From positions 32,001-96,000 of the IMG/VR virus record IMGVR_UViG_3300025929_000014: a stretch of 64,000 nucleotides of DNA; one strand, written 5' to 3'. Of this stretch, positions 1 through 64,000 are shown piece by piece. A program made the position numbers and the translations under genes. The stretch's first letter is position 1, and the number at the start of each line of letters is the position of its first letter. The notes below the pieces were generated by a model, which was given only the letters and a program-made list of their open reading frames with translations, searched no databases and was not told the DNA's origin. The DNA is from a virus.

Positions 1-125
1 GACAGAGCAGAGATATGCTCGGTGCCGCATCGAACCCGGTGGATGGTCCGCAGTAGCTCCGTCGGCATCTCTGTGCTTAGATCGGTTGCTACGGCCTGCG
101 CCAGAACGTCCGTCGCTGCATTCAT
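1..125 (-). CDS. hypothetical protein, partial (runs off window)
   Basis: ATG at 125 overlaps the stop of the upstream gene (ATGA); frame MNAATDVLAQ... is open to the window edge. Confidence 0.55.
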   Translation of the reverse strand, partial: MNAATDVLAQAVATDLSTEMPTELLRTIHRVRCGTEHISAL

Positions 126-544
126 AGCATCTCCCTTTCGTAATAGGTGCCATAGAACTCCTGCTGCTGGGTCTCCATGTCGTCCTGGTCAGGCGTCGAT
201 GGAGGCAGCGCGCCCTCATATGCCTCATTCTGGAAGCAGGTGTGGCAGAGCAGGCTCGGCAGCTCGTCTTCGGTGTAGTGCCATACGTCGGACTGCGTAG
301 TGCGGCAGTCGATACAGCGCACCAGGCGCGTGTAGCAGCGCTTGCAGATGGCGCCCCCGTCGATGGGGTGCGTGCGCCAGCCTGCATTGACCGCACACAG
401 GGCCAGTTCTGAGGCAGTGTTGTGGTCCGGGTCTTCAGCCGCCACATAGTTCGTGCGGTCGCCGTCGCAATACTCGCAGTGGATGACCAGCAGGTCAGCA
501 TAGGCGGCATCGGCCAGCAGGGTCAGGTCACGGTCAGCGCTCAT
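122..544 (-). CDS. Cys-rich, probable Zn-finger protein
   Basis: four CxxC pairs (CEYC, CKRC, CIDC, CHTC); ATGA coupling. Confidence 0.65.
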   Translation of the reverse strand: MSADRDLTLLADAAYADLLVIHCEYCDGDRTNYVAAEDPDHNTASELALCAVNAGWRTHPIDGGAICKRCYTRLVRCIDCRTTQSDVWHYTEDELPSLLCHTCFQNEAYEGALPPSTPDQDDMETQQQEFYGTYYEREML

Positions 545-768
545 GACAGCCTCCCGTCGAGCGCGAGATGGAGCATGTCGCCAAACACCTCATGGCTACG
601 ACGCGTCTGCTCATCCTGTTGGCGGAACGCCATCTGCTGGAAGTCGGTCAAACTCTCAACCTGCTCGCGCAGACGCCGGATCTCGCCGGCCATCATCTGC
701 ATGGCGTCAGCCTGGGCGCTCACTCGTGCAGTCTGCTGCAAACAAAACTGCCATTCTTCGTCGTTCAT
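541..768 (-). CDS. hypothetical coiled-coil protein
   Basis: AGGAGAGG RBS; coupled to next gene. Confidence 0.65.
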   Translation of the reverse strand: MNDEEWQFCLQQTARVSAQADAMQMMAGEIRRLREQVESLTDFQQMAFRQQDEQTRRSHEVFGDMLHLALDGRLS

Positions 769-825
769 TTCCTCTCCTTTCGGCTACATTTCCAGCATGG
801 GCCTTGCGTTGTCAGCGATCAACTT

Positions 826-1494
826 TCAGGCTGGGCTGATACCGGCAGCCGTGCGGATGAAGTCGCCGGTCGGGATACCATAGAACTGCATCTGCCCACC
901 CAGCGCCGGAAGGAGCGGAACTTTCAGCGCGCCTACCCGGTCGTAAGGCGGCGCGGCCAGCACGTTGTACCAGGCAGGGTACGCGTAGTCAGAGAGCCAA
1001 TACTTCGAGCCGTTGTAGGCGAAGCCGTCTTCTGAGGGGCCGGTGGGATCGGCGACCTCGCCCACCACGTTGACGGGGCTGCCATTGATGGTCTCCGGGA
1101 ACGCGCTGCTCATCTGCGGATCGACGGTGGATTCCACTACCTCATGGCTCGCCGCCAGGAGCCAAGAATCTGGTAGGGCCGCAGGATTGATCGCCACATA
1201 GGCAATCGGCATACCGTTTTCCTGCGTGTGATAATCGCCCTTGTCAGCCGTCAGCACGACGATAATCGGCACCGGCAGCAGATGCCAATGTTGCGCTACA
1301 TCCGTCTGAAGCCACGCCCGGAGGATCTCCTGACCGCGCAGGGCATCATCAACCGATACCCGATCCGGCACCACCGTGACGATATACACGGACGGCCTCG
1401 ACGATGTGGGCGCGCTCAGAGAATCAGGAAGCCAGGGGCAGGTGAACGCAGCCAGGAAGACCAGGGCCGCATAGAGGGCCGTTTTACGCTTCAT
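826..1494 (-). CDS. secreted/membrane protein with HExxE metallopeptidase-like motif
   Basis: start reassigned to MKRKTALYAALVFLAAF (signal-like); ASHEVVESTVDP...GEVADP motif. Confidence 0.6.
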   Translation of the reverse strand: MKRKTALYAALVFLAAFTCPWLPDSLSAPTSSRPSVYIVTVVPDRVSVDDALRGQEILRAWLQTDVAQHWHLLPVPIIVVLTADKGDYHTQENGMPIAYVAINPAALPDSWLLAASHEVVESTVDPQMSSAFPETINGSPVNVVGEVADPTGPSEDGFAYNGSKYWLSDYAYPAWYNVLAAPPYDRVGALKVPLLPALGGQMQFYGIPTGDFIRTAAGISPA

Positions 1495-2134
1495 CGGACT
1501 CCTGTCCACCCATGCCGAGCAGCTTGATGCCAGAGACAGCTTGCGCCAGGTTGACAGATTGCGCCGGGATGAAGAGCAGACTCTCAAGGCGCTCCTTCAG
1601 CGTGGCGACCAGGGCTGCCAGTTGTTCGAGCGCCAGCCAGGTCTCATCGCTATAGGGCAGGTAGATGACGGATGCGTTCACTTCCGGCTTGTACGTGTGT
1701 TCATAAAAGGGATTGCAGGGCGGAGCGAAGGGGCCGCTCTTCTCCTCGTTCCAGTAAAATATCGACGAATGTTTTGTCCGGCTATCCGCCTTCTCATGCG
1801 GCCAGCGAACCTCCCAGCCGCTCTCCCGATAGCCGCCATGCGGCACTTTGGCCACGTAGAAGCGCTTGAACTGAAAGGCTATAGCCCGGTTCTTCTGGCC
1901 GGAATGGTCATACGGTTTATCGACTTTAATCACCGGCACCCATTCCAGGTCGTCCATGCGGTCCAGCTCGGCGCGCACCTCTTTCATTAGGTCGTCGATG
2001 CTGCGCGCGTCAATCTTGACACCGGCTATGGTGGCGAAGAAGTGCAGGTCGTTGCGGTCCAGGAATAGCTCCACCTCGCCGTAGAGGATATGCCGGAGCG
2101 TCTCCACCTTCTGGGGTTTAAGTTGTCTAGCCAT
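1484..2134 (-). CDS. hypothetical protein
   Basis: start MARQLKPQ with GAGGAG RBS; coupled to neighbours. Confidence 0.7.
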   Translation of the reverse strand: MARQLKPQKVETLRHILYGEVELFLDRNDLHFFATIAGVKIDARSIDDLMKEVRAELDRMDDLEWVPVIKVDKPYDHSGQKNRAIAFQFKRFYVAKVPHGGYRESGWEVRWPHEKADSRTKHSSIFYWNEEKSGPFAPPCNPFYEHTYKPEVNASVIYLPYSDETWLALEQLAALVATLKERLESLLFIPAQSVNLAQAVSGIKLLGMGGQESDEA

Positions 2135-2390
2135 TTGTGTTCTCCTCAGCCCACTCGGCGTCGTAATGGCGTTCGGCGCGCTCCACGACATCTTCCGGCG
2201 AAATGTTCTTGGTGTCACACCAGTGCATGATGTTGGCGATCAGGTCGGTCGCCAGGGATTCCAACTCGCTGTCGTCGGAAACCTCATTCAATGACTGGCC
2301 ACCATACGCATGCTGCGCGAAGGCTTCCAGGGCGGTGATAACAGAGCGGGCACGCCCCTCGTTGGTCAGTACGTTGCCATTCTCATCCAT
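2127..2390 (-). CDS. small helical protein, paralog of 2383-2613
   Basis: ATDLIANIMHWC motif; AGGAG RBS. Confidence 0.7.
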   Translation of the reverse strand: MDENGNVLTNEGRARSVITALEAFAQHAYGGQSLNEVSDDSELESLATDLIANIMHWCDTKNISPEDVVERAERHYDAEWAEENTNG

Positions 2391-2613
2391 GTGCGTTCTC
2401 CTGCTCATATTCATAATTCTCACGCGCTAGCCGAAGCACGCGCTCGGTGTCCATATTATGAACCTGGCACCAATGCAACACGTCGGTGATGAGGTCAGCC
2501 GCCGCACAATCACGGTCGTTAGGAAACATCTGCATAAATGTAGGGCTGTGCAGCTCTAACGCCGCCTGTACACGCTTTGCGGCAGTCTCCGGTGTCTGTG
2601 CATCTTCATCCAT
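2383..2613 (-). CDS. small helical protein, paralog of 2127-2390
   Basis: AADLITDVLHWC motif; GGAGG RBS. Confidence 0.7.
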   Translation of the reverse strand: MDEDAQTPETAAKRVQAALELHSPTFMQMFPNDRDCAAADLITDVLHWCQVHNMDTERVLRLARENYEYEQENAHG

Positions 2614-3034
2614 GTGCGTAGACCTCCTCTTCTCTTAGCGCGTCGTCAGTCGTCGCGCCTTCTGTTTCCATACTGGGGGTTGAGGTTGTCAGGTTGCAAC
2701 TTTGGGCGCATGCAGAAGCGAGTCCGGCCAGCATCTCATCGCGTGTGATATTGATTTCCGACCACAGCAGATCTTCACAGAGAAAATCATCCCAGGCTCT
2801 TGGCGTATCCAGGCGGCTTGCATACACGCTATCATTAAACGCCTCAGCTGCTAGCCAACCACACGTCTCCAGCATGTACTCATAGAGCGCCGTTGGCATG
2901 CCCAACGGCCCGCGCTGGAAACGATGTTTCTCCGGCTTGCTCTCCACCCAGCGCCGGAAGAGGACGGGATTATAGACCTCAGCCAGGATAGCTTCGATTG
3001 GGGGCACCTGTGGGCGCATGGCGTCAGCTTCCAT
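2606..3034 (-). CDS. hypothetical protein
   Basis: ORF in tightly packed operon. Confidence 0.6.
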   Translation of the reverse strand: MEADAMRPQVPPIEAILAEVYNPVLFRRWVESKPEKHRFQRGPLGMPTALYEYMLETCGWLAAEAFNDSVYASRLDTPRAWDDFLCEDLLWSEINITRDEMLAGLASACAQSCNLTTSTPSMETEGATTDDALREEEVYAHG

Positions 3035-3353
3035 CTGTGTGATGCTTCAGGATACGGCGAATCTCCGTCGCGTTCGTCCCGGCGTGCAAAGCGGGATCGG
3101 TAAGCTGTGCCAGTCGGTGTTCTAATGCGATGACGGCCAGCACCACGATGCGCTCCGTCTCCTCGCCGGAGAAGTGCTCGTGCTGTAATTCCTGCGGCGC
3201 ATCCTGCCAGAGAAAGTTGTCCCAGCCGGACGTATTCATATCGGCCAGCGTATTGCGAATGGGATCTTCCTGATCGACGTTATCCGCAGACCAGTAGTAG
3301 AGGTATTGGCCGAGATAGGCTCCGGCCTGGTCAATGAGATTTCCCCTTGTCAT
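3024..3353 (-). CDS. hypothetical protein
   Basis: AAGGAGG RBS. Confidence 0.65.
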   Translation of the reverse strand: MTRGNLIDQAGAYLGQYLYYWSADNVDQEDPIRNTLADMNTSGWDNFLWQDAPQELQHEHFSGEETERIVVLAVIALEHRLAQLTDPALHAGTNATEIRRILKHHTDGS

Positions 3354-3549
3354 AGTGTTCCTCCTTCTGCTCTCTTACCTCTGTCGCTCGTGCTTTGGTT
3401 GGCTCCCGATGCCATTTGTCGTCGTCTTCATGCGCCTGGAAGCGCTCGACGAACCTCCGGGCCTGCTCAGGACTGTCGGTCTCCACATCGTGAATCGTAA
3501 TGCCCTCGTAGACGACCCTAAAGAGATGTACGGAGTATTTCTTGGTCAT
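3331..3549 (-). CDS. hypothetical protein
   Basis: packed ORF with RBS. Confidence 0.6.
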   Translation of the reverse strand: MTKKYSVHLFRVVYEGITIHDVETDSPEQARRFVERFQAHEDDDKWHREPTKARATEVREQKEEHYDKGKSH

Positions 3550-3736
3550 AAGGCTCCCAGGTAGTCGTCTCGCTCAGCAGCATGGCCATCCCCCAGTCGA
3601 AGACCAGCCATACCTCTCCCGGTCTCCAGGCGGTGTCAACTTCCATCAGCGTGCCGGCACAGCTTTCGCCATTCGTCGTGACCAGAATCTCGTGGTCGAT
3701 CAATGCGCGCCAGGGCGCCAGTTGTTCCTCGCTCAT
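3518..3736 (-). CDS. small beta-rich hypothetical protein
   Basis: packed ORF with RBS. Confidence 0.6.
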   Translation of the reverse strand: MSEEQLAPWRALIDHEILVTTNGESCAGTLMEVDTAWRPGEVWLVFDWGMAMLLSETTTWEPYDQEILRTSL

Positions 3737-4000
3737 CTAGCCCCTCTTCTGCCTATAATACGGCATAAACTCGCTATCCTCTGGAAGAGGGCTGTCCTTA
3801 TGGCGGGAGAGCTTGCGGAGCGCTTTGGCCTCCATTTGGCGTATCCGCTCCGCGCTCCTTCCCTGCGTAAGGCCGACGGCCTCAAGCGTTTTCCCTTGCA
3901 TGCGCTGCCGAATCACATCTTGCTCCAGTGCATTCAGCATGCTGGTATGCGTTCGCGCATCGCGTTGTTGATTCCACTCCCGCGTTTCTTTTAACATCAT
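3737..4000 (-). CDS. stand-alone sigma-70 region 4 HTH protein
   Basis: TLEAVG..GRSAERIRQMEAKALRKL matches the sigma 4.2 consensus TLEEVG..TRERIRQIEAKALRKL. Confidence 0.85.
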   Translation of the reverse strand: MMLKETREWNQQRDARTHTSMLNALEQDVIRQRMQGKTLEAVGLTQGRSAERIRQMEAKALRKLSRHKDSPLPEDSEFMPYYRQKRG

Positions 4001-4002
4001 TG

Positions 4003-4260
4003 CTACGCCCTCACCACCGAAAACAGCGTTTCCGGCCTATAGAGGTCGCCGTCAATCGTGACCAGGCCGGTGCTGACCAGCTGCGCCATGCGATACTCGC
4101 AGTCCCAGACATCCTCTTCCCTGGCCGCATCCATCACGTCGCGCAGCCACGCGCCGCGCGAGTTAGCTCCCTGCGCCCCCTGCACATGCAGCAGCGCCGT
4201 ATACAGGCGCTGCGCCAGGGGATGATGATTCTCAATGGCTTCGGTTTGGAGCGGCCTCAT
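4003..4260 (-). CDS. hypothetical protein (possible winged helix)
   Basis: start MRPLQTE overlaps upstream stop. Confidence 0.5.
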   Translation of the reverse strand: MRPLQTEAIENHHPLAQRLYTALLHVQGAQGANSRGAWLRDVMDAAREEDVWDCEYRMAQLVSTGLVTIDGDLYRPETLFSVVRA

Positions 4261-4466
4261 CCGATTATCACCATCCCAGCTGTACGCCGGTCCAGGCTTT
4301 GCAGACCAATGCTGACTAACAGCTCCTGGTTCACCAGATAGGTAGCCAGCTTCTCGCTGATTTCCAGATCGGCCACCAGGGTTGCTATGCGCTCCAAGCG
4401 CCTCTTTTCTGCCTCTTCCCGCGCGGCATCGGCCTCTTTCTGATCCCACCAAGTTTGCTGTCTCAT
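4257..4466 (-). CDS. hypothetical protein
   Basis: coupled ORF. Confidence 0.6.
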   Translation of the reverse strand: MRQQTWWDQKEADAAREEAEKRRLERIATLVADLEISEKLATYLVNQELLVSIGLQSLDRRTAGMVIIG

Positions 4467-4666
4467 GCTGTCCAGTCTCCGTTCGCTGGGTTCATGCCAA
4501 CGTCCCGCATGGCGTCGGCCAGGTCCGGCATCTCCTCGCCGATGTCAAAGTCTTTTGACCAGATGGCGTAGTGCGCGAGAGACAGCGCCGCTTTCAGATG
4601 GCGAACCTCTCCCCGCAGCACTCGTATTTCCCGCACCTCCAATGTTTCTTCAGTCATTCGCACCAC
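4463..4666 (-). CDS. hypothetical protein
   Basis: coupled ORF; start may be 4657. Confidence 0.55.
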   Translation of the reverse strand: MVRMTEETLEVREIRVLRGEVRHLKAALSLAHYAIWSKDFDIGEEMPDLADAMRDVGMNPANGDWTA

Positions 4667-4860
4667 CCCACGCCCCAGTCCTTGGCCTGCGCCATCGCCA
4701 AACGCCGTAGCTCCGGGTCGTCGATGTCAAGATCCAGCTGACACGCGCTGACGGCGAAGTCACACATGTCAAAGATGCAGGCTTTGCCGTGAATCACGTA
4801 TTCGTCCACGCCTTCGTCGGCCCAATAGGCTACCACTCTCTGCTTTGTCTCTGCGTCCAA
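4654..4860 (-). CDS. hypothetical protein
   Basis: TTG start with AAGGAGG RBS. Confidence 0.55.
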   Translation of the reverse strand: MDAETKQRVVAYWADEGVDEYVIHGKACIFDMCDFAVSACQLDLDIDDPELRRLAMAQAKDWGVGWCE

Positions 4861-5076
4861 TTAGTGTTTTCCTCCTTCAGCCCGTTGCAGGTCGCTATCC
4901 AACTTATCGCCGAGCAGCGCCATCGCTTCACCCAGCAGCGCATAGGCCGGCCGCCCATAGAACTCGGCAGCCGTCCGCACCATATCGCGCTCGAAGACCG
5001 GCAATAGCTCATACGCCCTCGCACACCACGCATCTCGACTTAGAATAGCTGTTGTGGTTGGTCGTCGCATGCTCAT
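4861..5076 (-). CDS. hypothetical protein
   Basis: start MSMRRPTT with AAGGGGG RBS. Confidence 0.55.
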   Translation of the reverse strand: MSMRRPTTTAILSRDAWCARAYELLPVFERDMVRTAAEFYGRPAYALLGEAMALLGDKLDSDLQRAEGGKH

Positions 5077-5297
5077 CGCTTTTCCCCCTTTGCCATATAA
5101 CGCGCTGTAGTGGGCCATAGCGCGATCTTTGCCTCTGACGGCGCTTTGGATGCCGGAGGATACCATTCTTGGTCACTCCGCCCGCCACGCTTGCGCTGGC
5201 GTCGTCTACCACACTATGCGCCATCCACGACGCGATGTCAAGCATCGTTTGGTCCATTTGGAGGCAAAAGAGCCTGCGAGCGATGCCGAAAGAGTTG

Positions 5298-5660
5298 GCG
5301 GGACAGATCTGTCCCGCTGATTTTGCGTCCCTCTCCTCTTTATTATGTTAAGTACCAGAGGAAAATGCCCGGAACCCGCAAGCTGGCGGGACAGCAGCGG
5401 GACAGCGGGACAGTTTTCAGCTTGTGATTCTCTATATGTATATATTTTGTTTTTTCGGTTTCCCCTAAAAGGCTTTTACGTGATCCCGTAAATGCCCTTT
5501 TTAATGTGTATATGTATCTAATAACTATATATATCTGTCCCTCCTGTCCCGCAAAGGCGAAAAGACATATACCTCTCTCTGGTACTTGACATAAAAGAGC
5601 GGGACAGAAGCCCTCACGCTTCTGTCCCGCCTTGTCCCTCCAGCCGATTATCTGTCCCGC
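5298..5660. repeat. probable replication origin: GCGGGACAG iterons in both orientations around an AT-rich core
   Basis: 20-bp palindrome 5298-5317; copies at 5386, 5397, 5405, 5599; reverse copies near 5544, 5622, 5652; AT-rich 5415-5535; immediately downstream of the primase-helicase. Confidence 0.8.
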
Positions 5661-8038
5661 TAGCTCGCCATAGCCGCCAGTACGACCTCTTCAGCCGGTT
5701 TGGTGAGCACAATGCCCGCCAAGCCCCGTTGCTGCGACACGACGCCCTCCTTCTCCAAACCCCAGGCGTCAAAGACCGGCGCCATCCGCTTGGTCTCTTT
5801 GAGGAACGGGTAGATGACCTGAATGGCATCCAAGAGCCGACCCTTGGAGAGCTGCTTGTAGCCGTTCTCCTTGCAGTAGCCCTCGTAGGATTTATAGAGC
5901 AGACTGGTCGGCGTAAACGATTCGCTGCTGAGCCCGGTCTCGCAGCAATCCTCCAGCCAGGACTTCAGCGCGTCGCCCCGACTGGTAATGGCGTTGAGCA
6001 TCACCTGCATGGCCCTCGACTCCGGGTAATGCTGCACGGCCAGTGCCCGCTTCGCGTAGAGCATGCACATGGAGGCAAAGGCCGGAACATCCGGGCGCAG
6101 CTTATCCAGCAGATAGAGGTCTACCTTCTTTGCGGGGTCAAGTTCCGTCGGGCTATCGGTATGCGTGCTCGGACATTCGATCACCAGCAGCCGCTCACGC
6201 AGCGCGCTCGACGGGTCGGCGAAGCGTGGCCGGTTGTTGGTGGACGCCATCATCTTGGGGCGCCAGGTGTTGTCCTTTATCTCCATACCCCGCAGGGGCC
6301 TGGTGGGCACTCCCTCATGCGACGCCATGGTCTTGATGAGGTCTTCACTTTGGAGGGCTTCGACGGGGAGTTCATCCAGGCAGGCCATGCGCTTATCGCA
6401 GTGTCGCGCGCGTGCCCAGAGCCCTTCCTGATCCCGGTCAAAGATCGTCTGCCCAGCGTAGTCTGTCGGCTGTTGCCCGCAGGCCAGATTCGCTAGCTTG
6501 AGACACGTTCCCTTACCGGAGCGCTTGCCGCCATACAGGATCACCATCTTGTAGAGGTGCATATCCCGGATCATGGCGAGCCCCACATGGGTCATATAGG
6601 CACGACGTGCGATGGGATCGGGGATGGTCTCCCGCAGGAAGCGCCAGATAAGCGGGAAACGGGCTGGCTTATAGGCAAACGGCATGGCATAGGTGTTGTA
6701 GTTGAGGGGATCGTGCGCGCTCCAGGTCATGGTCTTGTGATCGAGCATGCCATTCTCAAACGGCACCTTATCTTCTTCCATCGTAAACGACCGATCTAAT
6801 TTGCATTTAATCAAGGCAAACACGTCACGCATTTTCTTGTGGTTGCGGGGCCATCCGCCCGCCTGGAGCACCTCGCTGGTAGAGACGAAAAGCCGTGAGA
6901 TTTCATCCTCTTCGCATAGATGCCAGTGGGTGCCGGTCCAGGTGCGCAAGCCCTGTATCATGGTGTCCCTGGCGACGGTATTGTGCCGAGCCTCGATCCA
7001 GGCTTTGGCCAGGGCCATATCGTCGGGTTTCGCCTTCTTCTTTTCTGTTTCCTCCGAGCCGTAGCCTTCTGAACGCAGCGCTTTGGCGCAGGCCCGATAG
7101 TCGCCATCAAACTCCGTAATGGCCCGGATGGCGAAGATGGTATAGGCCGTCTGCGCCTCGAACTCCGTCGATGAGGTATAGACGTAGAGCAGGGGCGGGC
7201 CATCCTCCTCCAGGCGTCGCAGGTTGGCCGATACCTCCCCGTCCCGCTTGTCGTCGCCTGGGCGGGTGAGGAAGACGTTCTCGTAGCCTGCCTCCTGTGC
7301 CACGCGCCAGCCATGCTCCACCAGATAGGCCAGCACCTCGTCGAACTCCATGCGCGCGACATATTCGGTGCCGGGCAGGCCCTCCTTCTCGATATAGGTG
7401 CCTGCCTTCTTGTCGGCCGCTACCTTCTGGGTGAAGCTGGTAGCGGTCGCCAGGAGACAATCGACTTCCTCAGCGCTCAGGGCCGGGATCGTCGTCAGGT
7501 CGCCGCTCTGCCAGGTATAGCCTGCCGTCGGCGCGCAGGCCGCGTAGCCGCCCTCCCCCCGCAGCTCGATCCAGGGCTTGCCGTCGGCGCCGCAGGCCAG
7601 CTCCGGGCACCCAATGGCGACCGGGCTGCGGAAATAGACATGGAGGCCCCCCGAAGGGGTGCTTTCGCGTGGCAGCCTGTCCCAGACACCGGGCAGCTGG
7701 GCCTCAAGCCGCTCCCGATACTTCTCCGGCAGGTCGGGGCCGGAGTATTTCGTATCGAAATCAACGATCACCAGCCAGAGGGGCTCCGCTTCCGAGCCGC
7801 CCCCAGATACCAGGCCGCCGATCACGCCGACACCCGGCGCCGCCTTTGGCCCCAGGAAGGCATCGATCAGTTCGATGGCCGGCTGTGCCTTCACCTGGCG
7901 CCACTTCCACTCGCCCTTCGGTTTCTTCGTTGCCAGGTCGGCAATGGGCACCATCGAGCGTCCGGCATGTGCGGCACGCCGCACCTCGTCGAGCCACTCC
8001 TGTGAATGGAGCACCTCGTCAACATTGGGATTAGTCAT
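5660..8038 (-). CDS. bifunctional primase-polymerase fused to D5-type SF3 helicase
   Basis: VIVDFD, TPSGGLHVYF and ELRGEGGY PrimPol motifs; Walker A GGKRSGKGT, Walker B CLDE, motif C ASTNN. Confidence 0.92.
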   Translation of the reverse strand: MTNPNVDEVLHSQEWLDEVRRAAHAGRSMVPIADLATKKPKGEWKWRQVKAQPAIELIDAFLGPKAAPGVGVIGGLVSGGGSEAEPLWLVIVDFDTKYSGPDLPEKYRERLEAQLPGVWDRLPRESTPSGGLHVYFRSPVAIGCPELACGADGKPWIELRGEGGYAACAPTAGYTWQSGDLTTIPALSAEEVDCLLATATSFTQKVAADKKAGTYIEKEGLPGTEYVARMEFDEVLAYLVEHGWRVAQEAGYENVFLTRPGDDKRDGEVSANLRRLEEDGPPLLYVYTSSTEFEAQTAYTIFAIRAITEFDGDYRACAKALRSEGYGSEETEKKKAKPDDMALAKAWIEARHNTVARDTMIQGLRTWTGTHWHLCEEDEISRLFVSTSEVLQAGGWPRNHKKMRDVFALIKCKLDRSFTMEEDKVPFENGMLDHKTMTWSAHDPLNYNTYAMPFAYKPARFPLIWRFLRETIPDPIARRAYMTHVGLAMIRDMHLYKMVILYGGKRSGKGTCLKLANLACGQQPTDYAGQTIFDRDQEGLWARARHCDKRMACLDELPVEALQSEDLIKTMASHEGVPTRPLRGMEIKDNTWRPKMMASTNNRPRFADPSSALRERLLVIECPSTHTDSPTELDPAKKVDLYLLDKLRPDVPAFASMCMLYAKRALAVQHYPESRAMQVMLNAITSRGDALKSWLEDCCETGLSSESFTPTSLLYKSYEGYCKENGYKQLSKGRLLDAIQVIYPFLKETKRMAPVFDAWGLEKEGVVSQQRGLAGIVLTKPAEEVVLAAMAS

Positions 8039-8282
8039 GCAAAAGTTCCTTGGACAGGGAGCGGAAATCATCGGTCAGGTTCATCCACCAGCCGGGGACA
8101 TAGAATCCCCCAAAGAATGCTGAGAGGGCGAACCATTCTACATTGGCGTAGAGGGAGAGCAGGCCCCCAACGACCACCATGGACGCGCCAAGCTGGACCC
8201 AGAAGGCGCTCATTAGGAAGCGATGTGGTGGACAGAAATATACGGCGTCACAGCCGCACCATTCGTCATCCGGCATTGGCAC
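8031..8282 (-). CDS. small membrane protein
   Basis: two hydrophobic segments. Confidence 0.55.
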   Translation of the reverse strand: MPMPDDEWCGCDAVYFCPPHRFLMSAFWVQLGASMVVVGGLLSLYANVEWFALSAFFGGFYVPGWWMNLTDDFRSLSKELLHD

Positions 8283-8541
8283 GCTCCAGTTCTACGAGCA
8301 GGCAGTCAATATCGAGATTGGCCTCTTGCAAGGCGCGGATGAGGAGCTGCACGTTGGGCAGGCAACGCTCGAAGTGCAGTTTCCAGCCATTGATCTCGAC
8401 TATCACGTCGGGCAAGCTGCACGCCGGTTCCAGCCAGCTGCCGCTCATCGGCATAAAGAAACCAGGCGGCGAGTAATCCCAGGTGCTGCTGAAGGGTTTT
8501 CTCGAATATCGGTCTCGAAGTGCCTGGATGTCAACTTTCAT
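8266..8541 (-). CDS. hypothetical protein
   Basis: ATGA-coupled ORF. Confidence 0.55.
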   Translation of the reverse strand: MKVDIQALRDRYSRKPFSSTWDYSPPGFFMPMSGSWLEPACSLPDVIVEINGWKLHFERCLPNVQLLIRALQEANLDIDCLLVELERANAG

Positions 8542-9029
8542 GACGCTGCCAGGCCGATGCCTGGATTAAAGAGCACAGCGTAGCAGCCATGGCGCACGGC
8601 GTCGGCCGCGTGGCGCAGCGTTTTGGGGAAGTAGTTCCACTCGCGCAGCTTCTCGTCGGTCATAAACCCCTTGGCACTTTGCGCCGATTGGACTAAATAT
8701 GGAATCGAGCGTTGCTCGCATAACGTCTCAATGGCGCCGATGAGCCGCAGGGTCGGTACGGTCGAGCCGGCATGCTCTGCCAGCTTCCAGGGATAGATGC
8801 GATACTCCTCGAAGACGATCTGCGTGGGGAGGTGCAGATCGAAGAGCCTGGTCATATCGGCGATGGTGCCGGGTATCTGGCCTTTATCGTGGAGGGATCC
8901 CCCTAAAAACAGCGCCCACCCGGTGGTATCGCCGGGATCGAGCGCAAGCAGCCGTTCCGGTGGCTGCCAAGAACCGCCTGTCGAACGTTGGCGGTGAACG
9001 GACGCGATGCTGAAGAACTTATCATCCAT
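8538..9029 (-). CDS. RuvC-like Holliday junction resolvase
   Basis: LLALDPGDTTGWA, IVFEEY, HAADAVRH; AGGAG RBS before ATG 9029. Confidence 0.8.
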   Translation of the reverse strand: MDDKFFSIASVHRQRSTGGSWQPPERLLALDPGDTTGWALFLGGSLHDKGQIPGTIADMTRLFDLHLPTQIVFEEYRIYPWKLAEHAGSTVPTLRLIGAIETLCEQRSIPYLVQSAQSAKGFMTDEKLREWNYFPKTLRHAADAVRHGCYAVLFNPGIGLAAS

Positions 9030-9105
9030 AGGACATACTCCTGACTTATTTGATCCATCTGGTGATATTAAGTCTATCCTATCCACGAGATCCATGCTAG
9101 CCCCC

Positions 9106-9134
9106 ACTATAAGCCTGGACAACATTTTTGTAAA
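9106..9134 (-). promoter_or_regulatory. sigma-70 promoter for leftward operon
   Basis: TTTACA-N17-TATAGT on minus strand. Confidence 0.7.
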
Positions 9135-9149
9135 GTACACGGTAGACTA

Positions 9150-9178
9150 TTGCATTTTGTCTAGTTATCCCCTATGAT
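9150..9178 (+). promoter_or_regulatory. sigma-70 promoter for HTH-PKD gene
   Basis: TTGCAT-N17-TATGAT. Confidence 0.7.
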
Positions 9179-9216
9179 GGCGGCGAGAGACCCAAAGGAG
9201 ACTATAGGAGGTGTTT

Positions 9217-9732
9217 ATGTCCATGATGACATTAGATCCACCAGATACCTGGGAAGACCTGATCGACGCGACGGAAGTGGCGCGTATGTTGGGCGGATCG
9301 CATGACCCGGTGTCGGCGCAGACGATCTCCAATTTGGTCGCCGATAAGCGCTTGCGTGCCATACGCATCACCCCCAAGCTGCTGCGCTTCCGGCGCTCGG
9401 ATATCTGGGAGTACCTGCAAGAGGCGATGACCAAGCCGCTCCAGCCCCCGCAGACCACCATTCCGGTGGAACGGGTGCTGACGCCCTATGCCCTGACCGG
9501 CAAGGTCAAGCAGCGCCTGACCAGCGTTGCTCTGGCGGAGACCGCCCTGGCCGCGATTAAGGATATTCGCGTCGATTGGGGCGATGGCTCGCCGGCCAGC
9601 CCAGCCGAAATCGTCAACGGATTGATCGTCGGCAGCCACACCTATGCAGAGCCCGGATCCTATCAGGTGCAGATCGACGTGCTCGCCAATGGCCTGCACA
9701 TCCACACCACCTCGACCTGCGATATAGACTAG
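9217..9732 (+). CDS. excisionase/MerR-like HTH fused to PKD-like Ig domain
   Basis: N-term LIDATEVARMLG...LRFRRSDI; C-term VDWGDGS...SHTYAEPGSYQV; AGGAGG RBS. Confidence 0.75.
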   Translation: MSMMTLDPPDTWEDLIDATEVARMLGGSHDPVSAQTISNLVADKRLRAIRITPKLLRFRRSDIWEYLQEAMTKPLQPPQTTIPVERVLTPYALTGKVKQRLTSVALAETALAAIKDIRVDWGDGSPASPAEIVNGLIVGSHTYAEPGSYQVQIDVLANGLHIHTTSTCDID

Positions 9733-9761
9733 GCCCCCTCCCCCGTACATTTCTCCCCGTA

Positions 9762-9786
9762 GCCGCCAGGTTCTGGCGGTTTTTTG
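9762..9786 (+). terminator. intrinsic terminator
   Basis: CCGCCAG-gtt-CTGGCGG followed by T6. Confidence 0.85.
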
Positions 9787-9840
9787 TTGAATGTTGACGG
9801 GTGTTGACCCAACCCCCAGTATGGTATCCAACGGCCTCGC

Positions 9841-9869
9841 TTGACAGGTTGAGATGGATGAAATAGAGT
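9841..9869 (+). promoter_or_regulatory. sigma-70 promoter
   Basis: TTGACA-N17-TAGAGT. Confidence 0.75.
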
Positions 9870-9885
9870 GTAGTGGAGGTGATAT

Positions 9886-10962
9886 ATGAAAATGGAAGCC
9901 ATGGCCCGTAATCTGGTGCCGATCTTAACGCAACTCAAACCCTTAACCAAAGCGGATAGTAAGACGGCGAATCAGTATGTGTTCTTTCGCCCATCGCCCG
10001 ACGATCCGAATGGCACCATCCTGGTCAGCGCGACCAATGGCCATGTCTTCGCACAGTGCGCGCTCGACGGGCGAGTCGAGGGTCTGCTGGCGGTGTTGCT
10101 CGCCGATCTGCTGCCCATCGTGCGCGCGTCGTCTAGCGTTACGGTGTGCCAGCTGGACTGGACGGCAGAGAAGCTCTCGGCGAGTATCCAGTGCGGCCGA
10201 ACCACAGGACACATTAAAGCGCTTGCCGAACCAGCGCTCTCGCTCTCCGCACGGCCGCAGGTGCCGGCGACGCATGCCGTCGTGCCCGACGCGAGCTATT
10301 TCGGCGCCGCCATCACGTCCACGCTGAAGGCGTTGCCGGCTGCCGAGCAGCTGCGCATCACCGTCGAGCACCATGGCTACCAAATCGTAGCCGACTCCCG
10401 GCCGGCGCGGGTAGTGCATGGCGATCAACAGGGCGCTCCCATTACGCTCGCGTCGTCGGTTGCCGGGCTCTTTGCCGGTCAGCTCTTTATGGGTCCGGCG
10501 CTCGTTGGCTGGGGCGAGGGGTATGTGCTGGCCACATCCCGGAGCGATCCAGATCTGTGGGTGGCGGCCACCCGATTGCCTGACCTGGAGCCGCGCCTCC
10601 TCTTACTCCCGGATGCCAATGCGCAGCCGGCCGCCACCATGCAGGCAGAGGCTCTCCTGGATGCCCTGCAGGCGTTAGAGCGCGCCGATCAGGAGTATGT
10701 GCTTCTGCAGTTTAACGTGCATGGCGCGGACGATATGCTGCGCGTGCGGCGCATCGACGGCCAACTGGTTTCCTCCCTCGACTGCCGCATCAAGGAGCGC
10801 ACCGAGCGGTCAGCGCTCCTGCACGCGCCGACGCTCCTGGCCTGGCTGAAAACCCTGCCCCGCTACATGCAGATCGACTACTGGCCGGACTTCGCCTCGC
10901 ATTATGTCGTGTTCCGGTGTGTCGATGCCCCGCTCACCCTTGCGCTCGCCATCTGTAGCTAA
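9886..10962 (+). CDS. DNA polymerase III beta clamp-like protein (divergent)
   Basis: 358 aa (DnaN size); LVSATNG and AEALLDALQAL resemble DnaN segments; first gene of replication operon. Confidence 0.55.
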   Translation: MKMEAMARNLVPILTQLKPLTKADSKTANQYVFFRPSPDDPNGTILVSATNGHVFAQCALDGRVEGLLAVLLADLLPIVRASSSVTVCQLDWTAEKLSASIQCGRTTGHIKALAEPALSLSARPQVPATHAVVPDASYFGAAITSTLKALPAAEQLRITVEHHGYQIVADSRPARVVHGDQQGAPITLASSVAGLFAGQLFMGPALVGWGEGYVLATSRSDPDLWVAATRLPDLEPRLLLLPDANAQPAATMQAEALLDALQALERADQEYVLLQFNVHGADDMLRVRRIDGQLVSSLDCRIKERTERSALLHAPTLLAWLKTLPRYMQIDYWPDFASHYVVFRCVDAPLTLALAICS

Positions 10963-10973
10963 AGGAGAATGTT

Positions 10974-11333
10974 ATGTCAATAGCCGACCGCTTGGCGCTG
11001 ATTGCCGGCGAAATCTCCGCCACTGACAGGGACCTGCACCTACGCGATTTATCGATCATCGAGCGCGCCACCGACGATATCCAGCGCGCTATTCTCGTGC
11101 GGCGCACGCAGCTGGTCGCTGCCCAGAATGCCGATCCTTCCGGCGTGAAGCGCTGCGTCCACCCCATCGAATATCGCAGCTGGACGGATATGGAGCCCTA
11201 TGGTCCTCCCAACGAGCATCGCGTGCGCCTGCATTATCAGTGCCATCTCTGCATGGTTCACGCCGATACGCTGACCGCAGCCGATAGTCCGATGGCTGAC
11301 AAGGTACGCGAGTTTCTCAGGGATACTCAATAA
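10974..11333 (+). CDS. hypothetical protein with Zn-ribbon-like C-terminus
   Basis: CVHP...CHLC; AAGGAG RBS. Confidence 0.6.
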   Translation: MSIADRLALIAGEISATDRDLHLRDLSIIERATDDIQRAILVRRTQLVAAQNADPSGVKRCVHPIEYRSWTDMEPYGPPNEHRVRLHYQCHLCMVHADTLTAADSPMADKVREFLRDTQ

Positions 11334-12706
11334 TGCAGCTGCGTGCCTATCAGCAAGAGGCCGTCCAGTGGCTCCTCGCCCGCAAGGGCAGGGGCATCCT
11401 GGCCTACGATATGGGGCTCGGCAAGACTCCCACTACGCTTTCCGCCATCGCCCAGATGCGCCAGGGCCGAGTGCTCATCTTCGCCCCGAAGATCGCCTGC
11501 GGGGTCTGGCTCCGGGAGGCCGCACAGTGGCTGCCCGCCTGGCCCCAGCTGCTCTACGCCGGCACCAAGAAGGAGCGTGATGGTATCTGGCAGCAGTATC
11601 TCCAATCAGGCGGTCTCTTGATCACAAACTATCAGATGGCGAAGGAGCTGGTAGAGCGTCAGGCCGTCTGGCCGGTGGTGGTCTGCGATGAAAGCCACCT
11701 GTTGCGTAATCGCAAGACCGGAATGTTTAAGGCCGTCAACTCATTTCGGTCGGGCGCCATGGTGCTGCTCACCGGCTCGCCCATCATGAACCATCCCACC
11801 GATCTCTGGACACAGCTGAAGCTCATCGCTCCCAAGGAGTTCAGCTCCTTCTGGCGCTTCGCGCAGGAGCACTGCGAGGTCAATCAGGGCTTCTTCGGCT
11901 GGGAGATAGGCGATATCAAGACGCCCGAACACACACAACAAGCGCTCAAGCCCTATGTACTGCGCAAGACGAAGGAGGAGGTGCTCACCGAGCTGCCGCC
12001 CAAGATTCGCCAGACCATCCCATTCCCCCTGGCCCCAGGCCAGCGCATGCTCTACGACGACCTGGCCGATGACCTGATGGCCACCATTGCCTCCATGGAG
12101 GGCACAGATATGCTGCTGGCGCCCAACGTGATCGCCAAGATTACCCGGCTCCGTCAGATCTGCGTCACGCCGATTCTCGTGGGTGATATCCATTCCAGCG
12201 CTATGTTCGATGCCCTGGCGGAGTATGCGGCATCCGACTTCGATGCCGGCCGGCCGATTCTGGTCTTCACGCCGTTCGCCGAAGCCCTGGATGCCATTCA
12301 GGAGCGGCTCCAGCCGCTCTGCGGCGAGCATATCTATCGCATCCAGGGCGGCATGTCCTCCAGGGACACCAACGAGCAGGTGGAGGGGTTTCAGCGCGAT
12401 CTCTTCGACGCCAGGGCGTTGCTCTGTACGGTCGGTGTCGGTAGCTCATTCACCGCAACGGCCGCCAAGAGCGTCTACTTCATGGGCAGCGCCTGGAATC
12501 CTGCCCAGAACCTGCAATGCGAGGATCGCGCGCATCGCCTGGGCCAGAAGGGGTCTGTCGTGGTGCGCTACCTGGTCGGTGAGAACACCATCGACGAGCA
12601 CATCCTGGCCACGTTGGATCGTAAAACGACCTGGGCTGCTCTTGCTTTAGACCCCAAGATGTTGCTGCGTCCGGCAGCCGAGCGCGTACAGCGCTTTGTC
12701 AGTTAG
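11333..12706 (+). CDS. SNF2-family helicase
   Basis: DMGLGKT, DESH, TGSPIMN, QCEDRAHRLGQ. Confidence 0.93.
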   Translation: MQLRAYQQEAVQWLLARKGRGILAYDMGLGKTPTTLSAIAQMRQGRVLIFAPKIACGVWLREAAQWLPAWPQLLYAGTKKERDGIWQQYLQSGGLLITNYQMAKELVERQAVWPVVVCDESHLLRNRKTGMFKAVNSFRSGAMVLLTGSPIMNHPTDLWTQLKLIAPKEFSSFWRFAQEHCEVNQGFFGWEIGDIKTPEHTQQALKPYVLRKTKEEVLTELPPKIRQTIPFPLAPGQRMLYDDLADDLMATIASMEGTDMLLAPNVIAKITRLRQICVTPILVGDIHSSAMFDALAEYAASDFDAGRPILVFTPFAEALDAIQERLQPLCGEHIYRIQGGMSSRDTNEQVEGFQRDLFDARALLCTVGVGSSFTATAAKSVYFMGSAWNPAQNLQCEDRAHRLGQKGSVVVRYLVGENTIDEHILATLDRKTTWAALALDPKMLLRPAAERVQRFVS

Positions 12707-12713
12707 GAGCGGT

Positions 12714-12935
12714 ATGGAAGAAATCACAGCGAACATTTATCGGTGGACGGCGAAGGAGGCGCAGCTCATCGCCACCAGACACCTGCACGGCATACCGCAT
12801 GTGGGCGACAGCATTACGTTCTCCGGCTTTATCGAGGGGAGCGCCAACTGGATTGTAGAGCATGTGGAGCATATGGTGGGGGGGCACCAAGTCCATTGCG
12901 CACACGTATCACGTACTCAGCATCTATGTACATAA
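12714..12935 (+). CDS. hypothetical protein
   Basis: AGGAG RBS. Confidence 0.55.
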   Translation: MEEITANIYRWTAKEAQLIATRHLHGIPHVGDSITFSGFIEGSANWIVEHVEHMVGGHQVHCAHVSRTQHLCT

Positions 12936-12958
12936 ACCAGGAGAGGAACAAGCATTGT

Positions 12959-13180
12959 ATGACCGCACAACCTACTGATCAAGAAGAGGTTCGCCGCAAG
13001 GTCCGCCTCGCCCATGAAGCGGTGCTGGCAGCCGGCCAGGCGCTCTGCGCCTGCGGCATGTGGACGATGGCCGACACTATCCGCTTTGCGGCTGAAGTCC
13101 TGGAGCGCATGGGTACGGACATGAACCAGTACGAGAAGGTGCGTCTGCGCCGGCAGCAGGAGGCAATCGTCAATGGATGA
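12959..13180 (+). CDS. hypothetical protein
   Basis: RBS; coupled to next ORF. Confidence 0.55.
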   Translation: MTAQPTDQEEVRRKVRLAHEAVLAAGQALCACGMWTMADTIRFAAEVLERMGTDMNQYEKVRLRRQQEAIVNG

Positions 13181-13397
13181 ATATTCGACGTGGATTCTCG
13201 AAACCGATGACCTGGCCGCGAAGATGAACCAGTTGGCGAATGACTGCTGGCATCCAGTATTCATGGCGCCGCAACAATGGCTAGAGGAGTATGGACAGGG
13301 CGTCGTCGTCTGTGCCTATACCGTGATCTTCTCTCGCCCGCGTCCTATCCCTGTCCCGCCCAAGCCGAAGCGAGAGGTCAAGCCGCATGGTCGTTAG
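13173..13397 (+). CDS. hypothetical protein
   Basis: GGAGG RBS. Confidence 0.55.
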   Translation: MDEYSTWILETDDLAAKMNQLANDCWHPVFMAPQQWLEEYGQGVVVCAYTVIFSRPRPIPVPPKPKREVKPHGR

Positions 13398-13800
13398 GGC
13401 TCCAGAGGACTCTTATTATAGAGCTGCGAGAGGCGAGGAACCGATGTTAGTTCCCGGTGGCGTTATCGAGAAACTAGATAGGAATATAGACGCTATCCTT
13501 GCGCTGATCCGGGCGCAAAACACGCAGATCGCTCGGCTGGAACTTGCGCAGGTGCCGGCCGCTCAAGCGCTGCCGAATGCTTTACTACCCAAGCTGGATT
13601 CCCTCATCGACCGTGTGGAGCAGCAGGAACAGGAGTACGGCTATTTGGTGCAGGCGGTCTCTTTGCGCCGGCTGATTCTGGCTCGCGCCAGCCAGGAGGC
13701 GCTTGATCGCCTGGTTATCAGGCTGCCGACCGTCATCATGGTCTCGTTTCTGAGCCTGTTGACGTTTGTGCTGGGGCTCATTGCCCTCATTGTCGTTTAG
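13387..13800 (+). CDS. coiled-coil protein with C-terminal TM anchor
   Basis: hydrophobic C-terminal 25 aa. Confidence 0.6.
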   Translation: MVVRAPEDSYYRAARGEEPMLVPGGVIEKLDRNIDAILALIRAQNTQIARLELAQVPAAQALPNALLPKLDSLIDRVEQQEQEYGYLVQAVSLRRLILARASQEALDRLVIRLPTVIMVSFLSLLTFVLGLIALIVV

Positions 13801-13810
13801 GGAGGTAGAG

Positions 13811-14113
13811 ATGTTAGATAAACCTTATGGCTCCGAGTTTGGCTTGTCCGGTAACTACACGGCTCCGACCTTTATGGAACCCAGTTGGAGCTTCGCCGAA
13901 CTGGTGCGCATCGAGCTGGAGCGCGCTCGCATGAAGCACGGCAACGCGCCCTTCCATTCCCTACACGAGGGCTACGCCATCATCCTGGAGGAGATTGACG
14001 AGCTGTGGGCGGAGATCAAACAGCAGTCGCCACAGATTGCGCGGTTGCGCATGGAAGCCATTCAGGCGGCCGCCATGTTGCAGCGCTTCGTCGAAGATCT
14101 GGGGCTGCTGTAA
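13811..14113 (+). CDS. MazG-like all-alpha NTP pyrophosphohydrolase
   Basis: HEGYAIILEEIDELW...EAIQAAAM pattern; GGAGG RBS. Confidence 0.6.
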   Translation: MLDKPYGSEFGLSGNYTAPTFMEPSWSFAELVRIELERARMKHGNAPFHSLHEGYAIILEEIDELWAEIKQQSPQIARLRMEAIQAAAMLQRFVEDLGLL

Positions 14114-14424
14114 TGATGGAAGAAGATATCGTCATCGATCAGCTCAAGGAGCATATTTACGGGCTGGTGGCAGAGCTGAAGCTGGCCACGAGTCCTATCT
14201 ATACCGTGAACCTGCTGCATGAATTGGAGTCGTCGTCCGCGTCGCTCCGCTATGCCCTGCATGATACGGTGCGGACGGAGAAGCTCGCCAGGACGCTCTA
14301 TGAGACCGATCCGACGCGCGATGTGGATTGGTTCCAGCTGCCGGAGTCGGCGCGTGTGCAGCTGCGCGCGCACGCCACTTCGCTTATCGCGCACTATGAT
14401 GTTTTAGAGAAGATCAATGACTGA
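14113..14424 (+). CDS. hypothetical protein
   Basis: TAATG coupling. Confidence 0.6.
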   Translation: MMEEDIVIDQLKEHIYGLVAELKLATSPIYTVNLLHELESSSASLRYALHDTVRTEKLARTLYETDPTRDVDWFQLPESARVQLRAHATSLIAHYDVLEKIND

Positions 14425-14734
14425 GGCAGATATTGCGCAGGCTACTGCCCTCTATCTAGCGGGGATGTCGCAGGCCAAGATCGGAAAGAAGTTGCACTAT
14501 GCAGCAACTACTATCTCGCGTAACCTGCGGCTTGCCGGCGTGGCCACCAAGCGGCCCAACCCGCTCCGGGCACAACAGGCGCGCGACTTGCGCGTCCAGC
14601 ACCGGAAGATGACCTGGGACGCTATCGCGCTGGCGGTTGGCTATGCCAATGGTCCCACAGCGCGCACGTCTGTCGCGCGTACCCTGGGCGCCGTCCCCTC
14701 TCGCCGTAACCTGAAAGTAAGGAATGCCGCATGA
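14417..14734 (+). CDS. double HTH DNA-binding protein
   Basis: GMSQAKIGKKLHYAATTISRNL and MTWDAIALAVGY. Confidence 0.7.
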   Translation: MTEADIAQATALYLAGMSQAKIGKKLHYAATTISRNLRLAGVATKRPNPLRAQQARDLRVQHRKMTWDAIALAVGYANGPTARTSVARTLGAVPSRRNLKVRNAA

Positions 14735-14886
14735 AGACGACACGCACGATCATTGAAGCCTTACTGGACTGTCTGACGGATCGCGCTGGGTTTGACGCCT
14801 GGTGGGATGAGATTCCCGACGAGATCCAGTGCGACATCAAGGACGACCTGCAGGAAGTCCTGGAGGAGGAACTGGCCTATGACTAA
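14731..14886 (+). CDS. small acidic protein (51 aa)
   Basis: ATGA coupling; MKTTRTIIEALLD...; absent from ORF track. Confidence 0.55.
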   Translation: MKTTRTIIEALLDCLTDRAGFDAWWDEIPDEIQCDIKDDLQEVLEEELAYD

Positions 14887-14928
14887 GCCATGTACGCGAG
14901 GCGCTTGTATTCGGGAGGAGCTGTAAAG

Positions 14929-15150
14929 ATGTTCCGCACACCGAAGGAACTCGCGCTCCGCTATGCGCGTGAATTAGACCGGCGTCTGGAGAGCGAGAAC
15001 TATCACTCGCTGTCCGGCGTCCATGAGGCGCTGTGCAACCTGCTGCTGATAGAGCTGGTGCTGGAGCAGGAAACTCTCCATATCATGCGGGAGATTAGCG
15101 AGCGTGGCGGCCTGACCAATCTGGAGAACTGGGAGCGGAACAATGGCTGA
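14929..15150 (+). CDS. hypothetical protein
   Basis: GGAGGAG RBS. Confidence 0.55.
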   Translation: MFRTPKELALRYARELDRRLESENYHSLSGVHEALCNLLLIELVLEQETLHIMREISERGGLTNLENWERNNG

Positions 15151-15559
15151 GATCGCCTGGGAGTGGAAGCCCAAGCTCGGCCTGCACCATGGAGTCCTCG
15201 ATGGCACCATTCGCGTAGCAGTCTTCAAGGTCGGCAGCCACTACGAGTGGAAGGTCTTCACGCCGGATGACTCGGCAATCGAGCAGTCCGGCGAGAAGCC
15301 GAATCTCAAGGAAGCCAAGCGAGCAGCCGAAAACTGGCTCAACAAGCCGGAGCCAGAGCATCTCCAGTGCTGTATCTGCGGCGGGGAGATGGTTACTCGC
15401 ATCGAATGGCGTGGACCACGCTATACGTTTTGGGTCTCGCATGTACCGGGCGCCGTTGAGTTGCAGGTCGTGGGCGGGAGGCTCTTTAACCTGGGCTATC
15501 GCTGCGCCGCGTGTTGCGACAAGCACAAGGCGGAGCAGCACGATGCCCAGCATGCGTGA
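15143..15559 (+). CDS. hypothetical protein with Zn-finger C-terminus
   Basis: CCIC...CAAC. Confidence 0.6.
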   Translation: MAEIAWEWKPKLGLHHGVLDGTIRVAVFKVGSHYEWKVFTPDDSAIEQSGEKPNLKEAKRAAENWLNKPEPEHLQCCICGGEMVTRIEWRGPRYTFWVSHVPGAVELQVVGGRLFNLGYRCAACCDKHKAEQHDAQHA

Positions 15560-15743
15560 GCTGCGTATCGCCGCCGCCCGCCAAGGGTGGCGGGTGCGCA
15601 AGACAAACGGCAGCCATTTCCAGTTCGTGCCCGCCGATCCGGCACAGCGCCCTGTCTATGCCGCCAGCACGCCGTCCGACCAACGCGCGCTGTCCAATGT
15701 GCTCGCCGACTTGCGGCGATCCGGCTTTCGCTGGCCTATTTGA
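15543..15743 (+). CDS. HicA-like (dsRBD-fold) protein
   Basis: GWRVRKTNGSHFQF...STPSD..A..N...DLRR. Confidence 0.7.
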   Translation: MPSMRELRIAAARQGWRVRKTNGSHFQFVPADPAQRPVYAASTPSDQRALSNVLADLRRSGFRWPI

Positions 15744-16200
15744 GCAGCCGCTTTGCTGCACGCCCGATGGCATCCTCGTCCGGTCGGATGTTGATGTTCC
15801 AGGTGTTATTGGCCAGCCAGCAGTAGGTCGTGTCCGTCGGATAGTTCTCCAGGCAGCCGGTGGCGAAGAAGGCATAGGCGATATAGTCGCTGCGCAGCTT
15901 CCCTTCGGCATTGACAAAGCGCTGCTCGTTCCGGGTCTTCGGCGCCGGTAGTATCGGCGGATCCTCATTCATAAAATAGGCGCAGGTGGTGGAGACCGCC
16001 TGCGCTTCCTGTTCTAGGGTGTAGCGGGTAGGGCCTCCCCGCCAGTCGTGCATGGCATGGAAGAGCTGGTACGAGGCAATGCCGCAGCCCTGTATCGCCG
16101 CCTCGTAGCGGTTGATGAATTGCTGCGCGTGTGATGATTTCGCCTGTGCCGGCAGTGCGCCGAGCAGCAGTAGTAGGCAGAGAACGCTCGCTAGTTTCAT
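15736..16200 (-). CDS. secreted protein, opposite orientation (moron-like)
   Basis: signal peptide MKLASVLCLLLLLGALPAQA; AAGGA RBS. Confidence 0.7.
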   Translation of the reverse strand: MKLASVLCLLLLLGALPAQAKSSHAQQFINRYEAAIQGCGIASYQLFHAMHDWRGGPTRYTLEQEAQAVSTTCAYFMNEDPPILPAPKTRNEQRFVNAEGKLRSDYIAYAFFATGCLENYPTDTTYCWLANNTWNINIRPDEDAIGRAAKRLLK

Positions 16201-16312
16201 GGTGTATTCCTTTCCGGCCCAGTATGGCAGGTTTTTCAGGAGACCGCAAATGAAACTTGACAGCCCTCTGGGGTATCCCCCATCGTGGTGGCTATTGGGA
16301 AGGAGGCGTCCA

Positions 16313-16627
16313 ATGGAGTGTAAGGAGTTATGGGCGGACGCTGCCGACCGAGCGGTGGAAGATCCCGACTGCCTGCCGATACAGGTAAACGCCATTAGGT
16401 GGCGGGTAAAAGAGTATGCCGTAGTGTTCTTGGGGCCGCGCTGGCATGATTGGGCCTGTAGTTGTCCAGCTGGCGCGCATCCTGTGTGTAAGCATCGCGC
16501 GATGGTAGCCGCCATCGTCTGTCTCGCCGAAGCGGGAGATGGCCTCGCCATCTATCCCTGGGAAGAGGAGGTTGATTGGATGCAACATCCAGCGTATAGT
16601 AGGAGGGAGGGAATCCCTGTACGGTAA
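16313..16627 (+). CDS. SWIM zinc-finger protein
   Basis: CSCP...CKH; AAGGAGG RBS. Confidence 0.75.
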   Translation: MECKELWADAADRAVEDPDCLPIQVNAIRWRVKEYAVVFLGPRWHDWACSCPAGAHPVCKHRAMVAAIVCLAEAGDGLAIYPWEEEVDWMQHPAYSRREGIPVR

Positions 16628-16645
16628 GAAGGAGCGTGGAAAAAC

Positions 16646-16894
16646 GTGGAGGAGCAGGTCAGACCAGACCCGAATCAACAACTGAGCGCGATGCAAGCCT
16701 CGCGCGTGATTGGCGTGACCCGCCAGGGGATCAACAAGCTCATCAGGGATGGGCGCCTGAAAGCCTCGCTGGTGGAGGCGCCCGGTCCCTATTACTACTA
16801 CGTTATCCGGCGCGGCGACCTTGACCACTACGTGGCCAATCGGCGCAACGGATGGGGACAGCTGCCGCCAGACTACATCAGCTCGCTGGAGTAG
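16646..16894 (+). CDS. excisionase-like HTH protein
   Basis: LSAMQASRVIGVTRQGINKLIRDGRLKA...IRRGDL. Confidence 0.8.
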   Translation: MEEQVRPDPNQQLSAMQASRVIGVTRQGINKLIRDGRLKASLVEAPGPYYYYVIRRGDLDHYVANRRNGWGQLPPDYISSLE

Positions 16895-16901
16895 GCTGCT
16901 G

Positions 16902-16932
16902 AGCGCCGTCCGTGACGGGGCGGCGCTTTTTC
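16902..16932 (+). terminator. intrinsic terminator
   Basis: AGCGCCGTCC...GGGCGGCGCT plus T run. Confidence 0.75.
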
Positions 16933-16958
16933 TCGCGCAAATTGCCCTGGATCAAATG

Positions 16959-16987
16959 TTGACATATAGATGAAAAACGGTTAGAGT
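16959..16987 (+). promoter_or_regulatory. sigma-70 promoter
   Basis: TTGACA-N17-TAGAGT, same hexamers as the promoter at 9841. Confidence 0.75.
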
Positions 16988-17014
16988 AGAGAAGCAGTGA
17001 GGAAAGGGGGAGAA

Positions 17015-18094
17015 ATGGACGAAACATTACCGGGCATTCGCCAGTCAGACATGGGCGCCTACCGCAAATGCCGGCGCTACTGGGACTATACGTCCGCTCT
17101 GCGCCAGAACCTCCAGCCCGGTGGGCAGGCCATCATCCATTTCTGGTTCGGCACCGGTATGCACTTTGCGCTCGAAGATTTTCACGGCTTCAATCGCTTC
17201 GGCGACCCCCGCCATGCCTTCGCCGCCTATGTGGAAGCCACCCCAGAAGCGCAGCGTCCGCCCAAGTGGGAGGAATATGCCGAGCTGGCGCCATCCATGC
17301 TCGCCTACTATCTGGAGAGCTGGCTGCCGCAGCGCAGCGAATACGACACGCTCTGGGTAGCAGGAAAGCCGCAGCTGGAGGTCAGCTGGAAGCTGCCCCT
17401 GGCCGGTCTTGACCATCCGGTGTCGGGTACGTTCGACCGTCTGGTAACCGATCCCTACGGCCGGCTCTGGATCATGGACTGGAAGATGATGGCCACTATC
17501 GAGACGGCCAAGCTGGACAACGACTTTCAGGTTACTACCTATTTATGGGCAGCCGAGCAACTCTACGGCAAGGTCGAGGGCCTGATCTACGTGCAGTTCA
17601 AGAAGGTGGTGCCCAGAGGCCCGGAATGGCTGGAGAAGAGCGGGCGCTTTAGCATGGCGACCAGCGCGCCCGTTTCGTATGGCTCGTTTGTTGCATCCTT
17701 GAAACATCGCTTTGGCACTGTGCCGTCCGAGTATCAGGCGCATCTTAACAAGCTGGCGATGCTGGAGGATGGCGACGGCGACCTCTTTATCCGGCGCACG
17801 CTGGTGCGGCGCAACCGTAACGCGCTCACCCTGCACGGCCAGCACGTCACCGCCCAGGCCCGCGAGATGACCTATCCGCATCTGGCCATCTATCCCAATC
17901 CCACCAAGGACTGTGGCTACTGCCCGTTTCGGGCACCCTGCCTGGCCGCCGATGACGGCGCCGACGAGGCATATCTGCTCCAGGAAAACTTTGTGAGTAG
18001 GAATACCGCAGATGACTGGCGGGACCGCATCAAGTGGCCCGCCGCCAAAGGGGGTGATGTCAATCTACCCGCAGCTCAATTAGCCGTCGTGTAA
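17015..18094 (+). CDS. PD-(D/E)XK exonuclease, Cas4/AddB-like with Fe-S staple
   Basis: CRRYW, GTGMH, GTFDRL, DWK, CGYCPFRAPC. Confidence 0.85.
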   Translation: MDETLPGIRQSDMGAYRKCRRYWDYTSALRQNLQPGGQAIIHFWFGTGMHFALEDFHGFNRFGDPRHAFAAYVEATPEAQRPPKWEEYAELAPSMLAYYLESWLPQRSEYDTLWVAGKPQLEVSWKLPLAGLDHPVSGTFDRLVTDPYGRLWIMDWKMMATIETAKLDNDFQVTTYLWAAEQLYGKVEGLIYVQFKKVVPRGPEWLEKSGRFSMATSAPVSYGSFVASLKHRFGTVPSEYQAHLNKLAMLEDGDGDLFIRRTLVRRNRNALTLHGQHVTAQAREMTYPHLAIYPNPTKDCGYCPFRAPCLAADDGADEAYLLQENFVSRNTADDWRDRIKWPAAKGGDVNLPAAQLAVV

Positions 18095-19029
18095 TGAAAG
18101 GAACAGCAATGACCACAGAAGCTCCGCCGCTCCCGCCGCCGCCCATAGCGGTGGTAGCGCCCGCACCGCCCATAGCAGCGACCGCGCCTCCCTTGCCGGC
18201 TGCAGCGCCGGCACCCATCCAGCGTCCCTTTACCATCGTGCAGGAAGGCGCGAATCCCAGCGCCTCCGGCCCGCTCAAGATGATGGTCTATGGCACCTAC
18301 GGCTCCGGCAAGACTTATCTCGCCGGCACCGCTCAGCAGGTCGAGCAGATGCGCGACGTGCTCTACCTGGACGTGGAGGGTGGCTCGCGCACCCTGGTCG
18401 GGCGGGGCATCGACCGTATACCCTGCCAGAACTTCACCACGCTCAACTGGATTAAGGAGTGGCTCATCCGCCACGCCCAGCTCCGGGAAGCCGGCAACAT
18501 CGACGGGCTGCGCAACTGGCAGTCGCAGGTGACCGGTAGCGTGCCGGACCAGCCGCGCCAGTACCGAACGATCATCATCGACTCTCTCTCCGAGCTGGCC
18601 AAGCTGCTGCTGCTCGAACTCTCTGGAGTGAAGATCGGCGCCTCTCACCTGGATGCGCAGATCGATAATCCGCAGAGCGAGGAGTGGGGGCAGCTCTCTG
18701 CCCGCATCAGTCTCCTCGTTCGTACCTTCGTGAACCTGCCGTTCCATATCATCTTCGTGGCGTCGGCCGTCGAGAAGGAAGATGAGGTCAAGCGCCGCTT
18801 CTTCCAGCCGAACTTCAACGGCAAGATGGCGAAGGATGTGCAGGGTTTCCTGGACTGCGTGGCCTACCTCGCCGTGCAGCACAACGAGGCCGGCGAATCT
18901 CAGCGCGTGCTGTCGCTGACGCCGGGCCGCAACTATGACGCCAAGCACCGCTTCACCGGCGCCACCAAAACGCAGATCGCCAACCCGTCGATGGCCGATA
19001 TCTTCGCATTGCATACAGGAGGCAAATAA
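18094..19029 (+). CDS. Sak4-like AAA ATPase/recombinase
   Basis: YGTYGSGKT, LDVEGG, IIIDSLS; between nuclease and SSB-like gene. Confidence 0.8.
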   Translation: MKGTAMTTEAPPLPPPPIAVVAPAPPIAATAPPLPAAAPAPIQRPFTIVQEGANPSASGPLKMMVYGTYGSGKTYLAGTAQQVEQMRDVLYLDVEGGSRTLVGRGIDRIPCQNFTTLNWIKEWLIRHAQLREAGNIDGLRNWQSQVTGSVPDQPRQYRTIIIDSLSELAKLLLLELSGVKIGASHLDAQIDNPQSEEWGQLSARISLLVRTFVNLPFHIIFVASAVEKEDEVKRRFFQPNFNGKMAKDVQGFLDCVAYLAVQHNEAGESQRVLSLTPGRNYDAKHRFTGATKTQIANPSMADIFALHTGGK

Positions 19030-19031
19030 CT

Positions 19032-19625
19032 ATGAGCGACCTTCAACTCGTACCCAGCCACAATGGCACTCCCGATTTTCCGGCGCCGCCTGAGAACTTC
19101 TTCGGCGCCAGCTCCTTCGGGAGCGCGCCCCAGAGTGGTTCCTTCGCCCCGAACGCCCAGAGCGGCGATGCCGGCGCCGTCTTCACCTTCGGCGACGTGG
19201 ATCCTGAGTTCCGTTCGGCGCGGCCGGTCTTCCCCAATGGCACCTACGACAGCACGATCATCACCGCCCAGCTCAATAAGGGGAAGGCTTCCGGCTTCCG
19301 CCAGATCAAGCTGAATATCAAGGCATACGACAACGACGGCCGCACGGTGTCGGTCTTCCATTACCTGGGCCTGGAAGGCGACACGCCGGAGAAGACCAAG
19401 GAGAAGCTGGCCGCTACCGTGCGGGTGATCAAGGCCGTCGCGCCCACGCTGGATCTCCGCTCCTTCGTCCCCTCCAACGACGAGCATATCGAGCGCCTGT
19501 GCGCCGAGCTGGCCAACCGCACCTGCCGGGCCAAGCTGAAGAGCGAGACCTACCAGGGTCAGGCATCCAACAAGGTGGACTTCGACGGCATCCTGCCCCC
19601 CAGCAAGGGCTTTAGCTTCCAATAA
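19032..19625 (+). CDS. ssDNA-binding protein (DUF669-like)
   Basis: PNGTY...ETYQG..NKV OB-fold pattern; follows Sak4-like gene. Confidence 0.65.
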   Translation: MSDLQLVPSHNGTPDFPAPPENFFGASSFGSAPQSGSFAPNAQSGDAGAVFTFGDVDPEFRSARPVFPNGTYDSTIITAQLNKGKASGFRQIKLNIKAYDNDGRTVSVFHYLGLEGDTPEKTKEKLAATVRVIKAVAPTLDLRSFVPSNDEHIERLCAELANRTCRAKLKSETYQGQASNKVDFDGILPPSKGFSFQ

Positions 19626-19633
19626 GTAGCCAC

Positions 19634-19663
19634 GAGGGCCGGCATCACTTGCCGGCCCTCTTT
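19634..19663 (+). terminator. intrinsic terminator
   Basis: GAGGGCCGGC-N7-GCCGGCCCTC-TTT. Confidence 0.75.
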
Positions 19664-19676
19664 AAGGGGACGAAAG

Positions 19677-20285
19677 TTGTCAGGTAGCAACCTACCACTG
19701 ATTGGGCTCAAGGGGCATAAAGGCGCCGGCAAGGATTCAGTCGCGAGTATATTGTGCTGCCGGCCCTACAACTTCGTCCGGCGCGCGTTCGCCGACGAGC
19801 TAAAGCGTGAGGTGTACAACGCATTCGGGTACGCCCTGCTGCTCCAGCTCTACGCCAAGGAACAAATAGAGGGCTGCGCCTTCGCCGACTGGATGGGGTT
19901 CCTCGACGCGCATAAATATGATGCGCCGGATGCAGAATACGGCTGGGTGCGTCCCCTGCTGCAGTTCTGGGGCACTGAGTATCGGCGCCAGCTGTGTCGG
20001 GACGATTACTGGCTGCGCAAAATGGAGGCCCTGCTCATGCCCGGCGTGGTGGTGACCGATATCCGCTTTCCCAACGAGGCGGACCTGGTGCGTAAGGCAG
20101 GCGGCTGGATCGTGCATGTCGAGCGCCCCATGGAGGTAACGCCCGATACGCATGCGTCGGAGGCGCTGCTGGATGCCATTGCCGCCGACTACACGCTCTA
20201 TAACGACGGCAGCCTGGAGGATCTGCGTACCGAAGCGGTGACGCTGATCCCCTTCTTGCAAGAACAAGAAGGTGTACGTGGATAG
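19677..20285 (+). CDS. deoxynucleoside monophosphate kinase
   Basis: GHKGAGKDS, FADELK, RPLLQFWGTE, TDIRFPNE. Confidence 0.88.
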   Translation: MSGSNLPLIGLKGHKGAGKDSVASILCCRPYNFVRRAFADELKREVYNAFGYALLLQLYAKEQIEGCAFADWMGFLDAHKYDAPDAEYGWVRPLLQFWGTEYRRQLCRDDYWLRKMEALLMPGVVVTDIRFPNEADLVRKAGGWIVHVERPMEVTPDTHASEALLDAIAADYTLYNDGSLEDLRTEAVTLIPFLQEQEGVRG

Positions 20286-21006
20286 CGCCGGCCTGGTCAT
20301 CTTCGATTTCGACGACACGCTTGTTGAGACCTCGTTCCTCTACACGGAGGCGACCGACGAGTACGTAGATCTGGTGTCTTTTTGGGGCTTCGACCGGCAG
20401 CTGGTGCGGACCACGTTTCTGGAGCACGACCGGCTGGCGATGGAGACGCACGGCTTCGGGAAGCGTTGCCGCTTCCCGGATTCCATGGAGGCGACGCTTC
20501 GAGCAATCTGGGTGCCGGGTGGGGCTGTCGGCGTGGAGCCTTTTGCCTGGATGGTCAAGGCCGTCAGGAGCATCGGCTTCTCCGTCTTCCGGCGCCATTC
20601 GGTGTCCAAGCCTGACCTGCACGAGGCCCTGGGCACGCTGCATGGCTTCGGGTACGAGCTGCGCCTGCACACCATGGGCGATCCCGCAGTGCAACAGAAG
20701 CGCATCGACCACGCCGGCATCCGGGAGTATTTCTGGCACATCAACATTCCGTCGGCCAAGGATAGCGACGAGCTGGAGGCCATGTGCTATGGCTACCCCA
20801 AAGGCAGTATCTGGTCCGTCGGCGACTCCGTGCGCAGCGACATTATGCCGTCGCTCATGCTGGGTCTCAAGACCATCCGCGTATACGCCGATGCCTGCCG
20901 GCCGGGATATGACACGACGCAGGACGTTGCTCATGGCAACTACTGGCACGCGCCGAGCCTGAAGACGGCCGTTGACATCATTTTAGCGGAAGATGGGTTG
21001 CAATGA
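20272..21006 (+). CDS. HAD-superfamily hydrolase
   Basis: FDFDDTL; VGDSVRSDI. Confidence 0.88.
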   Translation: MYVDSAGLVIFDFDDTLVETSFLYTEATDEYVDLVSFWGFDRQLVRTTFLEHDRLAMETHGFGKRCRFPDSMEATLRAIWVPGGAVGVEPFAWMVKAVRSIGFSVFRRHSVSKPDLHEALGTLHGFGYELRLHTMGDPAVQQKRIDHAGIREYFWHINIPSAKDSDELEAMCYGYPKGSIWSVGDSVRSDIMPSLMLGLKTIRVYADACRPGYDTTQDVAHGNYWHAPSLKTAVDIILAEDGLQ

Positions 21007-21290
21007 ACAAGTTTTTACAGTTCGTGGGTGTGATTGCGCTCATGTTTGGCGCCTATATCTTGATGGGCTTCGCCGTACAGCAGCTCTGGGGTTGGTTCGT
21101 CGTCCCGTTCTTTCATCTTAGCGCAATCGGCATCGCCGAAGCCCTGGGGTTGACACTGCTCGGCTCTGCCGCCTCGAACTTCAACCCGATCAAGAGCGGT
21201 GATTTCTCGGCAAGGTTCTTGGTTCTTCTGATGATTTTCCGCCCGGCAGGCATCCTGGCCACCGGCTTTCTCCTGCACCTGTTCCTGTAA
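21003..21290 (+). CDS. membrane protein
   Basis: about three hydrophobic segments. Confidence 0.7.
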   Translation: MNKFLQFVGVIALMFGAYILMGFAVQQLWGWFVVPFFHLSAIGIAEALGLTLLGSAASNFNPIKSGDFSARFLVLLMIFRPAGILATGFLLHLFL

Positions 21291-23986
21291 TGAGTACCTG
21301 CGCTGACTGCCCCTACAAAGGTGACTCCTGCGGCTTTCGCGGACCCATCGACGCCCCCGTCGTGATCGTGGGCGAGGCGCCCAGCTTCAACGACCTGGCT
21401 GCCGGGAAACCGTTCTCCGGTGATGCCGGTCAGCTGCTCAAGGGCGTCATCGCGGCCGCAGGTTATGGCGACCTGCCCATTCTGTACACCAATGCCATGG
21501 TCTGCAAGCCGGACTTTTCCGATGAGCCGTTCGCCAAAGGCATTGCGGCCTGTCGGATGCGCCTCTTGGCGGAAGTGAACATGTATCCCCGCAGGATGGT
21601 GATCGCTCTGGGCACCAGCGCACTGCGCGGCCTTATTGGAGGTGCTGGCGAGGATACCAAGCTCAGGGGCCAGTTCCTGAAGCTCTTCAACGGCACGCCC
21701 CTGATGGTCACCTATCGTCCAGGCGCCGTGTTGCGTGCCGTCGGCTATTACCGCCACTTTGCGCGCGATATACGCCGGGCGCTGGCGGTTGGCGCCGGTG
21801 AGCCCCGTCCAGATCCGGGCGAGACGCAGCATGTCGTGCTCGATGCGGCCGGCACACGCGCCCTGGTGCCGAACCTGCTCGCTCTGCCGCATGGACAGCT
21901 GGTGGCATTTGACGTGGAGACTACCGGTCTCAATCCGCGCCTGAACAAAGTAACGTTTCTGGGTATCTCCTACGAGCCGCACCATACCTTCATCATCCCG
22001 GCCGCGCATATCCCCTTGCTGGCGCCCGCCATGCTGGGCGCGAATGCGCGCTGGGTCGGCCACAACGTCCAGTTCGACGTGAAGTTCTTGCAGGCGGCCG
22101 GCCTCGACGTGCCGCTCCATCACGATACACAGATTATGTCGTATTGCCTGGATGAAGTCCCTGGCGGGCATGGGCTCAAGGCGTTGGCCAACGAGCACCT
22201 GGGCACCAACGACTACGAGGCGGCGCTGGATGTCTATAAGAAGAAGCACGGCATCGTCGGCGACTACAGCCAGATCCCCAACGAGATCCTACTGCCCTAT
22301 CTGGCGATGGATGCCGACTACACGCTGCGCCTGGCGAACCTGCTCCTGCCCCAGGTGGAGGCCCAGCCGGACCTGAAGCACCTCTACTATAACACGCTGC
22401 TGCCGGCGACCCGCGCGCTCCTCAAAGTGGAGGCTGCCGGGCTCTGGATGGATCCTGAGCGGACTGAACTTGCTCGCGCGTCCATTACGGTGGAGCGGGA
22501 TAACCGGCTGGCCGAGCTGGAGGATCTGGCCTACGGCATCTGGGATACGGAAGCCTATCGTCGGGATACGGGGTCCAGGGCGGGCGTTAAGGGGCCGTCC
22601 GCCGCGCAGGTCGCGCACATCAGTTCGACGGATAAGAAGAAGATCGACTGGATGCTGAAACGTCTGGAGCTGGGCTATGTGCTCCCCAGCCTGCAGGAGA
22701 AGGCGCTGCGCGATGCCATAGCCGCCCTACCGACAGATCGTGTGGCAGGCCACTTCCTGCAGGTGTTGCAGGGCCTGCGCATGGCCGATAAGGAGCTAAA
22801 AGCGCTCAGGAAGGAAGAGCATACGGATAAGGAGGCGATAGACGCCGCCAATGACCTCAAGACGCGTGCCAAGGCGATCTTCGACTCCTGGGAGCATGCC
22901 TACTGGAAGCCGGCCGAGTATCAAGCCGAACGCGAGACCCGCACGGCCGTAGACTTCACGCCGGGCAGCCCGGCACAGGTCTTGTGGCTGCTCAAGAAGA
23001 TGGGTATTCCGGTCTCCAATACGCAGGAAGACACCATCAAAGGGTATGCGGCGACAGTGCCCTTTATCGAATCGCTACTGGGCTATCGTGGCGCCGTCAA
23101 GTCGCTGGGCACCTACGTGGATGCCATTTCGGAGATCGTAGCCAAAGAGCCGGACGGTCGGGTGCATGCCACCTTCCGCTTGACGACCGTCGTCACCGGG
23201 CGGCTCTCATCGGCCGAGCCCAACCTGCAGAATATCCCACGAGATCCGATGTTGCGGGGTATGTTCGGGGCGCCACCAGGACGCATCCTGGTGGAGGCCG
23301 ATCTCTCGCAGGCCGAGCTGCGGGTGCTGGCCCATCTCTCTGGTGATGCCTTCTTGCGCCAGGTCTATGCCGAAGGGCGCGATCTGCACAGCGAAATGGC
23401 GGCCAGCGTCTTCGGGCCAAACTTCACGCCGGAGCAGCGCACCAAGACCAAGATCCTGAACTTCGGCGTGATCTACGGCATGAGCGCGCATTCACTCTCC
23501 GCTCAGTTCGAGATGCCCCTCAAAGAGGCGGAAGGCATCATCACCCGCTGGTATGAGCGGGTGCCGCAAGCCAAAGCCTACCTGGAAGCCTGCCGGCAGG
23601 CGCCGCTCAAGGGGCATGTGCTGACCACGCCGTTTGGCCGGCGCCGTCGGTACGGGCTGATTACCAACGAGAACATGGATGCCGTCCAGCGCGAGGCCAC
23701 GAACTACGCCATCCAATCGACGGCCAGCGACATTGCGCTCCATGCTGCTATCGTGGTGCAGCCCCAGCTGCCGGCGCTGGACGCCTTCATCGTCAATATC
23801 GTCCACGACTCCATTCTGGTGGAGTGCCCCAATGACGCCCAAACGCCCAACCTGGTCGCTCGCCTTCTGGTGGAGACCATGCGGCGTATCCCCGCCGAGC
23901 GTATCGGCTTTACGGTCCCCATGGATGCCGACGCCAAGATTGGCCGCCATTGGGGGCAGATGCAGAAATGGAAGGAGCAAGGGTGA
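21290..23986 (+). CDS. polA: family A DNA polymerase with N-terminal family-4 UDG-like domain and 3'-5' exonuclease
   Basis: VGEAP..GKPFSG (UDG); DVETTG, HNVQFD, YLAMD (exo); DLSQAELR, KILNFGVIYG, VHDS (pol A/B/C). Confidence 0.95.
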   Translation: MSTCADCPYKGDSCGFRGPIDAPVVIVGEAPSFNDLAAGKPFSGDAGQLLKGVIAAAGYGDLPILYTNAMVCKPDFSDEPFAKGIAACRMRLLAEVNMYPRRMVIALGTSALRGLIGGAGEDTKLRGQFLKLFNGTPLMVTYRPGAVLRAVGYYRHFARDIRRALAVGAGEPRPDPGETQHVVLDAAGTRALVPNLLALPHGQLVAFDVETTGLNPRLNKVTFLGISYEPHHTFIIPAAHIPLLAPAMLGANARWVGHNVQFDVKFLQAAGLDVPLHHDTQIMSYCLDEVPGGHGLKALANEHLGTNDYEAALDVYKKKHGIVGDYSQIPNEILLPYLAMDADYTLRLANLLLPQVEAQPDLKHLYYNTLLPATRALLKVEAAGLWMDPERTELARASITVERDNRLAELEDLAYGIWDTEAYRRDTGSRAGVKGPSAAQVAHISSTDKKKIDWMLKRLELGYVLPSLQEKALRDAIAALPTDRVAGHFLQVLQGLRMADKELKALRKEEHTDKEAIDAANDLKTRAKAIFDSWEHAYWKPAEYQAERETRTAVDFTPGSPAQVLWLLKKMGIPVSNTQEDTIKGYAATVPFIESLLGYRGAVKSLGTYVDAISEIVAKEPDGRVHATFRLTTVVTGRLSSAEPNLQNIPRDPMLRGMFGAPPGRILVEADLSQAELRVLAHLSGDAFLRQVYAEGRDLHSEMAASVFGPNFTPEQRTKTKILNFGVIYGMSAHSLSAQFEMPLKEAEGIITRWYERVPQAKAYLEACRQAPLKGHVLTTPFGRRRRYGLITNENMDAVQREATNYAIQSTASDIALHAAIVVQPQLPALDAFIVNIVHDSILVECPNDAQTPNLVARLLVETMRRIPAERIGFTVPMDADAKIGRHWGQMQKWKEQG

Positions 23987-25047
23987 GCAGTTTTGAGGTC
24001 AAGGTCTACCCCATAGAGCTGCACCCGCACGAGAACGCGGATGCGCTTGAAATCGGCCGTATACCAGGCCAGGATTATCAGTTTGTTGTGCGCAAGGGCC
24101 AGTTCGTGGACGGCGATCTCTTTGTCTATATCCCCGAACAGGCGGTGCTTCCGCAGGATCTCATCGAGGGTATGGGTTTAACCGGAATGTTGCACGGCAG
24201 CAACAAAAACCGGGTGAAGCCGATTCGCCTGCGCGGCGTATTGAGCCAGGGTCTGGCGCATAGGCCGGTTGTCTGGCCTCCCGACTGGGAGCTGGGCATG
24301 GACGTTGGCGACGAGCTGGGCATCACCAAGTATGAGCCGGTTGTCCCCACGCATCTGGAGGGGAGGGTCAAGCCGGCACCTAACCTACCGCGTGCGCCGG
24401 GCGGATCGCTCTTCCAGGGCTACACCGACATCGACAACATCAAGAAGTTTCGCGATGTCCTGCAGCCTGGTGAGCTGGTCTATGTGACGGAGAAGCTCCA
24501 TGGCACCTGCCTTCTGGTCGGCAGCCTGTGTGGCGAGCGGGTGGTTTCCAGCCTGGGGTTGGCCCGGCGTGGCTACATGCTGGAAGACGACGGCAACGTC
24601 TACTGGGAGACGGCCAAACGCTACGAGCTGCACGACAAGCTGGAGATGATGCTGAAGAGCAAGGGCTGCCAGCAGGGCATGATCTTTGGCGAGATCATCG
24701 GCGTGCAGGATCTCAAGTATGGGCACACGGACGGTCAGACGAGCTTTCAGGCGTTTGACTTACTCCTGGAGGAGTCATATGGCTACCAGCCGTATTATGA
24801 GTTCCTGCCGCGTTGTCTGAGCTATGGTATCCCCACCGTGCCCCTGCTCTTTATCGGTCCTTATGCGCCGGACCACATCCTCTCGCTGACGGCCGGCAGC
24901 AGTTCGCTCGCTGATGTGCGTCATGTCCGGGAGGGCGTGGTCATTCGTCCAGCAGCCGAGCGCCGCCATCCCGCCTTGGGGCGGGTGATTCTGAAGAGCA
25001 TCAATCCCGACTATCTCACGCGCAAGAATGGCAGCGAGTTTCACTGA
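23983..25047 (+). CDS. Rnl2-type RNA ligase (DRB0094-like, N-terminal OB domain)
   Basis: HENADALE, LRGVLSQGL, TEKLHGT, FGE, AFD, REGVVIR, LKSIN. Confidence 0.88.
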   Translation: MSSFEVKVYPIELHPHENADALEIGRIPGQDYQFVVRKGQFVDGDLFVYIPEQAVLPQDLIEGMGLTGMLHGSNKNRVKPIRLRGVLSQGLAHRPVVWPPDWELGMDVGDELGITKYEPVVPTHLEGRVKPAPNLPRAPGGSLFQGYTDIDNIKKFRDVLQPGELVYVTEKLHGTCLLVGSLCGERVVSSLGLARRGYMLEDDGNVYWETAKRYELHDKLEMMLKSKGCQQGMIFGEIIGVQDLKYGHTDGQTSFQAFDLLLEESYGYQPYYEFLPRCLSYGIPTVPLLFIGPYAPDHILSLTAGSSSLADVRHVREGVVIRPAAERRHPALGRVILKSINPDYLTRKNGSEFH

Positions 25048-25364
25048 TGATCGAGATACAACCACAGCCCGGCAGCCTCTACTATCAAACCTTTACTACC
25101 GGAGGGACCACTGTGCCCGCAGAAACGCCGAAGACCAAGCGCCTGGAATATGAGCTGAAGCTCTCGATCTCCAGGGACGACATCCCAGCCGACGACATCG
25201 TGGAGGCCCGCAATCAGATAGAGCGCTGGATCTACGAGGGCATGCAGCTCTTGGCGGACCATTTCACTATCGATCCCGACGACACGGATTTCGTGGATGA
25301 GCAGTGTCATGTTGATAAGACCTACATCAACGAGCTGTCGCTCAAGCAAACCTGGGGCGAGTAA
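25047..25364 (+). CDS. hypothetical acidic protein
   Basis: coupled ORF. Confidence 0.55.
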   Translation: MIEIQPQPGSLYYQTFTTGGTTVPAETPKTKRLEYELKLSISRDDIPADDIVEARNQIERWIYEGMQLLADHFTIDPDDTDFVDEQCHVDKTYINELSLKQTWGE

Positions 25365-25564
25365 TGGCCCTTAGAGCGGTCGTCAAGTATTGCATTACGC
25401 TGTCGGCCGGCGTGGAAGACCTTACCGACCTGGCGCCGGCATTGGCCATCCTGCAACGTGACGTGCGCGACATCGACGAGGTAGTGCATGAGTGCCTCGC
25501 GCACATCGACCTGCGCAAGGTGGAGTATTTGGGGGAGAGACGCGATGACACAGATACTGAGTGA
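25364..25564 (+). CDS. hypothetical protein
   Basis: coupled ORF. Confidence 0.5.
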   Translation: MALRAVVKYCITLSAGVEDLTDLAPALAILQRDVRDIDEVVHECLAHIDLRKVEYLGERRDDTDTE

Positions 25565-25844
25565 CCAGGAACTGTTCACGGCGCTGCAGGTGATGTTGCG
25601 CTCGGCAGTGGAGATCTGCCGTCAGAGCGCTGAAGACATTAGTCCTGTTCCTGCTTCGCGTGCGTTGGTTGATGTATTGGTGCAAGCCTCATTGCTGCCG
25701 GAGTTTGATACGCCTATCTTCAGCGCCTTGAAGCTGCTCGATGTCGCCTGGCATGAGATTTCTCCAAACAGTATTGATTTTGCCGGTATGGAGGTGCTTT
25801 GCACCGCCCTCGCCGATCTCCTGGAGGTGCAGCGTGGCCGCTAA
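25545..25844 (+). CDS. hypothetical protein
   Basis: GGGGAG RBS. Confidence 0.55.
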   Translation: MTQILSDQELFTALQVMLRSAVEICRQSAEDISPVPASRALVDVLVQASLLPEFDTPIFSALKLLDVAWHEISPNSIDFAGMEVLCTALADLLEVQRGR

Positions 25845-26610
25845 GGTCTATATTGTCGGTCGTCCATATATCGACTGGTGGGCCGTCTCTAACTTCCTTA
25901 AAGCGGAGACGGGCGACGGGCTCTCCTGGCAACGTGATGCGGAAGAGGGCGACGAGATTCGTACTGTCTATGATGGGCAGGAGCTGTGCGAGCTGGCTGG
26001 TCGTGTCTGTTATATGAGCTTTGGTGAGAGCCAGGGGCGTAAGACCAACAAGCACTACCTAGACAACATACTGTCCTCCGGGCATGGGTCGGTGCTGGAG
26101 CATGCCAACTGGAACGTGATCGTCACCGGCATCAGCCGCACCTGCAGCCACGAGTTGGTGCGGCACCGGGCCGGCTGGAGCTACTCGCAGCTCTCGCAGC
26201 GCTATGTGGATGAGTCACAGGTTGAAGTCGTAATGCCGTCCGCTATCGCGTCGCTGGGGCGTGACGCGCAGCGTGCCTGGGAAGCAGATATGCGCGATGC
26301 GCGTGAAACCTATAAGCATTGGGCCGATGTGCTCCAGAAGGCGCAACCGGCCGATATGACGACACGCGAGGCCCGCTTGGCTGCCCGTCAGGCTGCTCGC
26401 TCGGTGCTCCCCAACGCGACGGAGACCAAGATCTTCATCACCGCTAACTGTCGGGCGCTCCGTCATTTTTTCACTCTGCGGGGATCCCTGGCGGCCGAGC
26501 CGGAGATTCGCGCCCTGGCACATCAATGGCTTCCGCTGATGCACAAAGAGAGCCCGCATCTCTTCGGTGATCTGCAGATCGTGGATGGGGCGATCACATG
26601 CGTCTCCTAG
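25834..26610 (+). CDS. thyX: FAD-dependent thymidylate synthase
   Basis: HGSVLEH, SHELVRHR-x7-SQRY, ARSVLPNA. Confidence 0.95.
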   Translation: MAAKVYIVGRPYIDWWAVSNFLKAETGDGLSWQRDAEEGDEIRTVYDGQELCELAGRVCYMSFGESQGRKTNKHYLDNILSSGHGSVLEHANWNVIVTGISRTCSHELVRHRAGWSYSQLSQRYVDESQVEVVMPSAIASLGRDAQRAWEADMRDARETYKHWADVLQKAQPADMTTREARLAARQAARSVLPNATETKIFITANCRALRHFFTLRGSLAAEPEIRALAHQWLPLMHKESPHLFGDLQIVDGAITCVS

Positions 26611-26897
26611 CCGGTGTGGTGCTCTGGCTGGCGCTGTGCGGCGCACTGCTCTTTGCAGGCGTCTCCATCGCTTACGCGCAGCCGGCGAATGCGTTGCGTA
26701 CGGCAGTGCTGCGGCTGCAATGGGACTGGACGCAGTATCGTTGGGGGCCGATAAACCATTACGTCTGGACTAACTACTATGCGTCAAAGCCGCCGACCTA
26801 CAGTTCTGTGTGCTGGCCGAAGGCGGGAGGGACCGGTTTCGATTGTCCCTACGATTGGCCGGACGCCCAGCTGCTTCCGACCCGGTACGAGCCATGA
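26598..26897 (+). CDS. small secreted/membrane protein
   Basis: N-terminal hydrophobic helix ending AYA. Confidence 0.55.
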   Translation: MRLLAGVVLWLALCGALLFAGVSIAYAQPANALRTAVLRLQWDWTQYRWGPINHYVWTNYYASKPPTYSSVCWPKAGGTGFDCPYDWPDAQLLPTRYEP

Positions 26898-27064
26898 AGA
26901 TTCTCTGGAAGTTCCTTGACGGGATCTATCTCGGAGTCGTCCTGTGGGCAACATTCGCGCTGCTGGTCGAGGGGCAGCAGCAGCACCAACTCTGGTGGGC
27001 ATTGGGGGTCGGCATCGGCATAGGGGAACGCTACGCGCGCTGGATCTACACGAAGGAGGCATGA
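26894..27064 (+). CDS. small membrane protein
   Basis: two hydrophobic segments; ATGA coupling. Confidence 0.5.
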   Translation: MKILWKFLDGIYLGVVLWATFALLVEGQQQHQLWWALGVGIGIGERYARWIYTKEA

Positions 27065-27081
27065 CATGAAAGTAAAAGGCA

Positions 27082-27336
27082 ATGATCGACACATCCACGT
27101 TGGCCCAAGAATTGCGCATCGTCCAGGAGAATCTCTCCGCTCCCTACGTCCAGCTGGATCGCCTGTACCGGCGTTACCGTTCGACACGTTTGGCTGCCCT
27201 GGCCCCAATCTTAGGTCACTATCAGGCCATCAACAGCCTGTTGGCGGACCTGATAGCGGACCTGAAGAACGTGCCGGCGCCCTTGCTCGCCGGGGAGGAT
27301 TGCGATGAGCCTGGCGCGCATCCAGTCGGTGCCTGA
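27082..27336 (+). CDS. hypothetical protein
   Basis: ORF in operon. Confidence 0.5.
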   Translation: MIDTSTLAQELRIVQENLSAPYVQLDRLYRRYRSTRLAALAPILGHYQAINSLLADLIADLKNVPAPLLAGEDCDEPGAHPVGA

Positions 27337-27532
27337 TGTCACGTTCCAGTATGTGCCGCTCTTCTTCTGCGGCTGGTGGATGCTCTCCGCCCATGCGCGC
27401 ACCTATCCGCCCAGGTGGCTGACGTTAGGCTGGGGCTTTGCTCATAGCCGCATGGCCGCTATCTACAAGGCAGAGGCCATACTGGAGAACCATGGCGCCC
27501 TGCAGCCGCCTCCGGTGGTGTTCCATGGGTAG
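27305..27532 (+). CDS. hypothetical protein
   Basis: GGAGG RBS. Confidence 0.5.
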   Translation: MSLARIQSVPDVTFQYVPLFFCGWWMLSAHARTYPPRWLTLGWGFAHSRMAAIYKAEAILENHGALQPPPVVFHG

Positions 27533-27866
27533 GCCCATTGAGCGCTTCTACGCCTATCGCGGCGAGCTGAATGTTGATTCCGTGCAACATTTCATGGGTG
27601 CCATTTGGAAGGACTACAACCGTACATCGCCGGATGCGCTGCGCTGCGCAAAGGGGACGGCGCTGCTGTTACGCCGCTCGCTGCCGGCATATCTGTATTT
27701 TTACGCCGACATCAATTTCCTTACAGATGACACGATTTCTGCCGTCGTCAATCCCATGGACGGTAGGACGGTGCCTATCGAAGTGGACGGCGATCTCCCC
27801 CTTGGCACCTTCCTGGCAGAGCGGGATGGCGAGTATTGGGCGCTGGTGCCGGAGGCGACGCTATGA
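27525..27866 (+). CDS. hypothetical protein
   Basis: coupled ORF. Confidence 0.55.
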   Translation: MGRPIERFYAYRGELNVDSVQHFMGAIWKDYNRTSPDALRCAKGTALLLRRSLPAYLYFYADINFLTDDTISAVVNPMDGRTVPIEVDGDLPLGTFLAERDGEYWALVPEATL

Positions 27867-27982
27867 AGAAGAAACCGACAAACGGCGAAATGCTGCAGAT
27901 TACCGTTGTATACGGCATCGGTATCGGCATAGCTACCGGTATGCCTTTGTGGTTCTCAACGCCAATAGCGGCCAGCAAATGA
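27863..27982 (+). CDS. 39-aa membrane peptide
   Basis: GGAGG RBS; ATGA overlaps at both ends. Confidence 0.45.
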   Translation: MKKKPTNGEMLQITVVYGIGIGIATGMPLWFSTPIAASK

Positions 27983-28563
27983 ATGACGTGCTCTTCTCAT
28001 CGGCCAGCGCCGAGTGGCTCACCCCCGCGCATATCATCAAATCCATTGTGAGCTTCTTTGGCGGCATCGCGCTAGATCCCTGCGCCGAGTCGCACACCGA
28101 TCCGAATGTGCCGGCCGCCAAACGCTTCACCAAAGAGGACGACGGCTTGAAACAGGAGTGGGTCGGCAACTCGATCTACATGAATCCACCGTATGGGCGT
28201 GGTATCGGGGTCTGGATTACCAAGCTGCTGGCCGAGCGCCGGCACTATAGCGAGGCCATCACCCTGATTCCGGCGCGCGTCGATACCGGCTGGTGGGATA
28301 CGCTGATGCAGGTCGAGCCCATCTTCTGCCTGTTGACCGGCCGGTTGACGTTCCATTCGACGCATCCTGGCCTGCCGCCCTCACTCGAAGGCTTGACGCT
28401 CGAAGAGGCTGCGGAGCTACAGGAGAAATACCGGAAGGCGCTCAAGGGCCACCTCGATCCCGATACCGCGCCGTTTCCCAGCGCGCTGGTCTACATCGGC
28501 GAGCGCCGCCATCTCTTCGCCCATCATTTCGCCGAGTTCGGGCGCATCTACGCCCAGTATTAG
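27979..28563 (+). CDS. phage DNA N6-adenine methyltransferase
   Basis: EWLTP, LDPCA, YMNPPYG, LIPARVDT. Confidence 0.88.
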   Translation: MNDVLFSSASAEWLTPAHIIKSIVSFFGGIALDPCAESHTDPNVPAAKRFTKEDDGLKQEWVGNSIYMNPPYGRGIGVWITKLLAERRHYSEAITLIPARVDTGWWDTLMQVEPIFCLLTGRLTFHSTHPGLPPSLEGLTLEEAAELQEKYRKALKGHLDPDTAPFPSALVYIGERRHLFAHHFAEFGRIYAQY

Positions 28564-28574
28564 AAGGAGACCAC

Positions 28575-28796
28575 ATGGAGACCAAGAGCAAGATAGCGGA
28601 GATTCAGCACAACTTCACCTACCATCCCCCGAAGGAAGGACAGCAGGATACGTACAGCTTTCTACGCAAACGTGGGCTTGATTTCTCGCTGGATATTTTC
28701 GCCCTGACGCCCAGCTCGCGTGAGCAATCGCTGGCGCTGACCAAGCTCGAAGAGGCGGTGATGTGGGCGAACGCCGCCATCGCTCGGCACGGCTAA
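28575..28796 (+). CDS. Acb2/Tad1-hairpin family putative immune-signal sponge
   Basis: FTYHPP...SREQSLALTKLEEAVMWANAAIAR; AAGGAG RBS. Confidence 0.7.
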   Translation: METKSKIAEIQHNFTYHPPKEGQQDTYSFLRKRGLDFSLDIFALTPSSREQSLALTKLEEAVMWANAAIARHG

Positions 28797-28816
28797 TAGC
28801 GGGTCTCTAGCAGGTA

Positions 28817-28851
28817 AGCAAAACCCCCGTCGCGTTGACGGGGGTTTTGCT
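28817..28851. terminator. bidirectional terminator between convergent operons
   Basis: AGCAAAACCCCCGTC-N5-GACGGGGGTTTTGCT. Confidence 0.88.
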
Positions 28852-28876
28852 GTGGGCGAAGATACAGGCTCTTCGT

Positions 28877-29983
28877 TTACTTCAGCCACCCTTGCGCGCG
28901 TGCGTAGCGCAGACTGCCGGACAGGCTCAGGAGGCCGTGCCCGTAATGGAGCGGGTCCATGAAATGGCTCCAGCCGGCGCCCTTGAGCAATGCCTCTTTG
29001 GCCTGGTCCGGTGTGAGGCCCGCGCTGAGCAGGTCGGCGACGGCGCCCGCCACGAGCGGGGTTGCCATGCTGGTGCCCTCCCAGGTACACAGGCCGGCGC
29101 AGTTGATCAGTGTGGGGCGCATCGGCGCGATGCCGAAAATATAGTCGCCAGGCGAGGCGATGGCCACGTCCGGCCCGTAGGTACTCCAGCTGGTGATATG
29201 GTTCCACCTATCGGTGGCGGAGACGCGAATTACGCCCGGATAGCTGCCCGGATACATCTGCGCGTTCTGGCCGTTGTTGCCGGCTGCGGCGACCACGATC
29301 ACGCCAACTTTTTCCGCGTAGGCGACGGCTGCGGCCGTTGCCGGATCGCTGCTTGATCCGCCCAGCGACATGCTGATGACGGAGAAGCGATGAATGGCAC
29401 CCCACATAATGGCGGCCGCCACGTCCCGATCATCGGCGCCTTCGCCGTCAAACACCTTGGCGATAGCTGCCTTTGCCTTCGGCGCCACGCCGTAGTAGTC
29501 CGCATACTGGCCGTTGCAGACGATCTCGCACAATACGAACGACCCATGCCCAACCTTATCCACATAGGGACTGGCGTTAGGGATGGTGATGTCTTTGCTG
29601 CATGACACGTAGGGGTTATAGGTCTTACACTGTACCGGCACGCTGCCATGCAGGGGGTTCACCGCCAGGCTGGGGAGTACCTGCCCGGAGAGCACAGTAG
29701 TGGCTTCCGTGCGGTCCAGGCCGGTGTCAATGACGAGGACCGAGACACCGTGTCCATCTGCTTCAGCGCTCCAGGCATCCTGCGCACCGATGGTGTAGAG
29801 ATGCCAGTAGAGCTGCGGGAACGGCGACATGACACCGCCAGGTATAGGCGCGGTGAACGGCAGCGCCTGCCCCCAGGTCGTAGTCGTATACGCACGGCTC
29901 GATGCCATGCTGGCTGGGCTGCTGGGAGCGACCACCAGGCCGCAGAAGAGGAGTGTGCAGAGGATGGACAGGACGCGGCGCAT
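28877..29983 (-). CDS. subtilisin-like S8 serine protease with signal peptide
   Basis: VIDTG, GHGS, AAAGN, GTSMATP; MRRVLSILCTLLFCGLVVA leader. Confidence 0.92.
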   Translation of the reverse strand: MRRVLSILCTLLFCGLVVAPSSPASMASSRAYTTTTWGQALPFTAPIPGGVMSPFPQLYWHLYTIGAQDAWSAEADGHGVSVLVIDTGLDRTEATTVLSGQVLPSLAVNPLHGSVPVQCKTYNPYVSCSKDITIPNASPYVDKVGHGSFVLCEIVCNGQYADYYGVAPKAKAAIAKVFDGEGADDRDVAAAIMWGAIHRFSVISMSLGGSSSDPATAAAVAYAEKVGVIVVAAAGNNGQNAQMYPGSYPGVIRVSATDRWNHITSWSTYGPDVAIASPGDYIFGIAPMRPTLINCAGLCTWEGTSMATPLVAGAVADLLSAGLTPDQAKEALLKGAGWSHFMDPLHYGHGLLSLSGSLRYARAQGWLK

Positions 29984-30810
29984 TAGTTTGCTCCAAGACT
30001 GATGACCCAGGGGTCGAAGGCGAGCTGTGGATTGGCGATGTATGTTTCCGGTAGGTAGACGTAGCCATTGTCTCCCCATGGACCCCAGGAGCCACGAACA
30101 ATGAAGGCGGCAATCCCGGTCCCGCGCGCGTTGGGGGTCCAGCCTACACCGCAGAGCGCGTGCCCGCCCTCAAGCTGATCGGTGGTGGGGTCTGGCTCCG
30201 GCACTATGCCGTTGATCGCCGCCCGGTAATAGCTGGAATACAGCAAGATACCGAAGAGGGGGGTGAAGCCCTGGGCAAGGGCCTGCTTGTAGCCCTCGAC
30301 GGTGCCGTCCAGCGCGTAGTAGTTCGCGATCTCGTGGTTCTTGGCGTGGTCTATGGCCGACTGTGGTGGGGTCTGGGCGTACTGCCCAGCCACGTAGGGG
30401 TAGTTGTGCCAGGCTGCCGCGCCGAACTGATGGAGCGCTGATACCGCATCGCGGATTGTGGATCCAGCATCGCTGGCGTCTGTGCCTTCCAGAGAGCGGG
30501 AGAACCAGTATTGGAGCTGGAACGATATGTCGAAGTCTTCCAGTGCCCCGTAGTGGAGACTGGGAGCCCACACCGCAGGGATGGGAAGGTTGTGCCGCTT
30601 GCGCCTGCTGCGGCGGTAGGCCGCGCCGGAGGCGAAGGAGGTACAGCTGCCCTCCTGCTCCTGGTTGTAGGCGTCCGGGAACTCATTGCGGTAATCAATC
30701 GGGCCGGCTACCGGCTGTGCGGTGAAGTGTTCCTTGAACTGGTAGTCGCGGGGATCGGGCAGCGATTTGCGGAGCCCCAGGTAGTGTCCTTTACTGGTGA
30801 CAAGTCCCAT
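29983..30810 (-). CDS. papain-like C1 cysteine peptidase
   Basis: PDPRDY, QEQEGSCTSF, GGHAL, RGSWG.WGDNGY. Confidence 0.88.
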   Translation of the reverse strand: MGLVTSKGHYLGLRKSLPDPRDYQFKEHFTAQPVAGPIDYRNEFPDAYNQEQEGSCTSFASGAAYRRSRRKRHNLPIPAVWAPSLHYGALEDFDISFQLQYWFSRSLEGTDASDAGSTIRDAVSALHQFGAAAWHNYPYVAGQYAQTPPQSAIDHAKNHEIANYYALDGTVEGYKQALAQGFTPLFGILLYSSYYRAAINGIVPEPDPTTDQLEGGHALCGVGWTPNARGTGIAAFIVRGSWGPWGDNGYVYLPETYIANPQLAFDPWVISLGAN

Positions 30811-31698
30811 TTAGATGACTTCCTTGTAGGCGAAGAATGACGGTTTACCTTCCAGAGCAGTGGGCGCCTCAAGCCCCCAGGTGCGCAGCCGCCCCTGGCT
30901 TACGAAATCAAATAAACTGAACCAATGCGCGACCACCACCTGTGGGTACGCCGCTAGCTCGTGGTACATGGTGGCCAGGTTGGCGGCCTGCAGCGCTGTG
31001 CCGACAACGCCACTCTCCCAGCCCATCTCGGTGATGTAGATCGGCCTATCGGTAATGCTGGCGTAGTAGCCCATGTAATCGTGGAGCGTCTGTATGTTCA
31101 CCGGCTTCGCCGGGTCCAGATAGAAGTGGATGCCCACTCCATCGAGGGTAAGGGGATGCTGCATGATCTCCTCGATCCAGGTCACCTGCCGGATGTATTC
31201 GGCTGCCGAGTTGGCGTAGGTGTCCCCGCCGTAGCGGTCTGGATCCCAGGCGAAGACGCCCCCAGTAATCAGCTGGGCGTGCGGCACCGATGCCCTGCCG
31301 GCGACGTGTACGGCGTAGTAGAGTTTCGCGTAGCTCTGCGCCGAGAGCCGAAACTTGGAGCCGAGCGATGCGGGCTCGTTTAAGAACTCGAAAACCTGCA
31401 CACCCTGCATGCTGGCGGCCAGCAGCTCAAACTGCTGCACGTAATCCTCGACATACTGGCCGAACACCACGCTGTTGGTCGGCGCCTGCCATTGTGCGGG
31501 ACCAGCGCCGGGCACGATGGTGAGCGGCACCATGGCGGTGACGTTCTTTCCCCGACTCGTGAGCAGGTTGACGACGCCGGCATCATCGACGCTCTGTAGC
31601 TCCAGCCGGATATCTTTGGTGCCCAGGGCGTTCAGTGTGCCGAGCATGGACTCGGTAATGGAGCCCGGCAGATAGAGGACGACGCCTTTGCGTCTCAT
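30811..31698 (-). CDS. clan GH-A glycoside hydrolase
   Basis: FEFLNEP acid/base, GIHFY, IYITEMGW nucleophile. Confidence 0.82.
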   Translation of the reverse strand: MRRKGVVLYLPGSITESMLGTLNALGTKDIRLELQSVDDAGVVNLLTSRGKNVTAMVPLTIVPGAGPAQWQAPTNSVVFGQYVEDYVQQFELLAASMQGVQVFEFLNEPASLGSKFRLSAQSYAKLYYAVHVAGRASVPHAQLITGGVFAWDPDRYGGDTYANSAAEYIRQVTWIEEIMQHPLTLDGVGIHFYLDPAKPVNIQTLHDYMGYYASITDRPIYITEMGWESGVVGTALQAANLATMYHELAAYPQVVVAHWFSLFDFVSQGRLRTWGLEAPTALEGKPSFFAYKEVI

Positions 31699-32630
31699 GC
31701 GTCGCTCTGGGCGTAGGTGGCAATAGGCAGCCAGCCATGCACGACGGACTCGCCTTGCAAGAGATGCACTTCGCCCCAGCGATCATCCGTCTTTTTGATG
31801 CGGCCGGTGGGCACGACCTGGGCGCCCAGCTCCAGATAGACCTTGTTATGGTGCGGGTCTATGGCGGCGTCACTGGTGTGCGCTGGGACCGCCTTGAGCA
31901 TGGCCGGTGTGACCATGCGGTAGATCTTGGGGACCACCACTGGCGGCGTCGTGCCGTAGGCCATATCCATCAGTTGCTGCGTGCCGGTGTTGAAGTCCAC
32001 GATGTTGCCGACGTTCTCACAGTATTGCCAGGCCACCACGAACTTGGCCCAGGCGCCCAAGAGCGAGACATCCGGCGTGAAGGTGTCTATGACCTTGCCG
32101 AACAGCGCATTCGGCTCTGATTCGCTGCTCCAGATGTAGATGGGAAAGGCCGTTGCCAGCGCTGCGGCGATATAGGCGTCGATATGCTCTTGCTTCTCGC
32201 TATTGAGATAGAGCCCTGCGTTATACTGCGCGCGGTGCATATTGGCGGCGAAACCACGAATCTCGTCGGCAGTGGGATCCATATTGGTCTCGAAGTCGAT
32301 GAACCCGCAGACCCCTTTGGGGACGCCGAGCGCCACCAGGCTGTCGATAAAGACCTGCGCGTGATCCCAACCGTCCTGGAAACTGCCGGCGACATTGGCG
32401 GCCGATGTGCGGTTATAGATCGGGATATCGGCTGCGCCGCGCTGATGGTCAAAGGCTACCTCGCCCGGCGTCAGGCCATCCGAAAGTCCGGCGATGGCTT
32501 CGGTGTAGCGGGCGATGAATGCCGGAGCGGCAAAGTTTCCCCGCACGTAGTCATCGACCAGTGTCGTGGTGCCGGGCACGAACGCGTTGCTTGCAGCCGC
32601 ACTATCGTAGCCCCAGTAAATAGTTGTCAT
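31695..32630 (-). CDS. endolysin, DUF1906/GH25-like muramidase with C-terminal SH3-like domain
   Basis: YWGYDS, FIARY, FIDFE, WQY; AAGGAGG RBS; downstream of holin-like genes. Confidence 0.75.
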   Translation of the reverse strand: MTTIYWGYDSAAASNAFVPGTTTLVDDYVRGNFAAPAFIARYTEAIAGLSDGLTPGEVAFDHQRGAADIPIYNRTSAANVAGSFQDGWDHAQVFIDSLVALGVPKGVCGFIDFETNMDPTADEIRGFAANMHRAQYNAGLYLNSEKQEHIDAYIAAALATAFPIYIWSSESEPNALFGKVIDTFTPDVSLLGAWAKFVVAWQYCENVGNIVDFNTGTQQLMDMAYGTTPPVVVPKIYRMVTPAMLKAVPAHTSDAAIDPHHNKVYLELGAQVVPTGRIKKTDDRWGEVHLLQGESVVHGWLPIATYAQSDA

Positions 32631-32790
32631 ACTCCTCCTTGAAATGCTCTGTGCGGCAGCGTTCGGCGCGAGCGAGGCGCCACTGGTAATAGGAATCGCC
32701 TCTACAGTAGGCGTGCCACCAATCCGTATATTTTTCGCGCCCACGATGCAGAAATCGTTGTCGTCGGCGCCAGTCGCGTGTGCGGGTCAT
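32602..32790 (-). CDS. small basic protein
   Basis: GAGG RBS; fills gap. Confidence 0.4.
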   Translation of the reverse strand: MTRTRDWRRRQRFLHRGREKYTDWWHAYCRGDSYYQWRLARAERCRTEHFKEEYDNYLLGLR

Positions 32791-32982
32791 CGAGTCCTCT
32801 AGGGCAGTAGCGAGTGCCCTAGAAGTGATCGAATGCTTTCTTCAACGCAGGAGAAACCAGAGTGTCATGCCGACTACGAGGTGACCATGGCGATCAACAG
32901 TGCCAGCTCTGCTGCGCGATTGGTGGTACGCGCCCAGAGAATGGCGGCCGTTAGCAGTGCCGCCCAGAGCCTGGCGCGCATC

Positions 32983-33423
32983 TTACTTGGCGCCCGGACG
33001 CGAGAGCGGCGTACCGATGCCGCCCAGACGGGCGACCAGCAGTACCACGCTGCCGAGCAACATGGGCGCGGCGCCGATGATCTTTTCGGCCTGGGCATTG
33101 CCGGCCAGGTAGGCGACCAGGATGATCAGCGCGCCCAGGATGGCGCCCGCCACGATGGTGATGGCTATGGCTTTCTGGGTCTGCGGATCCTCCTCGACGT
33201 GGGTAATCACCTTGCTGCCTGCGGCAGCGATGGCTGCCTCGAAGACCGGACGCTGGGCATTGAAATCGGCCTGCAGGCGGGCAACATCGCCGGAAAAGGT
33301 AGCGGCGACGTTCTGGGCTTCCTGGCGGGCGATGGGCGCCACCAGGTTCTGCAGGGCGTTGGCGGCCTCATTGGCGGCCGAAGGCGGCGTGAGCACGGTG
33401 AGGGAGTCAGGAGTCATGGACAT
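32983..33423 (-). CDS. holin-like membrane protein
   Basis: two C-terminal TM helices; upstream of endolysin. Confidence 0.55.
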   Translation of the reverse strand: MSMTPDSLTVLTPPSAANEAANALQNLVAPIARQEAQNVAATFSGDVARLQADFNAQRPVFEAAIAAAGSKVITHVEEDPQTQKAIAITIVAGAILGALIILVAYLAGNAQAEKIIGAAPMLLGSVVLLVARLGGIGTPLSRPGAK

Positions 33424-33436
33424 GGGGCCTTTTCCT

Positions 33437-33529
33437 TTAGCGGCGGGCGAAATGGGCGAAGATATAGACGAGGCAGCAGACGATGGCGAGCAGGATGAGG
33501 ATATCGAGGGGCGTGATGGATGCTGGCAT
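33437..33529 (-). CDS. 30-aa single-TM peptide
   Basis: MPASITPLDILILLAIVCCLVYIFAHFARR; AAGGA RBS. Confidence 0.5.
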   Translation of the reverse strand: MPASITPLDILILLAIVCCLVYIFAHFARR

Positions 33530-33537
33530 GTGGTCCT

Positions 33538-34017
33538 TTAGGCGGCCGCGATGGTGAGCGCCGGCAGCGCGGAGAGGGGGAGCAGGTGCTCCTTGGGGAC
33601 GAAATAGGCGGGGGTGCGGCCGGCGTAGCTCTGCAGCCAGGTCTCTTGCTTGGCGTCCCGGCCCAGCAGGAACCCATGGACGCGAAAGTTGGGCATCGTG
33701 CCGGTAACAAGGAGGAAACATTCGTCGTCGGCGTCGCCCTTGCGCACGATCAGATCCCAATCGTGGCGGGTGCGGGTGCGGATCTGGAGCTGGCCCACGT
33801 CCGGGCGCTTGAAGGTGTCCACGCTGCCGTCCCAGAAGACGTTCAGCGCTTTGGCAGTGGCCATCTCGCCGGCAGCCCCCTCGATATGTTCGTTCCAGCC
33901 GGGTCCATTGAGGCCAAAGGCCATGCGCAGGCCCTTATTGATGGCGCTCAGTTGGCGGCCGATACCTACTTGTGCGGCGAGCATGCACTCATAGGGCGCC
34001 AGGGTCACCTCGATCAT
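33538..34017 (-). CDS. hypothetical protein, possible PD-(D/E)XK-like fold
   Basis: GAAGEMA...PDV..QIR. Confidence 0.55.
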   Translation of the reverse strand: MIEVTLAPYECMLAAQVGIGRQLSAINKGLRMAFGLNGPGWNEHIEGAAGEMATAKALNVFWDGSVDTFKRPDVGQLQIRTRTRHDWDLIVRKGDADDECFLLVTGTMPNFRVHGFLLGRDAKQETWLQSYAGRTPAYFVPKEHLLPLSALPALTIAAA

Positions 34018-34556
34018 CGTGTCTTCCCTTCACCACGTAGTCGATGGGCGGCGCTTTTACTCGCGGCCCAGAGGAAATAGATGGCTATCCCTGCTATCAT
34101 GACGGCAAGAATGCCGATCCTGATGGCATCGGGGATGCCGGAGACGCTCTGTAGGAGCGAGCCCATGGCGGTGAGCAGGATCAGTCCGAGCCACTGGGCG
34201 GCTTGTTTACGCGCCTGGCGCGCGTCCTGGAGATGTTGCTTGACTTCCTGTACGCGCTCCTCCTCGCGCGCGGCTATTTGCGCGAGGGTCGGGCCGAAGG
34301 TGCGAATGGGCACCAGGGCATCGACGGTATCCTTGATGGCATCGACGGTGGCGGAGATCTTATCCTGCGCGACGCCGAAGTTGGCCTGCGCGGTGGCGAT
34401 ACTGTCCAGGCGCCCATCCAGGCCATGCACTTCGGCTTTGAGCGCCTCGTGTCCCAGCTCCAGGGATTTGATGCGTGCCAGCGCGTCCGCCAGGTTGCGT
34501 ACCAGCTCCGAGACCATTTGCCAGAGGGTGGTTTCGGCGCCGTTCGGAGTTGTCAT
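34014..34556 (-). CDS. coiled-coil plus 2-TM protein (holin/XhlA-like)
   Basis: heptad region followed by two hydrophobic helices. Confidence 0.55.
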   Translation of the reverse strand: MTTPNGAETTLWQMVSELVRNLADALARIKSLELGHEALKAEVHGLDGRLDSIATAQANFGVAQDKISATVDAIKDTVDALVPIRTFGPTLAQIAAREEERVQEVKQHLQDARQARKQAAQWLGLILLTAMGSLLQSVSGIPDAIRIGILAVMIAGIAIYFLWAASKSAAHRLRGEGKTR

Positions 34557-34639
34557 GTGGATGAAACAGCCTTAAATGGATATAACGAGACTCCGTATAC
34601 ATGTTATGGTAACATATCTCGCCATGGATGGAAAGTAGA

Positions 34640-35041
34640 TTAGCCCAGCGGTCCCCCCACGTTGGTGGTCACCGTCGCATGTTCGCTGGTGTAGTTGGCG
34701 CCGGCCGACGTGACGCAATGGATGTAGTACCAGTAGGTGGTGCCGGCCTTGAATTGGAGGGCGGTGTCGCCGGAGACCCCACCGGTGAGCGTGAAGACGC
34801 CTTCGGCCGTATTGGTGCCATTGCCGGCTGGGCTGCCGGCGTTGGTGATCTGTCCGGCCGTCGTCGGGGTCGTGGTGATCGACTTACTGAAGAAGGGCGC
34901 CGCATCCCCCTCATTGAACTTGAAGCCCAGCGAGACGGAGACAACGGTCTGGCCAGCCGGCAGATTGGTGATGGTATGATCGACGGCGTAGTCATCGCCG
35001 ATGTAGAACGAGGCCAGGTCGGCATTAAAACTCACGCTCAT
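34640..35041 (-). CDS. virion accessory Ig-like/BppU-like protein
   Basis: beta-rich; position after fibre cluster. Confidence 0.5.
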   Translation of the reverse strand: MSVSFNADLASFYIGDDYAVDHTITNLPAGQTVVSVSLGFKFNEGDAAPFFSKSITTTPTTAGQITNAGSPAGNGTNTAEGVFTLTGGVSGDTALQFKAGTTYWYYIHCVTSAGANYTSEHATVTTNVGGPLG

Positions 35042-36519
35042 GGGAATGGATCCTTTCGTACAATGGCGCCCGAACCGGTCGCAGCGCTGCTGACGGCGCC
35101 CGATCCGCGCGCACTCCTGCTCAGGGCGCCGGACCCGGAGGCACTGTTGCCGACGGCGCCCGCACCCTTGGTAATCACGAGGATGCCGCCGCCATCTTTA
35201 TCGACGACGACGGCGATGCTGCCGCCATGGGCTAGTGTGGTGAGTTCGCTGGCGACGAGTTGGTCTGCTCCCAGCGCTTGCAGCAGACGCAGCTGCGTTT
35301 CGAGCGCCTGCGGCAGGTCTCCTGCTACCGGCTCCAGCGTGAAGATCACGCTTTCCTGCGCTCGGACCAGATCGGCGGCTACCGTGACGCTGGTGACAAT
35401 ATCCAGGTAGGTTACTGTGTCTGTGGGGAGTGGTTGATCGCTCGTCGTTGCGGCGAGCAGCGCGCCGAATGTGTCGCCGGCTGGCAGCGCATCTGCAGCG
35501 CTGTTGGCGAGCGCTGTCGCGAACGCGTCGGCCGGAAGGAGAATATCGTTGCCTGCACGCTGCAGGAGTTGACTGGCGGTATCTAGGGGAGGCGATGCGT
35601 CCGCGCTGGCGCTGGCCCCCTGGAAGCCGGCGCTGTCGCTCGCTCCCAGTTGATCGTCGCTGAGGGGCGTCAGCAGCTGCGTCGCGCTCGTGCGGAGCGC
35701 GGGGAGATCGCTGGAGGCCGCACTGAGGAGACCAGCTCCGCTCTCACTGGGTAGCGCCAGGTCGAGCAGCTGCGCTACCTGCAGCGCGAGCTGTTGATCA
35801 AGCGGCGCTGGCGCATCCTGGGCGGTGCCGAACTGGGTCCAGCTCGCGCTCTCCTGGGCCGTTATCTGGTCGAGGCCGACGATAAAGGTAGTGAGGCTGC
35901 TGGTGTTGCTATCCTGTGCCTGCACCTGGTCGAGGCCCACCAGCAGGACGATCAGGTTAATGTTGCCCGTATCCTGGGACGGAACTGTATCGACTGTCTG
36001 CGCCAGCAGTGTAAAGAGCGCGACCTCCTGCGCCGACGGTAGTTCATTGGTGGTGAAGGTGAGGGCGGGCGCGCTGAGATCGCTCGTGCTGGTGCTATCC
36101 TGCGCCGTGCCGGCCAGTACCAGTGTCCGCACATCGCCCGGCGTTGGGGCGTCCTGCATGCTGCCGGAGAGCAGCGCCTGGAGGGTATCGGCGGCCGCTC
36201 CCGTATCCTGCGTGGTGCCGGCGAGCAGCGCTGTCGCGCTGTCGAGCGGTGCCGGCGTATCCGCGCTGCTCGGCGACAGGACGGCGCTGCGCGTATCGAG
36301 CGCTGCGGGCGCATCTCCGGCACTGCTCAGGACGAGCGGCGCCTGGCTATCGGTCGCGCCCGGAGCGTCGGCTGCGGAGTCTGCCAGTAGCGCACTGCGC
36401 GTATCCTGCGCGGCCGGTGCATCGGCGCCGATGAGCAGCACGATGAGATTGCCGCCAAGCAGCGCGATAGACGGCACATGCCAGGTACTTTGCTGGAGCG
36501 GGCGCGTGATATAGGGCAA
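35038..36519 (-). CDS. acidic repeat-rich fibre-like protein
   Basis: about 19-20-aa repeats with D-x5-D. Confidence 0.65.
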   Translation of the reverse strand: MPYITRPLQQSTWHVPSIALLGGNLIVLLIGADAPAAQDTRSALLADSAADAPGATDSQAPLVLSSAGDAPAALDTRSAVLSPSSADTPAPLDSATALLAGTTQDTGAAADTLQALLSGSMQDAPTPGDVRTLVLAGTAQDSTSTSDLSAPALTFTTNELPSAQEVALFTLLAQTVDTVPSQDTGNINLIVLLVGLDQVQAQDSNTSSLTTFIVGLDQITAQESASWTQFGTAQDAPAPLDQQLALQVAQLLDLALPSESGAGLLSAASSDLPALRTSATQLLTPLSDDQLGASDSAGFQGASASADASPPLDTASQLLQRAGNDILLPADAFATALANSAADALPAGDTFGALLAATTSDQPLPTDTVTYLDIVTSVTVAADLVRAQESVIFTLEPVAGDLPQALETQLRLLQALGADQLVASELTTLAHGGSIAVVVDKDGGGILVITKGAGAVGNSASGSGALSRSARGSGAVSSAATGSGAIVRKDPFP

Positions 36520-36536
36520 CGGGCGGCGCCTCGCAG

Positions 36537-36821
36537 CTAGGAGTGGTTTTTGGGCAGTGTGCCGATGGTCACCGTGCCGACATAGGTGGCGCCGGGTGAG
36601 GTGCCGTCCCGGCTATAGAGCCGCTCCGGGCGCTGGCGCATAATCGCTTGCCCATCCGGGTACAGCGCAATATGGCCGCCTGGATGATAGTAGACGGGAT
36701 AGATGCCATCGGCGATGTCGTGCCCATCATGTAGCAGATGGACCACGCCCAGATCGTCGGTCACCGTTGTGAAGCCGGCATGCGGATGTGGATCGCTCGC
36801 TGGGTGATACTCGATGATCAT
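36537..36821 (-). CDS. hypothetical His-rich protein
   Basis: abuts upstream gene. Confidence 0.55.
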   Translation of the reverse strand: MIIEYHPASDPHPHAGFTTVTDDLGVVHLLHDGHDIADGIYPVYYHPGGHIALYPDGQAIMRQRPERLYSRDGTSPGATYVGTVTIGTLPKNHS

Positions 36822-37289
36822 TTAATGCTCCAGGATGGCGATGTTGATATTGAAGGCTACGGACGCGGGCGGGGCGACCACGAACTTCACGAAGAGAAAG
36901 TGGCCGCTGGCCACCTTGAGGCGTTCCAGTTCCTGGGGGATCCAGAGGTACGGCGTCCCCAGGGAATTGAGGCCGGTGCGGCGCCGCACGGTCGCGCCGG
37001 TGCCATCGGTACTGGTGCCGGAGGAATAGGCTTTGCCGGTGGTATTCGCCGTGTTGTTGGTCATGTCTTCGGCGTCTTTAAGCGTGATGGTTGAAGTGGT
37101 CCAGACGGTGGCGGCCGCCGTCGAGTACCCAATGGTGGCCGCCCAGACGCCGGAGGTGGTGGTGGTCTCCTGGCTGATTTCCAGGGAAATCACATCGAAG
37201 GCGTGGCCGGCGACGGCTGCCAACTCGGCCGCGACATTGACGGCCGCGCCAGGAGTGAAATTGGCGGAGAAGGTTTGCACTGAGGACAT
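36822..37289 (-). CDS. virion accessory protein
   Basis: beta-rich, late cluster. Confidence 0.6.
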   Translation of the reverse strand: MSSVQTFSANFTPGAAVNVAAELAAVAGHAFDVISLEISQETTTTSGVWAATIGYSTAAATVWTTSTITLKDAEDMTNNTANTTGKAYSSGTSTDGTGATVRRRTGLNSLGTPYLWIPQELERLKVASGHFLFVKFVVAPPASVAFNINIAILEH

Positions 37290-37298
37290 GGGGTCATC

Positions 37299-38111
37299 CT
37301 AGTTGGCGTAGGTGCCGGTATTGAGCATTAGATTTTGAGCGGCATCGGCGAGCGGGTAGGCCATCTGGAAGAAGCGCCGGAGGGGTGGCTGCTGGATGAG
37401 GGCATAGGGTTCCCCGACCAGGGTGGTGACTTCGCCAAGTGAGAGCGCTCGCTGCCAGGCATAGGCGACGCTATAGACGCCGGCTACATTCTTGGCGCTC
37501 GTTGCATTATTACCGATATGGATCTCACCCGTCGCGGCGCCGGAGAGCGTGGCACTCACGGTAATCTCCGTACGGCCGTTGAGGTACAGCGTGCCAACCC
37601 CCGCGTTATACACCACGGCTATGTTGTAGGCGGTGCCCGCCACGATAGTAGTGGTGCCTGAGCCGGTGGTATTGCTGGCGCCGATGCCGATGGATAATGT
37701 CAATACTGGACCGCTGGAATTAGTTAGCACCTGAAGAGATGTTATAGATGATGCTGGCCCAGCTGCGAAAAGCCCGGCGACATTGACATTGAAGCCGCTA
37801 TCCAGCAGCGCATGGAACATGAAAGAATAGGGGCCACTTGTAGTAAATGGCACTGACGTGGCTTTGAGCAGATTCGTGCTACCGCCAGTGATATGTGCGC
37901 CGCCGCCGATAGTGGAGCCTCCCCAGGTAGTAGAGCCACTCACACTCGCATCGTTCTTATAGCCGGAGATGTCACTGGCCCGCACCCCAGAGCCATCGTC
38001 CAGGATGCTGGCCCAGACCAGGGCGCGACTGAATGGGGAATCCCGGTCTATCTGCGATCCCCTGGGGGGCTTGTTGTAGCCCCAATGGGCGCCGGGTAGG
38101 AGCAAAGCCAT
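37299..38111 (-). CDS. LamG/concanavalin A-like lectin domain protein
   Basis: YNIAVVY...LYLNG...IGN...RALSLGEV. Confidence 0.8.
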   Translation of the reverse strand: MALLLPGAHWGYNKPPRGSQIDRDSPFSRALVWASILDDGSGVRASDISGYKNDASVSGSTTWGGSTIGGGAHITGGSTNLLKATSVPFTTSGPYSFMFHALLDSGFNVNVAGLFAAGPASSITSLQVLTNSSGPVLTLSIGIGASNTTGSGTTTIVAGTAYNIAVVYNAGVGTLYLNGRTEITVSATLSGAATGEIHIGNNATSAKNVAGVYSVAYAWQRALSLGEVTTLVGEPYALIQQPPLRRFFQMAYPLADAAQNLMLNTGTYAN

Positions 38112-38113
38112 GG

Positions 38114-38491
38114 CTAGTTAAAGGTGTCGATGGTTGCGGTGGTCACCGTGTTGGTGGTGACGCTGTTCGTGGCATCCAGATTGGTTTGCAGGCCGTGATA
38201 CTTGCCGGGCGGGAGTTTGATGGTGAATGTCTTTGTCGTACTTGCGGTACTGGGAATGATGTAGGTAGCCAGGGCGATGCTATCAACGGTTGAACCGCCC
38301 CCTACCGTCGCAAAGATATCGATCTGCAGACCGGATGTGGCAGCGATTGAGACGAAGGTGATCGCTATTTGGATCTGCCCCTCGATCTTGTTCGAGAAGT
38401 CCACATCGAAGGGGCGCGTCGCTGAAGCGAGAATGGTGGCCGACGCCAGGATATTCCCGACGGTGTTGAAGGTCATCTGCGGGGAGGCCAC
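38114..38491 (-). CDS. virion accessory protein
   Basis: GTG start at 38491; Thr-rich beta protein. Confidence 0.55.
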   Translation of the reverse strand: MASPQMTFNTVGNILASATILASATRPFDVDFSNKIEGQIQIAITFVSIAATSGLQIDIFATVGGGSTVDSIALATYIIPSTASTTKTFTIKLPPGKYHGLQTNLDATNSVTTNTVTTATIDTFN

Positions 38492-38492
38492 G

Positions 38493-38825
38493 CTAGACCC
38501 CCGCGAAGATGTTGACGGCCAGGTTGACGCCGGTGGCGATGTCGGTGTCGGTACAGTTGCGGCTATCTGGCCCTGGGTTTGGCACATTGCCCAGATACGT
38601 GGTGACCAGGGTCGGCACGTTCGCCGCACAGAAGGCGGCGATCTGGGAGGTATATTGCGAGGGGATCAGCACCCATTTGTTGACCACCGTGAGGCGCTGG
38701 GCATGATTGCTGACGGCGCCTTCGGCATCGACGGCCTGCGCCGTAATATACATCTGGGTGAGCACACGGTTCTGGAACGCCACGTCCATGCCCAGGCTCC
38801 AGGCGGATTGCAGTGTCGAAGCCAT
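38493..38825 (-). CDS. hypothetical protein (fibre-associated)
   Basis: TAATG coupling. Confidence 0.6.
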   Translation of the reverse strand: MASTLQSAWSLGMDVAFQNRVLTQMYITAQAVDAEGAVSNHAQRLTVVNKWVLIPSQYTSQIAAFCAANVPTLVTTYLGNVPNPGPDSRNCTDTDIATGVNLAVNIFAGV

Positions 38826-39907
38826 TAAAAGATCGCCGTGTAGGTGGCTTGCAGATTGGTACTGCTGTTCAGCGTCAGGGGTGCGTTGACCACATGGGCG
38901 TAGGCATTATTGGCGGCCGTCCAGGAGCCAGTGGAGGAGACGTTGATCACCCAGAGATCGGTGTAGCTGCCGGCCGTAAAGCCGCCAGCCGTCGTGAAGG
39001 TGAACTGCAGCTGTGCCTTGCGGTTGCCGACGCCTGCGCCGGCCGTGTAGGTAGCCACCAGGGCGGTGCTGATCTGGGCGCCGGTGGGGGCGGTCGTGGG
39101 ACCATCTTTGCTCGACGGGCCAGCGACCACGAAATCTCCTGACGCGTGGGCGTTGAGCGTGGTGTAGTTGGTCTGGCTGGTCGAGGAGCCGGAGAGGAAG
39201 ATCTGCGCCGCCAGGGAGGTAGTGGTGGAGCCGTTGGCGACTTCGGCGTTGGCCGTGCCAAACCCCAGGATGATGCCGGTGCCAAAGGTATTGTCGGAGC
39301 CTGGATATTTGCCGCCCGTCAGGGTGGGCACGCCGGTGGCGGCATTGCCGGTGTTCTGCAGGGTGCCATCGACGGTAGCGGCCGCCTTGAAGGTGGAGCT
39401 GGCGATGCCGGTTACCAGTGCGGCCGCGCCGCCCGAAACGACGGGGTAGCCGGTGACGGCGCCAAAGACTGAGCTGACGGTCACCGTGCCGTTGGTGGCG
39501 GCCGTTGCCGTAGCCGGCGTGATCGAGAGGTACTGGCCCAGCCAGGTGCCGCCTGCGTTCAGGTGAGCTGCGGCCGACGCGTCGCCGGTCGAGCCGAAGA
39601 ACTCGGCCAGGACGCGGTTGAGGAAGGCGTCGGTCTCCACGTTGTGGGTGATGACGCGTTTGATGACGCGCCCGGTGCGCGCGTCCACTTCGTCGAGGCG
39701 CGCGAGCCCTGCCATGCGCCCGGAACCATGTTGGAGCAGCAGGCGTCCCAGTTCATGCTCGTAGGCATCGCCTGCGCCACCGGCATGCTGATTGCTCAGT
39801 TGGTTGTGCCAGTAGCCGGGAATATGCACCAGGGTGCGTGGTCCGCCATCGGGTGCCAGGCCGGGCAGATAGAGGTTGTCGTGTTTACTCTGGTGCTGGA
39901 GTAGCAT
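38825..39907 (-). CDS. tail/fibre-associated structural protein
   Basis: Gly/Ala/Thr-rich; AGGAG RBS before ATG 39907. Confidence 0.6.
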   Translation of the reverse strand: MLLQHQSKHDNLYLPGLAPDGGPRTLVHIPGYWHNQLSNQHAGGAGDAYEHELGRLLLQHGSGRMAGLARLDEVDARTGRVIKRVITHNVETDAFLNRVLAEFFGSTGDASAAAHLNAGGTWLGQYLSITPATATAATNGTVTVSSVFGAVTGYPVVSGGAAALVTGIASSTFKAAATVDGTLQNTGNAATGVPTLTGGKYPGSDNTFGTGIILGFGTANAEVANGSTTTSLAAQIFLSGSSTSQTNYTTLNAHASGDFVVAGPSSKDGPTTAPTGAQISTALVATYTAGAGVGNRKAQLQFTFTTAGGFTAGSYTDLWVINVSSTGSWTAANNAYAHVVNAPLTLNSSTNLQATYTAIF

Positions 39908-40073
39908 CAATGATCTCCTGGGGCTGATCGCCGGCTGGAAGGGCAGGCGGGGGAACGGGGCGGGATAGGACGACAAGCGATGGATCGTTCATGGTCCAGC
40001 CCTGCTCGATAATCTGGTGCAGGGTCGGGATAGTGAGATCGCGGGCTGGAAGAACCATGTACTGGAGTTGCAT
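39885..40073 (-). CDS. small hypothetical protein
   Basis: GAGGG RBS. Confidence 0.5.
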   Translation of the reverse strand: MQLQYMVLPARDLTIPTLHQIIEQGWTMNDPSLVVLSRPVPPPALPAGDQPQEIIDATPAPE

Positions 40074-40095
40074 TGGATGGATTCCCTCTTGGTGA

Positions 40096-41421
40096 TTAGC
40101 CGGTCACTGTATAGTCAAAATTGATGGTTCCTGCAGGTACAGTGGTCCCCCAGTAGCCCCACAACTCAAACTGAGTGGTGCTTTTGTTGACGACAAAGAG
40201 CGTTCCCGGAACACCGCTAATGGCTACGCTCCACATAACCTGCACAAACGGGGCGGCACCATATGGAACAGCAAAGGTTACGCGGCAAACCTGGAGAAAG
40301 CCTGGAATTAAGCCCGATCCTGTGACAATCGAGATGGTTCCGCGCATATCATTCCCGACAGAGCCGGATGCAGAGGCACCACTGCCCATTCCAGAAAGGG
40401 CCAAGAATGTGGGGGCTGCACCGGTTGCCAACAAATGCCCGCTGGCTATCGTGAAGTTGCCGGCGACAGAAGAGCTGGCGCCTGCAGTAACACCTCCGGT
40501 AGCATTCACATTGCCGGAAGCACTGATGGTAACTACACTCAGCACTCCCGCTCCGCCGAGCGACAGCTTACTGACACCACCAACCTGCATGTCTATCAGG
40601 TTGCCGCCGAAGCCGGCTGCGGTGTTGCCCGCCAGCAGTGTCCCCGATCCCGATCCCACGAAATGGTTGCCGGAGGAGCCGTCGAAGGGGCCGGATCCCA
40701 GATTGACCACGCCGAAGGCGGCATTGGCGGCGGGCGCCACAGCCACATGCAGTGAGCTGACGGGGCTGGACGTACCGACGCCGACGCTGCCCGCGTTCTT
40801 CAGCAGCTTATTGGCCATGGCGATGTCGCCGCCCATGGTCGCGCCGCCATTCAAGGTCGCCAGACCGGTGAGCGTGGAGGCGCCGTTGTTGGTGAGGCCG
40901 TTGAGCGTGGTTGCGCCGGTGACGGCCAGCGTGGACGGAAAGGCGACAGCGCCGGCATTGCTGCCGGTGAGGTTCATGAAGCCGGAGCTTGCGGGGAGGG
41001 GATTGGTATTGGATACGTCGGTGTAGGAGCTGACGGCCGTGTTGCCGGCGTTGGTGGTGGCGTAGTAGAGCGGTATATTGGCGGTGACGGGCGGCGTCGG
41101 TGTGCCGCCATGGTTGACCGAGACTACCTGGTAGAGCCCGGTGTTGAGCAGATAGACGTACTGATCCTGGCTGGTGCCGGGACCGGCATTGAGGGGAACG
41201 GTCGTGGCTACGACGTTCAGGTAGAGCGGCGCGGCCGCGCCGGAATTGATCACCGCCTGGCAGGCCGGCTGTGTGACGGTCAGGCCGGACGCCGATGAGG
41301 CAATACCACCGGAGAGGCGATAGGTGATTGCCTGGACAAACGTATTGAGATCGGCGGCGTTGAGATTGGAGCCAGGGGTGCCGCCGACTTGATCGGTAAA
41401 GACGGGGAAGGTGGTCGTCAT
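40096..41421 (-). CDS. tail fibre
   Basis: follows baseplate genes; Gly/Ser/Thr-rich shaft and globular tip. Confidence 0.7.
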   Translation of the reverse strand: MTTTFPVFTDQVGGTPGSNLNAADLNTFVQAITYRLSGGIASSASGLTVTQPACQAVINSGAAAPLYLNVVATTVPLNAGPGTSQDQYVYLLNTGLYQVVSVNHGGTPTPPVTANIPLYYATTNAGNTAVSSYTDVSNTNPLPASSGFMNLTGSNAGAVAFPSTLAVTGATTLNGLTNNGASTLTGLATLNGGATMGGDIAMANKLLKNAGSVGVGTSSPVSSLHVAVAPAANAAFGVVNLGSGPFDGSSGNHFVGSGSGTLLAGNTAAGFGGNLIDMQVGGVSKLSLGGAGVLSVVTISASGNVNATGGVTAGASSSVAGNFTIASGHLLATGAAPTFLALSGMGSGASASGSVGNDMRGTISIVTGSGLIPGFLQVCRVTFAVPYGAAPFVQVMWSVAISGVPGTLFVVNKSTTQFELWGYWGTTVPAGTINFDYTVTG

Positions 41422-41434
41422 CTAGCTCACTTAT

Positions 41435-43291
41435 TTAGAGGAAGGTGATGTTGATCGTCGCGGGGTTGTTGTTCGGGTTGATGACGGAGTTGACCGGTGT
41501 CTGCGTGCCCAAGATAAACGCCTTGATGATCACCTGGGCCTGTGCTGGGGTCAGTCCGGGCAGGCCGGTATAGGGGTACGGGGGGATGGTGACGTTAAAC
41601 TGCTGGCTGTTGGTCTGGGCGACAATCACGCCGCCCGAACTGGCAACAGCGGGCGTCACGCCGGCTACCGGTGGGGTAATGGGGCTGGCGGCGCCGTTGA
41701 CCAGGAGGGCGATGTCGCCGGCAATATGCGGCAGGGTGCCGGAGGCGTTGCGGCTATTGATCACGCCCGCGAGGCGTGCCTGATAGGTCTGGATCTGTTC
41801 GCCGGAATACTGCGGGAGTCCGAAATCGGCGCCGTAGCCGGCCGCGTATTGATCCACCGCGCTACTTATAGTGTAACTGGCGGCGAAATCGCTCGTCAGC
41901 GTATCGGTCACCGCCCGGTGCGTCGCCAGGGCGCCCAGAATGCCGTTGAGATTCGGCCCCATCACCCAGTCTTTGCCCAGCGCGATCTTACCGATGAAGT
42001 TGGGATCCCGTTCAGGCACCCAGTAGAAGAGCCAGAGATCCCGGAACCAGGGCTGGGTGGTGGTAATGGCGGGGAAGGTGATCGTCCACTGGCAGTAGCG
42101 GCTGCGCGGGGCGTTGACCAGGCCCACATCGCCGGAGTTCACGGCCGCCACCTGGAGCGCCATATCCTGCGGCGTGAATGTGGTTACAGCGTAGGTGGTG
42201 TCCTGCGTCAGGGTTGGGACGCCCGGTGAATGGCTGGAATGGACGCCGCTGTAGTGGATAGTCTGGCTGGTGGCCAGCTGGAACTGGGCCATCGGCTGGT
42301 TATCGATCCATTCCGCCAGAAACCACTGCGTATCGGGCTCGCCGCTATCGACGACGGCAGAGGTATAGGCGCCGGCCGCCACGCCGGTGCCGGACTGCAG
42401 GGTGACGCTCTGCACGCCGACCATGGTGGAGTCGGTGATGAGGAAGGCGGTATCGCCGTTCGTGAGCGTGCCGGTGACCTTAAAGCTGATACCTGGAATG
42501 TGCGGTGCTGCCGCGCCGCCTGTAGCGCCGGATCCCGATCCGGTATAGAGCGTCCCCGTCGTGAGGCCGGTATCAACGGTCGTCTCACTACCACCTGGGA
42601 GCGTTCGCAGCAGATTGAACGTGCCGGCGCCGGTTGCCAGGATGCGCCATTTGGCCGCCAGGAAGGTGGGGTTGGCGAGGATGGTGATGTTCGGCGACCA
42701 GCCGGTGCCCACGCTGGTGCCCACCGTGTTGGTGACGCTGGAGACGGGGGAGATGGCGACGTTATACTGGCCGGAATGCACGATTTTGATGACGTGGCTC
42801 AGGCCGTCCAGGAAGAGCTGCCCCTGCGGCGTGGCCTGGTAGCAATCCAGCATCAACTGCAGGACGCCATCGACGAAGACCTGCGCCAGGGCGCCGTTGT
42901 GTAGCTCGTTGGCGACCACTACACCGGCGCCACCCGTCTGACCCGACGTAAAGCCCATGCCCGCACCGGTGATGCCGGTGAGCAGAATGGTCACCAACTG
43001 CGCCGTCGTGGTGAACTGGATCGTATCGCCTGCCTGGATGGTGTAGGCAACGGGGATCAGGTCGGCCCATTTGAGCGTGGTATAGCCGAGTCCACTCGAT
43101 TTTGTGGCGCCGCCGGAGCCGCCGAAAAGCTGATCGCCGGTGTAGACGGTGGTCGAGGTGACCGTAAAGCCCGGCGTGATCGAGGGATGCTGATACTGCG
43201 AGATGTTGACGGTGGTATCGAGGTGGCAGTTGGCGTAGACGGCACCGGGCGTGTTGTAGTCATTGGCGAACCGCCAGCGCTGCACATTCAT
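41435..43291 (-). CDS. baseplate wedge/tail protein
   Basis: follows baseplate J; C-term GADFGLPQYSGE...YQARL...GT motif. Confidence 0.6.
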   Translation of the reverse strand: MNVQRWRFANDYNTPGAVYANCHLDTTVNISQYQHPSITPGFTVTSTTVYTGDQLFGGSGGATKSSGLGYTTLKWADLIPVAYTIQAGDTIQFTTTAQLVTILLTGITGAGMGFTSGQTGGAGVVVANELHNGALAQVFVDGVLQLMLDCYQATPQGQLFLDGLSHVIKIVHSGQYNVAISPVSSVTNTVGTSVGTGWSPNITILANPTFLAAKWRILATGAGTFNLLRTLPGGSETTVDTGLTTGTLYTGSGSGATGGAAAPHIPGISFKVTGTLTNGDTAFLITDSTMVGVQSVTLQSGTGVAAGAYTSAVVDSGEPDTQWFLAEWIDNQPMAQFQLATSQTIHYSGVHSSHSPGVPTLTQDTTYAVTTFTPQDMALQVAAVNSGDVGLVNAPRSRYCQWTITFPAITTTQPWFRDLWLFYWVPERDPNFIGKIALGKDWVMGPNLNGILGALATHRAVTDTLTSDFAASYTISSAVDQYAAGYGADFGLPQYSGEQIQTYQARLAGVINSRNASGTLPHIAGDIALLVNGAASPITPPVAGVTPAVASSGGVIVAQTNSQQFNVTIPPYPYTGLPGLTPAQAQVIIKAFILGTQTPVNSVINPNNNPATINITFL

Positions 43292-44469
43292 TATGGTGTC
43301 ACCGTGACGACGCTGGTCGGGTTGCCATTCAAGCGGTAGATGGTGGTCTGGGCGACGGCGGAGCTGGCGGGGGTCGTCGAGGTCAGCGTGAAGTTCGAGA
43401 GTGAGAAGCCCAGCGCCTGCTGCACGGCCTGCCCCATCAAAAAGACGGTGGTGCCTGCGTTGTGTTTCAGGGCCTGCACGTAGCCGGCGACGGCTGCCTG
43501 GATCTGCGGATCGATGGTGGCGGGCTGCAGCGCGGACGGTCCCGCCCAGGTGACGGTGACGTTGGTCAGGTTGATGGCGTTGAAGATCTGCCCGGCGCTG
43601 CCGGCGTTGCCGATGCGCGGGGTGATGCCGGGCGGCAGGACGGCCCGCACCGCCGCGTCCACCGTTGCCGCCAGCCCGGTGAGTGTGGCGCCGGAGAGAT
43701 AGTTGGTGCTGTCGCCAGATAGTATCGAACCGCCAGAGACGCCCCCATTGGCGCCGGCTGAGTCACACCAGTAATAGTAGATGAAGCCAGATCCCGACTG
43801 GGGGTCGAAAACGTACGCATCATAGACGCCGGGTACGGCCAGAATGGCGGCCGTGATCGCCGCTGTGGTGTACTTGCTGCTAAAGGCGGCGACCGCCTTG
43901 TTGCGCAGCGATTGATCCGTATCGGCGTCGATGCCGCCTGTGGTAATGGCTGCATTGGTGACGGTGTAGGACGCGGTGCTCGATGGGTTGCTGATGACGG
44001 AGATGGCCCCTATCGCCACGTTGCCGGCGCTGCCGGGTAGGTTGGCGACAATGGCGACCGAGTTGGAGGAGGTAGCGCCGATATTGATGGTCGCTGCCGC
44101 TTGCGTCGTATAGAGCTGTGCGATGGTTGTGACGCCATCACCGACTGTCTGCACCACCGTACCGCTGGGCACGGTAATGGTCGCCGTAGCGGCCACCTGG
44201 ACGCTGAATACGACGTTGCCGGTGGCTGCCGAGCCCAGGTTGCGCGCGATGCCATAATTGGCTACCACTGCGTCCAGGTTGGCACCGGTTGCTTGCAGCA
44301 CGAAGAGGCTGGGCGTAGCCTGCTGAATCAGATACTGCGTATCGGCATCGGCGGAGAGAAACGCCTGCGCCAGGTTGAAGAGCACCGACTGGCCTCCGAC
44401 GGAAGCGGCCGGCAAGTTGGCCGTGATGCGCTGCTGGAACAGCGCGACATTATCTGCAAATGCGGGCAT
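43291..44469 (-). CDS. baseplate J-like protein
   Basis: ATGANLD...GIAR...ATG, GSAGN, TGGIDADTDQSLR, VPGV. Confidence 0.9.
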   Translation of the reverse strand: MPAFADNVALFQQRITANLPAASVGGQSVLFNLAQAFLSADADTQYLIQQATPSLFVLQATGANLDAVVANYGIARNLGSAATGNVVFSVQVAATATITVPSGTVVQTVGDGVTTIAQLYTTQAAATINIGATSSNSVAIVANLPGSAGNVAIGAISVISNPSSTASYTVTNAAITTGGIDADTDQSLRNKAVAAFSSKYTTAAITAAILAVPGVYDAYVFDPQSGSGFIYYYWCDSAGANGGVSGGSILSGDSTNYLSGATLTGLAATVDAAVRAVLPPGITPRIGNAGSAGQIFNAINLTNVTVTWAGPSALQPATIDPQIQAAVAGYVQALKHNAGTTVFLMGQAVQQALGFSLSNFTLTSTTPASSAVAQTTIYRLNGNPTSVVTVTP

Positions 44470-44470
44470 C

Positions 44471-44962
44471 TTAGCCGCCTAACGTAACGGAGAAGGGCGC
44501 GACGAGTTGTGCGGTAGTGCCGGCGCGCGAGATAACGGTAAATTGCACGAGTACCTGTCCGATGGTCAGCACGCTGCCATCGCCGATGGTGACCTGCAGG
44601 TCGGTGAAGGCTTGCACCTGCTCATCCAGGGCCAGCAGGCCCTGCGCCGCCATCTGCTGTTGGCGCACCAGGAAATAGTTCTGGGCCTGCGTGACCATGG
44701 AGACGAAGATGGATCCCACGTCGCCCGATGGGCGCCCCAATTCGGCGAAGAGCGGGTTGCCGTAGGTGGGATCGAGCGGGTTATCGCCCTGGGGGGTGAG
44801 CAGCCAGCGAACGATATCCTGGATCAGCCGGTTAATGCCGGTGACCAGCTGCAGGTCGCCGGAAGGGCCAAAGGGCGCATCGACGACCAGTTGGTTATCG
44901 GCGTTGAGGGAGAAGGAGAGCTTGAGGTCGGCGGTTGGGGTCGTGAGCGAGGGGAGCGTCAT
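44471..44962 (-). CDS. gp25/W-like baseplate wedge protein
   Basis: GDLQLVTG...LLTPQG..P.YG. Confidence 0.75.
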   Translation of the reverse strand: MTLPSLTTPTADLKLSFSLNADNQLVVDAPFGPSGDLQLVTGINRLIQDIVRWLLTPQGDNPLDPTYGNPLFAELGRPSGDVGSIFVSMVTQAQNYFLVRQQQMAAQGLLALDEQVQAFTDLQVTIGDGSVLTIGQVLVQFTVISRAGTTAQLVAPFSVTLGG

Positions 44963-46245
44963 TAGTTCACCACCCAATAATCAAACACCAGAACGGTGCC
45001 GTTGACGGGATTCATATTTGCGGACGACACGATAAAACTGCCCGTATTTTTGGTCGTCACAAAGAGACCGCCGACCGTACTGGAAGCATTACTGTTTGGC
45101 TGCAAGAAGACTCGATATGTAGTGTTGCCCTGCGATGTATTAAAATTGAGTGTGACCAGAGTGCCCGTACCAGAAGGTGCGGTGCCATAGGTCAACGAGA
45201 TAGTGCCGGCGATATCGGATCCGGTCACCGACGAGGCGATGGCACCGCCCGATCCTAAAGCGGCCCCGCGCGTGAGGGTGGGGAGAGAGGCTTGCGTGCT
45301 GGCAATGATTTTCGTCTGCACCGTCAGGCCCCCCGCCAGGACGCCGGCTCCATTGGTGTCGATGCTCCACACGGTGTCGGGTGTGCTGTTGCTGTGACTG
45401 ATGGAGGCTACACTCAACATGGTGTGGCTGTTCATCTGCAGATTGGCGCCCAGTGAGGCGCCTGCCGTCAGCGTGGCGAGTCCGGTGACGCCGATGGTGC
45501 CGGCGAGGAGGGCATTCCCGGAGCTGTCGATACTCCAGTTACCGGATCCTGCGGTCGCGCCGTCGGAGATAAAGCCCACGTTCTTGAGGTTATGAGTCTG
45601 GGCATCAAGATCGGCACCCAGGGTTGCTCCACCGGTGAGCGTGGAGAGGCCGGTGACCGTGAGCGTGCCCGTATTCGTGGTATTACCGTTGAAGGCGATG
45701 GTCGAGCTGGAGAGCGTGATCGGGCCGGCGCCTAAGCCAGTACAGGTGAGCAGGATAGGCAGTTTATGCGCGGTCAGCACGATACCCGTAGAACCGCTCG
45801 TGCCCGCAAGGGTCATGCTGGCATTGGGCGCGCCCAGGCCGCTACCGTTTGACGAGAGGGTCCACCCAGGCACTGCCGGATCGTAGTACAGCTGGGGGAG
45901 GCCCACATGGGAAAAGTCCTGGAGCAGGACGGAGACGCCGGTATTGAGCAGTTGAGCGGCAATGCGCCCATCATGGTGATAGATACCGCTCTCGCCGGTA
46001 TTCAGCGTGGGCAGGAGATTTGGCGTATCGGTGGTGGAGATCGTCTGCTGCGGAAAGGGATTCATGGCGCTCTCGTAGAGCGTGAGCACCTGATCGCCAA
46101 TCTGCGGGACGGAATGGAAGCCGGAACTGACGCCACCCAGGAACACCCTGGGCACAGGCGGGCCGCCCACGCCCGACTCCGTATAGGTAAGCGCGAGCTG
46201 GCCTGTGGTGTGAGCCTGGACGGTGCCTTTACGCGCGAGACTCAT
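44962..46245 (-). CDS. baseplate spike (gpV-like) with fibre-like extension
   Basis: N-term PQIGDQVL OB motif; position between hub and wedge. Confidence 0.65.
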   Translation of the reverse strand: MSLARKGTVQAHTTGQLALTYTESGVGGPPVPRVFLGGVSSGFHSVPQIGDQVLTLYESAMNPFPQQTISTTDTPNLLPTLNTGESGIYHHDGRIAAQLLNTGVSVLLQDFSHVGLPQLYYDPAVPGWTLSSNGSGLGAPNASMTLAGTSGSTGIVLTAHKLPILLTCTGLGAGPITLSSSTIAFNGNTTNTGTLTVTGLSTLTGGATLGADLDAQTHNLKNVGFISDGATAGSGNWSIDSSGNALLAGTIGVTGLATLTAGASLGANLQMNSHTMLSVASISHSNSTPDTVWSIDTNGAGVLAGGLTVQTKIIASTQASLPTLTRGAALGSGGAIASSVTGSDIAGTISLTYGTAPSGTGTLVTLNFNTSQGNTTYRVFLQPNSNASSTVGGLFVTTKNTGSFIVSSANMNPVNGTVLVFDYWVVN

Positions 46246-48392
46246 CAGTGTGTTCCTATCGAGCCGTTGGGGAGATAGAGTGCGGGATCTTGATCGTTAC
46301 CGAAGCCGGGCGGTGATTCGATCTCGAAATGTAGGTGCGGGCCGGAACTGTTGCCGGTGGAATCGGACTGCGCGATCAGCTGTCCCTGCTTCACGCTGTC
46401 GCCAGCCGCGCAATTAAAGCTGGAGAGGTGGCCATAGAGGGTCATGGTGTTGCCGGTCACGATCCGCACGCAGTTGCCGAAACCAGTGGTATCCCACTGC
46501 GCGAAGATCACCACGCCGCCCGTTGCCGCATAGACCGGTGTACCGGTGGGGATGCCGATGTCGATGCCGGTGTGGAAGTGGGGATAGCCATGCACGGCAG
46601 GCTCTCCGGCATAGGAAGTGGGACCATAGGCTTGTGTAATGGAGTACGGAGGCTGAACGGGAAACTGCATGCCGCCAGCACTGGAACTGGCGGGCTGTTG
46701 CGGTGGATTGGCCATGTTCGCGCCGGTACTGACCGGCGTCACATTGGTATTGGTGACGGAGGTGGAGCCAGCCGGATCGGTATTGCCGGAATCGTAGCCA
46801 ATGGGCGCGCTCTGATACTTCACCACCAGGATGTTGGTGACCGGCGCGTTGGTCGGATTGCTCTGAATGGTGATGGTGGTGGGGCTGCCCCGTCCGGCAT
46901 CGACGACCACGTATTCACCGGTGGGCGAAGGACCAATGGGCGCGCTGGTAACGGGATCGCGCAGCTGCACGACGGCGCCTGCGGTGATATTGAGATCGGT
47001 GCAATCGAGGGAGATAGTGTTAGCGCTGGTCGCCTGCAGGCTGCCGTACAGGTAGGGCGCCGCTTGCAGTACCGGGTTCGTGGCAATGGTGTACGGGCCA
47101 GGCTGACTGCTGGCGAGGGGTGCCAGCAGCTGGGTGCTCGTCGGTGAGGTGGGCGAGCCGGAGAGGAACTGTTTCTGGATGTTCTGCGTGATCACCGGGT
47201 AGGTGAGCGAGCCGATATAGGGGAAGCTCTGGTCCGCTGCCCGGCCATAGGCCAGGCCCAGCGTCATTACCCAGGACTGGCCCCACTCCAGGTTATAGGT
47301 GGTGTTGGTCATGTAGTAGCGGCCGGTCGCGAGCGGCGCTTTGAGGCCGGGCGTATTCAGCGTCGCGCCGGCATTGGGAATCGGCACATCCACCAGCTTC
47401 CCGATGCGAAAGAGCGGATCGGCCGGTATGGTCACCGAGCCCACCAGGATATTGCTGGCATAGACGTTCAGCATCTGCTGCGCCAATGTTTGGGCCGCTT
47501 GCTTCGCCCGAATCCAGGGCGCGTAGAGGACGAGGCGCCTGGTCTTGAGATGCTGCGCCATGGAGGCCGGCGCTGCTACGTAGGGTGCCAGCTGGGTGAT
47601 GGGCACCAGACCATAGCGTACCTCCACTTCGGTCACCACGCCCTGATCGGTCTCTGCCAGGTCGAGCTGTAGGATCTCTTCCTCTTGCACCGTGCGCGGA
47701 AAGAGGTCGGGCATGAAGTAGCCGGGCGTATCGGCGAGATAGCCCATGCGCCGCCAGTAGCAGAAACCTTCCTCGTCGAAGAACATCTCCAGCCCGGAGT
47801 CGCCGACCAGGGCCTGAATGATCGATGACCAGGTTTGCTGGTCTGGATTGGTAAAGATGCCGGCACTGATCTGGCCCCAGAGAAAGGCGCCGGAATTGGC
47901 CTGCGGATCGATGACGATGTTCTTGATTGGGTAGCCGACTGCCTGCGCAGAGAGCGTGAGAATGGCCGAGCCAGTGATGCCGGTAGCGCTGTAGAGGGAG
48001 AGCCTGACCGTATCACCGGGATTCTGGCGCACCACCTCCCAGAGCTTATAGGGACTGGAGGCGGCAATCTGCACGATATCGCCCTGATCGGCGCTAAAGA
48101 GCTGGTGGTAGGCATCGACATAGCCTGTCCAGGCCACGCCCCACTCGCCGTGCCGGTTGCGCAGCCGCAGCTGCACCACATCCATCGCTTGCGGACGGGT
48201 CGATTGCCCGTTCGAGCCGGTGAGGTTGCTGATCACGCCATGCGGATCGGCGAAGGTCGCCGTCAGTTGTCCCACGCTGGTGGTGGAATTGGAGGCCGTG
48301 CAGGAGAGCATGGTATTCAGGACATAGGCGCTGCCGTCCTGCTTGATACAGTAGAACTGGTAGTCGGGTTGGAACTCTAGCAGCGACGGCAT
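46245..48392 (-). CDS. baseplate hub with C-terminal M23 peptidase
   Basis: EMFFDEEG hub segment; HTGID, YGHL, GNSSGPHLHFE. Confidence 0.85.
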   Translation of the reverse strand: MPSLLEFQPDYQFYCIKQDGSAYVLNTMLSCTASNSTTSVGQLTATFADPHGVISNLTGSNGQSTRPQAMDVVQLRLRNRHGEWGVAWTGYVDAYHQLFSADQGDIVQIAASSPYKLWEVVRQNPGDTVRLSLYSATGITGSAILTLSAQAVGYPIKNIVIDPQANSGAFLWGQISAGIFTNPDQQTWSSIIQALVGDSGLEMFFDEEGFCYWRRMGYLADTPGYFMPDLFPRTVQEEEILQLDLAETDQGVVTEVEVRYGLVPITQLAPYVAAPASMAQHLKTRRLVLYAPWIRAKQAAQTLAQQMLNVYASNILVGSVTIPADPLFRIGKLVDVPIPNAGATLNTPGLKAPLATGRYYMTNTTYNLEWGQSWVMTLGLAYGRAADQSFPYIGSLTYPVITQNIQKQFLSGSPTSPTSTQLLAPLASSQPGPYTIATNPVLQAAPYLYGSLQATSANTISLDCTDLNITAGAVVQLRDPVTSAPIGPSPTGEYVVVDAGRGSPTTITIQSNPTNAPVTNILVVKYQSAPIGYDSGNTDPAGSTSVTNTNVTPVSTGANMANPPQQPASSSAGGMQFPVQPPYSITQAYGPTSYAGEPAVHGYPHFHTGIDIGIPTGTPVYAATGGVVIFAQWDTTGFGNCVRIVTGNTMTLYGHLSSFNCAAGDSVKQGQLIAQSDSTGNSSGPHLHFEIESPPGFGNDQDPALYLPNGSIGTH

Positions 48393-48586
48393 TAGTTCGT
48401 GGCGTAGGGAATGATGATCACCGTACCGACGGCCAGGTTGCGCCAATCCAGAATCGTGTTGTTGGTGATCTGGATGGCGCGCACGAAGGTCGGCACGTCG
48501 GTATAGCCGGCCGACTGCATATAGCGGCCGGCGATATGCCAGATGGTGTCAAAGGCTTGCCAGGTATAGGCGCGTAAGGAGGCCAT
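48392..48586 (-). CDS. LysM/tail X-like protein
   Basis: DTIWHIAGRY...LAVGTVIIIP. Confidence 0.75.
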   Translation of the reverse strand: MASLRAYTWQAFDTIWHIAGRYMQSAGYTDVPTFVRAIQITNNTILDWRNLAVGTVIIIPYATN

Positions 48587-49137
48587 TAACTGATCCTCGC
48601 GACGCCGCCGCCACCACCAGGCACGGCAGGCGGTGTGGTGACGATCTGGCCGCCGCCGCCAGGCAGAATGGGGATGGAGAGCGCCTGGCTGGCGCTGTTG
48701 GCGAGCTTGGTGACGGCCGTCGGCAGCTGCTGCCCATACTCCGCCAGCTCGATGCGATACTGGTTATAGAGGTGCATGTCGCTGGTAATGGAATCCTCGA
48801 AGACGTTCACATAGACGAACTTGGTATCGGTGAAGCGGCTGGGGAACTTGAAGGTGACGATGCGTTCGTTGTTGCCTGCTTTGGGGCGAAAACGCTCCAT
48901 GGCGGTGAGCCCTTTGACGCCGGCTACGCCGGTGAAGCCTTCCAGCGAGTAGACGGTCTGCCGGGCGCCGAACGACATGCGGATGATGCCGGCCCTGGTG
49001 GGCAGATCCACATGAATCGCTTCCGAGCGTTCGGTGTAACTGGTGGGATTGATGTGAAACTGCACGCCGTCGATGCTGCAGGTGACGTAATTGCCCCGCT
49101 TCTTGGGATCGAGAAAGTCCTGATAGGGATTGCTCAC
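48586..49137 (-). CDS. tail tube initiator-like protein
   Basis: FHINP; follows tape measure. Confidence 0.55.
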   Translation of the reverse strand: MSNPYQDFLDPKKRGNYVTCSIDGVQFHINPTSYTERSEAIHVDLPTRAGIIRMSFGARQTVYSLEGFTGVAGVKGLTAMERFRPKAGNNERIVTFKFPSRFTDTKFVYVNVFEDSITSDMHLYNQYRIELAEYGQQLPTAVTKLANSASQALSIPILPGGGGQIVTTPPAVPGGGGGVARIS

Positions 49138-51936
49138 TTAGCGGCTCCGATGGTTCGGGGGGCGTGGGGGCGGCTTTTGCTGGGTCGGCCCATTGGTGCT
49201 GGAGTGTTTGGGGTGGGTGGTGGTCTGGCCGACGGGGACACGCGTGTGATGGGGCGGAATGGTTACCGTGCCGACCTGATTCCCGGCGCCGTCTTTAACG
49301 ATCAGCGTGCCGGTGACCACGATATCGACGTTCTGCGCGGCCGCCAGGACGCCCTGCGCGTATGCCGGTCCCTCACCGTAGCCGGCGAGCCCGGCCGCGA
49401 GCGAGCCGCCATTCTTTTTGATTTGCCAGTTGAGATACCACTCGGACGCAACAATCGCCTGCATGGGATCATAGGCATTGAACTTCTTCTTGTAGAAGGG
49501 GCTGGTAGGGTCGCCTTCTACTGAGCCGGGACCGTTGTCGCCTGCGGTAGAGGGAAGAAACTGTCCCAGACCCATGGCGCCACTGGTCTTGTTGGTAGCG
49601 GTGGGATCGAAGCCATTGCTCTCGCGGTTAATCATGGCGAGAAGTACGGCAAGGGGTACGCCGTAGGGATTGATGCGTTTGTTGTTGGTGGCAGACTCGA
49701 AGGCGCTTACATATTGCGACGGCACCGGGTTGTAGCCGCCAGATTGATTTTGCACCTCAATCGTGCCGGCTGGATGCGGACCAATGAACTGGCGTCCCAT
49801 GCCCGTCTGGGTGGGATGGAAGCCGTACTGGCCGACGACGGGAATAGCGGAGAGGTCGTACGGCACTTTGCCGACATTAAAGGCCAGATGACCGCCTGTG
49901 ACCGGCCCGCCCATCAGATAGCCGGGAGATCCATGCGAAGCAGTGGCCTCTTGGGCACCGTGCGGGATCTGGTTGGGCAGCTGGACGTTCTTGAAGTTGG
50001 GATTGTGGAGCGTCGTGTCGTTGGGGCTGTCGCTGCTGCTGCCTCCCGGCTGCACGGCGCCCAGAATATCCTGGAGATCGTGGTGCAGCGTGCCGAGCGT
50101 CACCGATGCGGCTTCGGCGGCAATCTTAATCTTGTTCAAGTGATCCACTTGCTGTCCGGCCGCATCCGCCATGGTCTGCTGCCAGCTCTGCGCGCTGCCC
50201 AGTCCCTCGCCCTTCTGGAACTTTGCCGCCAGTGCTTCTGCCTGCTTATCCTTGCCTTTCAGCCAGAGATCGATGAGCTGCAGCTGCTGTTGCGGCGCCA
50301 GATTGGAGATGCCGGTCAGACCCAGATTCTGGATCATGCCCAGGCTTACTTCCCTGGAGGTGGCATCCCTCCCAGGATTGGTGGTGCGCAGGTAGCGCCC
50401 AATGGCATCGAACATCTGATCGGGATGGCCGCCCTTGCCGTTGATACCAATCTGTGCCCCCAGGAACTTACTCATGTCGCCGCCGAAGAGCAGCGCCGCG
50501 TCCTGGATAGCCGATGTGCCGGTGGCGCTCATCACCGGCGACATCAGGTCGCCCACATTGATGCCGGCGCCTCCGGTGACGTTCTTGGTGAGCAGGCTGG
50601 AGATGGATGCCAGACCGGAGATGCCGGAGTCGGGTCCGCCGACGGCCAGCGCCACGCCGTTACTGGCCTGTTCGAGGCTGGTGAAGGACTCGATCAGTTT
50701 GTCGATGCTGACGCCAAAGGTCTTACCCTGGCGCACCAGCTGCTGGAAGACCATGGTGGTCTGATCGACGGAGAGTCCCTGCTTACCCATCAAGACGCCG
50801 GTAAGCGTGCCGAGCGCGGGAATACCGCTGTCATCGGCGCCGATGGCGCGGCCGAGCGAGAAGGTCGCCCTGGCGCCGCCCACCAGATTCTTGGTGCCGG
50901 AGACGCCGGCCAGTTCGAGCTGTTTCGCCAGCGCCATGGCGGTAGAGGAGTGATACCAGTAGTTCTGCGCGGCCCCACCTGTGCCGCCCAGCTGGTTGAC
51001 CAGATCCATGGCGCCAGCCGGTGACATGCCGGCCGGGTTGGGGGTGCCGGCGCGTAGGTCATATGCCGTCACATGCGCTGCAGTATGGATCTTGTTATAG
51101 ATCTCCTCGCCGATGACGCCGACGCCGACGACGGCGACGCTCAGGGCCGCGATGCCACCGAGAATGCCGAGCATGCCCTCAACCAGGCCCGCACCGCCAG
51201 CTCCTTCGATGGCCGCAGCGTCTCCTCCTGCCTGCGCAAGCGTGGCAGAGCCTGCCGCAGACGAAGACCCGCGCAACATGCGAATGGCGGAGAGCCCGCT
51301 CTGATACACGCCGCCCACCGTACTCCGGCCGGTAAACGCCTGCTGGATGCCACCAAAGATAAGATTGCGGCCAAGGGGACCAGCGTTGCCGTAGGCCAGG
51401 GCGCCCAGCTGCGAGAGCGAGCGGGAGTTGAAGATCGACTTGACCAGATGGCCCTTCTCCTGCTCCAGCAGCTCGCTCTTCTTACGCCGCAGATCCTCCT
51501 CGCCTCTAATCTGCTTATTGAGGGCGTCGATTTGCGCTTGCATCTGCGTGCTGGCACGGTCCACCGAGAGGCGGCGAATGGCCTCTTCCCTGGGCGTTTC
51601 CGGCTCCGGCCCAGGTGGGCTCTTGGCCATCTGGAAGCCGACATTCGGTCCCAGACGCATAAAGGCCGTCAGCTGCTTCACCATGGTGTCCAGGCTCTGC
51701 AGCATATTGGTGAGGTCGGGGTTATTGGCGCGCAGATCGGGCGATCCGGCCAGACGGTTCTGGATAGCGGCCGGCGAGGAGAAGGTCTCCCGTAGCCCGG
51801 CGAACTGTTTATTGCCCAGCTGCACGATCTGTGCTTCGAGCTTGGCTATATCCGTCTGCAGCTGCTTGACTTTCCCCTGGATGGGGGTAATGTCAGCATC
51901 TATTTTGGTGGTAACGCGCTTGGTGTCGCTGGACAT
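49138..51936 (-). CDS. tape measure protein with lytic transglycosylase domain
   Basis: 932 aa helical; RESN, GAMGLGQFLPST. Confidence 0.85.
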   Translation of the reverse strand: MSSDTKRVTTKIDADITPIQGKVKQLQTDIAKLEAQIVQLGNKQFAGLRETFSSPAAIQNRLAGSPDLRANNPDLTNMLQSLDTMVKQLTAFMRLGPNVGFQMAKSPPGPEPETPREEAIRRLSVDRASTQMQAQIDALNKQIRGEEDLRRKKSELLEQEKGHLVKSIFNSRSLSQLGALAYGNAGPLGRNLIFGGIQQAFTGRSTVGGVYQSGLSAIRMLRGSSSAAGSATLAQAGGDAAAIEGAGGAGLVEGMLGILGGIAALSVAVVGVGVIGEEIYNKIHTAAHVTAYDLRAGTPNPAGMSPAGAMDLVNQLGGTGGAAQNYWYHSSTAMALAKQLELAGVSGTKNLVGGARATFSLGRAIGADDSGIPALGTLTGVLMGKQGLSVDQTTMVFQQLVRQGKTFGVSIDKLIESFTSLEQASNGVALAVGGPDSGISGLASISSLLTKNVTGGAGINVGDLMSPVMSATGTSAIQDAALLFGGDMSKFLGAQIGINGKGGHPDQMFDAIGRYLRTTNPGRDATSREVSLGMIQNLGLTGISNLAPQQQLQLIDLWLKGKDKQAEALAAKFQKGEGLGSAQSWQQTMADAAGQQVDHLNKIKIAAEAASVTLGTLHHDLQDILGAVQPGGSSSDSPNDTTLHNPNFKNVQLPNQIPHGAQEATASHGSPGYLMGGPVTGGHLAFNVGKVPYDLSAIPVVGQYGFHPTQTGMGRQFIGPHPAGTIEVQNQSGGYNPVPSQYVSAFESATNNKRINPYGVPLAVLLAMINRESNGFDPTATNKTSGAMGLGQFLPSTAGDNGPGSVEGDPTSPFYKKKFNAYDPMQAIVASEWYLNWQIKKNGGSLAAGLAGYGEGPAYAQGVLAAAQNVDIVVTGTLIVKDGAGNQVGTVTIPPHHTRVPVGQTTTHPKHSSTNGPTQQKPPPRPPNHRSR

Positions 51937-52310
51937 TAGAGGTCGGGTGCTCCAGCCGCGCGCCTATCGCGCACTATCTGTTCCTGGATATCGAGCGGAA
52001 TGTAGGCGGTGTCCGCGTCCCGGAAGTAGGGGTCTTCGGTGCAGAAGAGCGCGAGCGGATCGACCGGCGCGATAGATTTGTCTTCGCCGCTAATCACCTT
52101 GACCGCCTTATCAGGATTATGGGTTGCCAACAGGAAGAGGGCCGCCAGATGGCGCCGATCCTCATCAGCGCGTTTGGCCGCCTCCACTTCGTCCTCCCTG
52201 GTGTGGAAGAGGACGAATGCCCATTGCTTTGCGGTTAACTGCCCCCTGGAAAACGCGCCGATCCGGTCAAGGGCTCGCCATTCGAGGACCGTTCGGCGTC
52301 GATATTTGGG
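51936..52310 (-). CDS. tail assembly chaperone, -1 frameshift extension
   Basis: -1 frame open from C CCA AAT (52310-52304) to 51936. Confidence 0.7.
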   Translation of the reverse strand, partial: PKYRRRTVLEWRALDRIGAFSRGQLTAKQWAFVLFHTREDEVEAAKRADEDRRHLAALFLLATHNPDKAVKVISGEDKSIAPVDPLALFCTEDPYFRDADTAYIPLDIQEQIVRDRRAAGAPDL

Positions 52311-52759
52311 TCGCTGAGAATCTCGCTGAGTTCTAAAAGCGGCTGCCGGGCTGCCAGGTCGTAGTTGACCAGGATGGCATCCAGGAGGGGGCCGGGCCAG
52401 GTATGCACCCAGTTGGCGCGCATAATCAGCTCGTTGGGATAGAGCGTGCCGGCCGGATCGCGTAAGGGCTCGTTCTTGCTCCAGTTCACCGGCACATCGT
52501 CAACGGCATCGACGGTATAGGCAGCGCGTAGCTCGCCCTCGCGCATGATGCGCTGCTCTTCTGGAAAGCTCTTCACGCGGGAGATGAGGTCGATCTCCTC
52601 CGAGTTGGTGAGGACGTGGTAGGAGATGGTGCGGATGGTATTGCGCCAGATGATGTCGCGCTTAATGGGCGCGAGAATGCCCCAGAACTGGAAGAGGGGA
52701 TCGAGGGGGGTTTCCTCAACAACCCCCTCGTCCGGTGCGCCTTGTTCGTTTTCGTCCAT
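52235..52759 (-). CDS. tail assembly chaperone
   Basis: between tube and tape measure; carries slippery site. Confidence 0.75.
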   Translation of the reverse strand: MDENEQGAPDEGVVEETPLDPLFQFWGILAPIKRDIIWRNTIRTISYHVLTNSEEIDLISRVKSFPEEQRIMREGELRAAYTVDAVDDVPVNWSKNEPLRDPAGTLYPNELIMRANWVHTWPGPLLDAILVNYDLAARQPLLELSEILSDPNIDAERSSNGEPLTGSARFPGGS

Positions 52760-52786
52760 AAACTCTCCCTCGTACGCGTGTGGTGC

Positions 52787-53464
52787 TTAGTCGCCATCCC
52801 GGTTCATATTGGGGTTGTTGAACGGGAGGGATCCTGGGGTTTGATTGGTCGGCGCTGCGGCTGGGGCTGCACCGCCCGCATCGGCGAACTTGCCGGCGCC
52901 CCAGAGCTGCTGGAGGTTCGAGAGCTGGTATTCGCCGCCCATGTCCGAGCGGTTGTAGCCCTTGCCGATGAAGTTGAAATCTTCGGAAATCAGCGTCATG
53001 GGGTCGGAGAAGCTCCAGGTGTACTCGGTGATCCAGACGGTCATCCAGCTCCAGGTCGCCGTCTCCACCGTCGGTGCGCCGGACGGACCCTGATAGTTGA
53101 AGCTGTACTGCCAGATGAAGGGGCACATGCGGAAGTCGATATCCGAGAGGTTGCTGTATTCGCGCGCCAGCAGCTCCTGCATATCGGCGCCACGCAGCTG
53201 GAAGCGGGAACCCGATCCCTGCCACTGGCGCATGCCGAAGACCGGCTCGTTCCAGTCGTTGCCGGCCATGGCCCGGAAGTTGGTGCCATTGCTTTCCGAG
53301 ATGCGGAATGCCTGCATACCGCCGACAACTTTCGGCGTGCCGCCCGGTGTGAAGATGGAGAGCGAGCCGAAGAGCGTATGGCGTCCCAGGCTGACATTGC
53401 CCTTGCCGACGCCATCGGGGTACGGCACGCCCGGTATATGTTGATTGCGGATAGTGCCTGCCAC
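52787..53464 (-). CDS. tail tube protein
   Basis: follows sheath. Confidence 0.65.
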   Translation of the reverse strand: MAGTIRNQHIPGVPYPDGVGKGNVSLGRHTLFGSLSIFTPGGTPKVVGGMQAFRISESNGTNFRAMAGNDWNEPVFGMRQWQGSGSRFQLRGADMQELLAREYSNLSDIDFRMCPFIWQYSFNYQGPSGAPTVETATWSWMTVWITEYTWSFSDPMTLISEDFNFIGKGYNRSDMGGEYQLSNLQQLWGAGKFADAGGAAPAAAPTNQTPGSLPFNNPNMNRDGD

Positions 53465-53513
53465 TGTGGGGAACCTCGTGGGAGAGTACAGTTGTCTTCC
53501 GACAACTTTGGGG

Positions 53514-54995
53514 CTAAATGAAAGTGAAGCTCGTGACGATGCTGATGGTGGTGATGGGGAAGCGGGTGATATAGGAGACCGTCACTGCGTAGATCAGCGT
53601 GTTGGGATCGACACTGACGGTGACCGAGTTCACGCCGTTGATGGTGCTGCCCAGGCGCGCCAGCCCCGCCCGCACCGCAGCCTGTAGCTGCGTGGTGAGC
53701 GTCGCCAGGTTCGGCGACGGGCGGCCCTTGAAGGGGCTGACGGCCGCGACGGTGACCAGTGACACCGCGTCGTCGATGTCCTGGACATTGAACTGGTAGA
53801 AGGGGTTCACCAGGTTCGAGTTGGTGCCTAGCGTGTAGGGAGCGGTGGAGACCGCATCACGCACCAGCAGCAGGGCGCTGGAGGCAGGCTGCTCGAAGAC
53901 CAGGAGTCCTGCTGCGGCCAGCAGATTGAGGTCGGTCGTCTGCAGGGGCGCAGTCTTATCGCTGGGGATGGCCAGCCCGGAGAATCCGGCGATGGGGAAG
54001 CGCGTGGCGGTCTCTTCGGTCGGCCCGACGGCTTTGAGTCCGGCATACGCTGCCGCCAGATAGATGCCGTCGTAGATGGTCGTCGTACCGGTGGCGGGGT
54101 TGACGGCGAAGGCGCCATCGTGGCCGATACAGACAAACCGGCTGGAGTTCATGTTGTTATAGGAGGTGGAGAGGCTGGCGAAGGTGGTGCCCAGGGCCGG
54201 CCCCAGAATGGCCTTGCGGAACTGGTTGATGGAGAGGGCAGCCGTGATGTGGCTGGAGAGGGCGCCGGAGATGGTGGAGGCATCGAAGCCGGCCCAGATA
54301 TAGTCCACGCTAAAGGCCAGCGAGTTGGCCAGCGCAGCCGCGACACTCGCATCGCCGGCTGCCGTGCCGAGCCCATCGGCGCCGCCGGCCAGGGCCTGGT
54401 TGACGACCGCAGCCGGGATATTCGCGCCCAGGGCGCCGGTTACCTGCACAGCGCTGCCCGGATTATTGAGCGGATTGGCGCCATTGATGGCGGCCTGGAT
54501 TTTGGCGTTGCTCGTCAGGTCGTAACTGGTATTGGCGTAGGTCTGGAGGACGGTTGTGCCGTTCAGGATCTGAATCTGCGTGACTACTGTGGCCGCGACG
54601 GTAACGGTCAGCTTCAGCGCATTGCCGGCCGAGCCGGCGAACATGCCGATACCGACCAGATTAAAGCTGGTGCCGGAAGTCTGGGCCACCACCGCAGCCG
54701 TCGCGCGCGTGACGCCGGTACGGCAGACCAGGAGGTTATAGGCGCTATTCGTGGTAGGCTGGCGCTGAATGGAGGCGTAATAGCCGCCGAGCGGAATAGA
54801 GTAGCCGGTGCTGGTCGCCTGACCGGGATCGCCGAAAATGGACGCCAGCTGGGCGAGCGGGATGAGCACCGGAGTATCCGGTCCCTTGGGCGCCGTGCCC
54901 AGCAGCAGCAGGGTCTTACCAGGCACGCCGCCAATCAGCTGCTGGCTGGCACCCTGCGAGATAACGGTGACCGAAGGAGGGGCATACGTGGCCAT
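53514..54995 (-). CDS. tail sheath protein
   Basis: YAPPSV, LLGTAPKGP, GSAGN, LAGGADG, AAAYAG. Confidence 0.88.
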   Translation of the reverse strand: MATYAPPSVTVISQGASQQLIGGVPGKTLLLLGTAPKGPDTPVLIPLAQLASIFGDPGQATSTGYSIPLGGYYASIQRQPTTNSAYNLLVCRTGVTRATAAVVAQTSGTSFNLVGIGMFAGSAGNALKLTVTVAATVVTQIQILNGTTVLQTYANTSYDLTSNAKIQAAINGANPLNNPGSAVQVTGALGANIPAAVVNQALAGGADGLGTAAGDASVAAALANSLAFSVDYIWAGFDASTISGALSSHITAALSINQFRKAILGPALGTTFASLSTSYNNMNSSRFVCIGHDGAFAVNPATGTTTIYDGIYLAAAYAGLKAVGPTEETATRFPIAGFSGLAIPSDKTAPLQTTDLNLLAAAGLLVFEQPASSALLLVRDAVSTAPYTLGTNSNLVNPFYQFNVQDIDDAVSLVTVAAVSPFKGRPSPNLATLTTQLQAAVRAGLARLGSTINGVNSVTVSVDPNTLIYAVTVSYITRFPITTISIVTSFTFI

Positions 54996-55004
54996 GGAGT
55001 GTCC

Positions 55005-55652
55005 TTAAATGATGATGGTCGTGTCTGTAGCCTGGGCATAGGGGGGTGTGCCGGCGTCGGTGGTGACGGTGGGGAAGATAGTGAAGCCGGTTGGCACCAG
55101 GGGGTTCTGGCTCCACTGCATGAAGAGATCGCATTCCAGGGGTAGGGTCAGCTCGTAGACCTGCCCTTCGGGGCGGGGCTCGTCAAGATTGGCGGACGGC
55201 GCGTCTACAGCGCCAAAGCCGGTAACGATAATGCCGCAGAGGCCCAGGTTATGCAGGACGGCCTGTTCCCATTGGTTGCCGGAGGTGTCGGTGCTGTAGC
55301 CGGCGAGAATACCGGAGACCAGCGCGTCGAGGAGATACCAGCGTTCGGCGTCTTTGCGCGCCTTGATGATCAGCACGATGCGGCTCTCGCTGGCGCGTAC
55401 CTGATAGACGAAGGTGTTGGTGAGGGGATCGAGCAGCTGCAGGTTCATGCCGCTCATAAAGCGGATGGCGCCGGGCTGCACGGTAACCACCACTTCGGAG
55501 AACTCGCTCTCCAGGTCGGCGTAGATGGAGCGCATCGGCACCGTAATAGGCTGACCAAACTCGTCCAGGAGGTTGTCGAGAATCGGCTGCAGACAGGCAA
55601 TGGCGTTGTAGATCACCGCTTCGTAGAGATTGAGGTAGGGGCCAGCAGACAC
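55005..55652 (-). CDS. tail terminator/completion protein
   Basis: position before sheath. Confidence 0.55.
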   Translation of the reverse strand: MSAGPYLNLYEAVIYNAIACLQPILDNLLDEFGQPITVPMRSIYADLESEFSEVVVTVQPGAIRFMSGMNLQLLDPLTNTFVYQVRASESRIVLIIKARKDAERWYLLDALVSGILAGYSTDTSGNQWEQAVLHNLGLCGIIVTGFGAVDAPSANLDEPRPEGQVYELTLPLECDLFMQWSQNPLVPTGFTIFPTVTTDAGTPPYAQATDTTIII

Positions 55653-56063
55653 TTAGAACTTCTTTTGTGTACGGCTATCAACATTCGCGAGCAGGTTTTG
55701 TACGCGCGCGGACTGCCAGGCGGCATCGAGGAAAGGGTGTGCTTTGGTGCCAGGGTGCTTGACCTGCGCTACTACCTGGTTGCCGGAGCGCCCAAAGAAG
55801 CTCAGGGCTTTTCTGGACTTGGGGCGAATGCGATGCGGCTTGGTGCCGGTTTCCCGATACCAGGCCAGCGTGGGCAGGAGCAGCTGCCCTTTCTGAGCGC
55901 CCTGCTCCTCCCAGCGCACGGAGCGCGCGAGCGAGGCCGGCAGCCGGCTGCGGACTTCTTGTGCCCAGGCCCGTCCGACGTTATGAAACGTCTGGCTCTG
56001 TGCCTTCTTGTCCGGCAGGAGCTGCTGCACTAGCTGGTTGAAGTGGGTCGCTAAGATGCCCAT
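55653..56063 (-). CDS. HK97 gp10-like neck protein
   Basis: ETGTKPHRIRPK..KAL...VKHPGTKAHPFL. Confidence 0.8.
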   Translation of the reverse strand: MGILATHFNQLVQQLLPDKKAQSQTFHNVGRAWAQEVRSRLPASLARSVRWEEQGAQKGQLLLPTLAWYRETGTKPHRIRPKSRKALSFFGRSGNQVVAQVKHPGTKAHPFLDAAWQSARVQNLLANVDSRTQKKF

Positions 56064-56265
56064 AATCCTCGACCGGCGCGTCAATCGGCGCAGGAGGAAT
56101 GAAGAGCGGCTGGGGGAGATAGTCGGTGTAGCCGCGTTTGTAGAGGGCCGGCAGATGCCAGCTGTATACCTCTATTGTACCAGTTGCCGGATCAGTCGGA
56201 TAAAAGGTGCCGTCAACGCCGGTAACGGCTTTGCCGCGCGGAACGGTGAGTCGTATCTTTTCCAT
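55981..56265 (-). CDS. small virion protein, paralog of 62496-62699
   Basis: GGGAG RBS; similarity to 62496-62699. Confidence 0.6.
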   Translation of the reverse strand: MEKIRLTVPRGKAVTGVDGTFYPTDPATGTIEVYSWHLPALYKRGYTDYLPQPLFIPPAPIDAPVEDYGHLSDPLQPASAAAPAGQEGTEPDVS

Positions 56266-56277
56266 GCTTTTCGCTCC

Positions 56278-56826
56278 CTATGTCGTGGGAATACTGTAAA
56301 TGATGTCGCCGGGCTTGCGCGCTTCGAGGGCCACCGTCCAGACAATGGTCTCCCCCCAGACCTGGGCCGGCGCGAGGTGATCGGCGACCACGCAGCGCGA
56401 GCCGTCCGGGCGAATAATTACGTCGAACTTCTTGAGGCTGTAGGGGGGCTGGTAAATCAGCACCGGTCCCTCATAGTTAATGGCGCCGTAATCCTTCAGC
56501 TCGCTGCTGGTCGGCTTATCGTTGATGCCGCAGAGCAGTGTCTGGGGCGCCATATAGCCCAGGCGCGTGAGGCTGGTGGCCGGATCGGGGGCTTGCCAGC
56601 CGACGCCGAAGCTGCCATCGGAGAGTCCGGTCACCTGCTTACGAATGGGATCCCAGGACGGTGTATGCGTGGCGCCGGGTGTGAACTGGTTGATGGCGGG
56701 AAGCTGAAGGCATTGCTCGTTATAGCCTCTGAGTACCCAGCCCATCCAGAACGCGCCGAAGACGCGCGCCAGGGGATGCGCGAGCTTTGGATACTGCAGC
56801 TGGCCGCCGAGAACGGGACTGGACAT
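56278..56826 (-). CDS. head closure/neck protein
   Basis: position and size. Confidence 0.55.
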   Translation of the reverse strand: MSSPVLGGQLQYPKLAHPLARVFGAFWMGWVLRGYNEQCLQLPAINQFTPGATHTPSWDPIRKQVTGLSDGSFGVGWQAPDPATSLTRLGYMAPQTLLCGINDKPTSSELKDYGAINYEGPVLIYQPPYSLKKFDVIIRPDGSRCVVADHLAPAQVWGETIVWTVALEARKPGDIIYSIPTT

Positions 56827-56829
56827 CGC

Positions 56830-58455
56830 TTAATGCACCGGGTAGGGACGATTGGGGCCGGGCAACACGGTGGGCACCGGTGTGGGGATGGGCGTCGGCG
56901 TCGGCGGCGTCTGCAGCACCAGCACCGCGCCTGCCGTCGTGCCCAGGGCGATGGTCGCTCCCTGCGCTGAGCCGTAGAGATCGTTATATGAGCCTGCCGG
57001 CAGCGTCACTGTATAGCTCACCGTCGAGCTGGGATTGGCGAAGACAATGCCATTGGTGAACACCCGCTCGTAGATCGTCCCGGCTGGAGAGACGTTCGTG
57101 TACGGCACATACCGGCCGATGGGTGTGCCCAGGTTCGCGCTGTACTCCGTGAAGTTGCTGCTCCCCCAGATGCAGCTGTACTGCTGTATCCCGCCTTCCC
57201 AGAAATAGGTGGAGCTATTCTCGATGAGCAACGTATTGGCGAGCGCCCATTGTGTTTCGGCGTGCGTGATGGTCGGCAGGGTACAGCCGCTGAACGCCCC
57301 TGGCTCCTCGTTGGAAGAGAGCAGCGCGTGCCAGGTCGAGCTATGGAGCCAACCGTCGAGGAAGGTCCACATGGTAGTGAGATTCGAGTCTACGATCTGC
57401 GGCAGACAATTCGCGCCGCACGCCGTGAAGCCGTTTTCCATGAAGTCAATGGGTATCTGGTTTAACAGCGTTTGTGAATCGGTCACGTAGCTCGGATTAT
57501 AGGTGAAGTTATAGGAGACCAGGGCTGCGGGGAAGTTCGTATGCAGCCACGCGGTATACGCCGTTGCCATGGCGATTTCCGTTGCCCGATAATTCGGGTC
57601 GTTGTTGACCGCCAGGTACTGATCGCAAAAACCCTCAATCGGGTGCCAGGTCCAGCTGGCATTGTTTTGACAGCGCTGCTGCGCGGCCACAGCGTTTGGC
57701 CCGGTGGCATAATAGCCGCAGCGCTGACCCGTATACGCGCCGTCGTTCGCCACCTGATAGTTGTCGAAGCTGATGCCATCGAACTTAAAGCCGACCATGG
57801 ACTTGCCGTCCACATTGCCCACCAATGTGCCGGTAAGGGCAGGCTTGAGCCACGTCTGCTCGATGTAGTTCTGGACGGCAGGATTGGCGCCGTCCAGCGG
57901 CATTTTCGGGTCGTTGCTGAACTCCCAGGCGACATCTTGCCCCGGCAAATTGGCGCCCCCACTGGGGGCAAACAATCCACTGGTAGCGGTGGCAAAGGTC
58001 ACATTATCGCCGATAGTGGCGCAGGTGAAACCGGATTGGCTGGCCGTGATCTCGATCCAATCGGGATGATTGGCGACATACCAGGAAAGTGGCTGCGCCG
58101 CCGTGAAGTTACCGCCAGTAAACGCCTGATCCCGGTCGCCTTCCTGGTAGAACAACCTGGAAATGGTACTCGTGGCTTGCGGGAAAACGCTCGAAAACAC
58201 CAGCTGGACATTCGGCGTGGTGGAGAGTTCGGTGGAGGGCGTGGCGTTTCCTGAGCCTGGTGTCTCATACGGCTCGAAGAGCGCGATAGCCCCCTGTGCA
58301 GTGGAATCGCCCGGCAGCACAATGCCGGCGAAATGGCCGGCTGGCGGTGTGCTGGCGTGGAGTGGGAGGATGGTCACCAGCACCAGGGCGAGTGCCATCA
58401 GCCCATGCACGATGGAATGGATAGTGGTAGATCGCGAGAGAGAAGGAACAGTCAC
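56830..58455 (-). CDS. putative TIM-barrel glycoside hydrolase with signal-like leader
   Basis: NHPDW, FDGISFDN, MENGF, YERVFTNGIVFANP; PT-rich tail. Confidence 0.7.
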   Translation of the reverse strand: MTVPSLSRSTTIHSIVHGLMALALVLVTILPLHASTPPAGHFAGIVLPGDSTAQGAIALFEPYETPGSGNATPSTELSTTPNVQLVFSSVFPQATSTISRLFYQEGDRDQAFTGGNFTAAQPLSWYVANHPDWIEITASQSGFTCATIGDNVTFATATSGLFAPSGGANLPGQDVAWEFSNDPKMPLDGANPAVQNYIEQTWLKPALTGTLVGNVDGKSMVGFKFDGISFDNYQVANDGAYTGQRCGYYATGPNAVAAQQRCQNNASWTWHPIEGFCDQYLAVNNDPNYRATEIAMATAYTAWLHTNFPAALVSYNFTYNPSYVTDSQTLLNQIPIDFMENGFTACGANCLPQIVDSNLTTMWTFLDGWLHSSTWHALLSSNEEPGAFSGCTLPTITHAETQWALANTLLIENSSTYFWEGGIQQYSCIWGSSNFTEYSANLGTPIGRYVPYTNVSPAGTIYERVFTNGIVFANPSSTVSYTVTLPAGSYNDLYGSAQGATIALGTTAGAVLVLQTPPTPTPIPTPVPTVLPGPNRPYPVH

Positions 58456-59175
58456 TTATGTCACCTGCGTGCGTAAGCTAAGTGGGCCGTTAGTAGTCCA
58501 GGCTGAAGTACCATTGATAGTCCCGTTCAGCGCCAGCGAACCGGTGCCGTGCGCGGTGGTCAGCGTGCCTTCTTGCAGGCTCCAGCGCAGCAGCATGTTC
58601 GTGGATTCCAGGCCGGAGTTGCCGGTGAGGCACCATGCTTTCATCTGGCTATCGTTGAGGCGTGTGTTATAGACGCGCACATCCGCGATCTGGCCCCAGT
58701 ACCACTGGGCGGTCACGCCTGCGTTTTGACGCGCGCCCACGAAGAGCGCCAGGCTCGTCGCCACGATAGTGGGCATGGCCGTCAGCAGCGGCCCATACGG
58801 ACTACCGTTGAGGTAGACCTGCGCATTTCCAGAAGCATCGTTGCCGACGGCGATGTGATTCCAGGTGCCCTGCACCAGGTCTCCCAGCGCCCCCACCTCT
58901 TGGTGGGTGCTTTGTGTGCGCCAGGAGATCGCTTTCCCGGTGCCGCTGAAGAGCTGCAGCGTCCAGCCGTTGGTGCCGTCGCCATGATCGATGAGGCCAT
59001 AGACCTGGCCGCTGACCTGGGCGTGGGCCAGGTTAAACCAGCCGCCCACGCTCACCGCTGTGGGGGCGAGGGCGGATGACGCGGCGCTGGTAATATCGCA
59101 AGTCGCGCCATCGGTTAACAGGGCGATGGGCAGGTTCTGCGCCATAAAGCGCGAGCCGGAAGCTGAGCGGGGCAT
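58456..59175 (-). CDS. LamG/concanavalin A-like lectin domain protein
   Basis: WNHIAV...VYLNG...GQIADVRVYN. Confidence 0.85.
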   Translation of the reverse strand: MPRSASGSRFMAQNLPIALLTDGATCDITSAASSALAPTAVSVGGWFNLAHAQVSGQVYGLIDHGDGTNGWTLQLFSGTGKAISWRTQSTHQEVGALGDLVQGTWNHIAVGNDASGNAQVYLNGSPYGPLLTAMPTIVATSLALFVGARQNAGVTAQWYWGQIADVRVYNTRLNDSQMKAWCLTGNSGLESTNMLLRWSLQEGTLTTAHGTGSLALNGTINGTSAWTTNGPLSLRTQVT

Positions 59176-59184
59176 CGTTACCTC

Positions 59185-61854
59185 CTAGCGCCCAAAGACG
59201 GTGATGTCGGGGGTAGTCCATGTAACGCTCGCGCCCAGCGTGAGTGCCATGGTGATGCCGGTGGCAAATTGACAGTGAACCGGTATGGAAAAGGGCTGGG
59301 CGACGGCCGCCTGCGCACCGTTCGGGAGCGAGTAGATGGCTACCACCTGGCCGGAGGCTGCGATGTTGTCATAGACCGTCAGCGTGGTAAAGCCGGTGGT
59401 GCCGCCACTTGCCGTACAGAGATTGTTGATGCTGATGTAGTCCACGTAGCCAGGGGATGCCTTGACGAAGGCAGTACCGGTGGCCACGATCCGCCCCAGG
59501 TAGGTATAGCGCTGCTCAACAACCTGCTTGTTGTTGATAATGTCCTCGCCGGCCAGGAGGCCGAGCAAGTTGACGCCCTGACGGCTGCCCGCGCCGAAGC
59601 TGGCCCGAATGGTCACTGGCACAGAGTCGCTACCGGAGACAGTCATCACCACCTTGATGGCATAGACGCCCCTGGTTTCCGCGCGCCAGAGTTGCTGGCC
59701 CGGTCCAGTCGCCTGGAGTGCCCAGGTATGCAGGCCGACATCGACCCGCTCCATGTAGAACGGATACCAAAAACCACTAATATCCGTCTGGGCGAAGAAG
59801 CTGAGGCTCGATCCGCTGGTGAATGTACCGGCAGTGGTATCGAGCGCTACATCCACGCTGGATTCGCCCAGGCCCAGGAACGTCGCTGCTGCTCCTGCAC
59901 CCGGTGTGGCGCCATTGAAGGTGGAGTACAACGTGGTCGTGCCGGTGGCCAGTGTCTGGCGGATGATCGCGTTATCCGTCGCGGCCGCCACATTGGCCAG
60001 CACCTTCAAGTTGCCGCTGGCGTCCGCCTGCAGATCGACCCGCTGGCCATTGGTAGGAGCCGGCGCAGTAGTGTTGAAGACGGCGCCTACCTTGACCGGA
60101 GACCCGGAATCGGTCGCCAGGGAGGCCACGTTGCCGACCATACGCACATTGCGGTTGGCGTCAATACCAATGGCTGCTGCCGTCCCCGTCGTGATCGTGT
60201 CGGGGGTCGTTTGATAGAGGCCCGCGACCGGCGTATCGTTGGTCGTGCCGGTGGTAAACGCCCCTTTATCGGTCAGCGATGTACCACCCGCTGCGGCCCC
60301 ACTCTTGATATTCACGTCGATAGCGGCGCCGGTGGAGGTGATGGCCGTGCCGGTGCCGTCGGTGAGGCCCACCTTGGCGATGCCGCTTGCAGCTGTGGCG
60401 ACGGCCGCGCCATTGATCTGCGTATGGTTCACGCCGACGGTCGTACCGGAGGCATCCACGCGCAGCAGACCGGCTGTGGTCATGCTCAGCGGATTGGTGT
60501 TACCCGTCACATAGGTCGGGGCTGCGGTAGTGACAGCTGCCTGAGCAAGCGGCCCCTTTTCGCCGGCCGTTGTGGATGCCTGGGCAACCAGCAGGCCGTT
60601 GACGCTGGTATCTGCCGCAGCGCCTGATGGGAGGGGCAGGGCGGCGACACTCACCGGCTGCGTCACGGCTGAGCCGTCAATGCGCAGGGCGCCGGCCGTC
60701 GTGAGCGAGAGCGGATTGGTATTGCCGGTAACATAGGTCGGCGCGGCTGTGGTGACCGCTCCTTGATGCAGCGAACCTTTCTGGCCCGAAGTGGTAGATG
60801 CCTGGGAGAGGAGCAAACCGTTGACGCTGGTATCCAATGCCAGCGAGCCTGCCGTGCCGATATTGGCGGTGACCGCGCCGGAGATCGGCTGCGTGACGCC
60901 GGAGCCATCGGTCTTGAGGGCAGTCATGGAAGCGATACCCTGGACAGAAAGCACATCAGCGCTCGCCGTGCCTGCGGTGCCCAGTGCCGGCTGCTTGGCG
61001 GCCGTCGAGGCGCCTGCAGGAAGCGGCAAGGACGCCGCGCTGACCGGTTGCGTGACGCCGGAGCCATCGGTGCGCAAGGCGCCGGCTGTGGTCAGCGAGA
61101 TGGGATTGGTGGTAGCAGTCGTATAGGTGGGAGCGCCGGTCGTGGTCGCGCCCTGCGCGAGCGGACCCTTTTCGCCGGCCGTTGTGGATGCCTGCGCGAC
61201 GAGGAGACCATTGACACTGGTGTCGGCTGCGGCGCCGGTGGGCAGGGGTAGACTGGCGGCGCTGACGGGCTGCGTCGTGGCGGATCCATCGGTCTTGAGG
61301 GCCGTCATCGACGCGATACCCTGCACGGAGAGGACATCGGCGCTGGCAGCGCCGGCCGTGCCCAAAGCGGGCTGCTTGGCCGCGCTGGCGGCACCTGTCG
61401 GGAGCGGTAGGCTGGCTGCGCTGACCGGCTGGGTGACGGCGCTGCCGTCTACTTTGGCGGCACCGCCTGCGGACACCGCCATCTCATTGGCGCCGTTATA
61501 GACGGCCGTGCGCAGGTTCTTATTGGTCAGCGACTCCAGCAGCAGAGGCTGCAGGTTGGCGCCGTCTGAGGCACCCATGAATGTGGCGCTGGCCGGCGCT
61601 GCCGTGCCGGTGGTGGAGACGCTGGCGTTGCCGCCTGTGCCGCCTGCGGCCACGTTAACCAGTAGGTTGCCGCTGCTATCCAGGCCCAATGGGTGCAAGA
61701 TATTCGAGGGATTCTTGGCGACGGCGACGGTGCCGGTGGGTGTAGTCTGCGTGGTGCCGTCGGAATACTGGGTGCCGGAGCCGGAGGCCACATAGGGCAA
61801 GCCCGAATTGGGATCAATCAGCTCGACGCCGAGAATGTTAGGGGATGCGCTCAT
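59185..61854 (-). CDS. long repeat fibre protein (neck/collar whisker-like)
   Basis: tandem DGS.VTQPVS modules. Confidence 0.75.
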   Translation of the reverse strand: MSASPNILGVELIDPNSGLPYVASGSGTQYSDGTTQTTPTGTVAVAKNPSNILHPLGLDSSGNLLVNVAAGGTGGNASVSTTGTAAPASATFMGASDGANLQPLLLESLTNKNLRTAVYNGANEMAVSAGGAAKVDGSAVTQPVSAASLPLPTGAASAAKQPALGTAGAASADVLSVQGIASMTALKTDGSATTQPVSAASLPLPTGAAADTSVNGLLVAQASTTAGEKGPLAQGATTTGAPTYTTATTNPISLTTAGALRTDGSGVTQPVSAASLPLPAGASTAAKQPALGTAGTASADVLSVQGIASMTALKTDGSGVTQPISGAVTANIGTAGSLALDTSVNGLLLSQASTTSGQKGSLHQGAVTTAAPTYVTGNTNPLSLTTAGALRIDGSAVTQPVSVAALPLPSGAAADTSVNGLLVAQASTTAGEKGPLAQAAVTTAAPTYVTGNTNPLSMTTAGLLRVDASGTTVGVNHTQINGAAVATAASGIAKVGLTDGTGTAITSTGAAIDVNIKSGAAAGGTSLTDKGAFTTGTTNDTPVAGLYQTTPDTITTGTAAAIGIDANRNVRMVGNVASLATDSGSPVKVGAVFNTTAPAPTNGQRVDLQADASGNLKVLANVAAATDNAIIRQTLATGTTTLYSTFNGATPGAGAAATFLGLGESSVDVALDTTAGTFTSGSSLSFFAQTDISGFWYPFYMERVDVGLHTWALQATGPGQQLWRAETRGVYAIKVVMTVSGSDSVPVTIRASFGAGSRQGVNLLGLLAGEDIINNKQVVEQRYTYLGRIVATGTAFVKASPGYVDYISINNLCTASGGTTGFTTLTVYDNIAASGQVVAIYSLPNGAQAAVAQPFSIPVHCQFATGITMALTLGASVTWTTPDITVFGR

Positions 61855-61863
61855 ACGGGGCTC

Positions 61864-62496
61864 CTACGCGTCGCCTGGGGCGACGTATGGCTGCAGGATC
61901 TGCTCGGCCATGTCGAAATAGATGCTGCGTTTGCCGAGCGAGAGACTATTGGATCCCCCCTCAGCAGAGACGGAGATAGAGGTGGCGCCGGCTGGGTTGA
62001 TATCGAACATCAAGAGGCCCTGCACGATGAGGGAGGTTGCCAGTTTGATGTCGTCGGGAATCGGGTTGTAGCCGGCAGTATAGGTGTAGGTCATGGTGAC
62101 GGGCGGCCCGTAGCGATTGATGTAGCCGGGCACGCCGAAGCCGTTGCCGGGCAGGCCCTGGCCGGTCCAGTAAAAGAAGCGGGCGGGCGGGCGGTCCACA
62201 TCGACCAGCGTGGGATCCAGGATGATGGGCGGGTTGGTGGAGTCGCGATACTGATAGGAGAGTGCGGAGACCGAGACGATGGGCCACTGCCGCGCATGCC
62301 CGACGATCTCGCCGTGCTTGTTGACGATCATCTGTGCCGACTCGGTGTAGCTCTGCAGCGTGAAGGTGCGGCGCGTGAAGTTATCCACGTAGGCGCTGGC
62401 CATACGGACAAGCCGGGTGACCTGGGTGTTGGAGACGGCCGCATTGGAGACGGGGAAGAGGCCGGCGACATCGAGCGCGTCGCAGTATAGGCTCAT
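61864..62496 (-). CDS. head-tail adaptor
   Basis: ASAYVDNFTRRTF...YTAGY..IPDDIKLA. Confidence 0.85.
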   Translation of the reverse strand: MSLYCDALDVAGLFPVSNAAVSNTQVTRLVRMASAYVDNFTRRTFTLQSYTESAQMIVNKHGEIVGHARQWPIVSVSALSYQYRDSTNPPIILDPTLVDVDRPPARFFYWTGQGLPGNGFGVPGYINRYGPPVTMTYTYTAGYNPIPDDIKLATSLIVQGLLMFDINPAGATSISVSAEGGSNSLSLGKRSIYFDMAEQILQPYVAPGDA

Positions 62497-62699
62497 TAGG
62501 TAGTGGGAGCGGGTTTGGGCAGCTCAAAGCCGCCAAAGAGACGCCGGCTGGAGGCTACCACGCGGCTCTTCTTGAGCGCCTCTGCGGTGGTGGAGGGAAT
62601 GGTCACCTCGCCGTTCTTATCGGCCGCGTAGTTCTTGTTGCCGAAGGACGTAACGCCGGTGCAGTTGGGCAGTTGGATCTGGACCTTCTCGTAGGTCAT
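62496..62699 (-). CDS. small virion protein
   Basis: start MTYEKV with GGAG RBS; TAATG coupling. Confidence 0.6.
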   Translation of the reverse strand: MTYEKVQIQLPNCTGVTSFGNKNYAADKNGEVTIPSTTAEALKKSRVVASSRRLFGGFELPKPAPTT

Positions 62700-62852
62700 G
62701 GGGGCGTTTCTCCGTAGGATTAGAGGGGGCCACAGGAGATGGAGGGAGCACACCTCCTGTGGGGGAGGAAGCGACGCGGGCGCAATCAGGTGGGAGGAGG
62801 AGGAGCCCCACGAGCGATCATCCGCGTCTAACACGGCGCCGCGCTATTGTTA

Positions 62853-62900
62853 AGTATACCACGTCCATATTGGCCTGTTTCATCCACGATGTGGTATGAT
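62853..62900. promoter_or_regulatory. back-to-back extended -10 promoters
   Basis: TGGTATACT on minus (62861-62853); TGGTATGAT on plus (62892-62900). Confidence 0.6.
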
Positions 62901-62919
62901 CATGGGGTGCGCAAGGGGA

Positions 62920-62994
62920 TGCTGATTGGTGTTCTGGGAACACAACCCGATATAAAGGGACGCCAGGTAGGTTCGATTCCTGCATCAGCAGCCA
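62920..62994 (+). tRNA. tRNA-like RNA 1, anticodon undetermined
   Basis: TGCTGAT/ATCAGCA acceptor, G-CCA, GTGT/ACAC D stem, GTAGG-TTCGATT-CCTGC; anticodon arm CCC-GATATAAA-GGG. Confidence 0.75.
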
Positions 62995-63021
62995 TGCGCG
63001 GCCGCACACCGCGCATGCACA

Positions 63022-63096
63022 GGATGGATAGCTCAGGGGTGAGAGCGCCGGATTCTAAACCGAAGGGCGCAGGTTCGAGTCCTGCTCCATTCGCCA
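63022..63096 (+). tRNA. tRNA-like RNA 2, loop readable as CTA (amber) or TCT (Arg)
   Basis: GGATGGA/TCCATTC acceptor, G-CCA, GCTC/GAGC, GCAGG-TTCGAGT-CCTGC; arm CGG-ATTCTAAA-CCG. Confidence 0.8.
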
Positions 63097-63198
63097 GTCT
63101 TGAGGCGGTGTGGTGTACGCTAACTAGGAATAAGGCACTGGGGAATGTCCTAGCATCTGGCCCCTAGCCTCGCAGGTTCGTATCCTGCCAAGACTGCA
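63096..63198 (+). tRNA. tRNA-like RNA 3, class II (Leu-like) body with 18-nt anticodon loop
   Basis: AGTCTTG/CAAGACT, GCG/CGC D stem, CTAGGA/TCCTAG, long variable region, GCAGG-TTCGTAT-CCTGC. Confidence 0.65.
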
Positions 63199-63202
63199 TA
63201 GA

Positions 63203-63239
63203 CAAAGAAGCCCGCATCACTACGATGCGGGCTTCTTTG
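63203..63239. terminator. probably bidirectional terminator
   Basis: perfect 16-bp stem CAAAGAAGCCCGCATC/GATGCGGGCTTCTTTG. Confidence 0.75.
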
Positions 63240-63253
63240 CGCGCTCAACATAG

Positions 63254-63394
63254 ACGCTGCCCGCTCATCGTTTGGTTGAGAGACCGCGTTATTGATGAGC
63301 GGGCAGCGTGCCGTAACCGGCAAGGTGGAGTATGGGCGTGCGGGGCGTACCTGTCACGTTCTACAGGGCATGCGTAATGCCCTGTAGAACGTGA
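63254..63394. repeat. two long perfect hairpins
   Basis: 16-bp stem 63254-63309; 18-bp stem 63354-63394. Confidence 0.8.
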
Positions 63395-63397
63395 TGC

Positions 63398-64000
63398 CTA
63401 TGAGATGCTGAAGCCCAGGAGGACAGCATTGATAAGCGGCAGGTAACAGAGCAGAGCCCCGTTATTGCGGATCTCCACCGGCCAGTTGGGGTCGGTTGGC
63501 GGATAGTCAAGTTCGAGATAGTCATAGACCCACTCGCTCGACCACACGCTCGGAATATCCGAGCCGGGATACCAGTTCGGCATCTTGCTGGAGAGCATGA
63601 CCATCACGCCCTGGGGCAGGGTCGGGTGGACGCGCACGTCGCACAGCGTACCGGTCACGCCGTTGGTCAGCCGGCTCACACGGAAGTTACCGACTGCCTG
63701 GTTCGGGGAGCCTTCCGGCTGCACGAAGAAGGGGGTAGAGGCCAGTGAGCGGTTGATGACCAGCGCCTCAGCCTGGTTGATCAGGATCATGTCCGGGTCG
63801 CCCTTGGCGGCACCCCACACCAGCCCGAAGGTGGTGTCGATGTCGCTCGGCGCCGACGCCGAACCCATGTACAGACCGAGCGGATTGCCCGACGTATTCA
63901 GGTTCAGATTCTTCTGGAACACGGTCGCGCCGGAGTTGGCGGCCAGCAACTGCTGGATGATGCCCGGATAGGCGCGCGAGTCGGACGAGGTGTTGCCGGA
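63398..64000 (-). CDS. major capsid protein, C-terminal part
   Basis: frame open to window edge; GDPDMILIN, VRVHPTLPQG; upstream of adaptor. Confidence 0.75.
   Translation of the reverse strand, partial: SGNTSSDSRAYPGIIQQLLAANSGATVFQKNLNLNTSGNPLGLYMGSASAPSDIDTTFGLVWGAAKGDPDMILINQAEALVINRSLASTPFFVQPEGSPNQAVGNFRVSRLTNGVTGTLCDVRVHPTLPQGVMVMLSSKMPNWYPGSDIPSVWSSEWVYDYLELDYPPTDPNWPVEIRNNGALLCYLPLINAVLLGFSIS

Follow-up and report, generated by a model that had tools for sequence, protein, structure and literature searches.

At the end of a small gene cassette in a phage genome we found a tRNA-shaped unit, here called RNA3, that has 11 extra bases one base 3′ of its anticodon. The unit is the last of three tRNA-shaped units in the same orientation (RNA1, RNA2 and RNA3). 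The chances seem about even that RNA3 is a real RNA gene of tRNA origin whose unspliced product mimics a tRNA, being retained for its shape rather than for decoding, and is made from an inserted, self-contained cassette. The view that the 11 extra bases are a removable intron was not supported, and they do not look like one.

Genome setting of the cassette

The window, i.e. the whole stretch of 64,000 nucleotides that was analysed, corresponds to bases 32001-96000 of a 105,786-bp IMG/VR virus record (61% G+C), which was rated as complete by CheckV. The phage carries a tyrosine integrase gene and is thus probably temperate. The cassette lies in a 698-bp gap (62700-63397) flanked by two minus-strand head genes, and its own strand (plus) is opposite to theirs. 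On one side, the gene of a 510-aa capsid-like protein ends at 63398. This protein matched phrog_13692 (2e-74), and a distant homologue of it has the Pfam domain PF17236, which we take to be the SU10 major capsid family. On the other side, a 67-aa gene starts at 62699 and a head-tail adaptor gene comes after it. In a distant relative (L004), whose capsid protein is 41% identical to that of the phage, the homologue of the 67-aa gene (46% identity, E 7e-18) is found 152 nt past the capsid gene, with no tRNA between them. From this comparison, the content of the gap, and with it the tRNA-shaped cassette, is an insertion that separates the capsid gene from the head gene after it.

The features of the cassette are listed in Table 1. 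The candidate promoter was absent from the list of our consensus scan, which demands a -35 box. Similarly, the terminator-like hairpin was not in the output of a simple terminator scan; it resembled the Rfam Thr_leader terminator hairpin on both strands, below the threshold of that family. Two long perfect hairpins with stems of 16-17 bp (63254-63312 and 63344-63395) fill the space from this terminator to the stop codon of the capsid gene. Probably they terminate minus-strand transcription or are sites at which the capsid mRNA is processed.

Table 1. Positions of the features of the tRNA-shaped cassette in the window.
Feature	Position	Strand	Description
Candidate extended -10 promoter	62892..62900	+	TGgTATGAT, ~20 nt upstream of RNA1; putative, read from the sequence
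RNA1, tRNA-like unit with encoded CCA	62920..62994	+	3-bp CCC/GGG anticodon stem closing the 8-nt loop GATATAAA
RNA2, tRNA with encoded CCA	63022..63096	+	Anticodon arm one base short; 8-nt loop ATTCTAAA (UCU or CUA)
RNA3, tRNA-like RNA, putatively derived from tRNA-Leu(AAG)	63096..63198	+	Discriminator G63196, then CA
RNA3 D arm	63105..63120	+	GCG 63105-63107 / CGC 63118-63120; 10-nt loop GTGTGGTGTA containing GG
RNA3 anticodon-like arm	63124..63153	+	CTAGGA 63124-63129 / TCCTAG 63148-63153 enclosing 18 nt
11 extra bases of RNA3	63136..63146	+	CACTGGGGAAT, at the 37/38 position
RNA3 variable region	63154..63171	+	18 nt; 4-bp CTGG/CTAG hairpin or 3′ strand of the long arm
RNA3 T arm	63172..63188	+	GCAGG-TTCGTAT-CCTGC; stem identical to that of RNA2; position 58 T, not A
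Terminator-like hairpin, bidirectional	63204..63239	.	12-bp GAAGCCCGCATC stem, A run before and T run after; ends the cassette

By every sign, the host seems to be bacterial. This is read from the encoded CCA of RNA1 and RNA2, the hairpin terminators, and the capsid relatives in phages of bacteria, namely Thermoanaerobacterium, Alicyclobacillus and Brevundimonas. The integrase had only distant homologues of mixed origin, which did not indicate the host. A partial tRNA-like element (G000:C1:7417-7485; L002 1500-1568) lies outside the window, about 1.1 kb from the integrase ORF (G000:C1:8600-9796, minus strand). Its T arm is good and a CCA is present, but the acceptor pairs imperfectly, with one wobble and one mismatch. 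The 5′ arms are poor, and the element scored 17.5 bits with Rfam. This element is probably the attP copy of the 3′ end of a host tRNA, and it could identify the host. RNA3 was itself considered as attP and rejected: both acceptor strands are present and it is ~87 kb from the integrase.

The three units are not chance structures

We scanned both strands of the genome (105,786 bp) for a 5-bp stem with a TTC-loop, followed directly by a 7-nt strand whose complement lies 40-95 nt upstream. Exactly three places had this geometry. They were RNA1, RNA2 and RNA3, all adjacent, while the mean over twenty Markov-shuffled genomes was 0.3 per genome. Thus, the acceptor plus T-arm framing of the three units is non-random.

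Standard tRNA detectors passed only RNA2 among the three. It scored 54.9 bits with Rfam RF00005, position 39 being deleted in the alignment, and was called tRNA-???(ct) by ARAGORN. RNA1 had a weak match to the Rfam tRNA-Sec family (17.9 bits) and an ARAGORN call, tRNA-?(Ile|Tyr)(at), at a lowered threshold only. RNA3 was unmatched by RF00005 even at E<=10 in a 701-nt search (gathering threshold, 29-bit). ARAGORN found it only in intron mode at the 80% threshold, as "Ala(agc) with a 22-nt intron". When the 11 bases were removed, ARAGORN called Leu(aag) at the relaxed 95% threshold only, and the default threshold rejected it. We also made 1385 arbitrary deletions in RNA3: 128 of them gave tRNA calls at the default threshold and none of these was Leu(aag). 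Such a scan is too permissive, so no particular "intron" is singled out by it.

Both neighbours have sound helices and T arms. Each has an anticodon stem of three G:C pairs around an 8-nt loop (GAUAUAAA in RNA1 and AUUCUAAA in RNA2). In all three units, the anticodon loop is defective on its 3′ side. The arms of RNA1 and RNA2 can also be described as a 27/43 mismatch, three G:C pairs and an 8-nt loop, from which RNA2 could present UCU, CUA or UCUA. Only one viral contig shared the acceptor and D arm of RNA2. It is a high-GC contig (L007, IMGVR_UViG_3300036859_000020), and its tRNA at 4708-4785 on the minus strand is also abnormal, with a 7-bp anticodon stem and the loop UACUGGU with A33 (ARAGORN Gln(ctg), Rfam 46 bits).

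The anticodons implied for the three units, UAU, UCU and AAG, fit rare codons of the phage, which uses ATA for 8% of its Ile codons, AGA for 4% of its Arg codons and CTT for 6% of its Leu codons. Phage-supplied tRNAs usually show such a match, and it suggests that the units had real tRNA ancestors. Four-base decoding by RNA1 or RNA2 was tried and rejected. Genes did not continue in the +1 frame after TAGA or TATA more often than expected, and the phage uses TAG as an ordinary stop (28/100 ORFs).

Structure and folding of RNA3

The two acceptor strands of RNA3, AGTCTTG (63096-63102) and CAAGACT (63189-63195), form 7/7 Watson-Crick pairs. The T stem forms 5/5 around the T-loop, and altogether 21 of the 21 canonical stem pairs are intact, with none mismatched. 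An earlier note on this DNA had described the GCG/CGC D stem, the 11-nt insert, the potential CTGGGG/CCCTAG pairing and the base shared with RNA2; every one of these sequence statements was correct. ATAAGG (63130-63135) occupies positions 32-37, with AAG as the anticodon, and without the 11 bases the loop would read A-T-AAG-G-G.

Other positions depart from the rules for conserved tRNA positions (PMC7609411). The usual U8, A14 and A58 are replaced by A8, U14 and U58, although the GG of the D loop is retained. The connector from the D stem to the anticodon stem has three bases, compared with one normally. In place of a 5-bp anticodon stem with a 7-nt U33 loop, RNA3 has a stem of 6 bp that encloses 18 nt or, in the alternative fold, a long arm of 44 nt. 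The base at the discriminator position is G63196 and not A73. In tRNA-Leu, A73 is the discriminator and an identity element for LeuRS.

A63096 is both the first base of RNA3 and the last base of the CCA encoded by RNA2 (ARAGORN 63022-63096). This 1-nt overlap, from which the earlier note took it that the two mature forms may compete, is real; the competition is not required. If RNase P cut 5′ of A63096, RNA2 would end in CC and could be completed by a CCA-adding enzyme of the host. The overlap would then be an ordinary outcome of tight packing. We also observed that C63095, the second C of the CCA of RNA2, can pair with the discriminator G63196, which gives an acceptor helix of 8 bp in the precursor and could move the cleavage site of RNase P.

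The centre of RNA3 can fold in more than one way. For its 51 nt, ViennaRNA gave a long-arm fold of -32.2 kcal/mol versus -24.9 kcal/mol for the class-II cloverleaf, and the helix probabilities were 0.8 for the long arm versus 0.003 for the cloverleaf. The long arm is built from 63124-63128/63163-63167, AGG/UCU and 63138-63143/63148-63153 with an AAUG closing loop. In this fold, CCTAG (63163-63167) of the variable region pairs with 63124-63128, CCUC is a 4-nt variable loop and the AAG triplet is paired. The inserted bases can join helices with either 63148-63153 or 63162-63167. As isolated duplexes, CTGGGG (63138-63143) with CCCTAG (63162-63167) has -7.7 kcal/mol and the CTAGGA/TCCTAG stem has -6.6 kcal/mol. 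In competition with the long arm, the 4-bp CTGG/CTAG variable hairpin is possible at an ensemble probability of 0.0001. Little weight should go to the preference for the long arm by energy, as a canonical phage tRNA-Leu (that of contig L006, see below) was also misfolded by minimum free energy.

A direct repeat is present in this region, CCTAGCATC (63149-63157) and CCTAGCCTC (63163-63171), 14 nt apart, and it offers two 3′ partners for the CTAGG strand of RNA3. A 9-nt repeat of this kind occurs about as often as chance gives. TRF found no tandem repeat, which leaves an origin of the insert by tandem duplication unsupported; together with the chance level of the 9-nt repeat, this led us to reject that origin. 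In a search for antisense targets of RNA3 in the phage, we found only chance-level 11-mers, none from the insert.

A canonical relative of RNA3

To trace the ancestry of RNA3, we used a pattern made of its acceptor stem and a generic T loop only, leaving the anticodon out. Among 2.9 million viral contigs (IMG/VR), one other contig matched, and among 185,579 prokaryote species genomes none did. The match, at 5648-5730 of contig L006 (IMGVR_UViG_3300021399_000685), is a canonical tRNA-Leu of class II whose anticodon, AAG, is followed by G37. It has the loop UUAAGGA, A73 and a "-CA" tail, and scored 53.8 bits with the Rfam tRNA family.

The two RNAs share an identical acceptor (AGUCUUG/CAAGACU), the 3-bp D stem, the GG loop, U33-AAG-G37, the long variable region and an N73 followed by CA, not CCA. 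They differ in that L006 has a 7-nt anticodon loop, U8, A14, A58, A73 and an Rfam hit, whereas RNA3 has 11 extra nucleotides, A8, U14, U58, G73 and two extra connector bases. As the anticodon was not part of the search pattern, the L006 tRNA independently supports the U33-AAG-G37 reading of RNA3, and AAG is the anticodon that the earlier note had obtained by removing the 11 nt. Its label of RNA3 as Leu-like holds in that the relative is a canonical tRNA-Leu(AAG), but fails at the discriminator, which is G63196 and not A.

Outside the imposed pattern, the identity between RNA3 and the L006 tRNA is ~50%, so this one-contig link is a lead of moderate weight. It suggests that RNA3 has diverged from a class-II tRNA-Leu(AAG) of a phage, and it would put RNA3 into a lineage of tRNA-Leu(AAG) that is phage-only and has an unusual A1-U72 stem.

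Other searches added little to this. A blastn search of INPHARED with the cassette returned generic T-arm matches only. Scans of IMG/VR with the adaptor protein, with a 12-member capsid alignment, with the T arm plus acceptor strand of RNA3 and with the RNA3 loop found nothing, and neither did a scan of GTDB genomes with the capsid alignment. A metagenome scan revealed two distant capsid loci (L004 and L005), neither with a tRNA. Closer capsid homologues were P0002 (85% identity) and P0003 (64% identity).

The extra bases as an intron

The earlier note had proposed that RNA3 matures by cleavage and ligation around the 11 bases. It placed them correctly, at the 37/38 position, which is the canonical position of archaeal and eukaryal tRNA introns (PMC4090602). 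As in archaeal and eukaryal pre-tRNAs, which have a bulge-helix-bulge (BHB) and are processed by EndA/TSEN with RtcB or Trl1 (PMC4090602), the extra sequence of RNA3 lies one base 3′ of the anticodon. However, RNA3 has no BHB, the phage has neither the endonuclease nor RtcB, and the host appears bacterial. In a BHB, two 3-nt bulges at the splice sites have a 4-bp helix between them. We found no BHB in RNA3: AUAA (63130-63133) faces GGGA (63141-63144), with at most one wobble pair. In the phage genome, no tRNA splicing endonuclease (PF01974), RtcB (PF01139), Pnkp-type kinase/phosphatase or CCA-adding enzyme was detected. To our knowledge, bacteria lack tRNA splicing machinery of the BHB type. 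Group I introns are the one kind of tRNA intron that we know to be established in bacteria. Those in tRNA-Leu (UAA), tRNA-fMet and tRNA-Ile occupy an anticodon-loop site, as the insert of RNA3 does, but they are self-splicing ribozymes of ~200 nt or more. A group I intron was ruled out for RNA3, since 11 nt is far too short for the P3-P9 core of such a ribozyme. The Rfam intron families did not match RNA3 either.

The same note had named the phage ligase (23983-25047) as the enzyme that would join the two halves. This protein has the domain PF09414 and a PHA02142 OB domain, and it is nearest to NgrRnl of Naegleria (PDB 5cot, 6vt9; E about 1e-12). The ligase, of the NgrRnl type with an N-terminal OB domain, stands alone in the genome, where no end-healing kinase or phosphatase was detectable. 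NgrRnl seals 3′-OH/5′-P nicks in duplex RNA and is not known to join the cyclic-phosphate/5′-OH ends left by tRNA nucleases. As a sealer of duplex nicks, the phage ligase does not fit the role that was proposed for it. In addition, the spliced product would still make a poor tRNA-Leu, judging from its lack of U8, A14, A58 and A73. Cleavage and ligation, with no BHB, no splicing or end-healing enzymes and such a product, was therefore not borne out as the route of maturation.

The "enigmatic introns" of Lak megaphage tRNAs (PMC6784885) also interrupt the anticodon region and belong to no known intron class. They differ in being conserved across phage genomes (PMC6784885), whereas the insert of RNA3 is 11 nt, is found in a single genome and sits in an altered tRNA core. 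As tRNA "introns" of Lak megaphages are already in print (PMC6784885), RNA3 is a small variation on a known theme.

Discussion

In the reading that we prefer, the 11 extra bases would be part of a remodelled anticodon arm, which could be an 18-nt loop or, by energy, a long irregular hairpin that buries AAG. The transcript would be cut by host RNase P and 3′-end processing enzymes, which would recognize the intact acceptor/T-arm minihelix. The product would be a stable RNA of ~100 nt that keeps the outline of a tRNA and is unable to decode, and it would probably not be charged by LeuRS. RNA1, RNA2 and RNA3 may act in a conflict over host nucleases that cut tRNAs, either as uncleavable stand-ins or as competitive decoys. 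The anticodon loops of RNA1 and RNA2 have lesions on their 3′ side, too, and for this reason such a conflict would be the likeliest role of the set. Phage tRNAs with changes in the anticodon loop have been proposed to escape VapC, PrrC and colicin D/E5 (PMC10264068), and the tRNA-Lys of T5 neutralises PARIS (PMC11464382). In these nuclease-escape phage tRNAs (PMC10264068, PMC11464382), as in RNA3, the anticodon loop, the target of the tRNases, is the deviant part. However, they keep a 7-nt loop and decode, while the loop of RNA3 is expanded beyond any known to decode. A role against host nucleases that cut 3′ of the anticodon is thus plausible, from the placement of the lesions and the published proposals on phage tRNAs.

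RNA3 might instead be a decaying pseudogene, an ex-tRNA-Leu(AAG) that lost its function through point changes and the insertion of 11 nt, and that now persists without a role or is at most a spacer for the 3′-end processing of RNA2. We consider this rather unlikely. A8, U14, U58, G73, the extra connector bases and the insert all depart from the consensus, and such a number of departures would also be in keeping with a gene that is being lost. Neither an Rfam hit of RNA3 nor, in the INPHARED blastn and IMG/VR scans, a relative showing its conservation was obtained, and the short direct repeats GGAAT and CCTAGC-TC that flank the insert suggest slippage or duplication. On the other hand, 4 of about 12 conserved unpaired positions have changed, and by a rough estimate neutral change at that rate would have caused about ten stem disruptions. 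None of the 21 stem pairs is mismatched, which makes neutral decay hard to reconcile with the stems. RNA3 also fits precisely between the CCA of RNA2 and the terminator, and random decay would not favour the confinement of the lesions of both neighbours to the same part of the molecule. It is improbable in our judgement that RNA3 decodes without splicing. For this, 63138-63143 of the insert would pair with 63162-63167 while the CTAGGA/TCCTAG stem is held, forming a pseudoknot with the 8-nt single strand ATAAGGCA. Both helices are possible by their energies as isolated duplexes. RNA1 and RNA2 have 8-nt loops as well, and the extension of this idea to them, giving three unusual decoders of triplets or of four bases, seems improbable to a similar degree. 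A functional 8-nt anticodon loop exists in the mitochondrial tRNA-Thr of yeast (PMC7609411), and the match of UAU, UCU and AAG to the rare ATA, AGA and CTT would suit decoders. However, the missing +1-frame excess after TAGA or TATA and the ordinary use of TAG as a stop speak against them, and charging by LeuRS is made unlikely by G73 and the altered core. We also know of no precedent for a pseudoknotted anticodon arm on the ribosome, which counts against an unspliced decoder.

A true intervening sequence seems to us very improbable. It would be cut out at 63135/63136 and 63146/63147, and the phage ligase or enzymes of the host would join the remaining parts into a tRNA-Leu(AAG) that reads CUU. 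In its favour, the insert starts exactly where 37/38 introns do (PMC4090602), U33-AAG-G37 has been preserved, a tRNA-Leu(AAG) is the nearest relative, and the phage has an RNA ligase. CTT is rare, at 6% of Leu, as is usual for the codons of phage-supplied tRNAs, and unexplained inserts are on record for other phage tRNA genes (PMC6784885). Against these points, no BHB can be drawn, the phage lacks the splicing endonuclease, RtcB and an end-healing kinase/phosphatase, and the host is bacterial by every sign. The ligase is a sealer of duplex nicks, 11 nt is far below the size of a group I intron, and the spliced form lacks U8, A14, A58 and A73 and is rejected by ARAGORN at the default threshold. 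We would give hardly any credence to the more general idea of a mini-intron at 37/38 that enzymes remove in a bacterial host, without a BHB and by an unknown cut-and-rejoin route. If true, it would be a third kind of tRNA splicing.

The useful result is thus mostly negative: RNA3 should not be annotated as an intron-bearing tRNA-Leu. A phage-only lineage of tRNA-Leu(AAG) with an A1-U72 acceptor stem, if the lead holds, would be a small new fact. Phage tRNA genes are now read as weapons against host enzymes that cut the anticodon loop, and the cassette would offer a compact natural test case for uncleavable or decoy phage tRNAs, or for odd-looped decoders.
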